DNA from: Candidatus Zambryskibacteria bacterium CG10_big_fil_rev_8_21_14_0_10_42_12
Lineage (GTDB): Bacteria; Patescibacteriota; Minisyncoccia; Phycocordibacterales; 1-14-0-10-42-12
NCBI GenBank assembly: GCA_002787695.1
Contig: PCXL01000011.1
Location: 138,250-202,249, forward strand
Direction of reading: 5' to 3'
Length of the DNA: 64,000 bases
The notes beneath the pieces were generated by a model. That model saw only the letters and a list, made by a program, of their open reading frames with translations, did no database searches and was not told where the DNA came from. The position numbers were made by a program, and so were the translations under genes. Positions 1 through 64,000 of this stretch are shown here, in pieces (the stretch's first letter is position 1; every line of letters starts with the position of its first letter).

Positions 1-579
1 GCAATTACTACAGAAGACGTTAAAAAACTCCGTGACGAAACAGGTATCTCTATTATGCAGTGCAAAAAAGCACTTGAAGAGGCAGGAGGTGATTTAGAAA
101 AAGCACGTGTGATTTTAGAAAAGCAAAGCAAGGCGGTTGCTTCAAAAAAGGCGGATCGTGAACTGGGAGCAGGGGCTGTGGCTTCGTACGTTCATAATAC
201 GGGTACAGTTGGGGCTATGGTGCTTCTCTTATGCGAAACAGACTTTGTGGCACGTAATGAAGAGTTTAAGGCTCTTGCCTACGATATTGCGATGCAGGTT
301 GCGGCTACAGCACCTGAATTTAAATCACTCGATGAGATCCCTGAAGACGCTAAAGAAAAGGCAAAGGAGGTGTTTACAGAGGAGGTGAAAGATAAGCCTG
401 TGGATATGCAAGAAAAGATTTTGGCAGGCAAATTGGACAGCTATTTTAAGGAAAAAGCACTTCTAAACCAGGCCTTTATTAAGGATCCGGCAGTAACAAT
501 TAGCGAGATGCTTGAGCGCGGAACACAGAAATTTGGAGAGAAAATTGATATTGGTTCTTTCTCACGTGTCGCGGTATAA
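1..579 (+). CDS. tsf: Elongation factor Ts, 5'-truncated by the window edge (short CPR-type form)
   Basis: Frame 1 is open from base 1. The N-terminal UBA-like segment (ITTEDVKKLRDETGISIMQCKKALEEAGGDLEKA) and the EF-Ts core (GAMVLLLCETDFVARNEEF) are present. Confidence 0.85.
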   Translation, partial: AITTEDVKKLRDETGISIMQCKKALEEAGGDLEKARVILEKQSKAVASKKADRELGAGAVASYVHNTGTVGAMVLLLCETDFVARNEEFKALAYDIAMQVAATAPEFKSLDEIPEDAKEKAKEVFTEEVKDKPVDMQEKILAGKLDSYFKEKALLNQAFIKDPAVTISEMLERGTQKFGEKIDIGSFSRVAV

Positions 580-593
580 TCAATAGATACATT

Positions 594-1034
594 ATGGCCA
601 TTATATGGACATTTGGGGTTGCACTTTGTGGGATTATATTAATCTTTGCAAACAAGCTCTACGAGCTTAAGCACAGAAAAGAGACGTTTATCACACGTTT
701 CTTTTCTCGTTACGATAAAACACTTGAGCGTATGATGCTCCGGCTTTACTTTGTGTTTAGACGCATTGAAGATTGGGTAAAAATGCACACGCATAAAACG
801 TTTCCAAGTAAAGTGCGTGCGACTGAAAGGATTGTGATTGAGGCCGTAAGTGATTTTACAGATAGGTTTGTCCATTTCTGGAGAGGTAAGAAAGAATTGT
901 TGCCACGGGCTAAGGTTTCAAAATTTATTGCATCTATTCTTGAATACAGGTATCATAGCGAGCGCGAACGCAAGAAGCTTGTCGGGAACGGACGAATGGA
1001 TTTGGAGAGAGCGTTCGGATCACTGAAAGACTAG
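594..1034 (+). CDS. Hypothetical protein with an N-terminal transmembrane helix
   Basis: 146-aa ORF with a hydrophobic N-terminus (WTFGVALCGIILIFA) and no recognisable domain. Confidence 0.35.
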   Translation: MAIIWTFGVALCGIILIFANKLYELKHRKETFITRFFSRYDKTLERMMLRLYFVFRRIEDWVKMHTHKTFPSKVRATERIVIEAVSDFTDRFVHFWRGKKELLPRAKVSKFIASILEYRYHSERERKKLVGNGRMDLERAFGSLKD

Positions 1035-1057
1035 GTTTGAAAAAATATATAAGCCGC

Positions 1058-1100
1058 CCCCGCCTGCCAGCGCCTGAAGTCGCAGACAATGGCGGGCAGG
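1058..1100. repeat. ~43-nt imperfect palindromic hairpin repeat, copy 1 (cccgcctgcc...ggcgggcagg), inserted in a tRNA-Thr 5' fragment
   Basis: A 10-bp stem (cccgcctgcc / ggcgggcagg, one mismatch) with a 22-nt loop. It is preceded by gccgcc and followed by ttagctca, which match tRNA-Thr positions 1-6 and 8-15. A reverse-complement copy lies at 1498-1542. Confidence 0.5.
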
Positions 1101-1358
1101 TTAGCTCAAATAAAATGGGGTATGTACTACACATACGTTCTAAAAAGTCAGAAAGATTATAACTTATATGTTGGCTGGACTGATGATTTGAAAGCGCGTA
1201 TACTTGCTCATAATTCTGGTAAAGTAATTGCAACGAAACCCAGAACTCCTTTGAGTCTTGTTTATTACGAAGCATGCTTATCAAAGGAAAAAGCAATTGC
1301 ACGAGAAAAATATTTAAAGTCAGGATTTGGGCGTAAGTTTTTGAAAAGCAGAATATAA
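1089..1358 (+). CDS. GIY-YIG nuclease family protein (UPF0213-like, ~80-89 aa)
   Basis: YTYVLKSQKDYNLYVGWTDDLKARILAHN plus KYLKSGFGRKFLK are GIY-YIG hallmarks (GIY..YVG, then R, then H/N). The true start may be the ATG at 1120 (MYYTYVL). Confidence 0.75.
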   Translation: MAGRLAQIKWGMYYTYVLKSQKDYNLYVGWTDDLKARILAHNSGKVIATKPRTPLSLVYYEACLSKEKAIAREKYLKSGFGRKFLKSRI

Positions 1359-1431
1359 GCCGCCTTAGCTCAGTTGGTAGAGCAACGCTTTTGTAAAGCG
1401 AAGGTCCCCAGTTCGAGTCTGGGAGGCGGCT
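1359..1431 (+). tRNA. tRNA-Thr (anticodon UGU)
   Basis: Manual cloverleaf: 7-bp acceptor stem gccgcct/aggcggc, D-arm gctc-agttggta-gagc, anticodon loop tttgtaa (34-36 = TGT), 5-nt variable loop, T-arm cccag-ttcgagt-ctggg. No CCA is encoded. Confidence 0.8.
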
Positions 1432-1497
1432 CTGAGTAAAACGAAGAGGTGCCTCCCAGACGGGGAAAGGGTCGGAAAATGGGAGTTTTCCGTGAAG

Positions 1498-1542
1498 CCT
1501 GTCCGCCATTACCTGTGCGGCTTCAGGCGTTGGCAGGCAGGG
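1498..1542. repeat. ~43-nt hairpin repeat, copy 2 (inverted copy of 1058-1100, ~85% identity)
   Basis: cctgtccgccattacctgtgcggcttcaggcgttggcaggcaggg aligns to the reverse complement of copy 1. Together the two copies bracket the GIY-YIG ORF and tRNA-Thr. Confidence 0.5.
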
Positions 1543-1708
1543 AAGGATTGGGGAAACCGTGGGTGAGATATGGGACGGGACCCATATTGCAAGACCTTTT
1601 GAGACGGTACTCCGTCCAAAAGGTGTACAGAATCTGTAAGATTTCCAATTTGTCTGCGGTGGCGGCGGTTTCTATAGACTTTTATTTTATTGCGAGAAAA
1701 ACTAAAAA

Positions 1709-2470
1709 CTAGTTCTCCTCCGTACTTGTCGCACTCTCTAGTTTTGCCGCTCCCGCTTCGACTTCGTCTTGGCGAGGCGAGTCTTCACGGGCTTTTTTGA
1801 GCTCCTCTAGCTCTGGTATAAGCTCTTCCAAATCGGTGAGTGTCTTGAGACCATAATAATTCTGATTTTTGATTTTAAGTGCTGGAAATTCAGGGTCCAC
1901 ATTATGTACAGAAACAAGTGCTTCAACGGCAGGAGTATCAAGATAGTAATCAAACGGATATACACGGACTTCAGGGTAGAGTTCTTGTAGGCGTGTCAGC
2001 ACCGCTCCTTGTTTGCCGCAGTCTTCACAGTCTTCTTCTTTGTTTGAATAGAAGTAGAGTATTGTAATTGTGTCGGTATTACATTTTTCTGCAACTTGTT
2101 TTGTGAGTAATTGATCTTTTATAAGGAGGAGAGAGTAATATTTTTTAAGATTCAAAAATTCAGGATCATTAGGATCACGTTCGCGTTCCATGAATTGAAG
2201 CTGTGACCCGATTGAGGCGAGCTCCTTAGAGAGGAATGTTGATCCTATGTCACTACATGAGAGATCTTCAAGAAGAGAGAACTGTGTTTCAATAGAGAGG
2301 ATGTCTACAGCGATCTTGCTTTCGATACTGCGGATCTCCTCGAGCCTTTTTTGGTTTAGTGTATTACTCAAACCAAACGCAAGCGCAAAAATTGTGCTCG
2401 TAATAACAAAAGCTATGATATATGTGCGCCAGGCAATTCTTTTCATAAGTTGGCAATACCTTACCTCCAA
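1709..2470 (-). CDS. Membrane-anchored thioredoxin-like protein
   Basis: N-terminal transmembrane helix (IIAFVITSTIFALAFG) and a CxxC redox motif (EEDCEDCGKQG) in a thioredoxin-like context. The start may be the second Met (2446). Confidence 0.5.
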   Translation of the reverse strand: MEVRYCQLMKRIAWRTYIIAFVITSTIFALAFGLSNTLNQKRLEEIRSIESKIAVDILSIETQFSLLEDLSCSDIGSTFLSKELASIGSQLQFMERERDPNDPEFLNLKKYYSLLLIKDQLLTKQVAEKCNTDTITILYFYSNKEEDCEDCGKQGAVLTRLQELYPEVRVYPFDYYLDTPAVEALVSVHNVDPEFPALKIKNQNYYGLKTLTDLEELIPELEELKKAREDSPRQDEVEAGAAKLESATSTEEN

Positions 2471-3702
2471 GCAGGTTTTTTGGCAAGAAGTGCTTTAATT
2501 GAGGCGGAAAGCAGCCAGTATGTAGCTATAAAGCCATAAACGAAAGTATAAAAGAGTAGTCCGCGAGATATTCTAAATTTCTCTTTTGCTATGGTGAGGC
2601 CGGCCAGAAGCATGCAAAATACGAGTGCAATCATAGCGAAACCGATAATGACAGGCGTGCTTGTGTTTATGTAGAACCAATTGAAGTCAAACGATGGTAT
2701 ATTGAAATAAAAACCGGTTGCTACATATTCACCAACACGAGTCCAGACTTTGATTGCAGTATTGATGACGAGAGAAATACCAAAGTAGATCGCTGAATAA
2801 ATTGATATGGTAGAAATCGGAAGAATGAAAAATCCAAGGTTACCGTGCTGACTTCGAAAAAAGAAAGAACGATAATAGTCTTTCATGTTTCTGAGAAAGC
2901 CATAGATCCAGCGTACGCGTTGTTTGTACAGTGTTTTAAGGGTGCGAGGCGATATGGTGTATACGACAGCATCATGAGCGTTTACAATTTTCAGGTGCTT
3001 TTCTTGCATACGGAGGCAGATTTCCAGATCTTCTGTATTGTGCGCATGTCTATAAGGCCCAACGAGTTCATAAACTTCTTTTCTAAAGAATGAAAAAGGA
3101 CCTGGGGTGACAAATACAGATCCAAGCCATGAAAAGACTTTTCTGATAAAGATGCTCAGTGTGTATTCGACGGCTTGGGTATGTTGCAGTATTGTTTCGG
3201 CATTTCCTATTTTAATAGCAGGAATAACCGCCATAGTTTCTTTGTCTTCAAATCCCGCTGCAATATGTAGCAATGCATCTTGCTCAACATATGAGTCAGC
3301 ATCAAGACAACCAATTATGTCACCTTTTGCATATTGGAGACCATAGTTTAGTGCGGTAAATTTACCTCCATTTTTCTTTGAGAGCAGGCGAATTTGTGGA
3401 TGGTTCTTGTACTGCGCAAGTACTCTTTGTGTATTGTCAGTACTACCGTCGTCAATTACAAGAATTTCAAGTTTATCTTTTGGATAGGCAAGATTCAAAA
3501 GCGAACTAATCGTCTTAACAACAGTTTTTTCCTCGTTGAATACGGGGATCATTACCGTTGCAAATGGAAGCTGATTTTTAGGTAGAGCAACCTTCTTTTT
3601 TGTAAGAGAAATTTCATGGCGACGCTCTAAAAACACCAATAAAACAAACACCTCAAAAAAGAGGGACAAATATAAAAGCGCGTATACCACCATTTCGCTC
3701 AT
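2461..3702 (-). CDS. Membrane glycosyltransferase, family 2
   Basis: GT-A motifs MIPVFNEE, ILVIDDGSTDNT and DADSY, with multiple C-terminal transmembrane helices (polysaccharide-synthase-like topology). Confidence 0.8.
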   Translation of the reverse strand: MSEMVVYALLYLSLFFEVFVLLVFLERRHEISLTKKKVALPKNQLPFATVMIPVFNEEKTVVKTISSLLNLAYPKDKLEILVIDDGSTDNTQRVLAQYKNHPQIRLLSKKNGGKFTALNYGLQYAKGDIIGCLDADSYVEQDALLHIAAGFEDKETMAVIPAIKIGNAETILQHTQAVEYTLSIFIRKVFSWLGSVFVTPGPFSFFRKEVYELVGPYRHAHNTEDLEICLRMQEKHLKIVNAHDAVVYTISPRTLKTLYKQRVRWIYGFLRNMKDYYRSFFFRSQHGNLGFFILPISTISIYSAIYFGISLVINTAIKVWTRVGEYVATGFYFNIPSFDFNWFYINTSTPVIIGFAMIALVFCMLLAGLTIAKEKFRISRGLLFYTFVYGFIATYWLLSASIKALLAKKPAWR

Positions 3703-3753
3703 GTGGCCAATAATACTTGTTTTTAGCCAAATTTACAATATACTTGGGTTTAT

Positions 3754-4485
3754 ATGGTTCACGAAAAATTCACCGGCCATTTACACCCTGTGACGCATAT
3801 ATCGAGACGCATTGTTGGTATTTTGATGGATCTTGGCTTTGAGGTGGCATTAGGACCGGAACTTGAAGAAGATCACTACAATTTTAAGGCACTTAATTTC
3901 CCTGATGATCATCCAGCAAGAGACATGCAGGACACATTTTGGCTTAAAGATTTTCCGGGGCGCCTGTTGCGAACACAGACGTCAAACGTACAGGTGAGGT
4001 ATATGGAGGGTCACGAGCCGCCACTTAAAATAGTTGTTCCAGGTAAGGTCTTTCGTAATGAAGCAACAGATGCAACACATGAGATGCAGTTTCATCAGAT
4101 AGAAGGGTTGGTTGTAGGGAAAGATATTTCACTAGCAAATTTAAAATTTACCCTCGACGCATTCATTAAAAAAATGTTTGGCGAAGATGTGGAAACTCGT
4201 TTTCGTCCCGGTTACTTTCCGTTTGTGGAGCCTGGTATCGAAGTCGACATGAAGCGACCAGAGAAAGGTAACTCAAAAAAAAGTAATGAATGGATTGAAA
4301 TACTCGGGGCAGGCATGGTGCATCCAAATGTTTTGGAAAACGCTGGGGTTGATCCAAAGATATGGCAAGGATTTGCCTTTGGTGTTGGAGTAGATCGAAT
4401 AGCTATGATGAAATTTGGTCTCTCAGATGTGAGAGATTTGTATAGTGGTGATCTGCGTGTTGTTAATCAATTTCCGGGAATATGA
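3754..4485 (+). CDS. pheS: Phenylalanine--tRNA ligase alpha subunit (catalytic core only, 243 aa)
   Basis: Class II motifs FPDDHPARDMQDTFW, GKVFRNEATDATHEMQFHQIEG and GAGMVHPNVL...GFAFGVGVDRIAMM. Overlaps pheT at ATGA. Confidence 0.9.
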   Translation: MVHEKFTGHLHPVTHISRRIVGILMDLGFEVALGPELEEDHYNFKALNFPDDHPARDMQDTFWLKDFPGRLLRTQTSNVQVRYMEGHEPPLKIVVPGKVFRNEATDATHEMQFHQIEGLVVGKDISLANLKFTLDAFIKKMFGEDVETRFRPGYFPFVEPGIEVDMKRPEKGNSKKSNEWIEILGAGMVHPNVLENAGVDPKIWQGFAFGVGVDRIAMMKFGLSDVRDLYSGDLRVVNQFPGI

Positions 4486-6386
4486 AAGTAAGTTACAAAT
4501 GGCTCCAATCTTATTTTAAAGAATCCCTACCAAGTCCTCATGAGTTGGCAGATATACTTAATACACGCGCATTTGAAATCGAGAGCGTTGATGAAATTCC
4601 CGGAGGGGATGCGGTTATAGATGTTGATATTTTGCCAAATAGATCACACGATTGTTTAGCTCACCGAGGAATTGCACGCGAAATTGGTGTGCTCTTATCT
4701 CGTACCACAGAGGAACCTGTTTTTGATTTGACACAAAGTGTAGACGCTCTCGGGTTTACCGTTGATGTAGAGGATCCAATTTTTTGTACGCGTTTTGTGG
4801 GTGTGAGAATGCACAGCGTGTCCGTGACCGATTCTCCGAAGTGGATTGAAGAAAGACTGGCGACCATTGGGCAGAGATCAATCAATAATATTGTCGACAT
4901 TACAAATTTTGTGATGTTTGATCTTGGTAAACCGATGCATGCATTTGATGCAGATAAAGTTGTCGGCAATTTGGTGGTGCGTATAGCAAAAGAAGGGGAA
5001 AATATTACGACTCTCGACGGCAAAGACGTTGCTCTAAATGCTTCTATGCATGTTATTGCAGACGATATAAGCCCTCTCGCTATAGCCGGCGTAAAAGGTG
5101 GTATTCGTGCTGAAGTTACAAAAGAGACTAAAAACATTTTAATTGAATCTGCAGTTTTTGATGGTAGTACAATTCGTAAAACAAGTAGGACTGTTGGTAT
5201 TAAAACAGATTCATCTCGTCGTTTTGAAAATGGTATTGCCAACCAATTAGCCATGGATGGTTTCATGGAGACAGTCGCTCTTATTGCCGAGCATGCGAGA
5301 GGGGATGGATTTACCATCGGAGCAACAGTTGATGTGTATCCAAAGCCTGATGAGGAACATGTGGTTAATATGCGTGTTTCAAAACTACAGAGTCTGCTTG
5401 GTGTGGATCTTACTCAAAAGGAGATTGAATCTATTTTTGACCGCTTTGGATTTGTATACGAGAAGAAGGATGGCTCATACGACGTGACTATTCCCGAACT
5501 TCGGCTCGATCTTCGGATTGAAGAGGATGTGATTGAAGAGATTGGTCGTGTGTATGGGTATGAACACATACAAGCGCAACCTATTGCGGATATGGATTTT
5601 AAACCTCAGAGTACGAAGGAGTATAAAGTTATAGAAAACATAAAAAATATTCTAGCCCAGGCAGGGTTTTCAGAAGTACAGACGTATATGTTTGGTGATA
5701 AAGGAGAAGTAGAAGTCTTATATCCTGCGGCGAGTGATAAAACAAAGGTGCGAGCAGACCTCAAGACTCGTTTTGAAGAAACCTTGCAATCCAATGCACG
5801 CTACGCTGATCTTCTTGGTATTTCGGACGTGAGAGTGTTTGAGATTGGTAAAGTGGTCAAAAAAGACGGGGAACACTCACTCCTTGCTCTTGGAGTGCAA
5901 AATGTAAAAAAAGATAAAAAGAAAGAGAGTGAAAAAATTACTGAGGTATTGCAAATGCTTTCGGAAAAATTAGGTTATACGCTCGACACAGAGGTTGCTC
6001 ATCATATTGTCGAAATAGATTTGCAGGAAGTCATTGAGAAATCAGCTGACATATCTGAGCGTGAGCTACGAGACATTATTTCGCACGCAGATGACACAGT
6101 GGAAACAAAGCCAGTATCTTCATACCCGTTTGTTCTCAGAGACATTGCGGTATGGACTCCAGATGGAACACAGGAATCGGATGTGTACGACATTATAAAA
6201 GAACAGGGAGGAGAGCTGTTGGTACGTATTGCATTGTTTGATGAATTTAAAAAGGACGGAAAAACATCGTATGCTTTCAATCTTGTTTTTCAGTCTCATG
6301 AGAGAACGCTAACTGATGAGGAAATAAATCAGATTATGGAAAAAATTTCTACCGTGTTTATTAAACAAGGATGGACAGTAAGGTAG
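4482..6386 (+). CDS. pheT: Phenylalanine--tRNA ligase beta subunit
   Basis: MKVSYKWLQSYF start, B3/4 and B5 regions, and a C-terminal anticodon-binding-like region. 634 aa, translationally coupled to pheS. Confidence 0.9.
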   Translation: MKVSYKWLQSYFKESLPSPHELADILNTRAFEIESVDEIPGGDAVIDVDILPNRSHDCLAHRGIAREIGVLLSRTTEEPVFDLTQSVDALGFTVDVEDPIFCTRFVGVRMHSVSVTDSPKWIEERLATIGQRSINNIVDITNFVMFDLGKPMHAFDADKVVGNLVVRIAKEGENITTLDGKDVALNASMHVIADDISPLAIAGVKGGIRAEVTKETKNILIESAVFDGSTIRKTSRTVGIKTDSSRRFENGIANQLAMDGFMETVALIAEHARGDGFTIGATVDVYPKPDEEHVVNMRVSKLQSLLGVDLTQKEIESIFDRFGFVYEKKDGSYDVTIPELRLDLRIEEDVIEEIGRVYGYEHIQAQPIADMDFKPQSTKEYKVIENIKNILAQAGFSEVQTYMFGDKGEVEVLYPAASDKTKVRADLKTRFEETLQSNARYADLLGISDVRVFEIGKVVKKDGEHSLLALGVQNVKKDKKKESEKITEVLQMLSEKLGYTLDTEVAHHIVEIDLQEVIEKSADISERELRDIISHADDTVETKPVSSYPFVLRDIAVWTPDGTQESDVYDIIKEQGGELLVRIALFDEFKKDGKTSYAFNLVFQSHERTLTDEEINQIMEKISTVFIKQGWTVR

Positions 6387-6387
6387 C

Positions 6388-6537
6388 TTACAGGCTTTTA
6401 CCCCATTCTTCCCAGATGGGATATATAACTGCTGCAATTAAAAAAGCGGGAAATACAATGATGCCAACAAGTAGCCATGCGAATCGTTGAAGTACTTTTC
6501 CTACATCCATACAAGCAGATAAGGTAACACACTTCAT
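6388..6537 (-). CDS. Candidate 49-aa single-pass membrane peptide
   Basis: MKCVTLSACMDVGKVLQRFAWLLVGIIVFPAFLIAAVIYPIWEEWGKSL lies directly downstream (minus strand) of an intrinsic terminator. The longer ORF track call 6388..6738 runs through a GC-rich structured segment and is probably spurious upstream of this Met. Confidence 0.25.
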   Translation of the reverse strand: MKCVTLSACMDVGKVLQRFAWLLVGIIVFPAFLIAAVIYPIWEEWGKSL

Positions 6538-6567
6538 TTTCTTAACAAAATAAAACTTGTGGAATAT

Positions 6568-6715
6568 GAAAAAACGCACGTCCCCAGAGGGAGCGCGCGA
6601 TAGGTGGTGATCGCCCAAGTGGTAAGCTACCCAGGTGTCTGAGCGGTCTAGCCGCCGCATCAGTGACTCGGGTAAGAGCAATGGAATGTGGGCGACCACC
6701 GCGTACAATAATAGC
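6568..6715 (-). ncRNA. Candidate structured small RNA or cis-regulatory leader (~140 nt, GC-rich) ending in an intrinsic terminator
   Basis: On the minus strand a long closing stem GGUGGUCGCCCA...UGGGCGAUCACCACC encloses internal hairpins (GCGG-loop-CCGC; UACCC/GGGUA). It is followed by hairpin cgcgctccc-tctg-gggacgtgcg plus UUUUUU. No match to a known RNA family was established. Confidence 0.3.
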
Positions 6716-6823
6716 ATATTATCTATATTTGTAAACACACTTATTCAGTGTTTTGAACAGTAAAAATAGGTAGATTTTTAGCTGTAAATTTGCTATAATA
6801 CTTCGGTAAAAAATACAAAAAAT

Positions 6824-8908
6824 ATGGCTAAAACGGAGGCTAAAAGTGAGAAAAAAGCAGGCAGCTATGGTGCTGCCGATATTACTGTCCTTGAAGGTCT
6901 CGAGCCGGTACGTAAACGTCCGGGTATGTACATTGGTACAACGGGTCCTGACGGTCTTCACCACCTGATTTGGGAAATTTTTGATAATGCACGAGATGAA
7001 GCAATGGCGGGGCACGCCAACGATGTCGAGGTTGCTCTACTTCCCGATAACTATATCCGTGTAGTGGATAACGGTCGCGGTATTCCGGTTGATACACACA
7101 AGCAGACAAAAGTGTCTGCACTTGAAACTATCATGACGACACTGCATGCCGGCGGCAAGTTTGGTGGCGAAGGGTATAAAGTGTCTGGAGGTCTTCATGG
7201 TGTAGGTGCATCTGTAGTGAATGCGCTTTCTACTCATATGAAAGTGTTGGTGCACAAAAGCAATGGGGATGTCAAAAGCGGTGTGTACATGCAGGAGTAT
7301 GAAATCGGCAAAGCAAAAGCGAAGGTCAAAGTGGTGGGAGACACAAAACACAATGGTACCGTTGTGCTGTTTCAAGCCGACGAGACAATTTTCAAAGAAA
7401 TAAAATTTGATTTTAAGCGAGTGGTAAATCATCTGCGTCAACAGGCGTATTTGGTTAAAGGTCTTCGCATTACCGTGATAGATGCCCGTAACGCCGATTC
7501 AAAACTCAACACGGACAAAGAGTTTTATCTTCGTGAGCTTGGACTTGATATGCCAAGCATGAGTTTCTATTTTGAAGGAGGACTCAAATCACTCATTACA
7601 TTTTACAACCACACGCAAAAGCCGATTCATAAGAATATTTTTTATGTTGAGAAAGAAACGGCAGAATACGAAACCGTTGAAGTTGCTCTCCAGTATGTAG
7701 ATGATATTTCCGCACGTATTCTACCTTTTGCGAATAATATTTATAACCTCGAAGGCGGTACACATATCACCGGTTTCAAAACAGCATTGACTCGTACACT
7801 CAACTCATACGCCAAGAAGAATAAACTTGTTAAAGATGGTGAAGACGCCTTTACGGGAGATGATGTGCTCGAAGGTTTGACAGCGGTCGTGTCTGTTAAG
7901 CTCCGTGAAATTCAATTTGAAGGACAAACGAAGGGGAAGCTTGGCTCTACAGAAGCACGCGGTATGGTTGAGAGCGTTTTTGCAGACAGTTTTTCTATGT
8001 GGCTTGAAGAACACCCTGATGATGCTAAGGCAATTATCCAAAAGGTTACACTTGCACTCAAGGCACGCAAAGCGGCTAAGGCCGCAAAAGATTCTGTGCT
8101 CAGGAAGGGTGCGCTTGAAGGCATGACACTTCCGGGTAAATTGGCTGATTGTCAGACAAAATCAGCAGAAGAATCAGAACTCTTTATTGTGGAGGGAGAT
8201 TCTGCTGGTGGTACTGCAAAGACGGGGCGAGATCGTCGTACACAGGCAATTCTGCCACTGCGAGGAAAGATTTTGAACATTGAGCGTGCACGACTCGATA
8301 GGGCACTTGCATCAGAGCAGATTAAGAACTTGGTGGTGGCGCTTGGTACTGCGATTGGAGACACATTTGATATTGCGAACCTTAGGTACCACAAAGTTAT
8401 TATCGCGACAGATGCCGATGTTGACGGAGCGCACATTCGCACATTGCTTTTGACGTTATTCTACAGATATTTCAGACCGCTGATTGACGGAGGATTTATC
8501 TATATTGCGCAACCACCTCTTTATAAAATAAAGATGGGTAAGGAAATTCATTATGCATATACTGATGCAGACAAAGCAAAGATTGTTGGTGATGATGTAG
8601 ACATTGAAGAGGTAGAAAATATGTCGGAAGGTGAGGAGGTAGAAGAAACATCCGAAGAAGAAGTTGAAGAGACAAAAGGCAAGAGAGTTAGCAAACCGTC
8701 TATCCAACGATACAAAGGTCTTGGAGAAATGAATGCAGAGGAACTCTGGGAAACCACTATGGATCCAGCGCGACGCGTGCTTAAACAGGTAACAATTCAC
8801 GACGCACAAGGCGCCGATAAGATATTTGATATCTTGATGGGTACCGACGTGCCATCACGCAAAAGCTTTATTCAAAGCAACGCCAAGATGGCGAATCTGG
8901 ATCTCTAA
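6824..8908 (+). CDS. gyrB: DNA gyrase subunit B
   Basis: GHKL ATPase motifs (DNGRGIP, GLHGVGASVVNALS), TOPRIM (EGDSAGG...PLRGKILN...DADVDGAHI) and a C-terminal acidic insertion (EEVENMSEGEEVEETSEEEVEE). Confidence 0.95.
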   Translation: MAKTEAKSEKKAGSYGAADITVLEGLEPVRKRPGMYIGTTGPDGLHHLIWEIFDNARDEAMAGHANDVEVALLPDNYIRVVDNGRGIPVDTHKQTKVSALETIMTTLHAGGKFGGEGYKVSGGLHGVGASVVNALSTHMKVLVHKSNGDVKSGVYMQEYEIGKAKAKVKVVGDTKHNGTVVLFQADETIFKEIKFDFKRVVNHLRQQAYLVKGLRITVIDARNADSKLNTDKEFYLRELGLDMPSMSFYFEGGLKSLITFYNHTQKPIHKNIFYVEKETAEYETVEVALQYVDDISARILPFANNIYNLEGGTHITGFKTALTRTLNSYAKKNKLVKDGEDAFTGDDVLEGLTAVVSVKLREIQFEGQTKGKLGSTEARGMVESVFADSFSMWLEEHPDDAKAIIQKVTLALKARKAAKAAKDSVLRKGALEGMTLPGKLADCQTKSAEESELFIVEGDSAGGTAKTGRDRRTQAILPLRGKILNIERARLDRALASEQIKNLVVALGTAIGDTFDIANLRYHKVIIATDADVDGAHIRTLLLTLFYRYFRPLIDGGFIYIAQPPLYKIKMGKEIHYAYTDADKAKIVGDDVDIEEVENMSEGEEVEETSEEEVEETKGKRVSKPSIQRYKGLGEMNAEELWETTMDPARRVLKQVTIHDAQGADKIFDILMGTDVPSRKSFIQSNAKMANLDL

Positions 8909-8914
8909 AACAAT

Positions 8915-8935
8915 AAGCCCCGCAATGCGGGGCTT
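8915..8935. terminator. Bidirectional hairpin terminator between gyrB and the small basic protein gene
   Basis: aagccccgcaatgcggggctt is a perfect 8-bp GC stem, flanked by A/T runs on both sides. Confidence 0.6.
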
Positions 8936-8939
8936 ATTG

Positions 8940-9050
8940 TTATTTCTTCTTCTTTGAAGAAGCTTTCTTTTTTGCTGCAGGCTTTTTAGTTGCCTTTTTT
9001 GCTGCAGGCTTTTTAGTTGCCTTTTTTGCTGCTTTTTTCTTTGCTGGCAT
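8940..9050 (-). CDS. 36-aa lysine/alanine-rich basic protein (histone H1/Hc1-like), absent from the ORF track because it is under 60 aa
   Basis: Minus-strand ATG (9050) to TAA (8940) encodes MPAKKKAAKKATKKPAAKKATKKPAAKKKASSKKKK. It contains a perfect 27-nt tandem duplication (8974-9000 and 9001-9027). Confidence 0.5.
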   Translation of the reverse strand: MPAKKKAAKKATKKPAAKKATKKPAAKKKASSKKKK

Positions 9051-9259
9051 GATGTGATATTTACTCAAAAGAGTTAATGGTTCGACCACGTGTGTAGCCG
9101 TCTGGAGTTGGTATGAAAGTCGTGAGACTCTCAGACACTTTCACTACACTTTGATTATATGCTGTGTATAGAAACTGAAAAGATGGGGACAACGATGGCG
9201 GGTGTCAGGTACTAGTTATTAGGTTTTAGTAAAAATACTTTATAGATAAAAAAGAATGT

Positions 9260-9300
9260 CCCTCGACAACGGTTCCTCCTGGCGCCGTTCTGTCGAGGGA
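9260..9300 (-). terminator. Intrinsic terminator downstream of thrS (minus strand)
   Basis: Minus-strand stem CCCUCGACAGAACGG...CCGUUGUCGAGGG is followed by ACAUUCUUUUUUAU. Confidence 0.5.
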
Positions 9301-9401
9301 GCTTTCTTGTGGAAGGCGAGGAGAGCAAATCACCTGGCATCCACTTATCTTTTTGAACCAGATGGAGGAACCATCTTCCCACTGATTAGAATAATAAGGT
9401 T

Positions 9402-11132
9402 TTATTTTTTATTTGCAACTATTTCTTTTAGATATGAAATTGTGTCTGAGATAGATTTGGCACCAATTTTTTCTTCGCGCCCTTCAATAGTAAGTGTTTT
9501 TTCCTCAACTTCTTTGTCTCCAATGACGAGTAAATAAGGAGTTCGTTCTTCTTTTGCTGCTCTGATCTTCTTTCCAAGACTTTCTTTTCTGTCATCAAGT
9601 TCTACGCGTAGTCCCGCTTCTTTCATCTCCTTCAAGACTTCTTCTGCGTATGGGAGATGAGTGTCGCTAATAGGGAGAATCATGGCTTGTACAGGGGCGA
9701 GCCAGAGCGGAAAGTGTCCGCCAAAGTGTTCGATCATGACACCCATGAATCGTTCAAGTGAACCAGAGATGGCGCGGTGAATCACGACAGGACGTTCTTT
9801 CTCACCTTTTTCATTTGTAAACGATAGTTCGAATCTCTCTGGAAGATTGAAATCGCATTGAATGGTTGCGAGTTGCCATTCACGCCCGATCGCATCTTTG
9901 AACATGAAATCGAGTTTTGGTCCGTAAAAGGCTGCTTCGTCTCGTCCAACGACATAGTTGAGGTCATTTGCTTTTGCTGCAGATTCAAGCGCCGCTTCTG
10001 CTTTTTCCCATACATCGTCTCCGCCCAGATATTTACTAGTGTCATCTCCGCGAACAGAAAGGCGCACCCAGTAACCATCGAACATATTCATGGTGGTATA
10101 GAATTCTCGGATGATAGAGACGATAGTACTTACTTCTTGCTCTATTTGATCAACACGACAAAATAGATGTCCGTCGTCTTGTGTTATTGAGCGAACACGT
10201 GTCAGTCCTGCAAGTTGCCCAGCCTTTTCATAGCGGTACACCGTACCTGGTTCAAAATATCTCACCGGCATGTCTCGATATGAAAATGTGTTGTCTGCAA
10301 AGATTTGCATGTGGTGTGGGCAGTTCATCGGCTTCATAAAAAATTCCTCATCCCCACCTTTGACGCGGAAAAGTTCATCACCAAATTTGCTTGCATGTCC
10401 AGATGTCTCATATAAATCTTGTTTTGCGAGATGGGGTGTCCACACTCTCTGATAACCTTTGCTCTGGTGAAGATCCCATAGGTAATTCTCAATTTCTTGT
10501 CGAATAGTCATTCCTCGTGGTTGCATCAAGGGAAGTCCTGGGCCGACGAGGTCAGAGATTGTAAAGAGCTTCATTTCTTTTCCAATTTTTCGGTGATCTC
10601 TTTTTTTGGCTTCTTCCATCATCCACTCATACTTTTCAAGCGCCTCTTTATTCTCAAATGCGAGTCCATAAATACGAGTAAGCATTTTATTTTTTTCATC
10701 TCCTCGCCAGTATGCTCCTGCAATACGATCCAGTTTGAATGCGTCAGGAGAAATTTCTTTACTGAGATTCTCGCTGTGTCCACCGCGACAGAGGTCGGTG
10801 AATTCACCTGATGTATAAAAAGTTATTTTTTCTCCTTTTTCTTCGAGTTCTTTGATGAGCTCTAGTTTGTACGAGTTGTTTTTAAAGTGTTCTTTGGCTT
10901 CAGAGGCTGTCACTTCACGACCCTCAAAAGACGTCCATGAAGGCAAAATCTCTTTCATTTTCTTCTCTATTTTTGCAAGATCTTTTTCTGAAATAGGAGT
11001 AGAGAATTCAAAATCATAATAAAACCCGTTTTCGACAGCAGGACCAATTGTTGGTTTTGCATCCGGGTAAAGTTCCTTAACCGCAGCCGCAAGCAGGTGG
11101 GCTAAACTGTGTCTCATGGGTTCAAGATTCAT
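9402..11132 (-). CDS. thrS: Threonine--tRNA ligase (576 aa, lacks the N-terminal TGS region)
   Basis: Class II aaRS motifs (FRVKGGDEEFFMKPMNCPHH, RVRSITQDDGHLFC, GPKLDF) and a C-terminal anticodon-binding domain. Confidence 0.9.
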   Translation of the reverse strand: MNLEPMRHSLAHLLAAAVKELYPDAKPTIGPAVENGFYYDFEFSTPISEKDLAKIEKKMKEILPSWTSFEGREVTASEAKEHFKNNSYKLELIKELEEKGEKITFYTSGEFTDLCRGGHSENLSKEISPDAFKLDRIAGAYWRGDEKNKMLTRIYGLAFENKEALEKYEWMMEEAKKRDHRKIGKEMKLFTISDLVGPGLPLMQPRGMTIRQEIENYLWDLHQSKGYQRVWTPHLAKQDLYETSGHASKFGDELFRVKGGDEEFFMKPMNCPHHMQIFADNTFSYRDMPVRYFEPGTVYRYEKAGQLAGLTRVRSITQDDGHLFCRVDQIEQEVSTIVSIIREFYTTMNMFDGYWVRLSVRGDDTSKYLGGDDVWEKAEAALESAAKANDLNYVVGRDEAAFYGPKLDFMFKDAIGREWQLATIQCDFNLPERFELSFTNEKGEKERPVVIHRAISGSLERFMGVMIEHFGGHFPLWLAPVQAMILPISDTHLPYAEEVLKEMKEAGLRVELDDRKESLGKKIRAAKEERTPYLLVIGDKEVEEKTLTIEGREEKIGAKSISDTISYLKEIVANKK

Positions 11133-11224
11133 ATATGGCTATAGTATCAGGTTTTATGTTTATGGGGAATAAATTTTTTACAGTAGATAAATTACAAGGG
11201 GCACCCTTGTAATTTTTTGTTTTT

Positions 11225-14200
11225 TTACAACTTCTTTACTTTATCAATCTTCAGTGTTTTTTCATCGTTTCGGATTGAAACATGTCCCTTGAAAGCAACG
11301 ACTGATTCGGGTACCAGAACGGTTTTGTATTCTTCAAGTGTTTTTGGGAAGGCCACGCATTCTATAGTGTCGGTGAGGTCACGAAGTTTGATAAACGCCA
11401 TCTTATCTCCTTTCTTTGTGTAAATTTCTCGCATGTCTTCGATGATACCGCCGACAACAACTTCTTGTTCTTCTTCACCTTCTTTTTTCAGATCGGCGAG
11501 TTGTACTTTTCCATTCTCGAGCTTATCCTTGATGCGATCGAGTGGATGACCGGAAATGTAGAGACCCAAGAGTTCTTTTTCCCAGGAGAGTTTATCTTCC
11601 ATACTTGCTTGCTCACTCGGTTTTAGATTGAGTGTATTGCCACCTGGCAGAGATCCAAAAAGAGAGTCTTGTCCGGCATTCTTTTGCATCTCTTTGTTAT
11701 GAGCGAGGAGTAGGTCAAGGTTCTCGAGCATTTCACCACGTTCACCGAACTCATCCATGGCTCCTGATTTGATAAGGGACTCGAGTGATTTTTTATTGAG
11801 GTTCCGGTCTTGCACACGCTCGAGAAAGTCGGTAAGTGAAGCAAACTTTCCGCCGCGTTTACGTTCAGCAATAATGGCTTCAGAAATTCCCTCACCAAAG
11901 TTTTTTATGGTTGTGAGTCCAAAGCGGATATGATCTTCTCCTTTTTCATCTTTTACTACGGTAAAGTCACTAAAACTTTCATTAATAGCTGGTGGCATGA
12001 CGTCGATTCCCATACGCTTACATTCAGCAACCATTTCTGCGACGCGCTCTGTATCTCCTGATTCTGCAGTGAGTACGGCAGTCATATAGAGAACGGGATA
12101 GTTTGCCTTGAGATAGGACGTGAGATACGCAATACGGCCATAACTCGCGGCGTGAGCTTTGTTAAAGCCGTACGCGGCGAATGTCTCGATAGAGTCCCAC
12201 AGTTCTTGTGTTTGTTTTTCTGTGAGGCCGCCAACTTCTTGACATCCTTTAGAAAATTTTTCTTTCTGCGCCATCATCACTTCGGGAATTTTCTTACCCA
12301 TAGCTTTACGGAATTTATCGGCATCTCCCCATGAGTATCCAGCAAAATGCACGGCGATAAGCATGATGTCGTCTTGATAAATGAGGATCCCAAATGTTTG
12401 TTCTAGGATGTCTTTAAAACGATTGTCTATATAGCGAACGCGTTCGGGATTGTGTTTACGTTCAATATAGTCTGGGATAAAGGCCATCGGACCCGGACGA
12501 TAGAGAGCCACCATGGCATTGATATCAAATATGTTTGTCGGCTTTAGTTCTTTGAGAAAACGAGTCATACCATCTCCGTTTAGCTGGAATGTTGCAGCAG
12601 TTTCTCCACGTGCGAGCATGTCGTATGTTTTTGTATCATCGAGCGGAATAGTATCGATGTCGAGCTCAACTCCCTTGAGTTTATGAATGAGCTCGAGTGT
12701 GTTACCCATGATGGTCAAGTTCTTAAGACCGAGGAAGTCAAATTTCAAAAGACCGACTCCGTCTTCACCGACAGAATGCATGTCAAACTGCGTGATGAGT
12801 TTACCTTCGCCTTTTGGATCCCACTGGATGGCTGCATCTTCTGTTAGTGGGCGCGGTGAGATCACCACGCCGGCAGCGTGAACACCAATATGTCTTGCAC
12901 AGCCTTCAATTTTCTTTGCCATGTCGAGAATGTCATGTACGTCACGTTCTTTTTTATAGATTTCTTTGAGTTCAGGTACTTCGTCCATTGCACGGTCGAT
13001 AGTCATCGGAAAACCTTGTGCACCCATAGGGATCAGTTTGGCGATACGGTCTCCGGTGCTATATGGGAACCCAAGGGCTCTTGCTACGTCACGCACTGCG
13101 CCACGAGCCGCCATGGTACCGAAGGTACCGATCTGTGCTACGTTATCTTTTCCGTATTTCTCGCGTACATAGGTGATAAGTTCATCGCGTCGTGCATCGG
13201 CAAAGTCCATGTCGATATCAGGAGCAGATGGACGACCAGGGTTTAGAAAACGTTCAAAGGGAAGCCCGAGCTCTATTGGGTCAACAAGAGTAATACCGAC
13301 AAGGTATGAGACGAGAGAGCCAGCAGCGGAACCTCGGGTATTGCTCAATATTTTTGTTTTCTTTGCGTGTGCCAATATGTCCGCCACCACCAGAAAATAT
13401 TTTGAGTATCCTTTTGTTTTGATAACCTCGAGCTCATAGTCGATACGTTTCTTAAGATCTTCTGTTAGTTCCATTCCGCGCCACGAAACACCTGCGTATG
13501 CTTTGTCACGGAGTTCGTCGTCAGGAGATTTGCCACTTTCAGTTTTGAGATCGGGAAATTTCCACGCTTCTTGTCCGAGTACGATTTCCAGATTGCATGA
13601 GTCGGCTATTTTTACAGTATTTTCAAGTGTCTCTGGATTTTTTTTGAAAAGTTTTACTGCTTGTTTTTGGGTAATGAAAGAGAAATCTTCCTCACTTTCA
13701 TCAAAACCGCCGAGACTTGTTTTTCCTCCGCCGATTGAGACAAGAGTTTCTCGTGCAGAACGATCCGTAGGTTTTAAATAGTAGACATCGTGTGCAGCAA
13801 CGATAGGGACGCTCGTTTCTTGGGCAAAAGACATGATGTGTTCCATATGCTCCTCATGCATGTCGATTTCTGGATGATGGGTGATTTCGAAATATAGGTT
13901 TTCTCCATACGTTTTTTTATAAAATTCAAGAGTTTCTTTTGCACGAACAGTGTCATTGGTTTTTAGTATTTGCACAATTTCACCGGAGAACGACGGGATG
14001 ATAGCAATCAACCCTTCGCTGTAGGCTGCAAGAAGTTCTTTGTCGACTCGTGGTTTGTAGTAGAATCCCTCGAGGTACGAGAGACTCGAAAGTTTTAACA
14101 AGTTTTTCCAACCCTTTTCGTTTTGTGCCAACAAAACAAGACGTGTACTCCCTCGGTCGATTTTGCCATCTTTGTCGTGGCGGGTGCGCGGTGCAACATA

Positions 14201-14404
14201 GACATCGAGCCCGAGGATCGGTTTAATCTCTTGTTTTTTACATTCCTGATAAAACTCTATTGCCCCGTAAAGACCTCCATTGTCTGTGAGTGCGAGTGCA
14301 GTTTGTCCATCATCTTTTGCCGCTTTTACCAAGTCCGGGATCTTTGGTAGGGCATTTAAAAGACTGTAGTGGCTATGTGTATGGAGATGTACGAATTGAG
14401 ACAT
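11225..14404 (-). CDS. dnaE: DNA polymerase III alpha subunit
   Basis: N-terminal PHP domain (HLHTHSHYSLLN), polymerase core (GLLKFDFLGLKNLT) and an OB-fold C-terminus. 1059 aa. Confidence 0.95.
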   Translation of the reverse strand: MSQFVHLHTHSHYSLLNALPKIPDLVKAAKDDGQTALALTDNGGLYGAIEFYQECKKQEIKPILGLDVYVAPRTRHDKDGKIDRGSTRLVLLAQNEKGWKNLLKLSSLSYLEGFYYKPRVDKELLAAYSEGLIAIIPSFSGEIVQILKTNDTVRAKETLEFYKKTYGENLYFEITHHPEIDMHEEHMEHIMSFAQETSVPIVAAHDVYYLKPTDRSARETLVSIGGGKTSLGGFDESEEDFSFITQKQAVKLFKKNPETLENTVKIADSCNLEIVLGQEAWKFPDLKTESGKSPDDELRDKAYAGVSWRGMELTEDLKKRIDYELEVIKTKGYSKYFLVVADILAHAKKTKILSNTRGSAAGSLVSYLVGITLVDPIELGLPFERFLNPGRPSAPDIDMDFADARRDELITYVREKYGKDNVAQIGTFGTMAARGAVRDVARALGFPYSTGDRIAKLIPMGAQGFPMTIDRAMDEVPELKEIYKKERDVHDILDMAKKIEGCARHIGVHAAGVVISPRPLTEDAAIQWDPKGEGKLITQFDMHSVGEDGVGLLKFDFLGLKNLTIMGNTLELIHKLKGVELDIDTIPLDDTKTYDMLARGETAATFQLNGDGMTRFLKELKPTNIFDINAMVALYRPGPMAFIPDYIERKHNPERVRYIDNRFKDILEQTFGILIYQDDIMLIAVHFAGYSWGDADKFRKAMGKKIPEVMMAQKEKFSKGCQEVGGLTEKQTQELWDSIETFAAYGFNKAHAASYGRIAYLTSYLKANYPVLYMTAVLTAESGDTERVAEMVAECKRMGIDVMPPAINESFSDFTVVKDEKGEDHIRFGLTTIKNFGEGISEAIIAERKRGGKFASLTDFLERVQDRNLNKKSLESLIKSGAMDEFGERGEMLENLDLLLAHNKEMQKNAGQDSLFGSLPGGNTLNLKPSEQASMEDKLSWEKELLGLYISGHPLDRIKDKLENGKVQLADLKKEGEEEQEVVVGGIIEDMREIYTKKGDKMAFIKLRDLTDTIECVAFPKTLEEYKTVLVPESVVAFKGHVSIRNDEKTLKIDKVKKL

Positions 14405-14437
14405 AAGGCGTGTAACAGAAGTATTATACTAGAGAAG

Positions 14438-15055
14438 ATGGCGAAGCCGAAAAAAACATATTTTTCATATATTGTCGGGATTGATGAAGCGGGCCGTGGC
14501 CCACTTGCGGGTCCCGTGGCGGTTGGACTTGTGTGCATTCCGGTAAATTTTAATAAAAAGCTTTTTGGAAAAGCGAAAGATTCAAAACAGCTTTCCGAAA
14601 AAATACGGGAAGAAATATTTCTTGAGACAAAGAAGCTGCATAGAGATGGCGTGCTTACGTACGCAGTATCGATGGTGCATGCAGATGTGATTGATACAAA
14701 AGGTATTACATACGCCATAAAACTATGTATCAAAAGGTGTCTTAAAAAATGTGGCGTAAGCCCAGAAGAAACAATGGTGTTGCTCGATGGGTCATTAAAA
14801 GCGCCAAGGGTATATGTACACCAAAAAACAATCATAAGAGGGGATCAGAAAGAAAAAGTGATTTCGCTTGCTTCAATTATGGCGAAAGTGACAAGAGACA
14901 GATGGATGAAGAAAGTTGCTCTCAAATATCCGGAATACGGGTTTGAAATCCATAAAGGATACGGGACCAAAATACACAGAGAGAGTATTAAAAAGAATGG
15001 TTTATCCTCTGTGCATAGAAAGAGCTTCTTGACCCGTATCGAGATAGGCCCGTGA
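14438..15055 (+). CDS. rnhB: Ribonuclease HII
   Basis: YIVGIDEAGRGPLAGPVAVGLV catalytic motif. Start placed at ATG 14438 (MAKPKK), because the ORF track start at 14369 overlaps the dnaE start. Confidence 0.9.
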   Translation: MAKPKKTYFSYIVGIDEAGRGPLAGPVAVGLVCIPVNFNKKLFGKAKDSKQLSEKIREEIFLETKKLHRDGVLTYAVSMVHADVIDTKGITYAIKLCIKRCLKKCGVSPEETMVLLDGSLKAPRVYVHQKTIIRGDQKEKVISLASIMAKVTRDRWMKKVALKYPEYGFEIHKGYGTKIHRESIKKNGLSSVHRKSFLTRIEIGP

Positions 15056-15093
15056 TACTTGATTAATTTCGGAGACCTGTTAGAATAGCGCCT

Positions 15094-15345
15094 ATGGTTA
15101 TTCGAATGAGACATACCAAATCCCATACAAAAAATCGTCGATCGCATCATGCGATTAGCCGAGGTGGTGTTTCTGTGTGCCCAGAATGTGGAGCATCGAA
15201 AATGGCACACCGTGCATGTATGGCTTGTGGCTCATATCGTGGCCGTAAGGTTGTAGGTAAAAAGGAGGTTGTAAAGACAGAACCTGCAGCCAAAACAGAA
15301 CCTCAAAACAAAAAAACAAAAACAGAAGCAAAAAAGAGCAAATAA
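15094..15345 (+). CDS. rpmF: 50S ribosomal protein L32 with a lysine-rich C-terminal tail
   Basis: MRHTKSHTKNRRSHHAIS matches the L32 signature and CPECGASKMAHRACMACG is the zinc ribbon. The start may be 15106. Confidence 0.85.
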   Translation: MVIRMRHTKSHTKNRRSHHAISRGGVSVCPECGASKMAHRACMACGSYRGRKVVGKKEVVKTEPAAKTEPQNKKTKTEAKKSK

Positions 15346-15411
15346 TATCCCCATTTGTTCTTTTTTGTTAATTGCCTAAAGGAGGTATACTGTTTTTGAA
15401 GACCTCTAGTT

Positions 15412-16293
15412 ATGGCAAACAGGCACCTTGGAAGATCGATAGCACTACAAACTCTTTTTGAGTGGGATTTCCGTAATCTCTCAAAATCAGATCTGGACTC
15501 AGTTATCAAACGAAACATTGAAGAATTTGCCCCTGGGGCAAGCGACGCTTCGTTTGTTGAGAATCTGGTCAATAGTGTTGTTGAAAAACAAATTGATCTG
15601 GATGCTATTGTGACTAAGGCTGCTCCTGAGTGGCCAATTGATAAGATTTCAAATATCGATCGCAACGTCTTGCGCATCGGTCTTTACGAACTTCTCTTTG
15701 CCCCACATGACGAGGTGCCTCCTAAGGTTGCTATCAATGAAGCTATCGAGATCGCTAAATCATTTGGAGGCGAAACCTCAAGCCGTTTTGTAAACGGTGT
15801 ACTCGGTGCGGTATATAAGGAGATGGGGGAGCCAGGCAAAGATGATGGTCCCAAGGAAAAGAGGGCGCCTATCAAAGAAGATCTTGTGGGCGCAGTGGTG
15901 TACGCCAAAGACAAGGGGGAAATAAAAATTGCTCTCGTACATGATATTTTTGGCCACTGGACACTGACGAAAGGTCATTTGCCAGAAGGTGTAACCGATC
16001 TTAAAAAAGGACTTGTGCAAGCGGTACAAGATGAGCTCGGCATTGATGTTTCTGTAAAGCAGGAAATAGGGGAAAACGAGTATGGTACGTATGATCCAGA
16101 CAAGGGGAAACTAAAAAAACACGTGACCTATTTCTTGGCCGAGACTACATTTAAAAAATTGTCTCTTAAGGAAAGTGGCGGACTAGACAACGCAAAATGG
16201 TTTCCGCTTGAAGGTATTGCAGAGCTCAATTTTTACGATGACATGATGCCGATTGTTACAAAAGCAATCGAGGAACTTGCAAAAGAAGATTAA
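15412..16293 (+). CDS. nusB: NusB antitermination factor fused to a C-terminal Nudix-fold domain with a degenerate Nudix box
   Basis: The N-terminal 150 aa are NusB-like (RSIALQTLFEWDF, RNVLRIGLYELLF, PKVAINEAIEIAKSFGGE). The C-terminal 140 aa read GAVVYAKDKGEIKIALVHDIFGHWTLTKGHLPEGVTDLKKGLVQAVQDELGI...HVTYFLAE, which is Nudix-fold-like, but the box REx2EE is replaced by QAVQDE. Confidence 0.75.
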   Translation: MANRHLGRSIALQTLFEWDFRNLSKSDLDSVIKRNIEEFAPGASDASFVENLVNSVVEKQIDLDAIVTKAAPEWPIDKISNIDRNVLRIGLYELLFAPHDEVPPKVAINEAIEIAKSFGGETSSRFVNGVLGAVYKEMGEPGKDDGPKEKRAPIKEDLVGAVVYAKDKGEIKIALVHDIFGHWTLTKGHLPEGVTDLKKGLVQAVQDELGIDVSVKQEIGENEYGTYDPDKGKLKKHVTYFLAETTFKKLSLKESGGLDNAKWFPLEGIAELNFYDDMMPIVTKAIEELAKED

Positions 16294-16309
16294 TCACTAA
16301 AAGAAAGAT

Positions 16310-17014
16310 ATGTTTGATACTAATGCATGTGAAGAAAGAATAGGGGTGACATTCAAAGACAAGAGTATTTTAGAGCAAGCATTTACACACCGTTCATATT
16401 TGAATGAAAACAAAGATACGGGGCGCGAACACAACGAACGTCTCGAGTTTTTAGGGGACGCGGTTTTAGAGCTTGTTATCACTCATTTTCTGTATGAGAA
16501 ATATCCAGATAAAAATGAGGGTGAGCTTACTGCATATCGTAGTGCACTCGTAAAAACAGAAACACTTTCGAGCGTTTCTGAGAGTCTTGGGTTTAATGAC
16601 TTCCTCTTACTCTCTCGTGGTGAAGCAAAGGATACGGGGCGAGCGCGACAATATATTTTGGCGAATACGTTTGAGTCGGTTGTCGGGGCTATATATCTCG
16701 ATCAAGGATATGATACGGCAAAGCAGTTTATTTATGACCACATTACCAACTTGATCGATGCGATTTTGAAGGAGGGAACGTGGATTGATGCCAAGAGTCG
16801 TTTTCAAGAGAAGTCACAAGAAGTTGTGGGAACGACACCTTCATACAGAACGGTAAAAGAGGAAGGGCCAGATCATGACAAGCATTTCACCGTAGGTGTA
16901 TTTCTAGGAAAAGAAAAAGTTGCCGAGGGTTCTGGTAAATCAAAACAAGATGCGGAACAGGCTGCCGCTAAAGCTGCGATGGATGCGAAGGGATGGGAAT
17001 ATGATAGGTTGTAG
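16310..17014 (+). CDS. rnc: Ribonuclease III
   Basis: ERLEFLGDAVLELVITHFLY catalytic signature plus a C-terminal dsRBD (GPDHDKHFTVGVFLG...GSGKSKQDAEQAAAKAA). Confidence 0.9.
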   Translation: MFDTNACEERIGVTFKDKSILEQAFTHRSYLNENKDTGREHNERLEFLGDAVLELVITHFLYEKYPDKNEGELTAYRSALVKTETLSSVSESLGFNDFLLLSRGEAKDTGRARQYILANTFESVVGAIYLDQGYDTAKQFIYDHITNLIDAILKEGTWIDAKSRFQEKSQEVVGTTPSYRTVKEEGPDHDKHFTVGVFLGKEKVAEGSGKSKQDAEQAAAKAAMDAKGWEYDRL

Positions 17015-17040
17015 GTAGTGGGGAAATACAAAAAGAAATT

Positions 17041-17067
17041 GCGGCGCCTCCTTTCGGGGGGCGCCGC
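17041..17067. terminator. GC-rich hairpin terminator between rnc and the convergent minus-strand gene
   Basis: gcggcgcctcc-tttcgg-ggggcgccgc, with a T-run following on the minus strand. Confidence 0.55.
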
Positions 17068-17088
17068 TACTGACTCTGGTAAAATCTG

Positions 17089-17520
17089 TCATTCCGTCGT
17101 TCGTTCGAACACGAAACGGATTGTCGCAGGTCGTTCCCAGCCTACGACATAGCAGTTTTCTTTCAGCATTCCTTGGCAGGAGACTGTCAAGGTTTGAGTT
17201 TCGGCTTGCAGGTGGCTGGATTTGAGATTGCTCGACGACGGACCCTCGGTCAATGAGTAGGTCACTGTCTTCGCGACACTTTCTCCTGGACCTGTTGGAC
17301 CTCCTGTGACCGGTTCGAGCCTCGCAGGAAATTTGAACACGATAGTCCCGCCTGGTTTGCGAACCCCGTCGACTTGAGTGTCGTCAATACGGACAGTTCG
17401 CTCGGCTGACTCTGGCCACGAAGTTACCAAACTGGCGACAAAGACGCCGAATCCTAAGCATAGGAGAATTATGACGGCACGCAATATCTTCTTACTTGTC
17501 ATACGACACCTCAAGCTCAA
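17089..17520 (-). CDS. Hypothetical secreted or membrane-anchored protein in a locally GC-elevated segment
   Basis: Signal/transmembrane segment AVIILLCLGFGVFVASLV and no recognised domain. Local GC is about 50%, against roughly 40% nearby. Confidence 0.4.
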   Translation of the reverse strand: MSLRCRMTSKKILRAVIILLCLGFGVFVASLVTSWPESAERTVRIDDTQVDGVRKPGGTIVFKFPARLEPVTGGPTGPGESVAKTVTYSLTEGPSSSNLKSSHLQAETQTLTVSCQGMLKENCYVVGWERPATIRFVFERTTE

Positions 17521-17590
17521 TGGGCGATTGCCCGGCGAGCTTTCTCTAAAGAGAACTTTACATATTTTTTATCAATTGTCAATAAACAAA

Positions 17591-17610
17591 AACCACCCAG
17601 CTGGGTGGTT
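17591..17610. terminator. Bidirectional hairpin terminator
   Basis: aaccacccagctgggtggtt is a perfect palindrome flanked by A-runs and T-runs. Confidence 0.6.
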
Positions 17611-17615
17611 TTTGT

Positions 17616-19640
17616 TTAGTTAGTTGCGAGTGCCTCTGTTTGTTCTTCTAGTTTTGGAATGATGAGTTCAGTATCGTGTGAGATAAGTGCCTGTTCACCA
17701 TTTGGTAAGAATGAGATCTTGTCTGTGTTCTTGTCTCGAATAAAGATCCACTTTGAACCCTCGTTGTAATACGTAGTTGCCAAGTACCAAAGCGTTTCCC
17801 CATAAACAACACGATGAACCGCGAGAATGTCATCGTTGAAGGCGATAAATTTGTAATTATCTGAAGATAGTTCCTGATTAGCGCTTCGGTATGTTGTTGT
17901 ACTTGTGTTTCTCAAGATATCAATCTGGCTATCCGTGTTAGAACTAATACTATATAGACTCCCCGCTATTGTGCTAATAATTATTAGAACTAATATCGGT
18001 ATTGTGTATGAGCTTTTAATTTTAATTGGGTTTAAAGTAGTAACTCGCTTCAGTGCCCTTTCTCTAACATTTAGTCCGTGCCAGCTATTGATAACTGTCT
18101 GCGAGAACCCATAGATGAGAATGATAGACCATGCCCAAAGTAATATATTGGTTGTAACTTGGTCAGGCGTTAATCTTAATATACTTCCAATAATACTTAG
18201 AGATAACATAAGTATAATTATCTTTTGGACGAGAGTTTCTTTCCAATACCACGCATGTTGATGGAACTTTCTCGTCACTTTATATGCCGGTTTTCTATTA
18301 GGACCATTGAACAGTGCCTGAAAAAAGGCGGCAACAAAGACGGGAGATAGGCCTAACCAGGTTTGTCGTGCGAGTAGTTGTTCCTTGTAAGAGATTCCCC
18401 ATATTTCTGCTAAATAATAAAGTTCCATAGCAACTGTAAGAAATGCTAATGAAATAAGGAATGAGAGGGAAGTGCTATCTACTGGAGAAACTCCAAGTCC
18501 TAATGTTGTCGCTAAACTAATAGCGAAGATTAAAAATGAGAAGCTTTGTACATATGCGAATTGCAACTCAAAGAACTGCAGCTTTTGTCTCAAAGAGAAC
18601 CCCTTAACAAATAATGGATTTTTGAAGAAAAATAGACGTAGGGTATCTATTGCCCATGTACCACGTTGTTTAAAGTGGTTTGGAATATCTTCTGGTGAGA
18701 TTTGGGCAACAGTACCTACAGTATAGAGGTACTCACCCTTACCGCCTTTTCGGAGTATTTCATATCCAGATTGGAGATCTTCCACAAGGTTCCATGCAGG
18801 AAATCCACCAATTTTTTCAAGTTCTGATTTTCTCCACACAAGTCCAGTACCACAAGGGAAAGCAGCGTTTGCTGCTAATCTTGATGGCATAATACGTCGG
18901 TAAAAAACGGTTGCCATGTTGTGGAACGGGTCACCTTTAGTTGTTTGTGTTTCTTTAATTGTTTGTACGAAAGAAAGTTCTCTATCATCTGTAAGTGATC
19001 GTAGACAATACGAAAGAAAGTTCTTTGTACCAACAAGGTCGTCAGCATCTCGAGTTTCAATAAATTCTATCTTTGGATAATTCTGATTTATGAAATCAAA
19101 AGCGTAGTTTAAGTTACCTGCCTTGCTCTCTCCTTTTCGTTGCGGGTGGTCTTTTGCATGTGGCAGAACATAGTGGATATCTGCACCAGTTGTTTTTCTT
19201 AGTTTGAGAATTGCTTTTTCAAGTTCCGGATTTCTTGCGTCATCACTAACTACTATAACCATTTTTTCTTTTGGCCAGTCTTGTTCGATTACTGACTTCG
19301 CGGTGTTTATAACCATGTCTACAGGCTCTTCATATGTTGGGATAAGAGTAGCAACCAGTGGCTTCTCTTTGTCTTCAAGGAATTTAAGAGGTCTCTTAAA
19401 CTTAAAATTCCAACGATTAATGACCATGACTAGACCACCAATAGTGATCAGGGTTATTGCAAACACGAATATATATCCGTAAATAGTAGTAAAGAAAGAA
19501 GAGTGATTTATGTTTGAGATTGCCCAATTAAGGTTCCAGATAAGTGATACGGCAAAAAGAATACCTGTAAGACGTACTGCATTAACCCAAAGGGTCTCTT
19601 TGTGGGTGTTTTTCTGTATTTTAGCGTTGTTTTTCTTCAT
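17616..19640 (-). CDS. Membrane glycosyltransferase family 2 (cellulose-synthase-like) with a C-terminal LysM-like segment
   Basis: N-terminal transmembrane helices, a GT-A core (LIPTYEEP...VVSDDARNPE...TRDADD), a QRGTW motif in the Q(R/Q)xRW position, further transmembrane helices, and the C-terminal segment HRVVYGETLWYLATTYY. Confidence 0.65.
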   Translation of the reverse strand: MKKNNAKIQKNTHKETLWVNAVRLTGILFAVSLIWNLNWAISNINHSSFFTTIYGYIFVFAITLITIGGLVMVINRWNFKFKRPLKFLEDKEKPLVATLIPTYEEPVDMVINTAKSVIEQDWPKEKMVIVVSDDARNPELEKAILKLRKTTGADIHYVLPHAKDHPQRKGESKAGNLNYAFDFINQNYPKIEFIETRDADDLVGTKNFLSYCLRSLTDDRELSFVQTIKETQTTKGDPFHNMATVFYRRIMPSRLAANAAFPCGTGLVWRKSELEKIGGFPAWNLVEDLQSGYEILRKGGKGEYLYTVGTVAQISPEDIPNHFKQRGTWAIDTLRLFFFKNPLFVKGFSLRQKLQFFELQFAYVQSFSFLIFAISLATTLGLGVSPVDSTSLSFLISLAFLTVAMELYYLAEIWGISYKEQLLARQTWLGLSPVFVAAFFQALFNGPNRKPAYKVTRKFHQHAWYWKETLVQKIIILMLSLSIIGSILRLTPDQVTTNILLWAWSIILIYGFSQTVINSWHGLNVRERALKRVTTLNPIKIKSSYTIPILVLIIISTIAGSLYSISSNTDSQIDILRNTSTTTYRSANQELSSDNYKFIAFNDDILAVHRVVYGETLWYLATTYYNEGSKWIFIRDKNTDKISFLPNGEQALISHDTELIIPKLEEQTEALATN

Positions 19641-19806
19641 GAACGTTTATTTTATTGCCTCAATCTCAAATTAATAAATTTTAGAAGCAAGGCATAATTT
19701 TACATATATTTGTATAAAAGTCAACTATATGTCATAATAATATATAAAAGTGCTTTTGTAGAGCCGTATTTTTGTCACATAAAGATCAAAAAAGTCTTCT
19801 GATATA

Positions 19807-20847
19807 ATGATTCCCATGGCGTATATCGCACTCTATCGAAAATACAGACCACAGAAGTTTTCTGATGTTATTGGACAGGATGTAGTGGTCTCACAGCTCT
19901 CTGAGCAAATCAAAAATAAAACGATCGCTCATGCGCATCTCTTTTCAGGTGGACGTGGAACAGGTAAAACATCGGTGGCACGCATTTTTGCCAGAGAAAT
20001 AGGATGTAGCGATGAGGATATTTACGAAATTGACGCCGCGTCAAACAGAAGTATTGATGATGTGCGTGCCATTCGTGATGTCGTGCATATCTCTCCATTT
20101 TCTTCTCCATACAAAATTTACATAGTGGACGAGGCGCACATGCTCACCAAAGAGGCATGGAATGCGCTTCTCAAAACTCTGGAGGAACCGCCGGCACATG
20201 TCATTTTTATCTTAGCAACGACGGAAAAACACAAAGTGCCAGATACGATTATTTCCCGCTGTCAGGTATTTGATTTTCGAAAGCCGTCTCGTGCCGAGCT
20301 CGTACAAACGATAGAAAAAGTTGCTAAAGCCGAAAAATATTCATTACCCAAGGCAGGTGCTGAACATATTGCACTCCTCGGTGATGGGTCGTACCGCGAT
20401 ACGTACGGAATTTTGGAAAAAGTGATTCAATCGTCAAAAGATACAAAGATAACGCTTGATGAAATTTTAGAAGTTACTGGTGCGCCACAGAGTGACTTGG
20501 TACTGAATGTCATCAAGTATGTTGGGGAGAAAAAAGCGGATGATGCAATTGGTGAAATACAAAAGGCGAGCGTTAAGGGTGTAGATATGAAAGTGTTTAT
20601 GGAACTACTGCTCTTGAGACTTCGTCTCGTACTCTTGATCCGCTATGCTCCAAAGACGGGGAATATATTAAAAGAATCAGTTCCAGAAGAAGAACAAAAG
20701 ACACTCGAAGAAATGGCAAAGGATAAAGATCTAAAATTTACAGGAGAGACTCTCCTCGCATTTCTCGATGCTTCTAAAATGCTTTCATTTGCAACGGTGC
20801 CTGAACTCCCTATAGAACTCGCTATTATAAAATTGTGTGAAAAGTAG
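19807..20847 (+). CDS. dnaX: DNA polymerase III subunit gamma/tau (short form, 346 aa)
   Basis: YIALYRKYRPQKFSDVIGQ, Walker A GGRGTGKTS, and the clamp-loader motifs DEAHML and SRCQVFDF. The likely start is MAYIALY at 19816. Confidence 0.9.
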   Translation: MIPMAYIALYRKYRPQKFSDVIGQDVVVSQLSEQIKNKTIAHAHLFSGGRGTGKTSVARIFAREIGCSDEDIYEIDAASNRSIDDVRAIRDVVHISPFSSPYKIYIVDEAHMLTKEAWNALLKTLEEPPAHVIFILATTEKHKVPDTIISRCQVFDFRKPSRAELVQTIEKVAKAEKYSLPKAGAEHIALLGDGSYRDTYGILEKVIQSSKDTKITLDEILEVTGAPQSDLVLNVIKYVGEKKADDAIGEIQKASVKGVDMKVFMELLLLRLRLVLLIRYAPKTGNILKESVPEEEQKTLEEMAKDKDLKFTGETLLAFLDASKMLSFATVPELPIELAIIKLCEK

Positions 20848-20952
20848 AATCGGTGCCACAATGTGGTTTGCTTTCTTTTGGTTGGCTAATTCAAATCGAT
20901 TTTTTGTTAATTAGAGAGTGCCCGAGACCACGTGTGGTCCCGGGCATTGCGC

Positions 20953-21072
20953 TTAGCCGTTGTTCATCGTCAGCAGCAGTAAGACGAGTCCGAGGAAGGC
21001 AAGGAAGTTTTTGAGGATGCGTTTAGTACGGCCGATTACTGGCGGGTAGTAACGTTCGTTGACGGACATGGC
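20953..21072 (-). CDS. Candidate 39-aa hydrophobic peptide (MSVNERYYPPVIGRTKRILKNFLAFLGLVLLLLTMNNG)
   Basis: AGGAG lies 5 nt upstream of the ATG and a hairpin terminator follows (gcccgagaccac / gtggtcccgggc). Not in the ORF track because it is under 60 aa. Confidence 0.25.
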   Translation of the reverse strand, partial: AMSVNERYYPPVIGRTKRILKNFLAFLGLVLLLLTMNNG

Positions 21073-21322
21073 GGAACTCCTACTAATAGATTGAGGTTCT
21101 TCATGTATGTTGTCAAACAAAACTGTTGATATAGAAAAAAGCGTTGATTTTTGCTACACTTGCCTCGTATCTGTATTGCTCCGAGATCGCTCGCCTCGCG
21201 TCGAGGAGCTTGCGAGTCGAGGCGGGTCTAATGCTCCCATTTTGTTCAAGAGCTAAGCGATTGAATACAAAACGCAGTGCGCCGAAGCTTTAGCGGAGGC
21301 GTAGTAGGACACAGTGAAATTT

Positions 21323-21393
21323 TGCGGGATCGTCTAATGGTAGGACACCAGGTTTTGGTCCTGGGTATCTAGGTTCGAGTCCTAGTCCCGCAG
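21323..21393 (+). tRNA. tRNA-Gln (anticodon UUG)
   Basis: Manual cloverleaf: acceptor tgcggga/tcccgca with the U1-A72 pair and G73 typical of tRNA-Gln, D-arm gtct-aatggta-ggac, anticodon loop ttttggt (34-36 = TTG), T-arm ctagg-ttcgagt-cctag. It is followed by hairpin tgggatat-gac-atatccca. Confidence 0.8.
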
Positions 21394-21656
21394 CCTAAAA
21401 CAAAAGATTGGGATATGACATATCCCAAGAGTATTGTTTTACTGTAGAGACAGGACTCGAACGGCGGAGCGCACAAAGTCCGAGCATAGCAATGCGAGGG
21501 CGCGAGCCGGTGCCCAGACCTTGTATGAGTGACGACGAGTACAAGAGTCGAGGGAGAGAAGCGAAGCGGTCCTAGTCCCGCAGCAATGAACAGAAGCAAG
21601 AAATAAGTCTAATGGCCAGTCTCGCCAAAGCGTGAGCCTAGGCGGATAGGACGCTT

Positions 21657-21717
21657 GGTTTTGGTCCTGGGTATCTAGGTTCGAGTCCTAGTCCCGCAGC
21701 CTAAAACAAAAGATTGG
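21657..21717 (+). repeat. 61-bp exact direct repeat of the tRNA-Gln 3' half plus flank (ggttttggtcctgg...cccgcagcctaaaacaaaagattgg); a pseudo-tRNA attachment-site-like scar
   Basis: Identical to 21351-21412. The upstream part (gtctaatgg + 32-nt insert + aggacgcttgg) resembles the tRNA-Gln D and anticodon arms but carries mutations and lacks the acceptor 5' strand. Further tRNA-Gln fragments lie at 21569-21584 (direct) and 21462-21471 (inverted T-arm). Confidence 0.55.
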
Positions 21718-21745
21718 AATAAGTGGTATTTGATATAATAGTCAT

Positions 21746-22036
21746 ATGAAAGTACGGCACATTTTACGAGTAACACTCATTACAGGACTCATATTGCTTG
21801 TGCCTTTAGTATTGCAACTGACTATCGGTAGTGGTATAGATGGTCAAGGTTTCAACTGGAAACTGAATGACTTTGTGTTTATGGGAGGTTTGATATTTAT
21901 AGCTGGGCTTTTGATTGATGTGGCGAGAAGAAAAATGGGCAAGAATCGATTGATTGCGATTGGTGTGATTGTCGTACTGTTCCTCTGGCTCTGGGCAGAG
22001 CTTGCGGTTGGTGTGTTTACAAATTGGGGGAGTTAA
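21746..22036 (+). CDS. Hypothetical small membrane protein (3 transmembrane helices)
   Basis: 96-aa ORF with hydrophobic stretches (LITGLILLVPLVLQL; FMGGLIFIAGLLI; IGVIVVLFLWLWA). Confidence 0.4.
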   Translation: MKVRHILRVTLITGLILLVPLVLQLTIGSGIDGQGFNWKLNDFVFMGGLIFIAGLLIDVARRKMGKNRLIAIGVIVVLFLWLWAELAVGVFTNWGS

Positions 22037-22049
22037 TTTTTTAATATAT

Positions 22050-22415
22050 ATGGCTACATACGTAGATGGGTTTGTATTTTCAGTACCGAAAGATAAGCGA
22101 AACCAGTATAAGAAAATTGCGCGTGAAGCGAAAGATGTGTGGAAAAAATTTGGCGCACTCGACTATAAAGAATGCCGTGCTGACGATGTAACACCACCGT
22201 TGGTCACGTTTACATTTCCTAAAATGGCAAAGACTAAAGAAGATGAAGAGGTCTGGTTCTCTTTTATTGTTTTTAAGTCAAAAAAAGAACGTAACGAAAT
22301 AAACAAAAAAGTTATGGCATACTTTGATGAAAAATATAAAGGTAAAAATATGCCGATGCCGTTTGATATGAAGCGCTTTGCGTACGGTGGCTTTACAACA
22401 GAGGTTGAAATGTAG
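22050..22415 (+). CDS. DUF1428 (YbaA-like) family protein
   Basis: MATYVDGFVFSVPKDKRNQYKKIAREAKDVWKKFGALDYKECRADDV resembles the DUF1428 N-terminus. Start chosen at ATG 22050. Confidence 0.55.
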   Translation: MATYVDGFVFSVPKDKRNQYKKIAREAKDVWKKFGALDYKECRADDVTPPLVTFTFPKMAKTKEDEEVWFSFIVFKSKKERNEINKKVMAYFDEKYKGKNMPMPFDMKRFAYGGFTTEVEM

Positions 22416-22476
22416 AGTCTGGTAGACAAAAAATAGACCTTACATACAATGGATATGTGCGTAATTTGTTAAATGT

Positions 22477-22854
22477 ATGAAAAAGATACTTATAATTATT
22501 GTACTTATATTGGTTGTGGGCGGGTTGTGGTATGTCATGGGTAGAGGTGATAGCGCGACACCAGAAAACGCGACTGAAAATGGATCTGTAGTGAGTGGTG
22601 TAGTGATCGGAGTTGATATGGAAGGTGTGGCAGTAGATGGTCCTGCGCTTGTTATGATTGAGACGGAGGAAGGCGACGTGAAGACGATCGCGATTCCATC
22701 TATGGGAATTTTGCTCTGTGAAGCATCTCGTATTGATGATGTGTTTGCAGTAAAAGCAGGAGATCGTGTGAGAGTTCAGGGAGACATAACACCGGACGGA
22801 TACATTTTACCGTGTGAAGAGGAGGAGCATTATTTTGAAGTGAGTGCAATATAA
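22477..22854 (+). CDS. Hypothetical secreted protein
   Basis: Signal/transmembrane segment KKILIIIVLILVVGGLWYV, then an acidic, Gly/Val-rich body. Confidence 0.45.
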   Translation: MKKILIIIVLILVVGGLWYVMGRGDSATPENATENGSVVSGVVIGVDMEGVAVDGPALVMIETEEGDVKTIAIPSMGILLCEASRIDDVFAVKAGDRVRVQGDITPDGYILPCEEEEHYFEVSAI

Positions 22855-22862
22855 AAATATGT

Positions 22863-22907
22863 AAAGCACGAAAAAACCTCCTAAAATAGGAGGTTTTTTC
22901 GTGCTTT
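22863..22907 (+). terminator. Intrinsic terminator
   Basis: aaagcacgaaaaaacctcc-taaaat-aggaggttttttcgtgcttt is a long perfect stem with a T-run. Confidence 0.7.
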
Positions 22908-23876
22908 ATGGCTTTCCGAATATCTTTTTCGTATAGTGAACATATGGAAAAAGTGGCTAAACTAGGCATAAAGTGCGTACTCCATGGAAGTTTCAGAAAG
23001 CATTTTGATCTCATTCAACAAACGCGCCAGGTTTTTACGGATGCAGGCATAGAGGTTATCGCACCCAAACTGTCTGATATAGCAGGAGAAAAGGATGGTT
23101 TTGCATATCTTGAAGGAGAAGAAAACGCTGACCCAAGACTGATTGAACTTCTGTATCTCCACAATCTAAAAGATCTCGGACAAAATGGATTTAGTTATTT
23201 TGTAAATCCGGAAGGGTATATTGGAAAAAGTGTGTCGTACGAACTGGGTATTGCACAGCTCTCAAACATACGATGTTTTTTTATGGAAAACCCGAATGAT
23301 CATCCGGCTTATGTACATAAAAATTCTGTGTGGAAGCCTGAAAAACTTGCCGAATATATATTGGATAAAGGTGTACCACCCGACCCTCTCATCAAAAGAA
23401 ATGAAAAAGCACTTCATAAACTATGGGAAGATTTGATGGTGCCAGGTTCTATTGTGGCAGCAGGCGCGATGATTCAATATGAACCGAGGAAGACGACAGA
23501 TAAAAAGGAAATTCTCTTGGTAAAAACACACAAATGGGGAGACAGATATTCTATGGTGGGTGGAAAGGTGCGTCGAAATGAATTGTTTAAAGATGCTTTG
23601 TTGCGCGAAGTGAAAGAAGAAACTGGTCTTTCTGGGAAAGTTGATAGACATGTTTGTACCTTTGATCAAATAAAAAACTCCGGCTATTACAGATCAGGCA
23701 TTCAGCATATTTTTATTGATAACGTAGTAAAAGTGGACAGCAGACGAGTGACACTTAATGAAGAGGCGCAAGACTATATATGGATTACGGCAGAAGAAGC
23801 ACTGGCGTCTCTTCATATTGAACCAAATGCGCGACATACCATAGAGTTATATATAAATTTAATGCCACAACGATGA
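22908..23876 (+). CDS. Two-domain protein: N-terminal nucleoside 2-deoxyribosyltransferase-like (NDT/Rcl-like) fold fused to a C-terminal NUDIX hydrolase
   Basis: The C-terminus carries a perfect Nudix box, GGKVRRNELFKDALLREVKEETG (G-x5-E-x7-REVxEEtG). The N-terminus has VLHGSF (compare YLAGPFF) and GKSVSYELGIAQ (compare DSGTAFEIGYA), both typical of the NDT-like superfamily. The start may be 22944, since the terminator abuts 22908. Confidence 0.65.
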   Translation: MAFRISFSYSEHMEKVAKLGIKCVLHGSFRKHFDLIQQTRQVFTDAGIEVIAPKLSDIAGEKDGFAYLEGEENADPRLIELLYLHNLKDLGQNGFSYFVNPEGYIGKSVSYELGIAQLSNIRCFFMENPNDHPAYVHKNSVWKPEKLAEYILDKGVPPDPLIKRNEKALHKLWEDLMVPGSIVAAGAMIQYEPRKTTDKKEILLVKTHKWGDRYSMVGGKVRRNELFKDALLREVKEETGLSGKVDRHVCTFDQIKNSGYYRSGIQHIFIDNVVKVDSRRVTLNEEAQDYIWITAEEALASLHIEPNARHTIELYINLMPQR

Positions 23877-24072
23877 AAAATATTCTTCATAAGATTTTAA
23901 TCTGAAAATTTTATAATGGGTATGACACCAACGGATCAATAATATACATATATAAAAAGCGTTGTGTGTCTCATAAAGGGCAAACCGTTCTCGGTTTGCC
24001 CTTTATGATAGTTTTGGAAATTCCGTTAAAATATCCTGCGCAAGCCGGACCCTGTTTTGATATAATAAAGCT

Positions 24073-24366
24073 GTGCGTATCATCAAAACATATCTCGAAT
24101 ACGTAAAAGATAACCCGGAAGGGTATTGGTTTAAGAGAAAGCTTTTTGGCTGGGGTTGGACGCCTGTTACATGGCAAGGCTGGTTGATTATACTTGTATA
24201 TATAGGACTAGTGCTTGCATTTGCGTTTACCATTGATGAATCCTCATCAGATTCGGAGGTAGTATTTACTTTCATTTTGCCTGTTGTGCTACTCACCATT
24301 ACACTCATTCGTATTGGATATAAAAAAGGTGAAAAACCAAAGTGGCAATGGGGATTGCCCAAGTAA
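24073..24366 (+). CDS. Hypothetical 2-transmembrane membrane protein
   Basis: 97-aa ORF (WLIILVYIGLVLAFAF; FTFILPVVLLTITLI). An upstream hairpin at 23978-24010 (aaagggcaaaccg-ttct-cggtttgcccttt) acts as a terminator for the preceding gene. Confidence 0.4.
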   Translation: MRIIKTYLEYVKDNPEGYWFKRKLFGWGWTPVTWQGWLIILVYIGLVLAFAFTIDESSSDSEVVFTFILPVVLLTITLIRIGYKKGEKPKWQWGLPK

Positions 24367-24407
24367 GGGCAAGACTGAAGTGGTAAAAAATGGATGTATT
24401 GTAAGAA

Positions 24408-25340
24408 TTGGAAACATCAGCGTCTTATAATGTACATATGAAAAATATAAATTATATATTGGGAATTGGGGCGATAATTATTCTTACATTGATTGGATTC
24501 TTTGTGTTTTCAAATGGTTCGGCGAAGTATATATCAGAAGTAGATAGTGCTCTTGAGGATCTTGGAGAGCAATTGGCAGATGCGCAGGAAGAAATCAGTA
24601 CAGGCACACTGACGACTGATAAGGCGACAGCAATTAAAGAGAAGATTTCAGGTAGACTGACAATAATCAATAATTCAATTGCCGGCGCATCACGTAATAC
24701 ACAATTGAATACCGAACAAAGACTGCAGATTGCAGCATCTCTTACAAAAATGAAAAACATGCTCGAACAGTATATTGAGACACTGTCGGTGATTGACCAG
24801 AGTGCGGGACGTAGTGATGAACGATTGACACAGTCGTTTAATGAAGTAGTACAGACGTTTGAAGAGCATGTAGAAGAGATTGAGCGTGAAGCGGAGGCGG
24901 AAGCGATTGAGGGTGATGGTGGTGAAGAAGAAAATAACGAGGAAGATCTTGGACAGATAGTACCAGAAGAAGGTTTTGAGGGTGAGGCCGATCCGTCGGT
25001 GATGACTCTGGGAATGACTACGTGGAATTGGATTCAAACTACATACAACAATGGTGATGTTGTAGAGCCGGACACGGCAGGAGAATTTACCCTTATTTTT
25101 AATGATGATGGCACATTTTCTGCGACGACGGATTGTAACGGAGTTGGCGGGAATTATACAACTGGAGATGGGCAACAACTGACATTTGGTGAGATGGTTT
25201 CAACACTAATGTTCTGTGAAGGATCGCAAGAAACGGAGTTTAGAGAAATGCTTGAAAATACATCTTCGTATTCGTTCACGTCTCGTGGCGAATTGGTCCT
25301 CGATCTCAAGTTTGATAGCGGATCAGTGATTTTCCGATAA
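24408..25340 (+). CDS. Membrane-anchored META-domain (HslJ-like, DUF306) protein
   Basis: N-terminal transmembrane helix, a coiled-coil/acidic linker, and a C-terminal TDCNGVGGNYTTGDGQQLTFGEMVSTLMFC segment typical of META domains. The likely start is MKNINY at 24438. Confidence 0.6.
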   Translation: METSASYNVHMKNINYILGIGAIIILTLIGFFVFSNGSAKYISEVDSALEDLGEQLADAQEEISTGTLTTDKATAIKEKISGRLTIINNSIAGASRNTQLNTEQRLQIAASLTKMKNMLEQYIETLSVIDQSAGRSDERLTQSFNEVVQTFEEHVEEIEREAEAEAIEGDGGEEENNEEDLGQIVPEEGFEGEADPSVMTLGMTTWNWIQTTYNNGDVVEPDTAGEFTLIFNDDGTFSATTDCNGVGGNYTTGDGQQLTFGEMVSTLMFCEGSQETEFREMLENTSSYSFTSRGELVLDLKFDSGSVIFR

Positions 25341-25382
25341 TACGCGTATTACATCGTTAAAGAATTCGGTATCCTTTGCAGG

Positions 25383-26036
25383 ATGTCGAATTCTTTGTAT
25401 CCTAAATACATGAAAAAGAATTATCTCATCACAGTCCTTGTGCTGTTTATTGTGGTATTAGCATTTAATAAATTTACAGAGCCACAAGAAGAAGTTCCTA
25501 GTGCCGATCTTATGAGAAACGGAACGTATACTATTAATGACGAGATGCGTCGCCGAGTCACTTTAGATGATTTCGGGGGAATACAGTATGAATTTCGAAC
25601 AGAACCAAATGGTTACATACTTGTAGAGCAAGGACTCGTAGAAGGTGATGATGCGGACCTTCAAAAAATATATGTTCTCATGTTAGAAAAAGACTACGCG
25701 GAATTTACCGACAGTACAGAACCACGCGAAGGACCGCCGGCAATCACTATGTATATTTTTGAAAATTCGCAAATCATGTTTCCGTTACAATGGGCACAAA
25801 ATCATGCAATCTATTCAAACATAAATACTGCAGCACTTGATGTAGCAGAGGTGACGGTGGGAGGAGCAAATACGATTCGGTATACTGCAGATGGATTGTA
25901 TATGACGGACAATGTAGTGGTTGCACATGGAGGGTATGTATATGTGATATCTGGCGCACATCTTGCAAATAATGATGTGTATCAGCAAGGATTTGAAAAT
26001 TTGGTAAAGAGTATAAAGTTTGTCGCAACACCTTAA
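25383..26036 (+). CDS. Hypothetical secreted protein
   Basis: N-terminal transmembrane/signal segment LITVLVLFIVVLAF and no recognised domain. Confidence 0.45.
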   Translation: MSNSLYPKYMKKNYLITVLVLFIVVLAFNKFTEPQEEVPSADLMRNGTYTINDEMRRRVTLDDFGGIQYEFRTEPNGYILVEQGLVEGDDADLQKIYVLMLEKDYAEFTDSTEPREGPPAITMYIFENSQIMFPLQWAQNHAIYSNINTAALDVAEVTVGGANTIRYTADGLYMTDNVVVAHGGYVYVISGAHLANNDVYQQGFENLVKSIKFVATP

Positions 26037-26063
26037 CAGTTGGAAGGCACTGTAAACTAGTAT

Positions 26064-26187
26064 GGTCCCGTTAGAGATCACGGACGCTTGAAGGTAAAAT
26101 ATTGGATATGTATGATTACAAAAAGTTTGTTATTAATTAACTTTAGGTCGAGGACAATACGGTCCGCGTCCTATCTCTAACGGGATG
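26064..26187 (+). promoter_or_regulatory. Copy A of a ~125-nt conserved structured element: terminal inverted repeats tcccgttagagat..cggacgc / gcgtcctatctctaacggga, whose 3' arm contains the start codon of the downstream gene
   Basis: Long-range stem of about 20 bp, an internal ggac-loop-gtcc mini-hairpin just before the 3' arm, a conserved ttaattaa in the loop closing a ~10-codon uORF (MYDYKKFVIN*), and the ATG of the 26185 gene embedded in ...taacgggATGa. A second copy lies at 48269-48390. Confidence 0.5.
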
Positions 26188-26403
26188 ACAAAAAATAAAA
26201 ATATAATTGTAAGCCTTGGTAAAAATGTTTCTATTGTCGCAGGAATTGTACTTATCTGGAGAGGTATTTGGTATACGCTTGATAAAATAGATCTGGCCTT
26301 GTTTGGAGGTAGTCATGCATGGACAGCTATTGGTGGCATTATACTAGGGCTCATCATTCTTTATATCCCTGATGGCGATTGGCACGAAATTGAGAAACTT
26401 TAG
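26185..26403 (+). CDS. Hypothetical 72-aa 2-transmembrane membrane protein
   Basis: VSIVAGIVLIWRGIWY and WTAIGGIILGLIILYI. Its start codon sits inside the 3' arm of structured element A. Confidence 0.45.
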   Translation: MTKNKNIIVSLGKNVSIVAGIVLIWRGIWYTLDKIDLALFGGSHAWTAIGGIILGLIILYIPDGDWHEIEKL

Positions 26404-26420
26404 TATGAGCAATATGAACT

Positions 26421-26460
26421 AAGCCACAAAAAGAGCCTGACGAAGCCGTTTTTGTGGCTT
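26421..26460 (+). terminator. Intrinsic terminator
   Basis: aagccacaaaaa-gagcctgacgaagccg-tttttgtggctt. Confidence 0.65.
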
Positions 26461-26499
26461 ATTGGATACTGATCGCTCTAGTTTGGTACAATATAATAT

Positions 26500-27402
26500 A
26501 TGAAAAACGCAATTATTACATTGGTAGTCATTATTCTTATTGGCTTGGGGGTCTATATGTTTACTAGAGATAATGGAGAAGTGGTCGTACCGGAGGGCAA
26601 TGAAATTACAACTGAAAATGGTACACAATCAGAACAGGTACAAGATGAGACACGAACTGTTATCGGTCAGTCTGTAGAGGGTCGTGACATTGTTGCATAT
26701 CACTATACGTCGGATGCAACGACAACACCTGATACGAATGTATTGTTTGTCGGAGGTATTCACGGTGGATACGAATGGAATACAGCACTCGTTGCATTTG
26801 AGGCGATGGACTACTTTGAAAATAATCCAAATAATATTCCAGACAATGTTCGCGTGACAGTTATCCCTGTATTGAACCCAGATGGTCTTAACAAAATCGT
26901 AGGGACCAGCAGTCAATTCACAAAGGCGTATGTACGAAGTGGCGTAGATACAGTACCCGGCAGATTTAATGCAAACAATGTAGATCTCAACCGTAACTTT
27001 GATTGTGATTGGCAGGCGAAAGGTACGTGGCAGGACAAAACGGTGGATGCGGGAGACAGTGTGTTTTCTGAACCAGAAAGCCGCGCTATTCGTGATTATG
27101 TAAATGCAAATAACCCGGATGCAGTAATTGTCTGGTACAGCGCAGCGGGTGGGGTGTTTGCATCAAGTTGTCACAACGGCGTTCTTCCTGAGACACTCGC
27201 ACTTACCAATGCCTTTGCAAAAGCTTCTGGTTACAGAGCATACGAAGAATTCAACTTCTACGAAATTACCGGAGATATGGTGAACTGGCTTGCAAAAGAA
27301 AATGTACCTGCAATCAGTGTCCTTCTTACCACACATACAGATACAGAATGGAGTAAAAACCAAAAAGGTATTGATGCAATCTTAGAATATTACGCAGAAT
27401 AG
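26500..27402 (+). CDS. M14-family zinc carboxypeptidase-like protein (paralog 1), membrane-anchored
   Basis: HGGYEWN (HxxE zinc ligands), NRNFDCDWQ (the NRNF arginine motif) and FSEPESRAIRDY (substrate-binding) motifs, with an N-terminal transmembrane helix. Confidence 0.7.
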   Translation: MKNAIITLVVIILIGLGVYMFTRDNGEVVVPEGNEITTENGTQSEQVQDETRTVIGQSVEGRDIVAYHYTSDATTTPDTNVLFVGGIHGGYEWNTALVAFEAMDYFENNPNNIPDNVRVTVIPVLNPDGLNKIVGTSSQFTKAYVRSGVDTVPGRFNANNVDLNRNFDCDWQAKGTWQDKTVDAGDSVFSEPESRAIRDYVNANNPDAVIVWYSAAGGVFASSCHNGVLPETLALTNAFAKASGYRAYEEFNFYEITGDMVNWLAKENVPAISVLLTTHTDTEWSKNQKGIDAILEYYAE

Positions 27403-28272
27403 ATGAATCTTACTTCTAAAACAAAATTTGGTGTAGTCGCAATCCTGCTAATAATAATTGGCGGGATTGTGTGGTTTGTAAATACACGCCCGGAGCCGAT
27501 TGTGGTGCCGGAAGTCGTGGAAGAGCCGACATATTCAGAACAGGTAATTGGCACATCGGTTGAAGGGCGCGAGATCGAAGCTATTTCATTTGGAAATGGC
27601 GAGAGGAAGCTACTTTTTGTGGGAGGTATTCATGGCGGATACGAGTGGAATAGTGTGTATTTGGCATATCGTGCCATTGATTATCTCAAGGAAAATCCAA
27701 TGATAGTACCAGCGGATGTGCAAGTTACTATTATTCCGAATCTCAACCCTGACGGACTATATATAGGTATTGGTGCTGAAGGGCGCTTTGATCCAAACAC
27801 AACGCCTTCTATAGAAGAAACTGTTTCGGGCAGGTTCAATGCAAATGACGTTGATCTCAATCGCAATTTTGATTGCAAATGGCAGCCATCTGCAACATGG
27901 CGAAGTGCAACTATCAGCGCTGGTGATGCGCCATTTTCAGAACCGGAAGCGAGAATATTGCGAGACTATATTTTAGAGACAAATCCAGACCTCGTAACAT
28001 TTTGGCACAGTCAAGGGGGAGCGGTGTATGGGGCGGAGTGTGAAGAAGAAATTTTGCCGGCAACCAAACAAGCTGTGGATCTGTACGCAACAGCATCAGG
28101 ATACAGTGGGCACGATGTTTTCGACGCCTATCCGGTAACGGGCGATGCCGAAGCGTGGCTTGCATCAATCGGTATCCCGGCGATTACGGTAGAGCTCGAA
28201 ACTCATGAGACTATTGAATGGAATCAAAATTTAGCGGGAATCAAAGCGTTGTTGCAATATTACGGAAAATAG
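27403..28272 (+). CDS. M14-family zinc carboxypeptidase-like protein (paralog 2), membrane-anchored
   Basis: Same motifs as the upstream paralog (GGIHGGYEWN, DLNRNFDCKWQ, FSEPEARILRDY). The two are tandem and abutting (stop at 27402, start at 27403). Confidence 0.7.
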   Translation: MNLTSKTKFGVVAILLIIIGGIVWFVNTRPEPIVVPEVVEEPTYSEQVIGTSVEGREIEAISFGNGERKLLFVGGIHGGYEWNSVYLAYRAIDYLKENPMIVPADVQVTIIPNLNPDGLYIGIGAEGRFDPNTTPSIEETVSGRFNANDVDLNRNFDCKWQPSATWRSATISAGDAPFSEPEARILRDYILETNPDLVTFWHSQGGAVYGAECEEEILPATKQAVDLYATASGYSGHDVFDAYPVTGDAEAWLASIGIPAITVELETHETIEWNQNLAGIKALLQYYGK

Positions 28273-28278
28273 AATTGT

Positions 28279-30021
28279 ATGCAACTCCTTTTCGCTGAGG
28301 TTAAAAAATATAAGAAGACGCTTGCGGGCGCGCTTGTGCTTGCGACTGTCAACCAGGTTTTTTCTTTGCTTGATCCGCAGATTTTCCGAATTATTATTGA
28401 TAACTATGCGACAAGAGTTACAGAGCTTACGAGGCAAGAATTTCTAACTGGAGTACTCCTTATGCTCCTCGCCTACATGGGTGTTGCATTTATTTCTCGG
28501 ACTGCAAAAGCGTTTCAAGACTACTATACGAATGTCATGACCCAGCGAGTTGGGACCAACCTCTACGCGCAAAGTGTTGCGCATGCATTTTCACTTCCGT
28601 TTTCCGTTTTTGAAGACGAGAGGAGTGGAGAGCTTCTCAATAAATTGCAGAAGGCGCGTACCGATACTCAGACACTCATTCAAAATTTGGTGAATATTTT
28701 GTTTCTCTCAGTTATTGGTATTGTTTTTGTGCTTATTTACGCGGCGACTATACATTGGCTCATTGGACTTGTATTTTTCTTGATGATTCCAACACTCGGA
28801 TTCATTATTTTTTTCTTGAGCAAGAAGATAAAGGAAGCGCAGGCAATGATCGTGAAAGAAACTGCTGCACTTTCAGGGTCTACGACGGAGACACTTCGTA
28901 ATGTAGAGCTGGTAAAGAGTTTAGGGCTTGAGGGGCAAGAAATCGGACGACTAAACTCTGTAAACGAAAAAATTCTTGACCTTGAGCTCAAGAAAGTGCA
29001 AATGGTGAGAAAGCTCGATTATATCCAGGGCACACTCATCAATGCGCTCCGGAGCCTTGTATTGTTTGTCATCCTCTGGCTTGTCTTTACACAGGTGGTC
29101 TCAATCGGTGAGTTTTTGACACTGTGGATCTATACATTTTTCGTCTTCGGGCCGCTCTCTATGATAGGCCAGGTGACCGCTTCATATCAGGAGGCCAAGG
29201 CGAGTTTGGAACAGCTTGAAGCAGTATTTAAGATAAAGCCCGAACCAGTGCCGGCTGATGCGGTGCGTATCGAACACGTGGAGTCTGTGGCTTACGAACA
29301 GGTATCACTCTCCTATGAAGAGAAAGGCAAAGCGGCACTAGATGGTATTAGTCTCAACATCAAAGCGGGAGAGACGGTGGCGTTTGTTGGCCCATCTGGA
29401 TCCGGAAAAAGTACCATGGTGAAATTACTTGCAGGATTGTATACACCTACGGAAGGTACGATACGTATCAATGATACTGACATGCGCAAGCTTGATATCA
29501 CCAGTCTCCGCCATAAAGTGGGACTTGTGGTGCAAGAAACGCAGTTGTTTGCCGGAACACTTCGAGAAAATTTGTTGTTTGTAAAACCAGACGCAACAGA
29601 TGAGCGGTGTTTGGAAGTTTTGAAAGCGGCACAAGCGCAGAGCATTCTAGACCGCGGAGAAGGACTCGATACGGTTATTGGTGAAGGAGGTATCAAACTT
29701 TCTGGTGGAGAAAAGCAGCGTCTTGCTATTGCGCGAGCACTTTTGCGTGATCCTGATTTGATCGTCTTTGATGAAGCAACATCGAGCCTTGATTCAATCA
29801 CAGAAAAATCTATCACCGATACCATTAAAAAAATTGAAGAGACGCATCCGAATATGATCAAGGTGCTTGTGGCACACAGACTTTCAACGATTATGCATGC
29901 CGATCGGATTTACGTATTTGAAAAAGGGAAAATTGTAGAGATGGGCCGACATGATGAACTTGTTCAACGCGGCGGCCTTTACAACGCCCTCTGGCGCGAA
30001 CAGATAGCAGCAAACTCATAG
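28279..30021 (+). CDS. ABC transporter, fused permease/ATPase (MsbA/exporter type)
   Basis: Six-transmembrane N-terminal domain, then Walker A GPSGSGKST, the LSGGEKQRLAIARA signature, Walker B LIVFDEATSSLD and an H-loop. Confidence 0.9.
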   Translation: MQLLFAEVKKYKKTLAGALVLATVNQVFSLLDPQIFRIIIDNYATRVTELTRQEFLTGVLLMLLAYMGVAFISRTAKAFQDYYTNVMTQRVGTNLYAQSVAHAFSLPFSVFEDERSGELLNKLQKARTDTQTLIQNLVNILFLSVIGIVFVLIYAATIHWLIGLVFFLMIPTLGFIIFFLSKKIKEAQAMIVKETAALSGSTTETLRNVELVKSLGLEGQEIGRLNSVNEKILDLELKKVQMVRKLDYIQGTLINALRSLVLFVILWLVFTQVVSIGEFLTLWIYTFFVFGPLSMIGQVTASYQEAKASLEQLEAVFKIKPEPVPADAVRIEHVESVAYEQVSLSYEEKGKAALDGISLNIKAGETVAFVGPSGSGKSTMVKLLAGLYTPTEGTIRINDTDMRKLDITSLRHKVGLVVQETQLFAGTLRENLLFVKPDATDERCLEVLKAAQAQSILDRGEGLDTVIGEGGIKLSGGEKQRLAIARALLRDPDLIVFDEATSSLDSITEKSITDTIKKIEETHPNMIKVLVAHRLSTIMHADRIYVFEKGKIVEMGRHDELVQRGGLYNALWREQIAANS

Positions 30022-30156
30022 ACAATAATGAATATGAAAACGATCATTGTCATGATCACCGAATTTATTTTGTGGAGAAATCTGTAAAAAGAGCACAATA
30101 ATTAGGTTACGATACGACAAGTATTATGATCTGATTTCTGATATTATCAATATAGT

Positions 30157-30903
30157 ATGAAAACATTTTATATTATTTTAGGTATATTACTCGTAGTATT
30201 AGGTGGTTTTTGGCTATTGGGTAGTAGGGAGGCTGGGGACGATACTCAGAACATAACGACAGAATTAACAGAATATTTTGCAGAGAGAATGACAACCCTT
30301 GGCGTACGTGGAGGCATGATGCCGATTGAAGGATTTGATGCAGGGCTACTTATAGGAGCATTTCCAGGATTGATAAAAGCTGACTTTCAGGACGTGGAGA
30401 CATTTGAAGGCCACTATGAGATTCAGGCGGGAGAATTGGTATTTGTTCGAGATCAAGAACAGCCAATTTCTTCAGCTGAACGAACAGTCTCTAATGAAGG
30501 ATATGGTACATTACTGCAAAACCTGTCTACACGTCTTGATATGACTGTAAACTCTGAGAGTGATATTGATGCAATTATTGATACTATTAATATCAGTGAG
30601 ATAATTGAAACAAAGATTGATCAAGGTGCATCCGCCTACAGCATCACAATAGTTCCTCAGGAAGTACTAGAGGACAGCAGGTGTCCAATAGATGTTGAAT
30701 GTATTCAAGCAGGAACAGTGAGGGTAAAAGCGGTGGTAGAGAGTGATACAGGATCTGCAGAATATATATTTGAACCATTTAGTACGCTTACAATTGATGC
30801 GATAGATGTAACTCTTGTGCAGGTTGCACCCATGCCGGAAAGTGGAGTGACGATTGATCAAGATACATACGCATTTGTCTTTGAAGTTGTTGATAGAACG
30901 TAG
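30157..30903 (+). CDS. Hypothetical secreted protein
   Basis: N-terminal transmembrane/signal segment YIILGILLVVLGGFWLL and no recognised domain. Confidence 0.4.
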   Translation: MKTFYIILGILLVVLGGFWLLGSREAGDDTQNITTELTEYFAERMTTLGVRGGMMPIEGFDAGLLIGAFPGLIKADFQDVETFEGHYEIQAGELVFVRDQEQPISSAERTVSNEGYGTLLQNLSTRLDMTVNSESDIDAIIDTINISEIIETKIDQGASAYSITIVPQEVLEDSRCPIDVECIQAGTVRVKAVVESDTGSAEYIFEPFSTLTIDAIDVTLVQVAPMPESGVTIDQDTYAFVFEVVDRT

Positions 30904-30980
30904 AACCATACACCGCGCACGCGGTGTATAGTCCTAACTTCTTCATGAAAAATTCATATGAATAGCATTAATATAAAGGT

Positions 30981-31652
30981 ATGCGCATAGCACTTGTTGA
31001 AGATGAGGAAAAATTGGCAGACGTATTAAGTAATGGACTGGAACAAAAAGGGTATGCAGTAGATGTGTTTCATCACGGAGATAAAGCACTTAAGCATATG
31101 TCTGTTAACCATGCAGATTATGATGTAATGCTCCTGGATTTAATGTTGCCTGGTGCAGATGGCTTAACGATATGTAAGTCTCTTCGTGATGTGGGATCCA
31201 CGATACCAATTTTGATTCTCACTGCGCGTGACGAGATTGACACCAAGGTTGATCTGTTGATGACAGGTGCAGACGATTATATTGTTAAACCTTTTTCATT
31301 CAATGAGCTTGTGGCTCGTATCGCGGCAATTTCACGTAGACCTACGCATATGTCTCCTACAAAGCTTGTGGTAGGAGGTATTGTATTAGATCCCAAGACA
31401 CGTACCGTCAAAAAGGATGGTAAAGAAGTGCCACTTACACTAAAAGAGTTTGTGATGCTCGAATATTTTATGAAAAGACCAAATGAAGTCGTAAACAGAG
31501 AAGATCTATTGACTCATTTATGGGATTTTAATTTTTCATCATTTAGCAATGTAGTCGATGTCCATGTTAAAAACCTTAGGAAAAAGCTTGGTGATGATAA
31601 CCAAGACATATTGGAGACAATTCGCGGGGTGGGTTATCGCCTTAAAGCATAA
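30981..31652 (+). CDS. Two-component response regulator, OmpR/PhoB family
   Basis: Receiver domain (LVEDEE, LLDLMLPGADG, TARDE, DDYIVKPF) plus a winged-helix DNA-binding domain (VVDVHVKNLRKKLG...TIRGVGYRL). Confidence 0.9.
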   Translation: MRIALVEDEEKLADVLSNGLEQKGYAVDVFHHGDKALKHMSVNHADYDVMLLDLMLPGADGLTICKSLRDVGSTIPILILTARDEIDTKVDLLMTGADDYIVKPFSFNELVARIAAISRRPTHMSPTKLVVGGIVLDPKTRTVKKDGKEVPLTLKEFVMLEYFMKRPNEVVNREDLLTHLWDFNFSSFSNVVDVHVKNLRKKLGDDNQDILETIRGVGYRLKA

Positions 31653-32727
31653 ATACGGCACCGATCCATTTTTCAAGACTGAATTTAATGTTGTCAGTTT
31701 ACAAATATTATTTGCGACATGTTTAATCATCATTGTTGCAATTTATTTCAATAGTCTCTTTCAAGATACTACGGAGTCATTATTGGAAAATATTATTTCT
31801 GTTGTAGAAGGGAGACAAAATGTTGATTCTGCGAGCATCATCGAATTATCGCGGCAAGAAATGAAAAAAAGTCTCTTTTCTTTTTTTGGTGTTGCTATAG
31901 CACTGACAGTTGTATTTAGTTATGTGATCGGACGTATTACGCTCAAGCCAGCTCGAACTGCTCTCAAAACGCAAAAACGGTTTATTAGTGATATTGCACA
32001 CGAACTCAGGACACCAATTTCTGTGATTAAGACGAATATTGAAGTAACGCTCATTGATCAAAACATTGACCCGCGTATTAAAGCAATGCTTGAAAGTAAT
32101 ATTGAAGAACTTGACCGGACATCAGAAATTATCAATAACCTTCTCAGTTTTAACCAATTAATTCGTCCAGGTAAGATGCGGTTTGCAGAGGTGCATGTGG
32201 GACACGTAATCGATAAAAGTGTGGCACACCTTAAGCAGTTGGCAGCGAAGAAGCATATTGAAATCACTGTACATAAAGTTGAATCGTGCGTTGTTTTTGG
32301 TAATGCTACGGCAATTGAGCAAATAGTGACTAATTTGGTAAAAAATGCGATTACGTATACTTCTGATGGTGGTTTTATAAAAATAGTGGTGGAACCGTAT
32401 TATGGAGAAAACGTACTTATTTCGGTGGAGGATACTGGGGTAGGTATATCACAAGATGATTTGGCGCATATATTTGAACCATTTTATCGTGCGGAGCGAT
32501 CACGAAACAAAAATATAGGTTCTGGCGGCAGTGGTCTTGGTCTCACAATCGTGAGTGAGCTTGTAAAGTTACATTCAGGTAGAATTTCAATTCGTAGTTA
32601 TCCTAATAAAGGTACAACTGTTAACGTGCTGTTGCCTATTAATAATGCTACGCATCTACGCATTAAGGAAAAAGTTAACCAGAAAAATGAAGTTACGGTT
32701 GATTTTTATAATACACACAATACGTAA
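31558..32727 (+). CDS. Sensor histidine kinase (HisKA + HATPase_c), membrane-bound
   Basis: H-box ISDIAHELRTPISVI, N-box LVKNAITYT, and G boxes DTGVGI and GGSGLGLTIV, with two N-terminal transmembrane helices. The start is uncertain (the ORF overlaps the response-regulator 3' end); a later Met such as 31591 is possible. Confidence 0.85.
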   Translation: MSMLKTLGKSLVMITKTYWRQFAGWVIALKHKYGTDPFFKTEFNVVSLQILFATCLIIIVAIYFNSLFQDTTESLLENIISVVEGRQNVDSASIIELSRQEMKKSLFSFFGVAIALTVVFSYVIGRITLKPARTALKTQKRFISDIAHELRTPISVIKTNIEVTLIDQNIDPRIKAMLESNIEELDRTSEIINNLLSFNQLIRPGKMRFAEVHVGHVIDKSVAHLKQLAAKKHIEITVHKVESCVVFGNATAIEQIVTNLVKNAITYTSDGGFIKIVVEPYYGENVLISVEDTGVGISQDDLAHIFEPFYRAERSRNKNIGSGGSGLGLTIVSELVKLHSGRISIRSYPNKGTTVNVLLPINNATHLRIKEKVNQKNEVTVDFYNTHNT

Positions 32728-32944
32728 CTTTGTTTCATATTTTCTTCACGCACTATCTTTATAATAAGAAACAGAACAGATGGTGCACTCTGTAAGTTCC
32801 TATCTATTACTTGACTAATAAATTACCAAATTACTTATTGGTTTTATAATATTCTTTATATAATATGAAATACGTAAACACTATGGTGTGTGCGTGTGGT
32901 GTTTTAGAAGGTGGTGTGCATATATACACAATTAGCAATTTGTA

Positions 32945-32982
32945 GGGGAGGTCACGCGTTGTTCGCCACGCGTGACCTCCCC
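32945..32982 (+). terminator. Very stable 14-bp perfect hairpin (ggggaggtcacgcg / cgcgtgacctcccc) followed by gcttttata, about 70 nt upstream of typA
   Basis: Perfect GC-rich inverted repeat with a 10-nt loop and a T-rich tail on the + strand only. It is either the terminator of an upstream transcript or small RNA, or an attenuator in the typA leader. Confidence 0.55.
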
Positions 32983-33054
32983 GCTTTTATATACTCCTTC
33001 CTAAAATTGCATAAATATGCTTTAATTCACCTCTTTGTGCAAAAGCACTAAGGG

Positions 33055-34854
33055 GTGAATTACATTATGGAAATCAGAAACATAGCCATTATTGCTCACG
33101 TTGACCACGGTAAGACTACGCTTACTGATGCTTTAATGCGTGAGACCGGAATGGTTGAAGAAGGAGTGAGTATGGACTCAAATACGCTTGAAAAGGAGCG
33201 CGGTATTACGATTTACTCAAAAAATACCTCAATCAACTACAAAGGGACGAAGATAAATATTGTTGATACACCAGGACACGCCGACTTTAGTTCAGAGGTT
33301 GAGCGTGTACTCCGGTCTATCGATTCTGTCGTGTTGCTTGTTGACGCACAGGAAGGTCCTATGCCACAGACTCGGTTTGTGCTCAAAAAATCTCTTGAAC
33401 TCGGCCATAAGCCTATTGTCGTACTTAACAAAATAGACAAACCGGCCGCAGACCCAAAACGAGTGCATGACGAAATCCTAGAGCTCTTTTTTGATCTGGG
33501 AGCAAGTGAGAACCAGGTAGAATTTACTACGGTCTATGCTATTGGCCGCGATGGTGTAGCGATGAAAAACATCGACGATGAACGAAAGAATCTCGAACCA
33601 TTACTCGATGTGATTCTTGAAGAAGTTCCTGCGGCTTCAGGTAAGAATGATGCGCCTCTCCGTGCCCAACCATTTAACCTCGGATACGATAACTTCCTTG
33701 GACGTCTCGCTATTGCACGTGTCTATGAAGGAACACTCTCCGTCGGAGATCAGGTATTTAGGCACAAAGTTTCTGGAGGTGTTGAGAAAGGAAAAATCAC
33801 GAAATTATTTACCTTTGAAGGGCTTACTCGAAGAGAAGTTAATACTGTCGAATCGGGTGATATTGTAATGATCGCTGGTATACCAGAGGTTTATATTGGA
33901 GATACTATTTCAAAAGACGAGAACACAGAACCGCTACCAGCTATTTCGGTTGATGAACCAACCATTGCGCTGACATTTTTAGTAAACGATTCTCCATTTG
34001 CAGGACGAGAAGGCAAATTTGTCACTGGTCGACAGATTCGTGAACGACTGGAAAAAGAACTTGAAGTAAATGTCGGACTCAAAGTATTTTTCATAGATGA
34101 TGGGATTAAGGTGTTGGGTCGTGGTGAACTTCATATTGCAATTTTACTTGAAAACATGAGCCGTGAAGGGTATGAGGTACAAGTCTCACAACCACAAGTT
34201 ATTATTAAAAACATTCTCGGTGTACGAAAAGAGCCGTTTGAAGAAGTGACTATTGATGTACCAGCGGGTGTCGAAGGATCTATCATTGAAAAGCTTTCAA
34301 AGCGAGGATCTATCATGACCAATATGAAGCAGGATGGAAACGTCGTGCGCCTGACCTTTGAAGGACCAACACGAGGACTTCTCGGATATCGTGGTCAGTT
34401 TATTGTTGATACAAAAGGTGAAGGTATTTTTGCGTCTCGTGTGATTGGCTTTAAACCATACGCAGGTGTTATCGAGAAACGACAAGTTGGCTCTATGATA
34501 TCTATGGAAAATGGTAAGGCGCTTGCTTTTGCACTCGACAACCTTCAGACACGCGGAACACTTTATATCGAACCGGGAACAGAAGTATACGAAGGTATGG
34601 TTGTAGGTAACACCGTCAAAGGAGAAGAAATGACAGTGAATCCAACGAAAGGAAAACAGCTCACTAACATGCGTGCATCTGGGTCTGACGGCTCTGTTTA
34701 TCTCAATCCTGCACTTAAAATAACTATTGAACGAGGACTTGAGATCATGTCTGATGACGAATATCTCGAAGTGACTCCTAAAAACGTCCGCCTCCGTAAA
34801 AAATATCTCACCGAAACAGAGCGTAAGAAGCATGAGAGGAAGAGTGAAGTATAG
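33055..34854 (+). CDS. typA: Translational GTPase TypA/BipA
   Basis: IAIIAHVDHGKTTLTDALM, DTPGHADF and NKIDK G-motifs. The domain order and 599-aa length match BipA. The start may be 33067 (MEIRN). Confidence 0.9.
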   Translation: MNYIMEIRNIAIIAHVDHGKTTLTDALMRETGMVEEGVSMDSNTLEKERGITIYSKNTSINYKGTKINIVDTPGHADFSSEVERVLRSIDSVVLLVDAQEGPMPQTRFVLKKSLELGHKPIVVLNKIDKPAADPKRVHDEILELFFDLGASENQVEFTTVYAIGRDGVAMKNIDDERKNLEPLLDVILEEVPAASGKNDAPLRAQPFNLGYDNFLGRLAIARVYEGTLSVGDQVFRHKVSGGVEKGKITKLFTFEGLTRREVNTVESGDIVMIAGIPEVYIGDTISKDENTEPLPAISVDEPTIALTFLVNDSPFAGREGKFVTGRQIRERLEKELEVNVGLKVFFIDDGIKVLGRGELHIAILLENMSREGYEVQVSQPQVIIKNILGVRKEPFEEVTIDVPAGVEGSIIEKLSKRGSIMTNMKQDGNVVRLTFEGPTRGLLGYRGQFIVDTKGEGIFASRVIGFKPYAGVIEKRQVGSMISMENGKALAFALDNLQTRGTLYIEPGTEVYEGMVVGNTVKGEEMTVNPTKGKQLTNMRASGSDGSVYLNPALKITIERGLEIMSDDEYLEVTPKNVRLRKKYLTETERKKHERKSEV

Positions 34855-34901
34855 ACACATCCTGATAATCAAATGTAAATAGGAGAAAATAAAACGTAAT
34901 T

Positions 34902-35687
34902 ATGGATCCTAATATAAAGTTAAATAGGGCACGAAAACGCCTTGATGAGCTTCAAATCTGGATCGATAAGTATTTTTCTGTGACTCCATATAAAGTGTCA
35001 GTGCGTACCAACTCAGAAAATAGATCAGAATATTACCTGTGTGACGTAGTACCTGTTCCGGTCGATATTACATTACTGGCTTGTGAAGTCATACAAAACT
35101 TAAGAAGTTCACTAGATCATCTTGTGTATAAAGCTTTTAAAACTGATCCTGCAAATAATAAAAAGGATGGGTCACGTATTTGTTTTCCCATAAATGATAG
35201 TAAAGAAGGATATGATCTTGAAAAGAATAAAAAAATTGTAGGTGTGCCACAAGCAATTAGAGACAAAATTGACGTGTATAAACCGTATAAAGAAGGAAAT
35301 ATTATACTTTGGCAGCTACATAAGCTAAATAATATTGATAAACACCGCTTACCTGTGACGGTTGGTTCAAGAAATGGTGGGGTTGATATAATGCCTAGTA
35401 TTTTGCAGACAATGGGCGCAATAACAAATCTAAAAAAATTTGATGAACTTCAAAAAAATACGGGACCACTTTATCTTGTTCCCTCTGACAATTCTCCAGT
35501 AAAGAAGGGAGATATACTCTTCGTTGATTTACCGGGTAAATCTCCGATACAAATGGATTTCCAATTTTTCATAACTTTTTATGAGCCTGGAATAATAATG
35601 GGAAGTGAAATTAAAATAACTCTAGAAAGTATGTATTCGGAAGTATCAAAAATCGTGCGTGAAGTTAATGAATTGTTTGTTGTTTAG
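34902..35687 (+). CDS. Hypothetical protein in a low-GC island, with a candidate N-terminal HEPN-like Rx4H motif (LRSSLDHLVYKAF)
   Basis: 261 aa and about 35% GC against roughly 43% for the window. No family recognised. The R-x4-H motif and a predicted alpha-helical N-terminus suggest HEPN. Confidence 0.4.
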   Translation: MDPNIKLNRARKRLDELQIWIDKYFSVTPYKVSVRTNSENRSEYYLCDVVPVPVDITLLACEVIQNLRSSLDHLVYKAFKTDPANNKKDGSRICFPINDSKEGYDLEKNKKIVGVPQAIRDKIDVYKPYKEGNIILWQLHKLNNIDKHRLPVTVGSRNGGVDIMPSILQTMGAITNLKKFDELQKNTGPLYLVPSDNSPVKKGDILFVDLPGKSPIQMDFQFFITFYEPGIIMGSEIKITLESMYSEVSKIVREVNELFVV

Positions 35688-36045
35688 CGTTGATTATACA
35701 CACAAGAATTCTAGTATTGAATTAGACAAATATTGACTTTTATCTAAATACTTGCTATTGTGGCTTGCGTAAGGAATCTCCCCACATGCTTAGGGCATTT
35801 TAGAAAGAGAAGCCCTACAGCAGATAATCGAAGCTTTATATCTATTACTGCTTTATTTAACCAGAACTTTGTTTAAAATTCTGGACTACTACGAATTCGT
35901 ATAACGGGCTGCAAACCAGCGCTTCGAAAACCTCAACGTAACGCTGTTATGTTTCGCTTTTCTCAGCGAGTTTTCGCCTCGTTCTACATCTTCTCGTTAC
36001 GTCAATAATTTTAAACAAAGTTCTTATCCCTAAGGGTGCTTATTT

Positions 36046-37350
36046 ATGTATAAAACAAAAAACAATTTTAAAAGTGGCAAGCGGTCATTTGGTGGTCGCG
36101 GCTCATTTCAGAAACGACGTGGCAGCCAGAATCATGGTTCTCGCGGTCGTGGTCCGAAACCTTCGTATATCGATGAATCGAAGCTTATTAATCGTGCAGA
36201 AGTAGAAACTGTTACTGAAGCGTATGTACCGACACATACGTTTAATGACTTTGCGGTTGATGAACGGATTAAACAAAACTTGTCACGAAGCGGTTTTGTA
36301 ACGCCAACACCTATTCAGGATCAGACAATTCCACATGCGCTCAAAGGAAGAGATGTCGTAGGTATTGCAAACACCGGAACAGGAAAAACGCTCGCGTTTA
36401 TCTTGCCGCTTTTGGATAAGGCACTCAAAAACCCACGTGAGAAAATGCTCATCGTAGCGCCGACTCGTGAGCTTGCACAACAGATCGAAGCAGAGCTATT
36501 TAAGTTTACAAAAGGACTTAATATCTTTTCTGTTGTGGGTGTAGGTGGTCTGCCTATTTACAAGCAAATATCGTTCTTGAAGCGCGGGTATACATTTGTG
36601 ATCGGTACACCAGGGCGCCTCATGGACTTGCGAGACCGCAAAGCACTTGATTTTTCAAAGTTCAATACAGTTGTACTCGACGAAGCAGACCGCATGTTAG
36701 ACATGGGATTTATTAAAGACATTGAATCGATGCTTAAAGAAATGCCGGCGAATCGTCAGACACTCTTTTTCTCAGCGACTATGTCACGAGAAATCGAAGC
36801 ACTTATCGGACGATTTTTGAAAGACCATGTGACCGTATCTGTAAAGACACGCGAGACATCAAAGACTATTGATCAGGACGTGGTGCGTATTAACGGAGGT
36901 GCATCAAAACTTGAAACTTTGGCAGAAATGCTCATTAAAGAAGAATTTGAAAAAGTACTTATCTTCGGAAAAACAAAACGAGGTGTAGAAGATCTGTCAC
37001 GATCACTCGTAGCGAAAGGTTTTAAATCCGAATCTGTTCATGGTGATAAGGCACAGTCACAAAGACAGCGATCCCTCCTTGCCTTTAAACGAAACAATGT
37101 GCAAATCCTTGTTGCAACGGATGTGGCCGCACGTGGTCTTGATATCCCAAATGTGAGTCATGTGATCAACTTTGATATGCCAGCAACATATGAAGACTAT
37201 GTGCACCGTATCGGACGAACTGGTCGTGGTGGTAAAACAGGAAAGGCACTTACGTTTGTTGAAGAACGTGCACCTAGACATTCACAAGGAGACAGACCAA
37301 AAAGGCAGTTTACACCACAAAGACACGCAGCAAACCGCTATAGTCGGTAA
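36046..37350 (+). CDS. DEAD-box ATP-dependent RNA helicase with an N-terminal Arg/Gly-rich tail
   Basis: Q-motif (FAVDERIKQNL...PTPIQ), motif I ANTGTGKTLAF, motif II VLDEADRML, SAT, and motif VI HRIGRTGRGG. The N-terminal tail is GKRSFGGRGSFQKRRGSQNHGSRGRG. Confidence 0.9.
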   Translation: MYKTKNNFKSGKRSFGGRGSFQKRRGSQNHGSRGRGPKPSYIDESKLINRAEVETVTEAYVPTHTFNDFAVDERIKQNLSRSGFVTPTPIQDQTIPHALKGRDVVGIANTGTGKTLAFILPLLDKALKNPREKMLIVAPTRELAQQIEAELFKFTKGLNIFSVVGVGGLPIYKQISFLKRGYTFVIGTPGRLMDLRDRKALDFSKFNTVVLDEADRMLDMGFIKDIESMLKEMPANRQTLFFSATMSREIEALIGRFLKDHVTVSVKTRETSKTIDQDVVRINGGASKLETLAEMLIKEEFEKVLIFGKTKRGVEDLSRSLVAKGFKSESVHGDKAQSQRQRSLLAFKRNNVQILVATDVAARGLDIPNVSHVINFDMPATYEDYVHRIGRTGRGGKTGKALTFVEERAPRHSQGDRPKRQFTPQRHAANRYSR

Positions 37351-37360
37351 ACAAAATTGA

Positions 37361-37705
37361 GTGTTTGTGGTAGGTTGGGTATACTATTGGTATATGTCAG
37401 CAGAAAGTGAACTAAAAATGGTAGAGAGTCGTATTGAGCGTTTAGTCCAAGAAATTGAGAAGCTTCAATTTAATTTGGAGGCTGAAGAAAATAAACAGAA
37501 ACAGGTGCAACAACAAATCGATAAACAAACTCAAGAACTTGATAAGCACAACAAAGAAGTCAGCAGGATCAAACAATTAATTTTAAAAATGGATAAAGAT
37601 CGTATCCAAGAAGAAAATCGTAAAAATAAGCTTGCTACAGAAGTTGCAAACGAGGAAAGAAAAAAACAGGAAGAAGACATGGCAAAACGTAATAAAGCAG
37701 CATAA
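37361..37705 (+). CDS. Hypothetical coiled-coil protein
   Basis: Heptad-rich, charged sequence (ERLVQEIEKLQFNLEAEENKQKQVQQQIDKQTQELDKHNKE). The start may be 37394. Confidence 0.4.
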   Translation: MFVVGWVYYWYMSAESELKMVESRIERLVQEIEKLQFNLEAEENKQKQVQQQIDKQTQELDKHNKEVSRIKQLILKMDKDRIQEENRKNKLATEVANEERKKQEEDMAKRNKAA

Positions 37706-37712
37706 AACAAAT

Positions 37713-37748
37713 AACCCCTCACATGGGTCCCATGTGAGGGGTTATTTT
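37713..37748. terminator. Bidirectional intrinsic terminator
   Basis: aacccctcacatggg-tcc-catgtgaggggtt, flanked by A/T runs. Confidence 0.7.
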
Positions 37749-37769
37749 GTGTACACGGAGTTGAGTTAA

Positions 37770-39479
37770 TTAGTCATCATCTTCCTCATCGCCGTCATTA
37801 TCATCATTGAGCTTCTTAATCTTTTTGATGAAATCGAAAGCGTCATCTAATCGGTCAAACCTGTTAGCATTATATCGTGCGTAGTATGAGGTTTTGCCAG
37901 ATGCTACATAACTTACACACTGACCTTGGTTCTTGAATCCTAGATCTGGGTAGTTTTGCCACCCGCCTTTCTTACAATCATCCTTGTCCTCTGGCTCATC
38001 ACCGTGGTCGTCATTGTCGTCATCATCGTCATCTCCGTTTTCATCATCTTCTACTGTAGTGGTATGAGAATCACTGTTGTTTGAGAGATTCGTATCAGTG
38101 TCGTCATCACTACTATCTGCTGTTGCAGTGTTTATGATAGTACCAGTTGCGTTTGCTAGTACACGTATATGAAGTGTTGCAGATTCATCATCGGCAAGTG
38201 TGCCAACTATCCACTTGCTCGTAGATGCCGTGTATGTACCTTTCGTAGATGAAGCACTCTTGAATTCAAGACCACTAGGTAATACATCTGTCACTACAAC
38301 GTCTGTCGCTTCTTCAGGACCATTATTTGTAACGATAATGGTGTATGTGAATTTGTGATCAATTTCTACTGTATTTGTTGCTGTCTTTGAGATAGCAAGG
38401 TCAATGTTGTTATCTTCCTCTACAACTGTTTCGTCGATGTTGAATTCACGAGTGAGGCGAAGATCTGGCTGACCCGCATCATCTGTTGGATTAAAGATGA
38501 AACAATATGTACCAGGAGTGGTGGTGCTAGTATCAATCGTTGCACTGAATGATGCTCCGTTCCATGAGAATACATCACTTTTACCATCTACGTTTCCAAA
38601 GACTGTCGTCGTTGCTGCTACACAAGTTCCTGCGCGTACGGCCCACTGCACTGCGTCGTCGTTTATATCATCCCCATCATCATATGTTGCGGACAATGTT
38701 GTTGTGCCAGTAACATGTTGATTTTCGGTGGGAGCAGTAATAGCGCCAACTGGTTCAATCATCGTTTCACTTGGCTCAAAGTCAAAGATATTGGTATGCT
38801 CGTCAATTTCAATGATGAAATTGTCTACATTACCTTCAAATCCTCCTGCCCAGGGTCCGCCTGCTTTGAATTGAATAGCGCCTGTTGTTGTGCCTGCATT
38901 TCGTACGCCTGCATTAGGGAATGCCGTGAGTACCTCAGTCCATGTACATGGATTGCTTTGAGGACATGTTGCGTCACCTGGGGCGCCTGAAAACCACCAG
39001 TTTCCGTCAGGTGCATTGTCGAGCGTGTTCCATGTCTGCCATTCTCCTGTGTTAACGGTATTCGTAAAGTATGGTTCGTACACGAGACGACCTTGCCATG
39101 TGGTTGTTGCGTCTGTGGTGTCCGTGTCAATATCTAACTGGAGTGATGGAGCTAGTGCGGCTGTACCTGTTGCGCGGTAGCTGTTGTACGCAAGTGTTTC
39201 AATAGTATCAAGTCGTATTCCTTGGAATGAAAATGTACCAAGAAGGAGACGGCCTGTATCGTCAACACTCATATGAGCGCTACCTTCGCCTGCAGGCGCT
39301 GTCAAAGGTCCGAGCTCAAATGAGCCGTTACCTTCTGCTATTTCCTCATAAAACCACCAGTCATTCATGTTGTCCGGAGAAACTACTGTGGTGGTGCTAT
39401 GATCGGCGAGCACAAACAGTGGACCCGCGATCAGTGCAGTAGCAGCTCCTATTGATATAAGAATTTTTTTATATGTCAT
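37770..39479 (-). CDS. Secreted surface protein with a DUF11 repeat domain and a C-terminal poly-Asp/Glu tail
   Basis: Signal peptide (KKILISIGAATALIAGPLFVLA). A DUF11-like segment (TYTIIVTNNGPEEATDVVVTDVLPSGLEF...GTL..ESATLHIRV). A C-terminus of ENGDDDDDDNDDHGDEPEDKDD...DDNDGDEEDDD. Confidence 0.6.
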   Translation of the reverse strand: MTYKKILISIGAATALIAGPLFVLADHSTTTVVSPDNMNDWWFYEEIAEGNGSFELGPLTAPAGEGSAHMSVDDTGRLLLGTFSFQGIRLDTIETLAYNSYRATGTAALAPSLQLDIDTDTTDATTTWQGRLVYEPYFTNTVNTGEWQTWNTLDNAPDGNWWFSGAPGDATCPQSNPCTWTEVLTAFPNAGVRNAGTTTGAIQFKAGGPWAGGFEGNVDNFIIEIDEHTNIFDFEPSETMIEPVGAITAPTENQHVTGTTTLSATYDDGDDINDDAVQWAVRAGTCVAATTTVFGNVDGKSDVFSWNGASFSATIDTSTTTPGTYCFIFNPTDDAGQPDLRLTREFNIDETVVEEDNNIDLAISKTATNTVEIDHKFTYTIIVTNNGPEEATDVVVTDVLPSGLEFKSASSTKGTYTASTSKWIVGTLADDESATLHIRVLANATGTIINTATADSSDDDTDTNLSNNSDSHTTTVEDDENGDDDDDDNDDHGDEPEDKDDCKKGGWQNYPDLGFKNQGQCVSYVASGKTSYYARYNANRFDRLDDAFDFIKKIKKLNDDNDGDEEDDD

Positions 39480-39596
39480 ATAAGATTTTAAATAATAAAA
39501 TAATAATGAGAGGGATACACACCCTTCAAAGTAAAGACGTATGAGAAATATAAATATTACCTCTCAAGTAAATTAGACAACCAAATACGTAAATGT

Positions 39597-40286
39597 CTAT
39601 CCTTGTAAAATTCCGAGGGCAGTGAGGAAACGAGAAAGTTCATCACCCTCAAGGTATCGGTATTCACCAGGTTTTAGATTGCCCAGCTTGATGTTCATAA
39701 TACGAATGCGACAGAGCTCTCTGACTTCATTAAACAAAGCAACGACCATGCGTCGTATTTGGTGGCGCTTGCCTTCGGTTAGTATAATTTTGAATTTATT
39801 TTCACCGAGTATATCTACACGGGTTGGTTTTGTAGTATATCCTTCGATTTTTACGCCGCCTTCCATCTTCTCTTTAAAGCTTGAGCGAAGTTTATCTTTG
39901 GTTGTGACGAGATATTCTTTTTCGTGTCCTGATTCTGGGTTGAGTAATTTGTCAGTAAGACGCCCGTCATTGGTGAGGATAATGAGTCCGTGAGAATTTT
40001 TATCGAGTCTGCCAACTGGAAATACTCCTTTGATATCAAGTATGTCTTTTATTTCTTGCTCAGATCCTTGCGGAGAGTGAGTTACGATTCCTACCGGTTT
40101 GTTAAAGGCTAGGTATACGTATTTATTCTTTTGCTTCCTTCGTACTTCGACTTTGTCAGTTTTTGAGATTGTTTGACCCAAGACAGCTTTTTTCCCATTC
40201 ACAAATACAAATCCTTTTTCAATAAGATTATCGGCCTCTCGTCTAGTCGCGATACCTGTATGGGCTAGGTATTTATTTATGCGCAT
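39597..40286 (-). CDS. Pseudouridine synthase, RsuA/RluB family (S4 domain + catalytic domain)
   Basis: MRINKYLAHTGIATRREADNLIEKGFVFVNGK is the S4 domain. The catalytic Asp motif is HGLIILTNDGRLTDKL, with a conserved KEY region. Start chosen at MRINKYL (40286). Confidence 0.8.
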   Translation of the reverse strand: MRINKYLAHTGIATRREADNLIEKGFVFVNGKKAVLGQTISKTDKVEVRRKQKNKYVYLAFNKPVGIVTHSPQGSEQEIKDILDIKGVFPVGRLDKNSHGLIILTNDGRLTDKLLNPESGHEKEYLVTTKDKLRSSFKEKMEGGVKIEGYTTKPTRVDILGENKFKIILTEGKRHQIRRMVVALFNEVRELCRIRIMNIKLGNLKPGEYRYLEGDELSRFLTALGILQG

Positions 40287-40394
40287 GGGATATTTCTCCG
40301 GTTCCATAAGAGGCGAGTATAACACTATTTATCTAAAATTTGAATTATTTTTTAAATATGGTAAAAATATGTTGGGTTTGATCTAGGAGGAAGC

Positions 40395-40586
40395 TTGAAA
40401 ATCGATACGTATGAAATTGCGGGAGAGCTAGGAGGATTCGTGATTCTCTTCGTTTGGCCACCTTACTGGCTCAGCGGGTTGAAAACTGAATCTGGCGCCG
40501 CAAAGAAGGCACTGCTCTCAGGTGTGCTCGTCGCAAACAGTGCGATTATCGGAGCAGGCTTGATGGCGCTCTCTTTGTTTTGGTAG
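40395..40586 (+). CDS. Candidate 63-aa membrane peptide
   Basis: Two hydrophobic stretches, followed by a GC hairpin terminator (cggccgcaacc-tacg-ggttgcggccg, 40597-40625). Confidence 0.25.
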   Translation: MKIDTYEIAGELGGFVILFVWPPYWLSGLKTESGAAKKALLSGVLVANSAIIGAGLMALSLFW

Positions 40587-40660
40587 CTCTCACAGACGGC
40601 CGGCCGCAACCTACGGGTTGCGGCCGTACCTATTTTATTTGTTACAATAAAGTAACTGGT

Positions 40661-41242
40661 ATGACTCATGCGACACGAAAAATTTTTCTGCAAATTATTG
40701 CAGTCGCGCTCATTTTAATATTTGCGCTCTACATAGCGTATCTAGCACAAGGGAGTGATACGATCCAACAAATCGTTCTTGATTATGGATACGTCGGTAT
40801 TTTTCTACTTGCCTTTGCTACCGGTTTTAATCTGGTGGTACCTATTCCGGCTATCGCTTTTATGCCACTCTTTTTGGAATCTGGACTCGATTTTTGGGTC
40901 ACGATTATGCTCATTACTGTTGGTATTACAGCAGCTGATTCATTTGCGTATCTAATCGGCGGCATAGGTCATGACATGCTTATGAAAAATGAAAAATACA
41001 GAAGGGAACGATCGATATTTCAGAAACTTCTTATATTAAAGAAAAAGCATGTATATGCACCACTCATTTTTCTTTTTTTCTACTCAATTATAGCCCCGCT
41101 TCCAAACGAACTCATGGTTATTCCGCTCGCGCTTTTGGGTTATAGGTATCTACAAATTTTCCCCATAGTCCTTGTGGGCAATTTCATCTTTAATATTATT
41201 TATGCACAGGGAGTTGAGGGTTTATTTGAACTTTTTATGTAA
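40661..41242 (+). CDS. DedA/VTT-like integral membrane protein (putative)
   Basis: YGYVGIFLLAFATGFNLVVPIPAIAFMPLFLESG resembles the DedA/TVP38 core. About 5 transmembrane helices. Confidence 0.45.
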   Translation: MTHATRKIFLQIIAVALILIFALYIAYLAQGSDTIQQIVLDYGYVGIFLLAFATGFNLVVPIPAIAFMPLFLESGLDFWVTIMLITVGITAADSFAYLIGGIGHDMLMKNEKYRRERSIFQKLLILKKKHVYAPLIFLFFYSIIAPLPNELMVIPLALLGYRYLQIFPIVLVGNFIFNIIYAQGVEGLFELFM

Positions 41243-41328
41243 GTTGTTCTCAATATAGATTGAGGTAGCTTTTGAATCTTAGATAGATTATAATATAAAG
41301 TTGTTTAGTATTTAAAATACTGTTTTTT

Positions 41329-44300
41329 ATGTATATCGGCACTACCAGAGAAAAAATGCTTTTGATCATATCTAGTATACTGTTCGTTGGTGGTTTATTT
41401 TTTTATTTTACAATATTTCGTATTGCGCATGCGGCGGCGATAACATCTGCACAAACTGGAAACTGGTCTGATACGTCGACGTGGACCGGTGGTGTGGTGC
41501 CAGGTGATGGAGATACAGTCACTATTTCAAATGGACATACAGTGACGGTGAATACTGATACTATCGTAGGGGCGAGTGGAGCGGCACTTAGAGGTTCGCT
41601 CACTACAGTGGGTCAGCAGGATTCTGGTTCGGGCTATACGGGGGCATCGTCTTGCTCTGCTGCATTTAGTGGAGGATCTGGTTCAGGTGCTACGGCATCA
41701 TGTGCTATCAATGGCGATGGTGTAACGGTGACTCTAACATCTGGTGGCACATGGTATTCTTCTGATCCTACAATCACTATTAGTTGTACGGGTTGTGGTG
41801 GCACGCCCACACAACCGACTTTTGATCCATCCGGTAATTATGGTGGAACAGCTGCTATCACTTTGTCAGGTACAGGGAGGATTAATGTTGCGGAAGATGT
41901 AAGTTTAACAGTTAAGGGTGATATTGCCTACACAACCGGCAGTGTGCAAAATACATATTTTTATATGAATCCGGGTAGCAGTTTAATTTTTGATGCAAGT
42001 GACTCTGCGGACCCAACAAATTATAGGTATGTTATCGGACAGCACAATACTGGATTTGGGTATAGAGAATTTTTTGCTGATTGTACGAGCGCTAAACGAT
42101 GTACAGTCACATCAGATGCGGGGGGAGCAAATGCTATGTTTGGTATGAGAGGAAATGCCTATGGGGGCACAGTCATTGCTCATTATACTGATTTTTCTCG
42201 GTTGGGTACTGCGACCGTAAACGCGTTTGAAGCATGGAGTTTTGCCAGTGCAGTCGGTAAGCCTAATTGGAATGTTACAAACTCCACATTTGATTCAATA
42301 GGTGGCATTTATCTCATAGCAATGCCGCAGGCAGATGAAGACATGATACACAATTATAATGTACATACGAATAGTCTTGTTGACAACAGTCTTTATTTTG
42401 GGGCTAGTGCAACCGTAACAACGGGTACTCGAGAATTGATAGGCAATGTTTTTGATAAGATAGTAGGAAAAAGTATAAACAATGCAACATCTCTTTGGAC
42501 TGGTTTTACGGTTACAGATAATTATTTTGCGTTTGCGCCTAGTATATCTGTTACCGGGGATACTATTAGATGGACAGAATTTACAAGAAACCTCATTCGT
42601 TCTCTTGGTGGTATAACTGCTGGCGGAAATATTAGTTGGACCTATATGATCAATGACCATGATAATGGGGATCCACATTATTTTGCTACGCCAGCTACGT
42701 ATACGTCTGGTGTGACACATACGTACAATATTTTTGAATTATCTGGGGAAGAAGCAATTAGTGGTGGCGATGGTTGTCTTGACCCTTCCTCAAATCCATC
42801 AAGCTTGGTGACTATGGAATGTTCGTATACACTGTCTTTGCCGAGTTCTGAAACAACATCAGGAGTACAAGGTTCTACTGCAAACATTATTACTATGTAT
42901 GGTGGTAAGACTAATAACAGAGTTATTGGAAACCACAATACTGCAATGAATAACAACATTCTCTTTCTTGCGACCGCAGGCGGAAATAACCCTTCTGGGA
43001 GTATAACGTCTTTGAGAAGTAATATGATCTATAGCTTTGCGTCGACTACTGCAAAGATTTTTGATAACAATGTAGGTGGAACACCTAGTACTGATCTTTG
43101 TGAAAGCGAAGGTGTTTGTGATTATAACTTTGGATATAATTTTAAAGAAACAACGGGTTCAGTTAATTATACCAATGAAGAAAATGGGTATCTCGCTGCG
43201 TGGAGTGCTCTTGATATGGGGCCACCCTCCGGTGTAGGTGCTAACGATGTTACAGCTGACCCAGAATTTCTTGATCCAACAAGAAGTTTTGTAAACTTTG
43301 ACACTGGATATCTAAGTAAGGCAACAGGTACACCGTGGTCTTCGGGCACTTCATATAGTGTAGGCGATATTGTGTCGCATTCAGACTCAACCGTTTATTC
43401 AGGAAGGACTATTAATTTTCGTGCCACATCAACACATATTGCTTCTACTGATAATGAACCAGGTGTAGGTGCCAATTGGCGTGGTTATTGGGAGTGGTCA
43501 GCACTGTACTGGGTAAGACAAGGTGTTGCCAATCAAGATACATATACTGATACAACGATTGGGGCTACAGACGACGGTATTATTGAAACGCTCATGAAGT
43601 GGGTACGATATGGTTATTCACCAACCAACGCAGCGTATCGCAACGCAGGACATGACGGTGTTACTGTAGGTGCTGTTGAATTTGTTGATACGACTGCCCC
43701 AACTGTTTCTATATCTGCTCCAACAAATGCCGCATCTGTGAGTGGAACAGTTACACTCACTGCGTCTGCAACTGATGATGTGTCCGTTTCTTTGGTTCAG
43801 TTTAAACTGGATGGTTCAAACATTGCTTCGAGTTTATCTTCAAGCCCGTATACAACTACGTGGGATAGCACAACTGTTTCTGATGGTACATATACACTGA
43901 TAGCAGTAGCGTCCGATGGTACAAATACTGCTACATCTACATCAATTTCAATCACTGTTTCAAATACAAGTTCTGACATAGTCGAAAGTGGTCGAGGTGC
44001 TGGCGCACTGTACACGGCAGAAGAAGAGAAAGAACGGACACTATTGCGAGAAATGGAAAGGCAGGTCCGTGATCTCCAAGAAAAGTTGAAAGCTCTTCTA
44101 TCTGGTAGCAATTTATCAGATACAATTAATAATTCATCTACGTGTCTGTTTGAGAAAGACTTATATGTAGGATCTCAAGGGGAGGATGTTCGTTGTTTAC
44201 AACAATATTTAAATAATAATGGGTATGTACTTGCAGAATCAGGGATTGGTTCGCCAGGCAATGAGAGTACGTTTTTTGGGTTGTTAACAAAAAATACACT

Positions 44301-44424
44301 CAAGACATTCCAAGAATTTTATGGAGATGTTATTCTTAAACCACTCGGGTTAACCTCTGGCACTGGCTATTTTGGTGAGTCTACACGTACATTTATAAAT
44401 AAAACTATAACCAATGAAAATTAA
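41329..44424 (+). CDS. Large (1031 aa) cell-surface protein: N-terminal anchor, Gly/Thr/Ser-rich beta-helix-like region, Ig-like (Big) domains, C-terminal peptidoglycan-binding domain
   Basis: Signal/transmembrane segment (LLIISSILFVGGLFFYFTIF). Repeats of the form SGxG/TxTxT. Ig-like segments (APTVSISAPTNAASVSGTVTLTASATDDVSVSLVQFKLDG...TYTLIAVASDG). The C-terminal LYVGSQGEDVRCLQQYLNNNGYVL...FGLLTKNTLKTFQEFYG matches PG_binding_1. Confidence 0.65.
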   Translation: MYIGTTREKMLLIISSILFVGGLFFYFTIFRIAHAAAITSAQTGNWSDTSTWTGGVVPGDGDTVTISNGHTVTVNTDTIVGASGAALRGSLTTVGQQDSGSGYTGASSCSAAFSGGSGSGATASCAINGDGVTVTLTSGGTWYSSDPTITISCTGCGGTPTQPTFDPSGNYGGTAAITLSGTGRINVAEDVSLTVKGDIAYTTGSVQNTYFYMNPGSSLIFDASDSADPTNYRYVIGQHNTGFGYREFFADCTSAKRCTVTSDAGGANAMFGMRGNAYGGTVIAHYTDFSRLGTATVNAFEAWSFASAVGKPNWNVTNSTFDSIGGIYLIAMPQADEDMIHNYNVHTNSLVDNSLYFGASATVTTGTRELIGNVFDKIVGKSINNATSLWTGFTVTDNYFAFAPSISVTGDTIRWTEFTRNLIRSLGGITAGGNISWTYMINDHDNGDPHYFATPATYTSGVTHTYNIFELSGEEAISGGDGCLDPSSNPSSLVTMECSYTLSLPSSETTSGVQGSTANIITMYGGKTNNRVIGNHNTAMNNNILFLATAGGNNPSGSITSLRSNMIYSFASTTAKIFDNNVGGTPSTDLCESEGVCDYNFGYNFKETTGSVNYTNEENGYLAAWSALDMGPPSGVGANDVTADPEFLDPTRSFVNFDTGYLSKATGTPWSSGTSYSVGDIVSHSDSTVYSGRTINFRATSTHIASTDNEPGVGANWRGYWEWSALYWVRQGVANQDTYTDTTIGATDDGIIETLMKWVRYGYSPTNAAYRNAGHDGVTVGAVEFVDTTAPTVSISAPTNAASVSGTVTLTASATDDVSVSLVQFKLDGSNIASSLSSSPYTTTWDSTTVSDGTYTLIAVASDGTNTATSTSISITVSNTSSDIVESGRGAGALYTAEEEKERTLLREMERQVRDLQEKLKALLSGSNLSDTINNSSTCLFEKDLYVGSQGEDVRCLQQYLNNNGYVLAESGIGSPGNESTFFGLLTKNTLKTFQEFYGDVILKPLGLTSGTGYFGESTRTFINKTITNEN

Positions 44425-44845
44425 AAGAGCATTTCTCGCTAGTATGTATACATACCTCGCTTCACTTGCGGTAGCTATTATTGGTGCATTTATTTTTAAT
44501 GCAGGAACGGCAGATCCAAACGAGATTCATCCGGTATTGTGGATTGTTGGCGTGCTTGGTCCGATTGTTTTCGCATGGATTTTTTCTACGTGGTATTTTC
44601 GAGGATCACATGTGGCCCAAGGTCGCGGACAAGGTTTGTTGCTCGGAATCCTGATGATTATTACTGGATTTGTACTCGATGTTATAACAGTTTTACCTAC
44701 GGCAGGAGGGTTTGATAACGCGATTACATTGCTCGTCTCATATTACACACAGTGGGCATTTTGGGTTACTGCTGTACTCGTCATTTTTATGTGTGTTCTT
44801 GTTGGTGGCAATGTCCGCCAAGCAGCAAGCTCTAGTTCATCATAA
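44414..44845 (+). CDS. Hypothetical 4-transmembrane membrane protein
   Basis: Hydrophobic helices and a Ser-rich C-terminus; no recognised domain. Confidence 0.4.
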   Translation: MKIKRAFLASMYTYLASLAVAIIGAFIFNAGTADPNEIHPVLWIVGVLGPIVFAWIFSTWYFRGSHVAQGRGQGLLLGILMIITGFVLDVITVLPTAGGFDNAITLLVSYYTQWAFWVTAVLVIFMCVLVGGNVRQAASSSSS

Positions 44846-44850
44846 TTAAT

Positions 44851-45264
44851 ATGTGGATTGTCTATGCGTTACTTGCAGCCTTGTTTGCTGCACTTGTCGC
44901 ACTATTTGGAAAGGTGGGACTTAAAAATGTAGACTCAACACTTGCTACCGCAGTACGTAGTATTGTTATGGCCGGTTTTTTGGTTGTTACCGCAGTTAGT
45001 CTAGGCAAGATAAAACTTCTTGGCACGATTGATTCTAAAGCACTCACCTTTATTATTCTCTCTGGTATTGCAGGAGCTTTATCATGGCTCTGCTATTTTT
45101 TGGCACTTAAAATCGGCCCAACTTCTGGAGTAGCAGCACTCGATAGGCTAAGTGTTGTCTTCGTCGTGATTCTTGCCGCTTTATTTCTCGCAGAATCCAT
45201 TACATGGAAAACTGGTCTTGGTGCTAGTTTAATCACAATTGGCGCTTTATTATTTGTACTATAG
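44851..45264 (+). CDS. EamA-like (DMT superfamily) half-size 4-transmembrane transporter
   Basis: 137 aa with 4 transmembrane helices, and GALSWLCYFLALKIGPTSGVAALDRLSVVFVVILAALFLAE, which resembles the EamA repeat. Confidence 0.5.
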   Translation: MWIVYALLAALFAALVALFGKVGLKNVDSTLATAVRSIVMAGFLVVTAVSLGKIKLLGTIDSKALTFIILSGIAGALSWLCYFLALKIGPTSGVAALDRLSVVFVVILAALFLAESITWKTGLGASLITIGALLFVL

Positions 45265-45268
45265 ATAT

Positions 45269-46156
45269 ATGGCAGTTATCACAATCATCGGTAGTGGACG
45301 CATAGGTGATGCGCTCTATAAAACACTCACGGTGCGTGAGGATCATGATGTTCGCATGTGGGATGTTGATCCTACAAAACTAGAAATACCAATGACTCTT
45401 GAAGAATCTTTGCGAGACTCCGCGTATGTTCTGATGTGTGTATCATCCTGGGCTCTAAAGGCGGCATGTGACGAAATTGCATCATATATAGATGATGACA
45501 CCAAGGTCATCGCACTCACTAAAGGAATCGAGCCAACAACTCATTTATTTGTTAATGAGTATTTAGAAACTAGATTTCCAGGAAGATACGCATTGCTTAT
45601 TGGTCCCATGATCGCAGAGGAGATGGATGGTGAAAAACCTTCGGTTGCACTCTGTGCTACGGAGCATGTGTGGGATGAAAATATTTTTGAGGGCACAGCA
45701 TTGACGGCACTTTTTACAACAGATATTACAGGGACCGCTCTTTCTGGTATTTTAAAAAATGTATATGCTCTGGGTCTCGGTATTACCGACGCATTGAATC
45801 TCGGACAAAATTTTAAAGCAAGTTTTGCTGTGAGGGCGATTCACGAAATGGAACAGATTATTGTAAGTCTCGGCGGCAAAAAAGAAACAGTCTACTCGTT
45901 CGCCGGTCTTGGAGATTTGATCGTCACCGGATGGAGTCCTACATCCCGCAATAGAACACTTGGTGAAAAAATCGCCAAAGAAGGAGTCGAGGTTTTGAAA
46001 GGTGGGGAAGGAAGCGAGGGTATGCAGTCCATTGTTCATTTGGCACGGAGAATAAAAGGTGGTATTCCGCCGCTCTACAGCGTAGTACTCGACATTATCG
46101 AAGGGCAAGAGAAACAGCCGCGTGAACGTTTTATGAAAGTTGTGCAGGAGGGATAG
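45269..46156 (+). CDS. gpsA: NAD(P)H-dependent glycerol-3-phosphate dehydrogenase
   Basis: IGSGRIGDAL Rossmann motif, the C-terminal signature GLGDLIVTGWSPTSRNRTLGEKIAKEG, and the GMQSIVHL motif. Confidence 0.8.
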   Translation: MAVITIIGSGRIGDALYKTLTVREDHDVRMWDVDPTKLEIPMTLEESLRDSAYVLMCVSSWALKAACDEIASYIDDDTKVIALTKGIEPTTHLFVNEYLETRFPGRYALLIGPMIAEEMDGEKPSVALCATEHVWDENIFEGTALTALFTTDITGTALSGILKNVYALGLGITDALNLGQNFKASFAVRAIHEMEQIIVSLGGKKETVYSFAGLGDLIVTGWSPTSRNRTLGEKIAKEGVEVLKGGEGSEGMQSIVHLARRIKGGIPPLYSVVLDIIEGQEKQPRERFMKVVQEG

Positions 46157-46170
46157 TCGGAGGTTGTTTT

Positions 46171-46458
46171 GTGTGGTATGATATCGCCATGGTTACTATA
46201 CAAGGTAAAAAACTTTATCGGTCACAGACAGACAAAGTCTTCACAGGGCTTCTTGGGGGTATTGGTGAATTTTTTGATCTTGACCCTGTACTGTTGCGAC
46301 TCGGTTTTGTGGTGTTGGTGTTACTCAGCGGCTTTTGGCCAGGGGTAGTCGTGTATATTATCGGTGCACTTATTGTACCGGTGGCGCCAGGAGGTGCTCG
46401 GGTGCACGAGCAGGAAAAAGAAGAGAAATCAGAAAAAGAGGGCGAAAAAACAGAGTAA
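46171..46458 (+). CDS. PspC-domain protein
   Basis: LYRSQTDKVFTGLLGGIGEFFDLDPVLLRLGFVVL is the PspC motif, followed by a transmembrane helix and an acidic tail. A hairpin terminator (cagagta-loop-tactctg + T8) overlaps the stop codon at 46451-46482. Confidence 0.65.
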   Translation: MWYDIAMVTIQGKKLYRSQTDKVFTGLLGGIGEFFDLDPVLLRLGFVVLVLLSGFWPGVVVYIIGALIVPVAPGGARVHEQEKEEKSEKEGEKTE

Positions 46459-46489
46459 TACACAGTACTCTGTTTTTTTATTTGACATC

Positions 46490-47045
46490 TAACAGTAATA
46501 GCGGTACGGTATTAAGCGGTACCTGCCAGGAGTCACCTTGGTAGGAAGCAATGGAGGTACGAAAGTTGTATTCACATGTAGGTCGTGTGCCACAGAGCGA
46601 CGGCAAGGTCGTTCGTCTTAATCCTTCGCAAGGAAGAAGGATGAACAGGCCTGTTCCCCCTCCGGTGTTTCGGCAGGAAGTCGGCGACATTGGAGATCTC
46701 ATCGCGCTGCTTCAACACATTCGGTCGCGTCATGGAAGGAAGGTGAGAGCATGGCTCGATCCTAAGATCTGTGGCGTACTGTGTGTACTCACTGGATTCG
46801 AAGTCCAAGGGGCGAAAGATGCAGTGTGTGCGCCTGATCAGCCACCTCTGTTGTTACTCGATGATGCAAAGGGAAGTCTTTGCGCACCGAGCAGCTTCAG
46901 AGATGCGAAGGCGGATGACCCGAAGCTCCAAGAGTGGGTTCTCAGCGCCATCGTGGGACGAGCGTTTAAGCTGCGGCACTAACGAAGCCCGGTGGTCGCC
47001 TAGCCGCGACCACCGGCACCAGAAGCTTTCCGTTCGAAAGAAAAA
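46490..47045. other. GC-elevated ~550-bp segment without a convincing ORF, bounded by intrinsic terminators; candidate structured ncRNA or foreign or decayed DNA
   Basis: All six frames carry only short, overlapping ORFs with no protein-like motifs. Strong hairpins include gcccggtggtcgc-ctagc-cgcgaccaccggc (46988-47017) and a T-arm-like tgga-ttcgaag-tcca (46792). It ends at a bidirectional terminator at 47045-47075. Confidence 0.25.
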
Positions 47046-47075
47046 AGTCCAGCATGTGCTGGGCGCTTTTTTTAT
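47045..47075. terminator. Bidirectional intrinsic terminator
   Basis: aaaaaagtccagcatgtgctgggcgcttttttt. Confidence 0.65.
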
Positions 47076-48175
47076 TCTAATTTTTTACCTGAAAAGATAT
47101 CCGTTTCTATTGCATCAATTTTGGCTGCCATAATAAAGTCGTTTTCGGTGAGGCCTTTTACCGCATGAGTAGAGAGTGTTACGTCTACACGATTCCAATC
47201 ATGCACTGAAAAATCCGGATGATGTCCTTCTTCATCTGCGATATCTGCCATGTTTTCGACAAAATCCATTGCTTCTTCAAAGTTTTTAAATACAAAGTAT
47301 TTATGAAGTCTCTTATTCTCGATCAAATCCCAGCCAGAAATATTGTCCATGTAGTCTTCGCATGCTTCTCGAGTGAGAGGTTCACCACCTGATTCGCACG
47401 GTACACAATGTTGTTTTTCAAGATCAAATGGATGGCTGGCACTAGCACTATCGCGTTCGAGTTCACCGTGTCTACCGTGTCTGAGACCGTTTCTTACCGG
47501 AGTTTTACCAATGAGCTCAACAATTTCATCTTCATCATCCAAGACTGTAAACAAATCGAGGTCTTCTTTAGAAATATTGTGCTCATTTTCATAAAGAGTG
47601 TCTTTAATATAGGAGACGAGAGGATCCCAAAATTCACTTCCGACAAGCACGACTGGTACATGAGGTATTTTACCCGTCTGAACAAGTGTCAGGATCTCAA
47701 ATAATTCATCAAGCGTACCGAATCCACCTGGAAAATATACATATGCTTCAGCTGCAAATGACAGCATTACTTTTCTACTAAAGAAATAGTGGAACATGAT
47801 TTCGTCAGTGACAAATTTGTTTGTTGCCTGTTCTTTAGGTAAGCGAATCGTAAAACCAACTGCATGTCCGTCTGCTTCTTTAGCCCCTTTGTGTGCTGCC
47901 TCCATGATGCCTGGTCCACCGCCAGTGATAACAGAGAACCCTTGTTCTTTTGCAAGTCTATAACCAAGACGTTCTGCCTTCTTGTAATACATATTGTCTT
48001 CTGGTGTTCGAGCGCTGCCAAAAAACGTAACCGATTTAGGGTGTTTTACCAAAAAATCAAAACCCATTTTAAACTCTTTGGTAATAAGAGAGACTCGCTT
48101 GCGTGTTGCATCATGGATTTCGGCAACAGTTAGAGGTTTGTATTTTGGGTCGAGTGGAGTGTTAATATCTTCCAT
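47072..48175 (-). CDS. Fusion protein: LOG-family (TIGR00730) Rossmann domain + C-terminal pterin-4a-carbinolamine dehydratase (PCD/DCoH) domain
   Basis: LOG motifs: FGSARTPEDNMYY, ITGGGPGIMEA and PGGFGTLDELFE. C-terminal PCD signature: EEGHHPDFSVHDWNRVDVTLSTHA. Confidence 0.75.
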   Translation of the reverse strand: MEDINTPLDPKYKPLTVAEIHDATRKRVSLITKEFKMGFDFLVKHPKSVTFFGSARTPEDNMYYKKAERLGYRLAKEQGFSVITGGGPGIMEAAHKGAKEADGHAVGFTIRLPKEQATNKFVTDEIMFHYFFSRKVMLSFAAEAYVYFPGGFGTLDELFEILTLVQTGKIPHVPVVLVGSEFWDPLVSYIKDTLYENEHNISKEDLDLFTVLDDEDEIVELIGKTPVRNGLRHGRHGELERDSASASHPFDLEKQHCVPCESGGEPLTREACEDYMDNISGWDLIENKRLHKYFVFKNFEEAMDFVENMADIADEEGHHPDFSVHDWNRVDVTLSTHAVKGLTENDFIMAAKIDAIETDIFSGKKLE

Positions 48176-48268
48176 AAAAACGTTAAAAATTGTCTATTTA
48201 TTGTACCGATAAGTGCTCATGTAAGCAAAACAGTTATGCACGGTTTTGTGATACAATAGCTCTCGTAT

Positions 48269-48390
48269 GAGTCCCGTTAGAGATAGCGGACGCTCAAGGA
48301 TAAAGACAGTGAATATATTAAAAGTACATTATCAACTTAATTAAGATAGGATTAAGGACACTGTGTCCGCGTCCTATCTCTAACGGGATG
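48269..48390 (+). promoter_or_regulatory. Copy B of the ~125-nt structured element (arms tcccgttagagatagcggacgc / gtccgcgtcctatctctaacggga) overlapping the start codon of the FKBP gene
   Basis: Same terminal arms as copy A (26064-26187), the ggac-actgt-gtcc mini-hairpin, a conserved ttaattaa in the loop, and the ATG of the 48388 gene embedded in ...taacgggATGa. Confidence 0.5.
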
Positions 48391-48879
48391 AGAAAATTAC
48401 ATACGCATGAATGGATTGGCGTTATTATCGCCATCACGGTGGTTGCTTTTTTAGTAATAGAAGGGGTGTTTGGTGATCTATTCAAAATTGAAGACGATCA
48501 TTCGCTTGTTAATTTAGAAAATCAAGGGGAACTTATGGATAATGAAAATACTCAGTCGCTCGGAGGACTCACTATAGAAACAATTGCAGAGGGTACTGGT
48601 GCTGAAGTGCGTGCGTTTGATGAGCTTACGGTACATTACACAGGGACACTCACAAATGGAACCGTGTTTGATAGTTCAGTTACGCGAGGTACGCCATTTA
48701 CATTTGTAATTGGTCAAGGCAGTGTTATTGCTGGTTGGGAAGAAGGTTTACTTGGTATGAAAGTTGGTGAAAAGCGACGACTTACTATTGCGCCTGAGAA
48801 AGCGTATGGCAGAGCGCAGGGACACGAATTGCAGAACGAGACGCTTGTATTTGAAGTCGAATTGCTAGACATTCAGTAA
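48388..48879 (+). CDS. FKBP-type peptidyl-prolyl cis-trans isomerase, membrane-anchored
   Basis: N-terminal transmembrane helix (WIGVIIAITVVAFLVI), then an FKBP core (VHYTGTLTNGTVFDSS...FTFVIGQGSVIAGWEEGLLGMKVGEKRRLTIAPEKAYG). Confidence 0.8.
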   Translation: MRKLHTHEWIGVIIAITVVAFLVIEGVFGDLFKIEDDHSLVNLENQGELMDNENTQSLGGLTIETIAEGTGAEVRAFDELTVHYTGTLTNGTVFDSSVTRGTPFTFVIGQGSVIAGWEEGLLGMKVGEKRRLTIAPEKAYGRAQGHELQNETLVFEVELLDIQ

Positions 48880-48899
48880 TCGTCTAGTATGGAGCTCTT

Positions 48900-50111
48900 A
48901 TGAGCCAACCTATCTCGTTTACAAAAACAAAGGATATACCCGATGCGTTAGGACGCGCGGGTATTATTCATACTCAACATGGTGATATCGAGACACCGGC
49001 ATTTGTAACTGTGGGGACAAAAGCAACGGTAAAGTCTCTTACGCCAGAACAGGTTAAAGACCTCGGGGCGCAGGTGGTGCTTGCAAACACGTATCATTTA
49101 TATCTAGAACCTGGCGATGAGATAGTAAAAGAAGCAGGAGGACTCCATGCGTTTATGAATTGGAAAGGACCAACGATTACTGATTCCGGAGGGTTCCAAG
49201 TTTTTTCACTCGGTGAGGCGCTCGGCAAAGGTGTCTCAAAAGTAGCGACTGGTGAAGCAGTAACGGACGCGGGTGATGTGGCTCGGACGGATGAGTTTAC
49301 AAACAAGAGGGCGAAAATAGATGAAGAGGGGGTTACGTTTGTATCACATAAAGATGGCAAAAAACATCGTATGACCCCTGAAGACTCCATGCGTATTCAA
49401 CACAATATTGGAGCAGATATTATGTTTGCATTTGATGAGTGTACTTCTCCGCATGCAAAGAAGGAGTACCAAAAAGAAGCAATGGAACGGACGCACAGAT
49501 GGGCAGAAAGATGTATTGCGTATCACAAAGAAAGCGGTCAAGACAAAACACAAGGTCTTTTTGCTGTGGTACAAGGTGGAAGATTTGAAGAACTGCGTAA
49601 AGAGAGTGCAAAAGTATTGAGTGAAATGGATTTTGCCGGATTTGGTGTCGGCGGATCGTTTGTTAAAGAGGATATGGATACTGCGGTTGGGTGGGTAAAT
49701 GAAATCTTGCCCGCAGATAAACCGCGGCATTTGCTCGGCATTGGTGAGCCACTCGATATTTTGAAAGGAGTAGAACAAGGGTGTGACACATTTGATTGTG
49801 TAGCAGCAACACGCATGGCGCGTAATGGTGGAGTATATATTGACGGAGGAAAAATAAATCTGCTGAATGCACAGTTTAAAAAAGATTTTACTCCCATAAT
49901 GGATACTTGTGATTGTTATACGTGTGCGCACTATACGCGTGCGTATATAGCCCATCTCTTTCGAGCAAAAGAAATGTTAGCGGCCACACTCGCGTCTATT
50001 CACAATTTACGATTCATAATCAGATTTACTGATGAAATAAGAGAATCTATAAAAGAAGGAACATTTACAGAACATAAAAAGGAGATATTGCAAAAATACG
50101 GCTTATTGTAG
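48900..50111 (+). CDS. tgt: Queuine tRNA-ribosyltransferase
   Basis: TIM-barrel Tgt motifs (LANTYHL, DSGGFQV, GVGG) and the zinc site CDCYTC...H. Confidence 0.9.
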   Translation: MSQPISFTKTKDIPDALGRAGIIHTQHGDIETPAFVTVGTKATVKSLTPEQVKDLGAQVVLANTYHLYLEPGDEIVKEAGGLHAFMNWKGPTITDSGGFQVFSLGEALGKGVSKVATGEAVTDAGDVARTDEFTNKRAKIDEEGVTFVSHKDGKKHRMTPEDSMRIQHNIGADIMFAFDECTSPHAKKEYQKEAMERTHRWAERCIAYHKESGQDKTQGLFAVVQGGRFEELRKESAKVLSEMDFAGFGVGGSFVKEDMDTAVGWVNEILPADKPRHLLGIGEPLDILKGVEQGCDTFDCVAATRMARNGGVYIDGGKINLLNAQFKKDFTPIMDTCDCYTCAHYTRAYIAHLFRAKEMLAATLASIHNLRFIIRFTDEIRESIKEGTFTEHKKEILQKYGLL

Positions 50112-50163
50112 GCGTATCCACAGTTGTATTTACAAAATTTAAAAAATATGGTAAAAACACTAT

Positions 50164-50745
50164 ATGAGTAAACTAGGTGTCTGGGTAAAATCAATTTGGT
50201 ATATAACCAAAGCGCTTTTGCAGGGCAATGATCCTCTGAAAGATATTGCTCGTCTCAACACTGATCCTTTAACAGGCTTGGACAATAGACGTGGTGCACT
50301 TACGATATTAAGTATTGAGTTAGCACAAGCGGCAGATGCGAAAGGCTCTATCACGATTGCATTTATTGATCTTGATGGACTCAAAAAAATAAATGATACA
50401 GAAGGCCATGCTGCAGGAGATGAACACATTAAGAGTTTTGCTGACGTATTTCCTCACTATTTTAGACGATATGGTGAGATTGCAACCTTTGCTCGCTTAG
50501 GGGGAGATGAGTTTTTGGCTGTTACCACAATGAATCCTAAATCGTTTGAAAATCGTGTGGCATGGATTCAAGAAAATAGTGGCACATCATTTAGTTTTGG
50601 AGTACATACACGACAATTTAGAGAACAAAAACGCCTATCACGTGATGAGGCCTATACTATGGCAGAACATATGATCTCTCATGCAGATAAAAAAATGTAT
50701 GCTGACAAAACGGCACGCAAGGCAGGAAGAGATTTTGAAAAATAA
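50164..50745 (+). CDS. Stand-alone GGDEF-domain protein (putative diguanylate cyclase)
   Basis: LTGLDNRRG, IAFIDLDGLKKINDTEGHAAGDE and the intact RLGGDEFLAV active-site motif. No sensor domain. Confidence 0.8.
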   Translation: MSKLGVWVKSIWYITKALLQGNDPLKDIARLNTDPLTGLDNRRGALTILSIELAQAADAKGSITIAFIDLDGLKKINDTEGHAAGDEHIKSFADVFPHYFRRYGEIATFARLGGDEFLAVTTMNPKSFENRVAWIQENSGTSFSFGVHTRQFREQKRLSRDEAYTMAEHMISHADKKMYADKTARKAGRDFEK

Positions 50746-50782
50746 AAATGAGCGAGCGCGCGTCCAGGGACGCGCGCTTTGC

Positions 50783-50926
50783 TTATCTCATCCATTTGAA
50801 CCAGGTGTACGGCCAGAACAGCGCCTGAAAAAGTGGATGTTTTTCTCCAGAAAGAACTGAAGTAAGAAATGTGAGTGCAACCATAACGAGGTATAGGCAC
50901 CCCATTTGCATGTAGGTTATGTCCAT
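50783..50926 (-). CDS. Candidate 47-aa hydrophobic peptide (MDITYMQMGCLYLVMVALTFLTSVLSGEKHPLFQALFWPYTWFKWMR)
   Basis: Minus-strand ORF with GAGGTG 7 nt upstream. It is followed by the GC hairpin agcgcgcgtcc..ggacgcgcgct (50755-50778). Not in the ORF track because it is under 60 aa. Confidence 0.25.
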   Translation of the reverse strand: MDITYMQMGCLYLVMVALTFLTSVLSGEKHPLFQALFWPYTWFKWMR

Positions 50927-50967
50927 ATAGGCACCTCTTCTTCAATTAACTTAACACACTGAAGAAT

Positions 50968-51690
50968 TTATTTCCCGAGCATCTTTTTGATAGTAAACAT
51001 CATGTCGTCTACCATAGGATCGATGCCGTCTGATTCTTTTTGATTCCAAAGCCACTCGAGATATCCTGCATCTCTTGTCGCAATATTCTCAATACTTTCT
51101 CCTTTGTATTTTCCAAAGGTAAATTTTTTAAGGAGTGATGGTTCCATGGAAACACGAAGCATTTCTGCTACCGCAGAATCTTCATCACCTGTTTCTGCTT
51201 GCATCTTTGTAAAAAGTCTTTCAAAAAGTGCACGGAGTACCTTGACGTCTCCTGTGGCGTCATGGGCGATAGCATCTTTCACGTCTAGATCTAGATAGTA
51301 CCGGAGGAATTGTAAATTATATTCAGGAATAATTGCATCTTTATCTAAATATCTCGCAACACGCATGGTACAAATGAATTGTGGAACCTCTAATCCCTCC
51401 GCTTCTATAATTGCTTTATCAAAGAGTGCATTATGTGCAACAAAAATATGATCTTTGAGGAGTTCTTCTAACTGCTTGTATAAATCACTTCCTTGAAATG
51501 GGGACTCGTTTTCAACCATCTTGTTGGTAATGTGAGTAATACTCATTGATTTAACCGAGATAGGGAGCGGTGGTTTGAACATGCCACTGTACATCGTGTC
51601 TTCAACCTCAAAAGAAACTTGCGCAAGGCGATCTTTTTCTGGTTCGTTGCCTGTTGTTTCCGTATCTAAAAAAATGAATTTGTGTGCCAT
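50968..51690 (-). CDS. DEDDh 3'-5' exonuclease (DnaQ/epsilon-like) with a C-terminal extension
   Basis: Exo I FLDTETTG, Exo II VAHNALFDKAII, and Exo III HDATGDVKVL. Start chosen at MAHKF. Confidence 0.75.
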   Translation of the reverse strand: MAHKFIFLDTETTGNEPEKDRLAQVSFEVEDTMYSGMFKPPLPISVKSMSITHITNKMVENESPFQGSDLYKQLEELLKDHIFVAHNALFDKAIIEAEGLEVPQFICTMRVARYLDKDAIIPEYNLQFLRYYLDLDVKDAIAHDATGDVKVLRALFERLFTKMQAETGDEDSAVAEMLRVSMEPSLLKKFTFGKYKGESIENIATRDAGYLEWLWNQKESDGIDPMVDDMMFTIKKMLGK

Positions 51691-51958
51691 ACGAGCATTG
51701 TACCACGGCACCATTCGGGATATAGTCCGCGCACTTAAGGAACTATATTAATGATCTATATCCACGTGTTCTTAAGTGCGGGATTCCGTGTTTTATATAA
51801 GCAATTTTAAATATGTTTTGTGATAGAGTGTAACTGTGCTTATATAAAACACTTCATACTTCCATGTCTGTTTGTAATATCAAAAGTGAATTTGCGCCTG
51901 CAGGTGACCCAAGCACTATCGGAAAAGTGCTGGGCGCGACGTGGTAATGTAGATATCT

Positions 51959-54106
51959 ATGGCAGACTCGAACATTTTCAATTTGGTCTCTGAATTTAAG
52001 CCTTCTGGAGATCAGCCGCAGGCTATAAAGGCTCTGACAGAAGGTGTTAAATCTGGTCTCAAACACCAGACGCTGTTGGGTGTGACCGGGTCGGGTAAAA
52101 CATTTACGGCGGCAAACGTGATTCAAAATATTGGCAAACCGACTCTTGTTATTGCACATAATAAAACACTCGCCGCGCAGCTCGCTCAAGAATACAAAGA
52201 ATTTTTCCCTGAAAACGCAGTGCATTATTTTGTCTCTTATTATGACTATTATCAGCCGGAGGCCTATATGCCGGTTACTGATACATATATCGAAAAAGAA
52301 GCGATGATCAATGAGGAGATTGAGCGCCTTCGTCATGCGACAACGCAAGCACTCCTTACAAGACAAGACTGTATTATTGTCGCGTCTGTTTCGTGTATCT
52401 ATGGTTTGGGTTCTCCTATTGAATACGAAAAAGTAAATATGCGGATTGAGGTCGGACAAGCAATTTCTCGTAATGACTTTGCACGAAAGCTCATTGATAT
52501 TTTTTATAAACGAACGAATGCCGACCTCACACCAGGAGAATTTCGCGCGCTTGGAAATACGGTTGAGATTATGCCGGTATCAGAGAAAATCGTGTATCGC
52601 ATAGAATTTGCCGGAAATAATATAGAACATATTACAATAATCGATGCGATTACAAGAAGTGTGTACGAAGATAATGTGCCATCCTTCTTCCTTTTTCCTG
52701 CAAAGCACTTTGTGACGCCGGAAAACGAAATAAAGCGTGCAATAAAAAGTATTAAAGAAGAACTTGCTGATAGGCTTGCGGTTTTAGAAAAAGAAGGAAA
52801 GATCTTGGAGGCTGAACGACTCAAACGTCGGACAAACTATGATCTCGCCATGATCAAAGAAGTTGGATATACAAATGGTATTGAAAATTATTCTCGCCAT
52901 TTTGATAACAGAGCTCCTGGTGAACCACCTTATACACTCCTTTCATATTTTCCACATAAATCGGATGGGAGTCCGGATTTCCTCACCATCATTGATGAAT
53001 CGCACGTCACTATTCCGCAACTCGGTGGCATGTATGCGGGGGATCAGTCTCGTAAACAAAATTTGGTAGATCACGGATTCCGTCTGCCGAGTGCCCGAGA
53101 TAACAGACCTCTTAACTTTGAAGAAGTTGAAGAGAGGCTAGGACAGCGGATTTATACGAGTGCTACACCTGGAGAATATGAGAAAGAACATTCAAAGGAT
53201 CCGGCAGGGCAAGCCCGCCTGTCAGCGCCTGAAGGCTTAGTCGATGGCGGACAGGTCGTGGAACAAGTTATTCGTCCGACAGGACTGATTGATCCGCCTA
53301 TTTTTGTGCGCGGTGTTGTAGAGAGTGGTCCGTATAAAGGTCAGATTCAAGATTTCATAAAAGAGACAGTTGAGGTAGTAAAAGGGGATGGACGAGTAAT
53401 CGCAACGACGCTCACCAAGAAAATGGCAGAAGATCTCTCTGAATATTTGAAAGAGAAAAAAATAAAAGCAGAGTATCTACACAGCGACATTAAAACCATT
53501 GAGCGTATTGAGATTTTGACCGATTTTCGCCGTGGAAAGTTTGATTGTTTGGTTGGCGTGAATCTCCTTCGAGAAGGCCTCGATCTTCCCGAGGTTGAAT
53601 TTATTGGCATTCTGGATGCAGACAAAGAAGGATTTTTGAGGAGTGAGACGTCACTTATTCAAATCATTGGTCGAGCGGCGCGAAATATAAAGGGGCGCGT
53701 AGTTCTCTATGCCGACAACATAACCGGTTCAATGGAGAGGGCAATTGGCGAGACGAATCGTCGCAGAGATATTCAGATTGCGTATAACAAAAAACATAAT
53801 ATTACGCCGAAGACAATTATCAAGAAAATTGCCGATATCACCGAGCACATGAAAAGTGATCATGATAAGGCGGTCGCGGCAGATCTCAAGCGTGATGAAA
53901 AAATCTATAAGAAAAATCCAGAAAAACTGATTCGCATCAAAGAGAAACAAATGAATGCGTCAGTGAAAATCTTGGACTTCGAAACGGCAGCGCTCTTGCG
54001 TGATGAAATTACAGTGATAATGCAAAAACTAAAACAAGAGGAAAAAGAAAGTAATAAAGTGATAAAACAGGAGAAGGAAAGGAGTCAAAAAAGGAATACT
54101 CTGTAA
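51959..54106 (+). CDS. uvrB: Excinuclease ABC subunit B
   Basis: GVTGSGKTFT Walker A, DESH, helicase motifs, and a C-terminal UVR domain (ETAALLRDEITVIMQKLKQ). Confidence 0.95.
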   Translation: MADSNIFNLVSEFKPSGDQPQAIKALTEGVKSGLKHQTLLGVTGSGKTFTAANVIQNIGKPTLVIAHNKTLAAQLAQEYKEFFPENAVHYFVSYYDYYQPEAYMPVTDTYIEKEAMINEEIERLRHATTQALLTRQDCIIVASVSCIYGLGSPIEYEKVNMRIEVGQAISRNDFARKLIDIFYKRTNADLTPGEFRALGNTVEIMPVSEKIVYRIEFAGNNIEHITIIDAITRSVYEDNVPSFFLFPAKHFVTPENEIKRAIKSIKEELADRLAVLEKEGKILEAERLKRRTNYDLAMIKEVGYTNGIENYSRHFDNRAPGEPPYTLLSYFPHKSDGSPDFLTIIDESHVTIPQLGGMYAGDQSRKQNLVDHGFRLPSARDNRPLNFEEVEERLGQRIYTSATPGEYEKEHSKDPAGQARLSAPEGLVDGGQVVEQVIRPTGLIDPPIFVRGVVESGPYKGQIQDFIKETVEVVKGDGRVIATTLTKKMAEDLSEYLKEKKIKAEYLHSDIKTIERIEILTDFRRGKFDCLVGVNLLREGLDLPEVEFIGILDADKEGFLRSETSLIQIIGRAARNIKGRVVLYADNITGSMERAIGETNRRRDIQIAYNKKHNITPKTIIKKIADITEHMKSDHDKAVAADLKRDEKIYKKNPEKLIRIKEKQMNASVKILDFETAALLRDEITVIMQKLKQEEKESNKVIKQEKERSQKRNTL

Positions 54107-54150
54107 AGAGACAAGTGAAACGAAGTCCCGCACATGTCCGCTTGTGCGGG

Positions 54151-54231
54151 ATGATGAAAAAAGAAGAGAAAGAAGTTGGTAAGGTTATTAAAGCAGAGGG
54201 GGAACGAGATAAAAAACGAAATAAACTGTAA
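54151..54231 (+). repeat. Degenerate tandem duplicate of the uvrB 3' end (a 26-codon ORFlet, MMKKEEKEVGKVIKAEGERDKKRNKL)
   Basis: Nucleotide and peptide similarity to the uvrB C-terminus (KQEEKESNKVIKQEKERSQKRNTL). It follows the hairpin tcccgcacatgtccgcttgtgcggga. Confidence 0.4.
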
Positions 54232-54293
54232 TTATGGTATAGTATTTCTACCCTAATAACCCCTATACGTCAGAGACGGGGAGTTTTTGCCTT

Positions 54294-56906
54294 ATGACAC
54301 CTAATAAAAAGAAAGAAGAAAACGAGGATAAAATTATCGTAAAAGGTGCTCGCACACACAATCTAAAAGACATTACGGTAGAAATGCCTCGAAATAAAAT
54401 GGTGGTGTTTACCGGACTTTCCGGAAGTGGAAAGTCGTCTTTGGCATTTGACACTATTTTTGCCGAAGGGCAACGGCGCTATGTTGAGTCACTTTCTTCT
54501 TATGCTCGTCAGTTTTTGCGACAAATGCAAAAACCAGATGTAGATGAAATCGTGGGACTTTCTCCTGCTATTTCTATTGATCAAAAATCTCGATCAAACA
54601 ACCCTCGATCTACAGTGGCAACCATCACTGAAATTCATGATTATCTTCGTGTGCTCTATGCGCGTATAGGGAAGCCTCATTGTTTAGTGTGTGGACGTGA
54701 AATAGAGCGACTTTCAACAGATGAAATCAGAAAGTTTATTGTAGAGCGGATTGAAAAAGTTTCTAAGGACGTGGCGGCTAAAAAAACTCTTCTCCCTACA
54801 TACATTGAACTATGGGCACCTGTCGTACGTGGACGCAAAGGTGAATATTATCAATTACTCTATGACCTTTTGGGTTCTGGATATACAGAAGTGATGGTGG
54901 ACGGGGTGCGCAAAAAACTGCGTGAGCAAATCACGCTTTCAAAAACTAAACGACATGATATTGATGTGCTTATCGATGCGATCAGTATTGAGGAATGGCA
55001 AGAAGACAAAAAAAGTGCCGGAGAGCGTCTTGTTGAATCACTTGAAAAATCAATGGAAGAATCAGAAGGGCTCGTACGGATTGTCATAAACGAAATGACT
55101 CGCCAGAAGGAAAAAGAGTATGTGCCAGAGAGTTTTGTCATGTCGTCAAAATTCTCTTGTCCGCATGATGGCTTTTCTTTCCCTGAAATAGAGCCTCGCC
55201 TCTTCTCATTCAACTCTCCATATGGCGCATGTCCAGAATGTAATGGGCTTGGTACGAAGTATTTCTTTGGTGATGAAAAATGTCCTGTGTGTGATGGTGC
55301 GCGACTTCGTCCTGAGGCGCTCAAGGTACTTATTGGCGGGAAAAATATAGTGGAGTTTGCATCTCTTTCCATTAAGGATGCATATGACTTTTTCGTAGAA
55401 CTCGACCTTTCAAAAAGAGATCAGGAAATTTCAAAGGTTGTTGTGAAAGAAATCACATCACGACTGGAGTTTATGTTGAACGTCGGTATTGAGTATCTTT
55501 CGCTCGACAGGCGCGCCCATACACTTTCAGGTGGTGAGGCTCAGCGTATCAGGCTTGCCAGTCAGCTTGGCTCAGGGCTCGTAGGAGCGCTCTACGTGCT
55601 CGATGAACCAACGATTGGTCTTCACTCTCGTGATAACGATAGACTTATTGAAACGCTGCTACATCTGCGTGACTTAGGAAATACGATTATTGTGGTTGAG
55701 CACGATGAAGATACTATTTATGCATCAGACTATATTGTCGATATTGGACCTGGTGCAGGTGTACACGGAGGAGAAGTTGTAGTTTCTGGGTGGCTTGATG
55801 AACTGCTTTCAAAAAAGAAATTAGAGAAAGGTGAAGAATCACTTACTCTTGAATACCTCCGTAAAGAAAAAGAAGTTCCTATCCCAGACGAACGAAGAAT
55901 GCAAGATAAAGGATCACTCAAAATAAAAGGGGGTAAGGTGTTTAATATTCAAAATATGAACATAGACGTACCGCTCAGCCGTTTTGTTTCTGTGACGGGT
56001 GTGTCGGGATCCGGTAAGTCTTCGTTTGTGTACGAGATTCTCTACAAAAACTTACAGGCACGATTTGAGAAAAAATATCGTTCAAATGATGTGTACAATT
56101 GTTCAAGTTTTACCGGGACTGAATATATCAGTCGTTCTATCTTGATCGATCAGTCGCCGATCGGGAGAACGCCACGCAGTAACCCGGCGACATACACGGG
56201 TTCGTGGACCTATATCAGGCAACTGTTTGCAGAGACTAGTGAAGCGCGTGTGCGTGGTTGGGGACCTGGAAGATTCTCATTTAATACCAAAGGCGGTCGT
56301 TGTGAGACGTGTCAGGGCAATGGAGAGATTGCCGTTGAAATGCATTTTTTGCCAACGGTGTATGTGCCGTGTGATGTATGTAACGGAAAACGATTTACCA
56401 AAGATACACTTGAGGTTAAATATAAAAAGAAAAATATCTTTGAAGTTTTGAAGATGACTGTCGAAGAAGCCGTTACATTCTTCGAAGACATTCCTGCTAT
56501 TTATGACAGACTCAAAACACTTGAGGAAGTGGGTCTCGGCTATCTAGAGCTCGGTCAATCAGCAACCACACTCTCTGGTGGTGAGGCACAACGTGTGAAG
56601 ATCTCTTCAGAGCTCTATAGACCACACATGCAAAAGACTTTGTATATTCTCGATGAACCGTCTATCGGTCTTCATTATGAAGACGTACGGAAATTGATTG
56701 AGATTCTTGATCGTCTCGTACAAAAAGGCAACTCGGTCATCGTGATCGAGCACAATATGGATATTATAAAAAGTTCGGACTATGTGATCGACATTGGACC
56801 AGAAGGTGGTGAAGGTGGTGGAAAAATTGTAGCAAAGGGTACTCCAGAAGAAGTAGCTAACAATAAAAATTCTTATACAGGGCAGTATTTAAAGAAAATT
56901 TTATAA
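54294..56906 (+). CDS. uvrA: Excinuclease ABC subunit A (compact, 870 aa)
   Basis: Two ABC modules ([12 protein letters not shown]; [11 protein letters not shown]; two LSGGE signatures), zinc-finger cysteine clusters, and DEPTIGLH / DEPSIGLH. Confidence 0.9.
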
Positions 56907-56928
56907 ACGAGAAACAGCCAACTCATTT

Positions 56929-57273
56929 TCACAAGTTGGCCGTTGTGTAGATTTTCACTATCCGTAGAGGTGATTCACAGGGAAGGGGGAAGTGCTTGAC
57001 TTGTTCCCCGACAAACTCTTCGATTCGTATGAGAGCTTTCTCCTCCATGAGATTGCTGAGTATCCGATCGAACGATCTTTTGTCGGCTTCCTCAAATAAA
57101 TCATAGGGACGATTTGTCCAGGTCAGCCGTGCACCCAATCTGCCCGCCCTGTGTACTGCCGTCACCACGGTGTTTTCACCGAGATACACGAGAAAGTAAA
57201 GATTGACCTTCTTGCGCATCACTAAGTACCACAACCGTAGATCTTGAAGTTTGCGTAGTATAAGAGATAGCAT
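56929..57273 (-). CDS. Hypothetical 114-aa protein (the N-terminal 120 codons of the ORF track call are probably spurious)
   Basis: A minus-strand intrinsic terminator at 57313-57357 lies inside the 234-aa ORF track call. The Met at 57273 is preceded by AAGGAG. No recognised domain. Confidence 0.3.
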   Translation of the reverse strand: MLSLILRKLQDLRLWYLVMRKKVNLYFLVYLGENTVVTAVHRAGRLGARLTWTNRPYDLFEEADKRSFDRILSNLMEEKALIRIEEFVGEQVKHFPLPCESPLRIVKIYTTANL

Positions 57274-57312
57274 ACCTCTCTTTCTCCTTTGTACAGACTG
57301 TTCCACATTGTA

Positions 57313-57357
57313 ACAAAAAACAAGCCGGCGCGGAGTTTCGGGCAACTCCGGCCGGTT
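57313..57357 (-). terminator. Intrinsic terminator (minus strand) located upstream of the 56929-57273 gene; terminator/attenuator of a ~360-nt GC-rich minus-strand RNA
   Basis: Minus strand reads accggccggag-ttgcccgaaa-ctccgcgccggc followed by UUGUUUUUUGUU. Confidence 0.55.
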
Positions 57358-57723
57358 AGGAGCAAACTTACTCTCCAGATGTGTTAGTTTGGTCCTTATC
57401 TTTTGGGGGTGCTGGGTGAGAAGGCACCACCTGTATTTCCCTTTGAACAGTAATTGGTCGTGGCCGACTGGATCGCGCGACCAGATCAGGATCTGTGTCA
57501 GAGGGGGGTTGTGGTACGCCAGCTGTTCCGATGAAGTACATTTTCTATCCTCCCGAAGTGTCAGGGGTCCAAGGAAAGATGATAACATATTTTTTAAATG
57601 AATGGATGCCGGATCGTCCGAGCTGGCACCCACCTTTGTGCCTCCTTGGGCGCTTTAGCACCCAGCCATTCCGCGCTGAATCGTGCGCAAGAATGAGTCT
57701 TCTTGTTTTGATGTTTCGGGCAT

Positions 57724-59061
57724 ATGTCACCTACCTGTATTGATTTATATCATTTTTTGTTTTATTGTCAATATGTGCACACTGCTCAATTTAAAAAAAT
57801 AACAGCAAATTTACCAGATACTCCTGGTGTTTATTTTTTCATTGGCTCGCCGAAACAACGTGAAGGCGGCTCGGGGAAAAACTTGTCTACAGAGTCATCT
57901 AAAATCCTCTATATCGGCAAAGCAACGTCTCTCAAGAGTCGTGTTAAAAGTTATTTTGCTTCTGATCTATTTGAGCGTCGCGGGCCAAAGATAGTCAAAA
58001 TGATTGAAGAGGCACATGATGTTACGTTTGAAAAAACAGAGTCTGCACTTGAGGCGATGATTTTAGAAGCGGTTCTTATCAAAAAACACAAGCCGCTCTA
58101 TAACACGCTTGGCATTGATGACAAGAGCTACCAGTATGTGGTGATAACTGATGAAGAGTTTCCGCGTGTTGTGCTCGTGCGTGCAAATGATCTCATGCAG
58201 GCTGAAATGGGTGCCTATGAATTGCCGTACAAAATTAAAAAGAAATTTGGACCGTATCCTTACGGATCTTCGCTTAAAGAGGCACTTCGTATTATTCGGA
58301 AAATTTTTCCATTTCGTGATGAAAAAGCAGTAATCGCACACAATGAACGTTTTTATCGAACACTAGGGTTGTCTCCAAACATTGATGGTGCGGAAGCAAA
58401 AAAAACATATGCAAGAACTATTCGTCACATCATCTTGTTTTTTGAAGGTAAAAAGAAAACGTTGATAAAAGAGCTTGAGCGAGAGATGAAAAGTTTGGCG
58501 CGTGAGCAAAAATTTGAAGAAGCAGAGAGAGCAAAACATACCATGTTTGCTCTTACACATATTCGTGATATTTCACTCATAAAACGAGATTTTTATGCAG
58601 ACGAGACACGCACACAAACTGGTTTCAGGATCGAGGCATACGACATTGCGCATACTGCAGGTAAAGACGTTGTCGGGGTCATGACCGTGCTTGTTGACGG
58701 TGAGCCGGACAAAGGTCAATACAGAAAATTTAATATAAAGGGTGGTACGGGAAATAACGACGTGGCGGCGCTTAAAGAAATTTTAAACAGGCGCCTGGAA
58801 CGAACTGAGTGGCCAATGCCAAAACTTATTGTGGTAGATGGTGGAAAACCGCAGATGAATGCGGCAGAAGATGTACTAGAAAAAGCGGGTGTGCAGATAC
58901 CAGTTGTATGTGTGACAAAGGATGAATTTCATCGACCGAGAACTATTGGCGGTTCAAAAGAAGTGATAAAAAATCAAGAAGACGATATTATTTTTGCAAA
59001 CGCAGAAGCGCACCGATTCGCACTCGCATTTCATAAAAATAAAAGAGGAAAAATAAAATAA
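57724..59061 (+). CDS. uvrC: Excinuclease ABC subunit C (short form: GIY-YIG + UVR + RNase-H-like endonuclease, no HhH)
   Basis: GIY-YIG (PGVYFF...ILYIGKATSLKSRVKSYF...E), a UVR domain (MKSLAREQKFEEAERAKHTMFALTHI), and the endonuclease motif EAYDIAHTAG. The exact start is uncertain. Confidence 0.8.
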   Translation: MSPTCIDLYHFLFYCQYVHTAQFKKITANLPDTPGVYFFIGSPKQREGGSGKNLSTESSKILYIGKATSLKSRVKSYFASDLFERRGPKIVKMIEEAHDVTFEKTESALEAMILEAVLIKKHKPLYNTLGIDDKSYQYVVITDEEFPRVVLVRANDLMQAEMGAYELPYKIKKKFGPYPYGSSLKEALRIIRKIFPFRDEKAVIAHNERFYRTLGLSPNIDGAEAKKTYARTIRHIILFFEGKKKTLIKELEREMKSLAREQKFEEAERAKHTMFALTHIRDISLIKRDFYADETRTQTGFRIEAYDIAHTAGKDVVGVMTVLVDGEPDKGQYRKFNIKGGTGNNDVAALKEILNRRLERTEWPMPKLIVVDGGKPQMNAAEDVLEKAGVQIPVVCVTKDEFHRPRTIGGSKEVIKNQEDDIIFANAEAHRFALAFHKNKRGKIK

Positions 59062-59311
59062 AACATAAGGCGCCGCACGACTAACTTCACGGGGAGGTGT
59101 GAAATACTAATCGTGCGGCGCTGCCTCTCGGTCTCCGACACGCGCCGGGCGCGAGAGCGAAGGAGGAGGAACCAAGAGGCGAACTAAAATCTGCTAACAT
59201 AGATGATATATACATGTACCACAGATTTCAATTGATTTTTTTACTATTTTATTTTATAAAAGATAATCTTCCACATCACGAAAATTGTTCAAGTGATATA
59301 TAATAAAGCAT

Positions 59312-60274
59312 ATGTCAAAACTTACCGTCGGTGTTTTACGTGGTGGACCATCGCATGAATACGAAGTCTCTCTCAATACTGGTAGAACAGTTCTTCAGCA
59401 TATGCCCGATACATATAGACCAGTAGACATTTTTATCTCCAAAGATGGCGAGTGGCATATTGATGGCATTGTGAGAAAACCAATGGATGCACTTCGTGGT
59501 GTAGATGTTGCTTTTAATGCGCTCCATGGTGAATATGGGGAAGATGGTCAGGTACAACGACTGCTTGAAGATATCGGCATTCCGTTTACTGGCTCTGATG
59601 CTATAGGAGCAGCGCTTTCTATGCACAAGGCACAGGCAAAAGAAATGTTTAAAAAAGCAGGTATTAAGGTTCCATCACATAGAATTGTGCAAAGAGAAGA
59701 ACCTCGCAATAATCTTGTTAGAGAAGTCTTTGAAACAATGTTTTTACCTCTTATGATCAAGCCGGTAGCCGCAGGTTCGTCTGTCGGCATGACTATTTTA
59801 TTTAATTATCACGATATTCCAAAAGCACTTGATGATGCATTTGAATTTAGTGATAGTGTATTAATTGAACATTTTATTAGAGGACGTGAAGCAACATGTA
59901 GTATCGTTGAGGACTTTAGAAACAGTCGTCATTACGCACTTTTACCAATCGAGATCGTGTGTCATCCGCATAAGAAGTTTTTAGATTACGAAGCAAAATA
60001 CGATACGGGTGCTGATTCATTTTGTCCGGGTAATTTTTCATACGAAGAAAAACAGAGAATTGAACAAGCCGCAATCTTGGCGCATGATGTGCTTGGACTT
60101 CGACATTATTCTCGATCCGATTTTATACTGACCCCTAAGGGAGAAGTTTATATTTTAGAAACAAATTCACTTCCTGGACTAACTGACCATTCATTTTTAC
60201 CAAAATCACTCACCGCTGTTGGGTCCAACATGCCCGAGTTTCTAGATCATGTAATACATTTAGCAGTGAGATAG
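59312..60274 (+). CDS. ddl: D-alanine--D-alanine ligase
   Basis: ATP-grasp motifs (LHGEYGEDG, KPVAAGSSVGM, EIVCHPHKKFLDYEAKY, LETNSLPGLT). Confidence 0.9.
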   Translation: MSKLTVGVLRGGPSHEYEVSLNTGRTVLQHMPDTYRPVDIFISKDGEWHIDGIVRKPMDALRGVDVAFNALHGEYGEDGQVQRLLEDIGIPFTGSDAIGAALSMHKAQAKEMFKKAGIKVPSHRIVQREEPRNNLVREVFETMFLPLMIKPVAAGSSVGMTILFNYHDIPKALDDAFEFSDSVLIEHFIRGREATCSIVEDFRNSRHYALLPIEIVCHPHKKFLDYEAKYDTGADSFCPGNFSYEEKQRIEQAAILAHDVLGLRHYSRSDFILTPKGEVYILETNSLPGLTDHSFLPKSLTAVGSNMPEFLDHVIHLAVR

Positions 60275-60279
60275 GGTTC

Positions 60280-61348
60280 TCACCTAATATTGAGTACATT
60301 TTGGTCAGTAATGGCTTGATCAAGTGATTGACTCCATGAATTATCAGTAAAGGTCAACTCCTGTAGTTCCTGACTACTTGTGTACACTATAAATGAATTC
60401 TTATTTCGAACATCAGTTTTGTATGTAAACGTGTTGTTGCGTATAACAACGTCATTAGAAAGTTCAAACCATAAAAGGGTAGTACGTGGCGCATCCGTTT
60501 CAGGAGTACTCATGTGGCGAACCGTATTTTCAGTTATAAAAACATTGTCTGTATTTGTTAGTAATATTTCAAGAGCATTATTTTCAAGAATGTTATTCTC
60601 AATATATATATATCTTTTATACGTTCATGTGCATTATAAGCGTGTATACCGGCACCCGCATGTTCACGTATTATATTTCCCTTAATTACAATATCGGACA
60701 TACTTTTTTGTAATAATCGGACAGATAAATTCCGTGAACATGCCATGGACTGTAATTGGTTAAACCGTTTTGTTCAATACGATTATTTTCAATAAGGATG
60801 TCGTGTGCAGATACAACGAGAATGCCTTGTCCGCAAAATTCTTTTACTACGCATGAGTCTCCATTATTATGAATATAGTTGTTTCTTACGATATTATGTG
60901 AACCGTTTACAACGATTCCATCCCATCCGTTTCGAATTTCAAATCCGTCAATTATTTGCCACTCTCCATTTAGAGCAACAAAATCTTTGTATGTCGTTCC
61001 ACGAGGTTCGATTATCGGATTTTCATCTGTAAAATTCTTTAATGTAATAGGTGCATTTTTGGTTCCACTAGTGTTCCATTCAATTTTTTCATTATAAACT
61101 CCTTCTCGAACTAAGATCGTATCACCTGGCTTGGCATTATCGAGGGCTTCTTGAATAGTTGAAAATTGTGCGTTTGGTATTTTGGCTACGATCAAAGGGT
61201 CATCTGACTCGGCCTGTACAGTAGCTGTTTCGTTTGTATGTTGCAGTGTTACCTCCGAATCAGTTTGTTTTGACGTACTGCTACGTACAATGATTACGAG
61301 TAAAACACACACGAGAATCAACAAAATCCCTTTTTTAATCATGCTCAT
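60280..61348 (-). pseudogene. Secreted right-handed beta-helix (pectate-lyase/NosD-like) protein, apparently split across three frames; probable pseudogene or frameshifted gene
   Basis: 60686-61348 carries a signal peptide plus beta-helix repeats (IVVNGSHNIVRNNYIHNNGDSC). The ORFs at 60558-60746 (NIIREHAGAGIHAYNAHE) and 60280-60513 (VVIRNNTFTY) continue the beta-helix in shifted frames, with a repetitive atatatat stretch near the junction. Confidence 0.4.
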
Positions 61349-61445
61349 ATTGTATATCAGATCTAGGAATAATCCTTTGGAGAGCAGTTTAGTGTACTTG
61401 CTTACCTAGTTTTGCTCTTTTAGTATTACATTTGTAGCACTTCGT

Positions 61446-62156
61446 ATGAAGCGGATCAAAACAAACAATCAGAAAAAAGTTGCCATATTTGATATAGACG
61501 GAACAATTTTCCGGTCTAGTTTATTGATCGAAGTAGTAGAGGCACTTATTGATAAGGGTATTTTTCCTGATACTGCCAGAAAAACATATATTCGTGCACA
61601 AAAGGCGTGGCATGATCGTACCGGTAGTTATGAAGATTATATTGATAAAGTAGTTGCAAGTTTTTTAAAACATATAAAAGGTGTGTACTATAAAGATTTT
61701 ATTAATACTGCTGAAGAAGTTGTAGAACGAGAAAAATTTACCGTATATCGATACACTAGAGATCTTATTGCTGAGTTAAAAAAGAAAAAGTATTTTCTTT
61801 TGGCAATATCGCAGTCTCCGAAAGGAATACTTGATAAATTTTGCAAACATTTAGGATTCGATAAAGTGTATGGCAGATTTTATGAAACTGGACCCATGGA
61901 TGCATTTACGGGGCGTGTTGTTGATGAACATTTGATAGGGAATAAAGCCAATATAGTTTGGCGGGCAGTTGAGAAAGAGAACCTTACTTTAAAAGATTCT
62001 ATTGGCGTAGGAGATACTGAGGGTGACATTCCGGTCTTGGAGCTTGTCGATAGGCCAATCTGTTTTAATCCAAATGCACTCCTCTATAAATGGGCCAAGA
62101 AATCAGGTGCCGAAGTGATAGTTGAGCGCAAGGATGTTGTATACAAAATACAATAA
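61446..62156 (+). CDS. HAD-superfamily hydrolase, subfamily IB (SerB-like)
   Basis: Motif I VAIFDIDGTI, motif II ISQSP, and motif IV GVGDTEGDIP. Confidence 0.75.
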   Translation: MKRIKTNNQKKVAIFDIDGTIFRSSLLIEVVEALIDKGIFPDTARKTYIRAQKAWHDRTGSYEDYIDKVVASFLKHIKGVYYKDFINTAEEVVEREKFTVYRYTRDLIAELKKKKYFLLAISQSPKGILDKFCKHLGFDKVYGRFYETGPMDAFTGRVVDEHLIGNKANIVWRAVEKENLTLKDSIGVGDTEGDIPVLELVDRPICFNPNALLYKWAKKSGAEVIVERKDVVYKIQ

Positions 62157-62186
62157 ATTCAAACACAACGGTGACATTATTTTAAG

Positions 62187-63392
62187 CTAGTTTGGTAGAG
62201 ACACGATGTCTTCGCCAGGGAACAGTTTATCTTCAGTGTTACCAGTCTTGAAGTAGATACCCACCTTTGGAAATGTGGGAGCTATGTATTGTGGTAGCCA
62301 GCCATTATCACAATTGTTTTGGTTTACAACTGCACTTGTATGATCCCATGTTGGAATTTCACCAGCGGCTCTATTTTCATTAGGAACCTTTTTCACACAG
62401 TACCATGCGCCGATCGGCACAGACAGCTCGTTCCGTGCAGTGGGATTTTCAGGACCGTAGTGACTCACTTCTAATCGCCGTTTAAGACCAAAGGCACCAG
62501 TTTTGTTCCATGTGTCCTTATTCATAATATCCCCCTTGTGTTCATCTGGAATAAAGAATGTGGATGCTTCACAAATAGTTAAACCAAAATCCCATGAAAG
62601 AAAACTGTTTGCCGTTCCATACCATTGTTCACATCTCTTATAATCATTCCAGTCTTCTTGGTCGGGTGATGCAATAATAAATTGGTCACGGCCAGGCCAT
62701 GTGATGCCATACGTGTCGTCGTATCCACCAAATTCTCCTGCGCGCGTCATTCGTTGATTGCGCATTTCTGGATATCCAAAAAACATCCATCCTTGCCAGA
62801 AGGAAACTCCTCCAGACTGATCCTTTGCGTACACCTCATATGAGTGAAGCGGACCACTTCTTCCGTGTGGATTACTTTGTGCGTGGAAACGGATATAGAG
62901 CTCAACACCGCTGGCTGTCATTGAGTAACCCTTGTATGCCTGGTGTTTCATCTCGTTTTCTTTTGGAGTTGATTCATCTCCGCCCCAAATGACGGGGTGG
63001 CCAAATTTTTCTATACTCCATTCGTTTGCCCATGCCGGCGGTTCATCTCCGTGTTCGTGTGGATTGAGTCCATCGTGTGCGCCTGGTGCATGCCAGCGTG
63101 TCATTGACAATGCTTCTGTGTTGTATGAAATGGGAGCATGAGTAACTTGATTTTTAGATGTTGTTTCTAGGTTATCTTTTATTTTTTCTGTGTGAGTAGT
63201 CGTTTCTAGAACAGCATCATGTTCATATACTTTTGTATTAGTTACAAGGTTGTTATCCTGTTTTTCTTGTATCCGTTCTGTTTTTTCAGATGCTTCAATT
63301 GGTTTGTTATTTTTAGAAACTATATGTGCCCCTAAACCTATAAGTAACAAGATAACTACGGCGACAATCAATTGTATTTTTGAAAATATCAT
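62187..63392 (-). CDS. Hypothetical secreted Trp/His-rich protein
   Basis: Signal/transmembrane segment (QLIVAVVILLLIGLGAHIV). No recognised domain. Confidence 0.5.
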   Translation of the reverse strand: MIFSKIQLIVAVVILLLIGLGAHIVSKNNKPIEASEKTERIQEKQDNNLVTNTKVYEHDAVLETTTHTEKIKDNLETTSKNQVTHAPISYNTEALSMTRWHAPGAHDGLNPHEHGDEPPAWANEWSIEKFGHPVIWGGDESTPKENEMKHQAYKGYSMTASGVELYIRFHAQSNPHGRSGPLHSYEVYAKDQSGGVSFWQGWMFFGYPEMRNQRMTRAGEFGGYDDTYGITWPGRDQFIIASPDQEDWNDYKRCEQWYGTANSFLSWDFGLTICEASTFFIPDEHKGDIMNKDTWNKTGAFGLKRRLEVSHYGPENPTARNELSVPIGAWYCVKKVPNENRAAGEIPTWDHTSAVVNQNNCDNGWLPQYIAPTFPKVGIYFKTGNTEDKLFPGEDIVSLPN

Positions 63393-63568
63393 AGAACCAG
63401 ATTATCTCATTAATTAAGTCTTGCAAAGAATATGGATTGTTGTGTATTTATATAATAAAAATGATGCCGAGTTAAAAATCAGGAATTCATCTTTTCTTAA
63501 TGATTATCTTCATATACTTAAAAGGAGTTAGTATTATTAGTCTCGCTAATGTTTCTTTTAAACAAAAT

Positions 63569-63811
63569 ATGAATTATCAAAAAGGAAATGGTCTCGTGTG
63601 GACGACGCTTGTTATTGCAATTATTGCTCTCATCCTCGCCTGGGTTGCATACAATAGAACTGGTGTAAATATTGAGGAGCAGGTGCAGGCAGAAATAAAT
63701 GAGGCGTTTGCAGAGCTTAATATTGAGCTCGATACACTCGAGAGGCAAATACGCGAAGGGACAGCGGATACTCTGCAGGATGGCGCAGATGAAGTTCGGA
63801 CAGATGAATAG
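63569..63811 (+). CDS. Hypothetical small membrane protein with an acidic coiled-coil tail
   Basis: MNYQKGNGLVWTTLVIAIIALILAWVAY, followed by EEQVQAEINEAFAELNIELDTLERQ. Confidence 0.35.
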   Translation: MNYQKGNGLVWTTLVIAIIALILAWVAYNRTGVNIEEQVQAEINEAFAELNIELDTLERQIREGTADTLQDGADEVRTDE

Positions 63812-63822
63812 ATAAAAAATTC

Positions 63823-63846
63823 AAAAAGGGGCATAACCCCTTTTTG
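63823..63846 (+). terminator. Intrinsic terminator
   Basis: aaaaagggg-cataa-cccctttttg. Confidence 0.6.
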
Positions 63847-64000
63847 AATTCATGGCTTCTTCATGATGTTTAGTGTATTGTTGTAATTACGACTAACAAA
63901 AAAATAAAAAAAGGGGATACCCCTGATCCTTTAAATGATCCAGAATACGGCCATATTCTGACGCGCGCAATAATTGACACTATCCACGAACCACTTATTG

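Follow-up and report, generated by a model that had tools for sequence, protein, structure and literature searches.

The spacer between uvrA and uvrC in this Zambryskibacteria contig raises a simple question: is the G+C-rich stretch read from its minus strand, which ends in a terminator-like hairpin just ahead of a 114-aa gene, a regulatory RNA, part of a longer coding sequence or a set of separate small units? The initial annotation leaned to the first answer and described a G+C-rich RNA of ~360 nt with a riboswitch/attenuator-like layout. Here, the window (the whole 64,000-nt stretch of DNA analysed) was compared with twelve public contigs that carry UvrC at 52-74% identity or a member of the small-gene family found in the spacer. 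The depth of the comparison is about a dozen loci, only one of which, L085, is colinear with the upstream segment of the window.

Layout of the uvrA-uvrC spacer

The local gene order is uvrB (51959-54106), uvrA (54294-56906) and uvrC (to 59061), all on the plus strand. The UvrC sequence is identical to a protein of Candidatus Zambryskibacteria bacterium CG10_big_fil_rev, a member of the candidate phyla radiation (CPR, or Patescibacteria). The ORF list starts uvrC at ATG 57724; UvrC proteins of the relatives begin at the position equivalent to GTG 57775 and matches to family profiles set in no earlier than about residue 21-28 of the listed ORF, so we take the spacer to be 56907-57774, that is, 868 bp. 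Its G+C content is 0.45-0.52, against ~0.36-0.44 across most of the flanking uvrA/uvrC sequence. Rereading the sequence placed the 234-aa ORF, the terminator, the AAGGAG box and ATG 57273 just where the initial annotation had put them. An independent Logan assembly (L081) is identical to the window over 7,353 bp, which makes an assembly or sequencing error in the terminator hairpin, named beforehand as a way in which that description could fail, unlikely. The features discussed below are collected in Table 1.

Interruption of the uvr cluster by a unit on the opposite strand had been called unusual, a view that does not hold among the relatives: counting those in which uvrA and uvrC flank the spacer or the contig covers the DNA just 5' of uvrC, a minus-strand small gene sits at the same place in L001, L082-L087, L089, L090, L093 and L094. 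Those of the more distant L001, L086, L087 and L094 are unrelated small genes, and L002 and L088 carry other genes between uvrA and uvrC or upstream. No terminal repeats beyond chance were found around the spacer, nor was a second copy of the segment found within the 64-kb window. Mobile or foreign DNA was rejected as an origin, given that blastn returned no match in phages or plasmids and a scan of viral contigs came back empty.

Table 1. Predicted features of the uvrA-uvrC spacer, ordered along the minus strand (positions are those of the window).
Feature	Position	Strand	Details
Promoter P1 (predicted)	57744..57771	-	TTGACA 57771-57766, 16-nt spacer, TG 57752-57751, TATAAA 57749-57744
sORF1	57655..57723	-	22 codons + TAA; peptide MPETSKQEDSFLRTIQRGMAGC, then stop
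SD, GTG and hairpin T1	57601..57647	-	SD AAGGAGG 57647-57641, GTG 57633, T1 57634-57601 (-15.8 kcal/mol)
234-aa ORF	56929..57633	-	219 aa in public assemblies
Promoter P2 (predicted)	57566..57587	-	extended -10 TGTTATCAT (57587-57579) and conserved start region CTTTCCTTGGACC
SD and sORF3	57368..57554	-	SD GGGAGGA 57554-57548; ORF 57541-57368, 57 codons + TAA
Terminator T2	hairpin 57355-57325, U-run 57323-57312	-	12-bp G+C-rich stem, one bulge
Promoter P3 (predicted)	57307..57315	-	extended -10 TGTTACAAT overlapping the T2 U-run
Leader of the 114-aa gene	57274..57300	-	conserved box AGTCTGTACAAAGGAG (57299-57284), including SD AAGGAG 57289-57284
114-aa gene	56929..57273	-	ATG 57273; product belongs to a clade-restricted family (89-114 aa)
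Terminator T3 of the 114-aa gene	56905-56944	-	14-bp stem plus UUUCUCGUUU

A conserved small gene with predicted signals of its own

The family of the 114-aa protein has seven known members, with six database members (P0121-P0126). An hhalign comparison of the six-member profile with the 114-aa protein gave E = 1.3e-4 and 27% identity over 73 columns, at a probability of just 53%, and single-sequence searches with this protein found nothing. No Pfam, NCBIfam, PADLOC or PHROG match was obtained for the family, and a defence or phage protein was rejected for want of a PADLOC match and of a significant PHROGs match. The AlphaFold2 model of the 114-aa protein is a small alpha+beta fold (pLDDT 72.5) with no informative structural neighbour. 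Wherever the flanking sequence is long enough, the family member is found in the uvrA-uvrC spacer and runs opposite to both genes: a minus-strand gene for 89-101 aa adjoins the uvrA end in L082, L083, L084, L085 and L089. In L090, a short contig, the family gene adjoins an unidentified convergent ORF, and the member in L093 is truncated. The proteins of these loci can be aligned with the 114-aa product.

A terminator inside the 234-aa ORF, followed by AAGGAG and a start codon, had been pointed out before and is borne out here. The T2 hairpin reads CCGGCCGGAGUU-GCCCGA-AACUCCG(C)GCCGG and is followed by C and UUGUUUUUUGUU, so a stable G+C-rich hairpin stands directly before a U-run, as expected of an intrinsic terminator. 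It folds at -23.3 kcal/mol against -12.4 +/- 2.3 in 200 shuffles (z = -4.7, with no shuffle equalling it) and was overlooked by a simple pattern scan because of its one-base bulge. T2 is ~90% identical in L085, where UvrC is just 72% identical; since its conservation exceeds that of UvrC, T2 is more than a chance hairpin. By these sequence features T2 is a real terminator, probably an efficient one, at which a transcription unit is predicted to end at ~57312.

Directly 3' of the terminator, the motif TGnTAnAnT is present at each of the six loci where a terminator stands before the family gene, and these fall into four unrelated terminator groups (window/L085, L082/L089, L083 and L084). It reads TGTTACAAT in the window, L085, L082 and L089, TGGTAGAAT in L083 and TGATACACT in L084; in the window, P3 would start transcription near 57300. 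An extended -10 in the form of TGn plus TAnnnT, at the right distance and conserved, is thereby found at P3 in six loci and at P2 in the window and L085. Elsewhere in the window, 6 of 13 other TGnTAhAAT sites fall within the intergenic 12.5% of the sequence and 2 more at ORF starts, a concentration which indicates that such motifs mark promoters in this genome. Behind P3, the leader motif AGTCnGTACA(n1-2)GGAG, single-copy in the window, is kept in L082, L084, L085 and L089, that is, in five of the six loci with the window included. As P3 and the leader are conserved across four different upstream contexts, the 114-aa gene appears to have its own promoter, and its reading as a separate gene starting at 57273, already proposed, gains support from these signals in the sister loci. 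At the other end of the gene, T3 (-19 kcal/mol, z = -5.1) adjoins 56904-56906, where the convergent uvrA has its stop codon.

A composite upstream segment that turns over among relatives

The ~425 nt upstream are a composite of P1, a 22-codon ORF, a weak hairpin, P2 and a 57-codon proline-rich ORF. A single structured RNA of ~360 nt is difficult to reconcile with this segment, which has an internal conserved extended -10 and two SD-led ORFs and, outside its short signal blocks, is unconserved even in the closest relative.

P1, with a predicted transcript start near 57737, points away from the promoter and GTG start of uvrC, with which it stands back-to-back. Its block AATAAAAYAAAAAnTGrTATAAATCAA is kept in L082, L083, L085, L086, L089, L090 and L093, and it is the sole promoter before the family gene in L090 and L093; a metagenome scan with the block returned two chance matches only, in an extremely A+T-rich eukaryote-like contig. 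The stop codon of sORF1 falls within the loop of a small hairpin (57664-57647). Its counterpart in L085, MADEPKQPQDPFRRMMAQGMAGC with the same stop, differs by an in-frame 3-nt indel and, with codons aligned by hand, by one synonymous change and about twelve amino-acid changes, a pattern suggesting that conservation of sORF1 may lie at the RNA level. The tail of T1 is A-rich instead of U-rich, and T1 is a weak or leaky stop.

The AAGGAGG/GTG/T1 element aligns loosely with an SD, mini-ORF and hairpin element of L085. That element is shared by L082, L085 and L089 and consists of a perfect SD AGGAGGTGA, a 12-13-codon ORF starting (M/I)AALKKS... and a UAG within a hairpin just before the terminator hairpin; it is absent from the window, and its AUG reads AUA in L089. 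Judging by this loose alignment, AAGGAGG and GTG in the window may be a remnant left after deletion of the mini-ORF body.

P2 (predicted start near 57572) is a 22-nt island, single-copy in the window and conserved in L085 (TGCTATCATCTTTCCTCGGACC) within unalignable sequence; the three differences between the two copies, with the alignment read by eye, are all synonymous in the 234-aa frame. With L085 as the single colinear relative, P2 and sORF1 rest on a two-sequence comparison, and support is thinner for P2 than for P3. Both P2 and P3 probably fire as promoters.

At the nucleotide level the upstream segment resembles L085 only, and does so in short signal blocks: the P1 block; sORF1, chiefly its 3' end GGAATGGCyGGGTGCTAA; an SD-like AGGAGG; TGyTATCATCTTTCCTyGGACC; the SD CGGGAG ahead of the next ORF; and the terminator, TTTTGTTACAAT and the leader AGTCyGTACAAAGGAG. 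No nucleotide similarity of the segment to L082, L089 or L084 was found. What lies between P1 and the family gene differs from locus to locus: nothing in L090 and L093, where the gene is directly under P1; a leader of ~25 nt and a terminator in L083; a proline-rich ORF of 65 or 84 codons, the mini-ORF element and a terminator in L082 and L089; an unrelated 62-codon ORF and a terminator in L084; and an arrangement colinear with the window in L085.

Three probable short units in tandem

We consider it reasonably probable (about 0.6) that the spacer holds three short minus-strand units in tandem, separately promoted and terminated, and not a riboswitch or attenuator; this row of three genes is most likely restricted to a small group of Zambryskibacteria. 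Counting against it are the folding of P1-T2 and of P2-T2, which beats that of shuffled sequence, the 120-codon open stretch of the 234-aa frame and the three synonymous differences in the P2 block. In such a row, P1 would drive the 22-codon ORF into a weak hairpin that lacks a U-run, for which reason some P1 transcripts would probably continue. P2 would drive a ~260-nt transcript with the GGGAGGA-led 57-codon ORF, whose stop codon lies 12 nt before T2, and T2 would be the plain 3' end of units 1 and 2. From P3 would start a leader of ~26 nt that contains AAGGAG, followed by the 114-aa gene, which would end at T3 against the uvrA end. Given that P3 follows T2, the terminator would serve to insulate the 114-aa gene from upstream transcription and not to regulate it. 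The arrangement is an ordinary one, in an understudied lineage.

Coding capacity of the upstream units

The ATG of sORF3 follows its SD by 6 nt and opens a frame for a proline-rich, hydrophilic peptide. In L085 a 55-codon ORF occupies the same place behind a conserved SD, and transcript-filling ORFs of 65, 84 and 62 codons are present in L082, L089 and L084, respectively, with good SDs on three of the five. In 1,000 dinucleotide shuffles per locus, P for ORF length was 0.036 in the window and 0.031, 0.009, 0.005 and 0.025 in L085, L082, L089 and L084.

A codon log-odds model was fitted to 27 long genes from the window; it gives +0.054 per codon for the sORF3 frame, -0.35 for the long-ORF frame over the same bases and -0.80 for the third frame. 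The sORF3 score falls between the in-frame and out-of-frame distributions, and the relatives' upstream ORFs (0.12-0.25) are gene-like. With a score of only ~0 for the family gene itself, the model has little power on G+C-rich genes of this kind.

All five upstream peptides are proline-rich and hydrophilic. Between the window and L085 the sORF3 peptides show no detectable similarity, and BLASTP detected no significant homology among the five; apparent tblastn matches between them (E 0.008-0.045 against a tiny database, without composition correction) vanished under composition-adjusted BLASTP and were discarded. The only PHROGs match, to the 57-aa ORF, is non-significant (E = 0.27). Two plus-strand ORFs of 70 and 82 aa in the segment, with no Pfam match and no conservation in L085, were set aside as candidates. 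On balance, we read the transcript-filling ORFs as small-protein mRNAs, and sORF3 is probably translated; a non-coding function is also possible, and the ORF interiors could be neutral spacer.

Such a non-coding function, which we regard as unlikely, would make P2-T2 (~260 nt) and/or P1-T2 act as RNA, with the 5' end CUUUCCUYGGACC and the terminator as functional parts and the ORFs left untranslated. What the window and L085 have in common is the 5' block and the terminator only, not the body between them, and a conserved 5' block and terminator around a variable body are typical of trans-acting sRNAs. The stretch is also G+C-rich in an A+T-rich genome, P2-T2 folds better than shuffles (z = -2.7), and the upstream peptides lack conservation. 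SD-bearing transcript-filling ORFs, however, recur in five loci beyond shuffle expectation and, among the three frames, that of sORF3 scores highest in codon usage; moreover, the conserved 5' block of P2 pairs with the ribosome-binding site of the 114-aa gene no better than shuffled sequence. Three tandem units with small ORFs are our preferred reading.

Tests for a structured or regulatory RNA

An Rfam scan and a prediction of alternative folds, two of the checks suggested with the initial annotation, gave no Rfam match at E<=1 around the spacer and no antiterminator in the window or in L085. Rfam 15 produced no match at E<=1 in 56000-59000 and none at the gathering score in the whole window; with 57290-57760 alone, the only match at E<=10 was an irrelevant sRNA (E = 2.1). 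What had been noted as a T-box-like fragment is a short chance resemblance, with no T-box or other Rfam family at E<=1. ARAGORN excluded tmRNA and tRNA, and RNase P, 6S, SRP and all other Rfam families were excluded as well. The stretch 57740-57300 folds better than shuffles (z = -3.3), much of this being due to the terminator hairpin. In folds that took in the sequence as far as the 5' arm of T2, the arm came out unpaired, or weakly and inconsistently paired, in L085 as in the window. The bases immediately before T2 are not conserved. As to leader-peptide features, sORF1 and sORF3 are SD-led; the spacing between the sORF3 stop and T2 is unconserved, and there are no regulatory codon runs.

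These results bear on the idea that P1 is the true promoter of the 114-aa gene, with the ~425-nt P1-T2 stretch as a cis-acting leader and T2 made conditional on a ligand or on whether the short ORFs are translated. Such control is distinctly unlikely. It would fit the loci L090 and L093, where direct placement of the gene under P1 suggests that P1-driven expression is probably ancestral, and the mini-ORF of L082, L085 and L089, which with its UAG in a hairpin by the terminator resembles a leader peptide; in the window itself, the sORF1 stop in a hairpin loop and the end of sORF3 so close to T2 point the same way. Against this, neither the window nor L085 offers an antiterminator alternative, and there is no aptamer-like conserved structure or Rfam match. 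The supposed leader varies or is missing in each relative (absent in L083, L090 and L093, replaced in L082, L084 and L089) while the downstream gene is retained, and P3, overlapping the U-run, is conserved before it. The window has lost the mini-ORF element and L089 does not keep its AUG, and the distance from the sORF3 stop to T2 varies, 12 nt in the window against ~25 nt in L085. The riboswitch/attenuator layout first suggested is thus not sustained; the small probability that we leave to it is due mainly to the mini-ORF in the sister genomes and the P1-driven gene in two relatives.

We allow a slim chance that the P1-T2 segment and its counterparts are fast-evolving, ribosome-sensing leader cassettes, each with a short ORF whose stop lies in a hairpin beside a terminator (as in the mini-ORF element of L082, L085 and L089), which would gate P1 transcription into the clade-specific small gene between the excision-repair genes, or that P2-T2 is a new CPR sRNA. 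If true, either would represent a regulatory RNA class absent from Rfam.

The 234-aa ORF

The 234-aa ORF runs across P2, sORF3 (in a different frame), T2 and P3. It has no homologue besides itself among 1.84 billion representatives, its N-terminal half included, and the codon score of its N-terminal 120 codons, -0.22, is like that of out-of-frame sequence, as is the -0.35 over the sORF3 region. The frame is broken by 2-9 stops in L085, L082, L084 and L089, all four of the relatives checked. A real 234-aa protein, with translation from GTG 57633 following RNA polymerase through T2, is very improbable: the 120 open codons upstream of the 114-aa start (P = 0.008 in 5,000 shuffles), the good SD AAGGAGG 7 nt before the GTG and sORF1 in the same frame with a single TAA between would agree with it, but it would have to cross T2, which is strong and conserved, as well as two promoter blocks that are conserved too, and codon usage, homology and the stops in relatives all speak against it. 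Doubts about this ORF as one gene, voiced from the start, were well placed; from its sequence, we judge it to be an ORF-calling artefact, an accident of an open frame.

Implications and comparison with known systems

The main value of these observations is for annotation, and they touch on no long-standing question. Public annotations merge two or three of the small units into a single hypothetical protein of 219/234 aa, across a terminator and two predicted promoters, and begin uvrC 17 codons too early. In this clade of Zambryskibacteria the uvrA-uvrC spacer is a fixed site of turnover for small G+C-/proline-rich ORF cassettes before a conserved small gene, and the upstream ORFs, if translated, would be candidates for small proteins that are young or evolve very fast, in a CPR genome that is reduced.

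With T-box and terminator riboswitches the locus shares a long G+C-rich 5' stretch with a terminator at its end, before a gene. It differs from them in matching no covariance model and in lacking a conserved aptamer and an antiterminator; the stretch holds a predicted promoter and ORFs, and the 114-aa gene encodes neither a synthetase nor a transporter and is no biosynthetic gene. A short SD-led ORF ahead of a terminator with a gene behind it recalls the leader-peptide attenuators of trp and pyrBI, and so does, in L082, L085 and L089, the mini-ORF stop in a hairpin beside the terminator. Unlike these attenuators, the locus has no antiterminator hairpin, no regulatory codon run and no conservation of the leader, and a promoter of its own follows the terminator.

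Orphan small-protein genes offer another parallel, in that SD-led ORFs of 55-84 codons without homologues are replaced between close relatives at a fixed position. The candidate ORFs here differ in being consistently G+C-/proline-rich in a genome of 40% G+C and in being bracketed, each of them, by promoter-like and terminator signals.

Tandem units in which a terminator U-run overlaps a sigma-70 extended -10 are a further known arrangement, and to our knowledge no such layout has been experimentally mapped in any Patescibacteria. The units here differ in being unusually small (22, 57 and 114 codons) and in being packed into 868 bp between nucleotide-excision-repair genes. The design is otherwise the same: a G+C-rich hairpin and U-run at the end of an ORF, TGn-TAnAAT a few bases later, and an SD and start codon 17-33 nt further on, a layout that recurs before the homologous gene in the sister genomes.

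Gene starts and small reading frames around uvrC

The public uvrC call is probably too long by 17 codons, judging from sequence comparison, since relatives and family profiles point to a start at GTG 57775. A plus-strand TTGATT-17 nt-TATTGT ends 6 nt upstream of this codon, a promoter-to-start geometry repeated in the relatives L082 and L083, and the GTG has no SD ahead of it. Given this spacing and the missing SD, the uvrC mRNA may be leaderless and translated as such.

Small orphan genes have a general hot spot at the position upstream of uvrC: in four more distant Patescibacteria the small genes found there are unrelated, and the predicted divergent promoter position is unchanged. Within the small-protein family of the uvrA-uvrC spacer, the window and L093 proteins carry an additional amphipathic N-terminal helix of 18-30 residues with Trp (MLSLILRKLQDLRLWYLV... 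and MKRFRLIWRSVRNRGWAILEALL..., respectively), which the other members lack; an AlphaFold2 model predicts the added stretch as helix 2-19.

On the minus strand, a single frame is open across 57723-56929, beginning at the ATG of the 22-codon sORF1 and ending with the 114-aa gene's stop codon, except for one TAA at 57657-57655 that is shared by L085. An open stretch of 120 codons upstream of 57273 had P = 0.008 in shuffles, and in each of the four relatives examined this frame is closed; its openness in the window is treated here as coincidence.

Features in the window and in contigs of relatives
Feature	Sequence	Position	Strand	Remark
uvrC start region	window	57724-57777	+	public call, 445 aa from ATG 57724
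Mini-ORF element, ~90 nt, conserved	L082	3520-3612	-	
	L085	1858-1952	-	
	L089	378-486	+	
G+C-rich element, uvrC-ddl interval	window	59066-59185	+	directly 3' of uvrC stop
Counterparts of this element	L083	3972-4085		
	L093	1480-1610		
	L082	5122-5250		
	L085	3326-3460		
Small genes, ~50-93 aa	L001	5669-5950	opposite to uvrC	
	L086	2-169	opposite to uvrC	
	L087	730-930	opposite to uvrC	
	L094	1-175	opposite to uvrC	
Family members with added N-terminus	window	56929-57273	-	
	L093	1-186	-	

Candidate RNA elements

Three relatives share a mini-ORF element that does not occur in the window, in which a perfect SD (AGGAGGUGA) is followed by a 12-13-codon ORF, (M/I)AALKKS(P/T)I..L*, with its UAG inside a hairpin, and then by a second, terminator-like hairpin. 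The sequence of the UAG hairpin differs in each genome, and the terminator-like one shows some compensatory changes; the Leu and Lys codons differ synonymously, and L089 has AUA in place of the AUG start. A ribosome-dependent attenuator is a possible reading of this element.

Directly behind uvrC, a long outer stem (GGCGCCGCACGA...UCGUGCGGCGCU) surrounds a hairpin with a GGGGAGG/GGGGAUG loop. Judged by eye, pairing of both stems is kept in five genomes despite sequence change (inner stem CAC/GUG, CUCUC/GAGAG, UCUCC/GGAGA and CUGCC/GGCAG; outer stem GCACGA/UCGUGC versus AACCUC/GAGGUU). The element contains no U-run. Two readings are possible for it: a terminator of an unconventional kind, or a novel structured motif belonging to the 3' UTR of uvrC or the 5' UTR of ddl. 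Compared with Rfam it matched no family (top match RtT, E = 0.34), and it looks more RNA-like than the spacer segment upstream of terminator T2.
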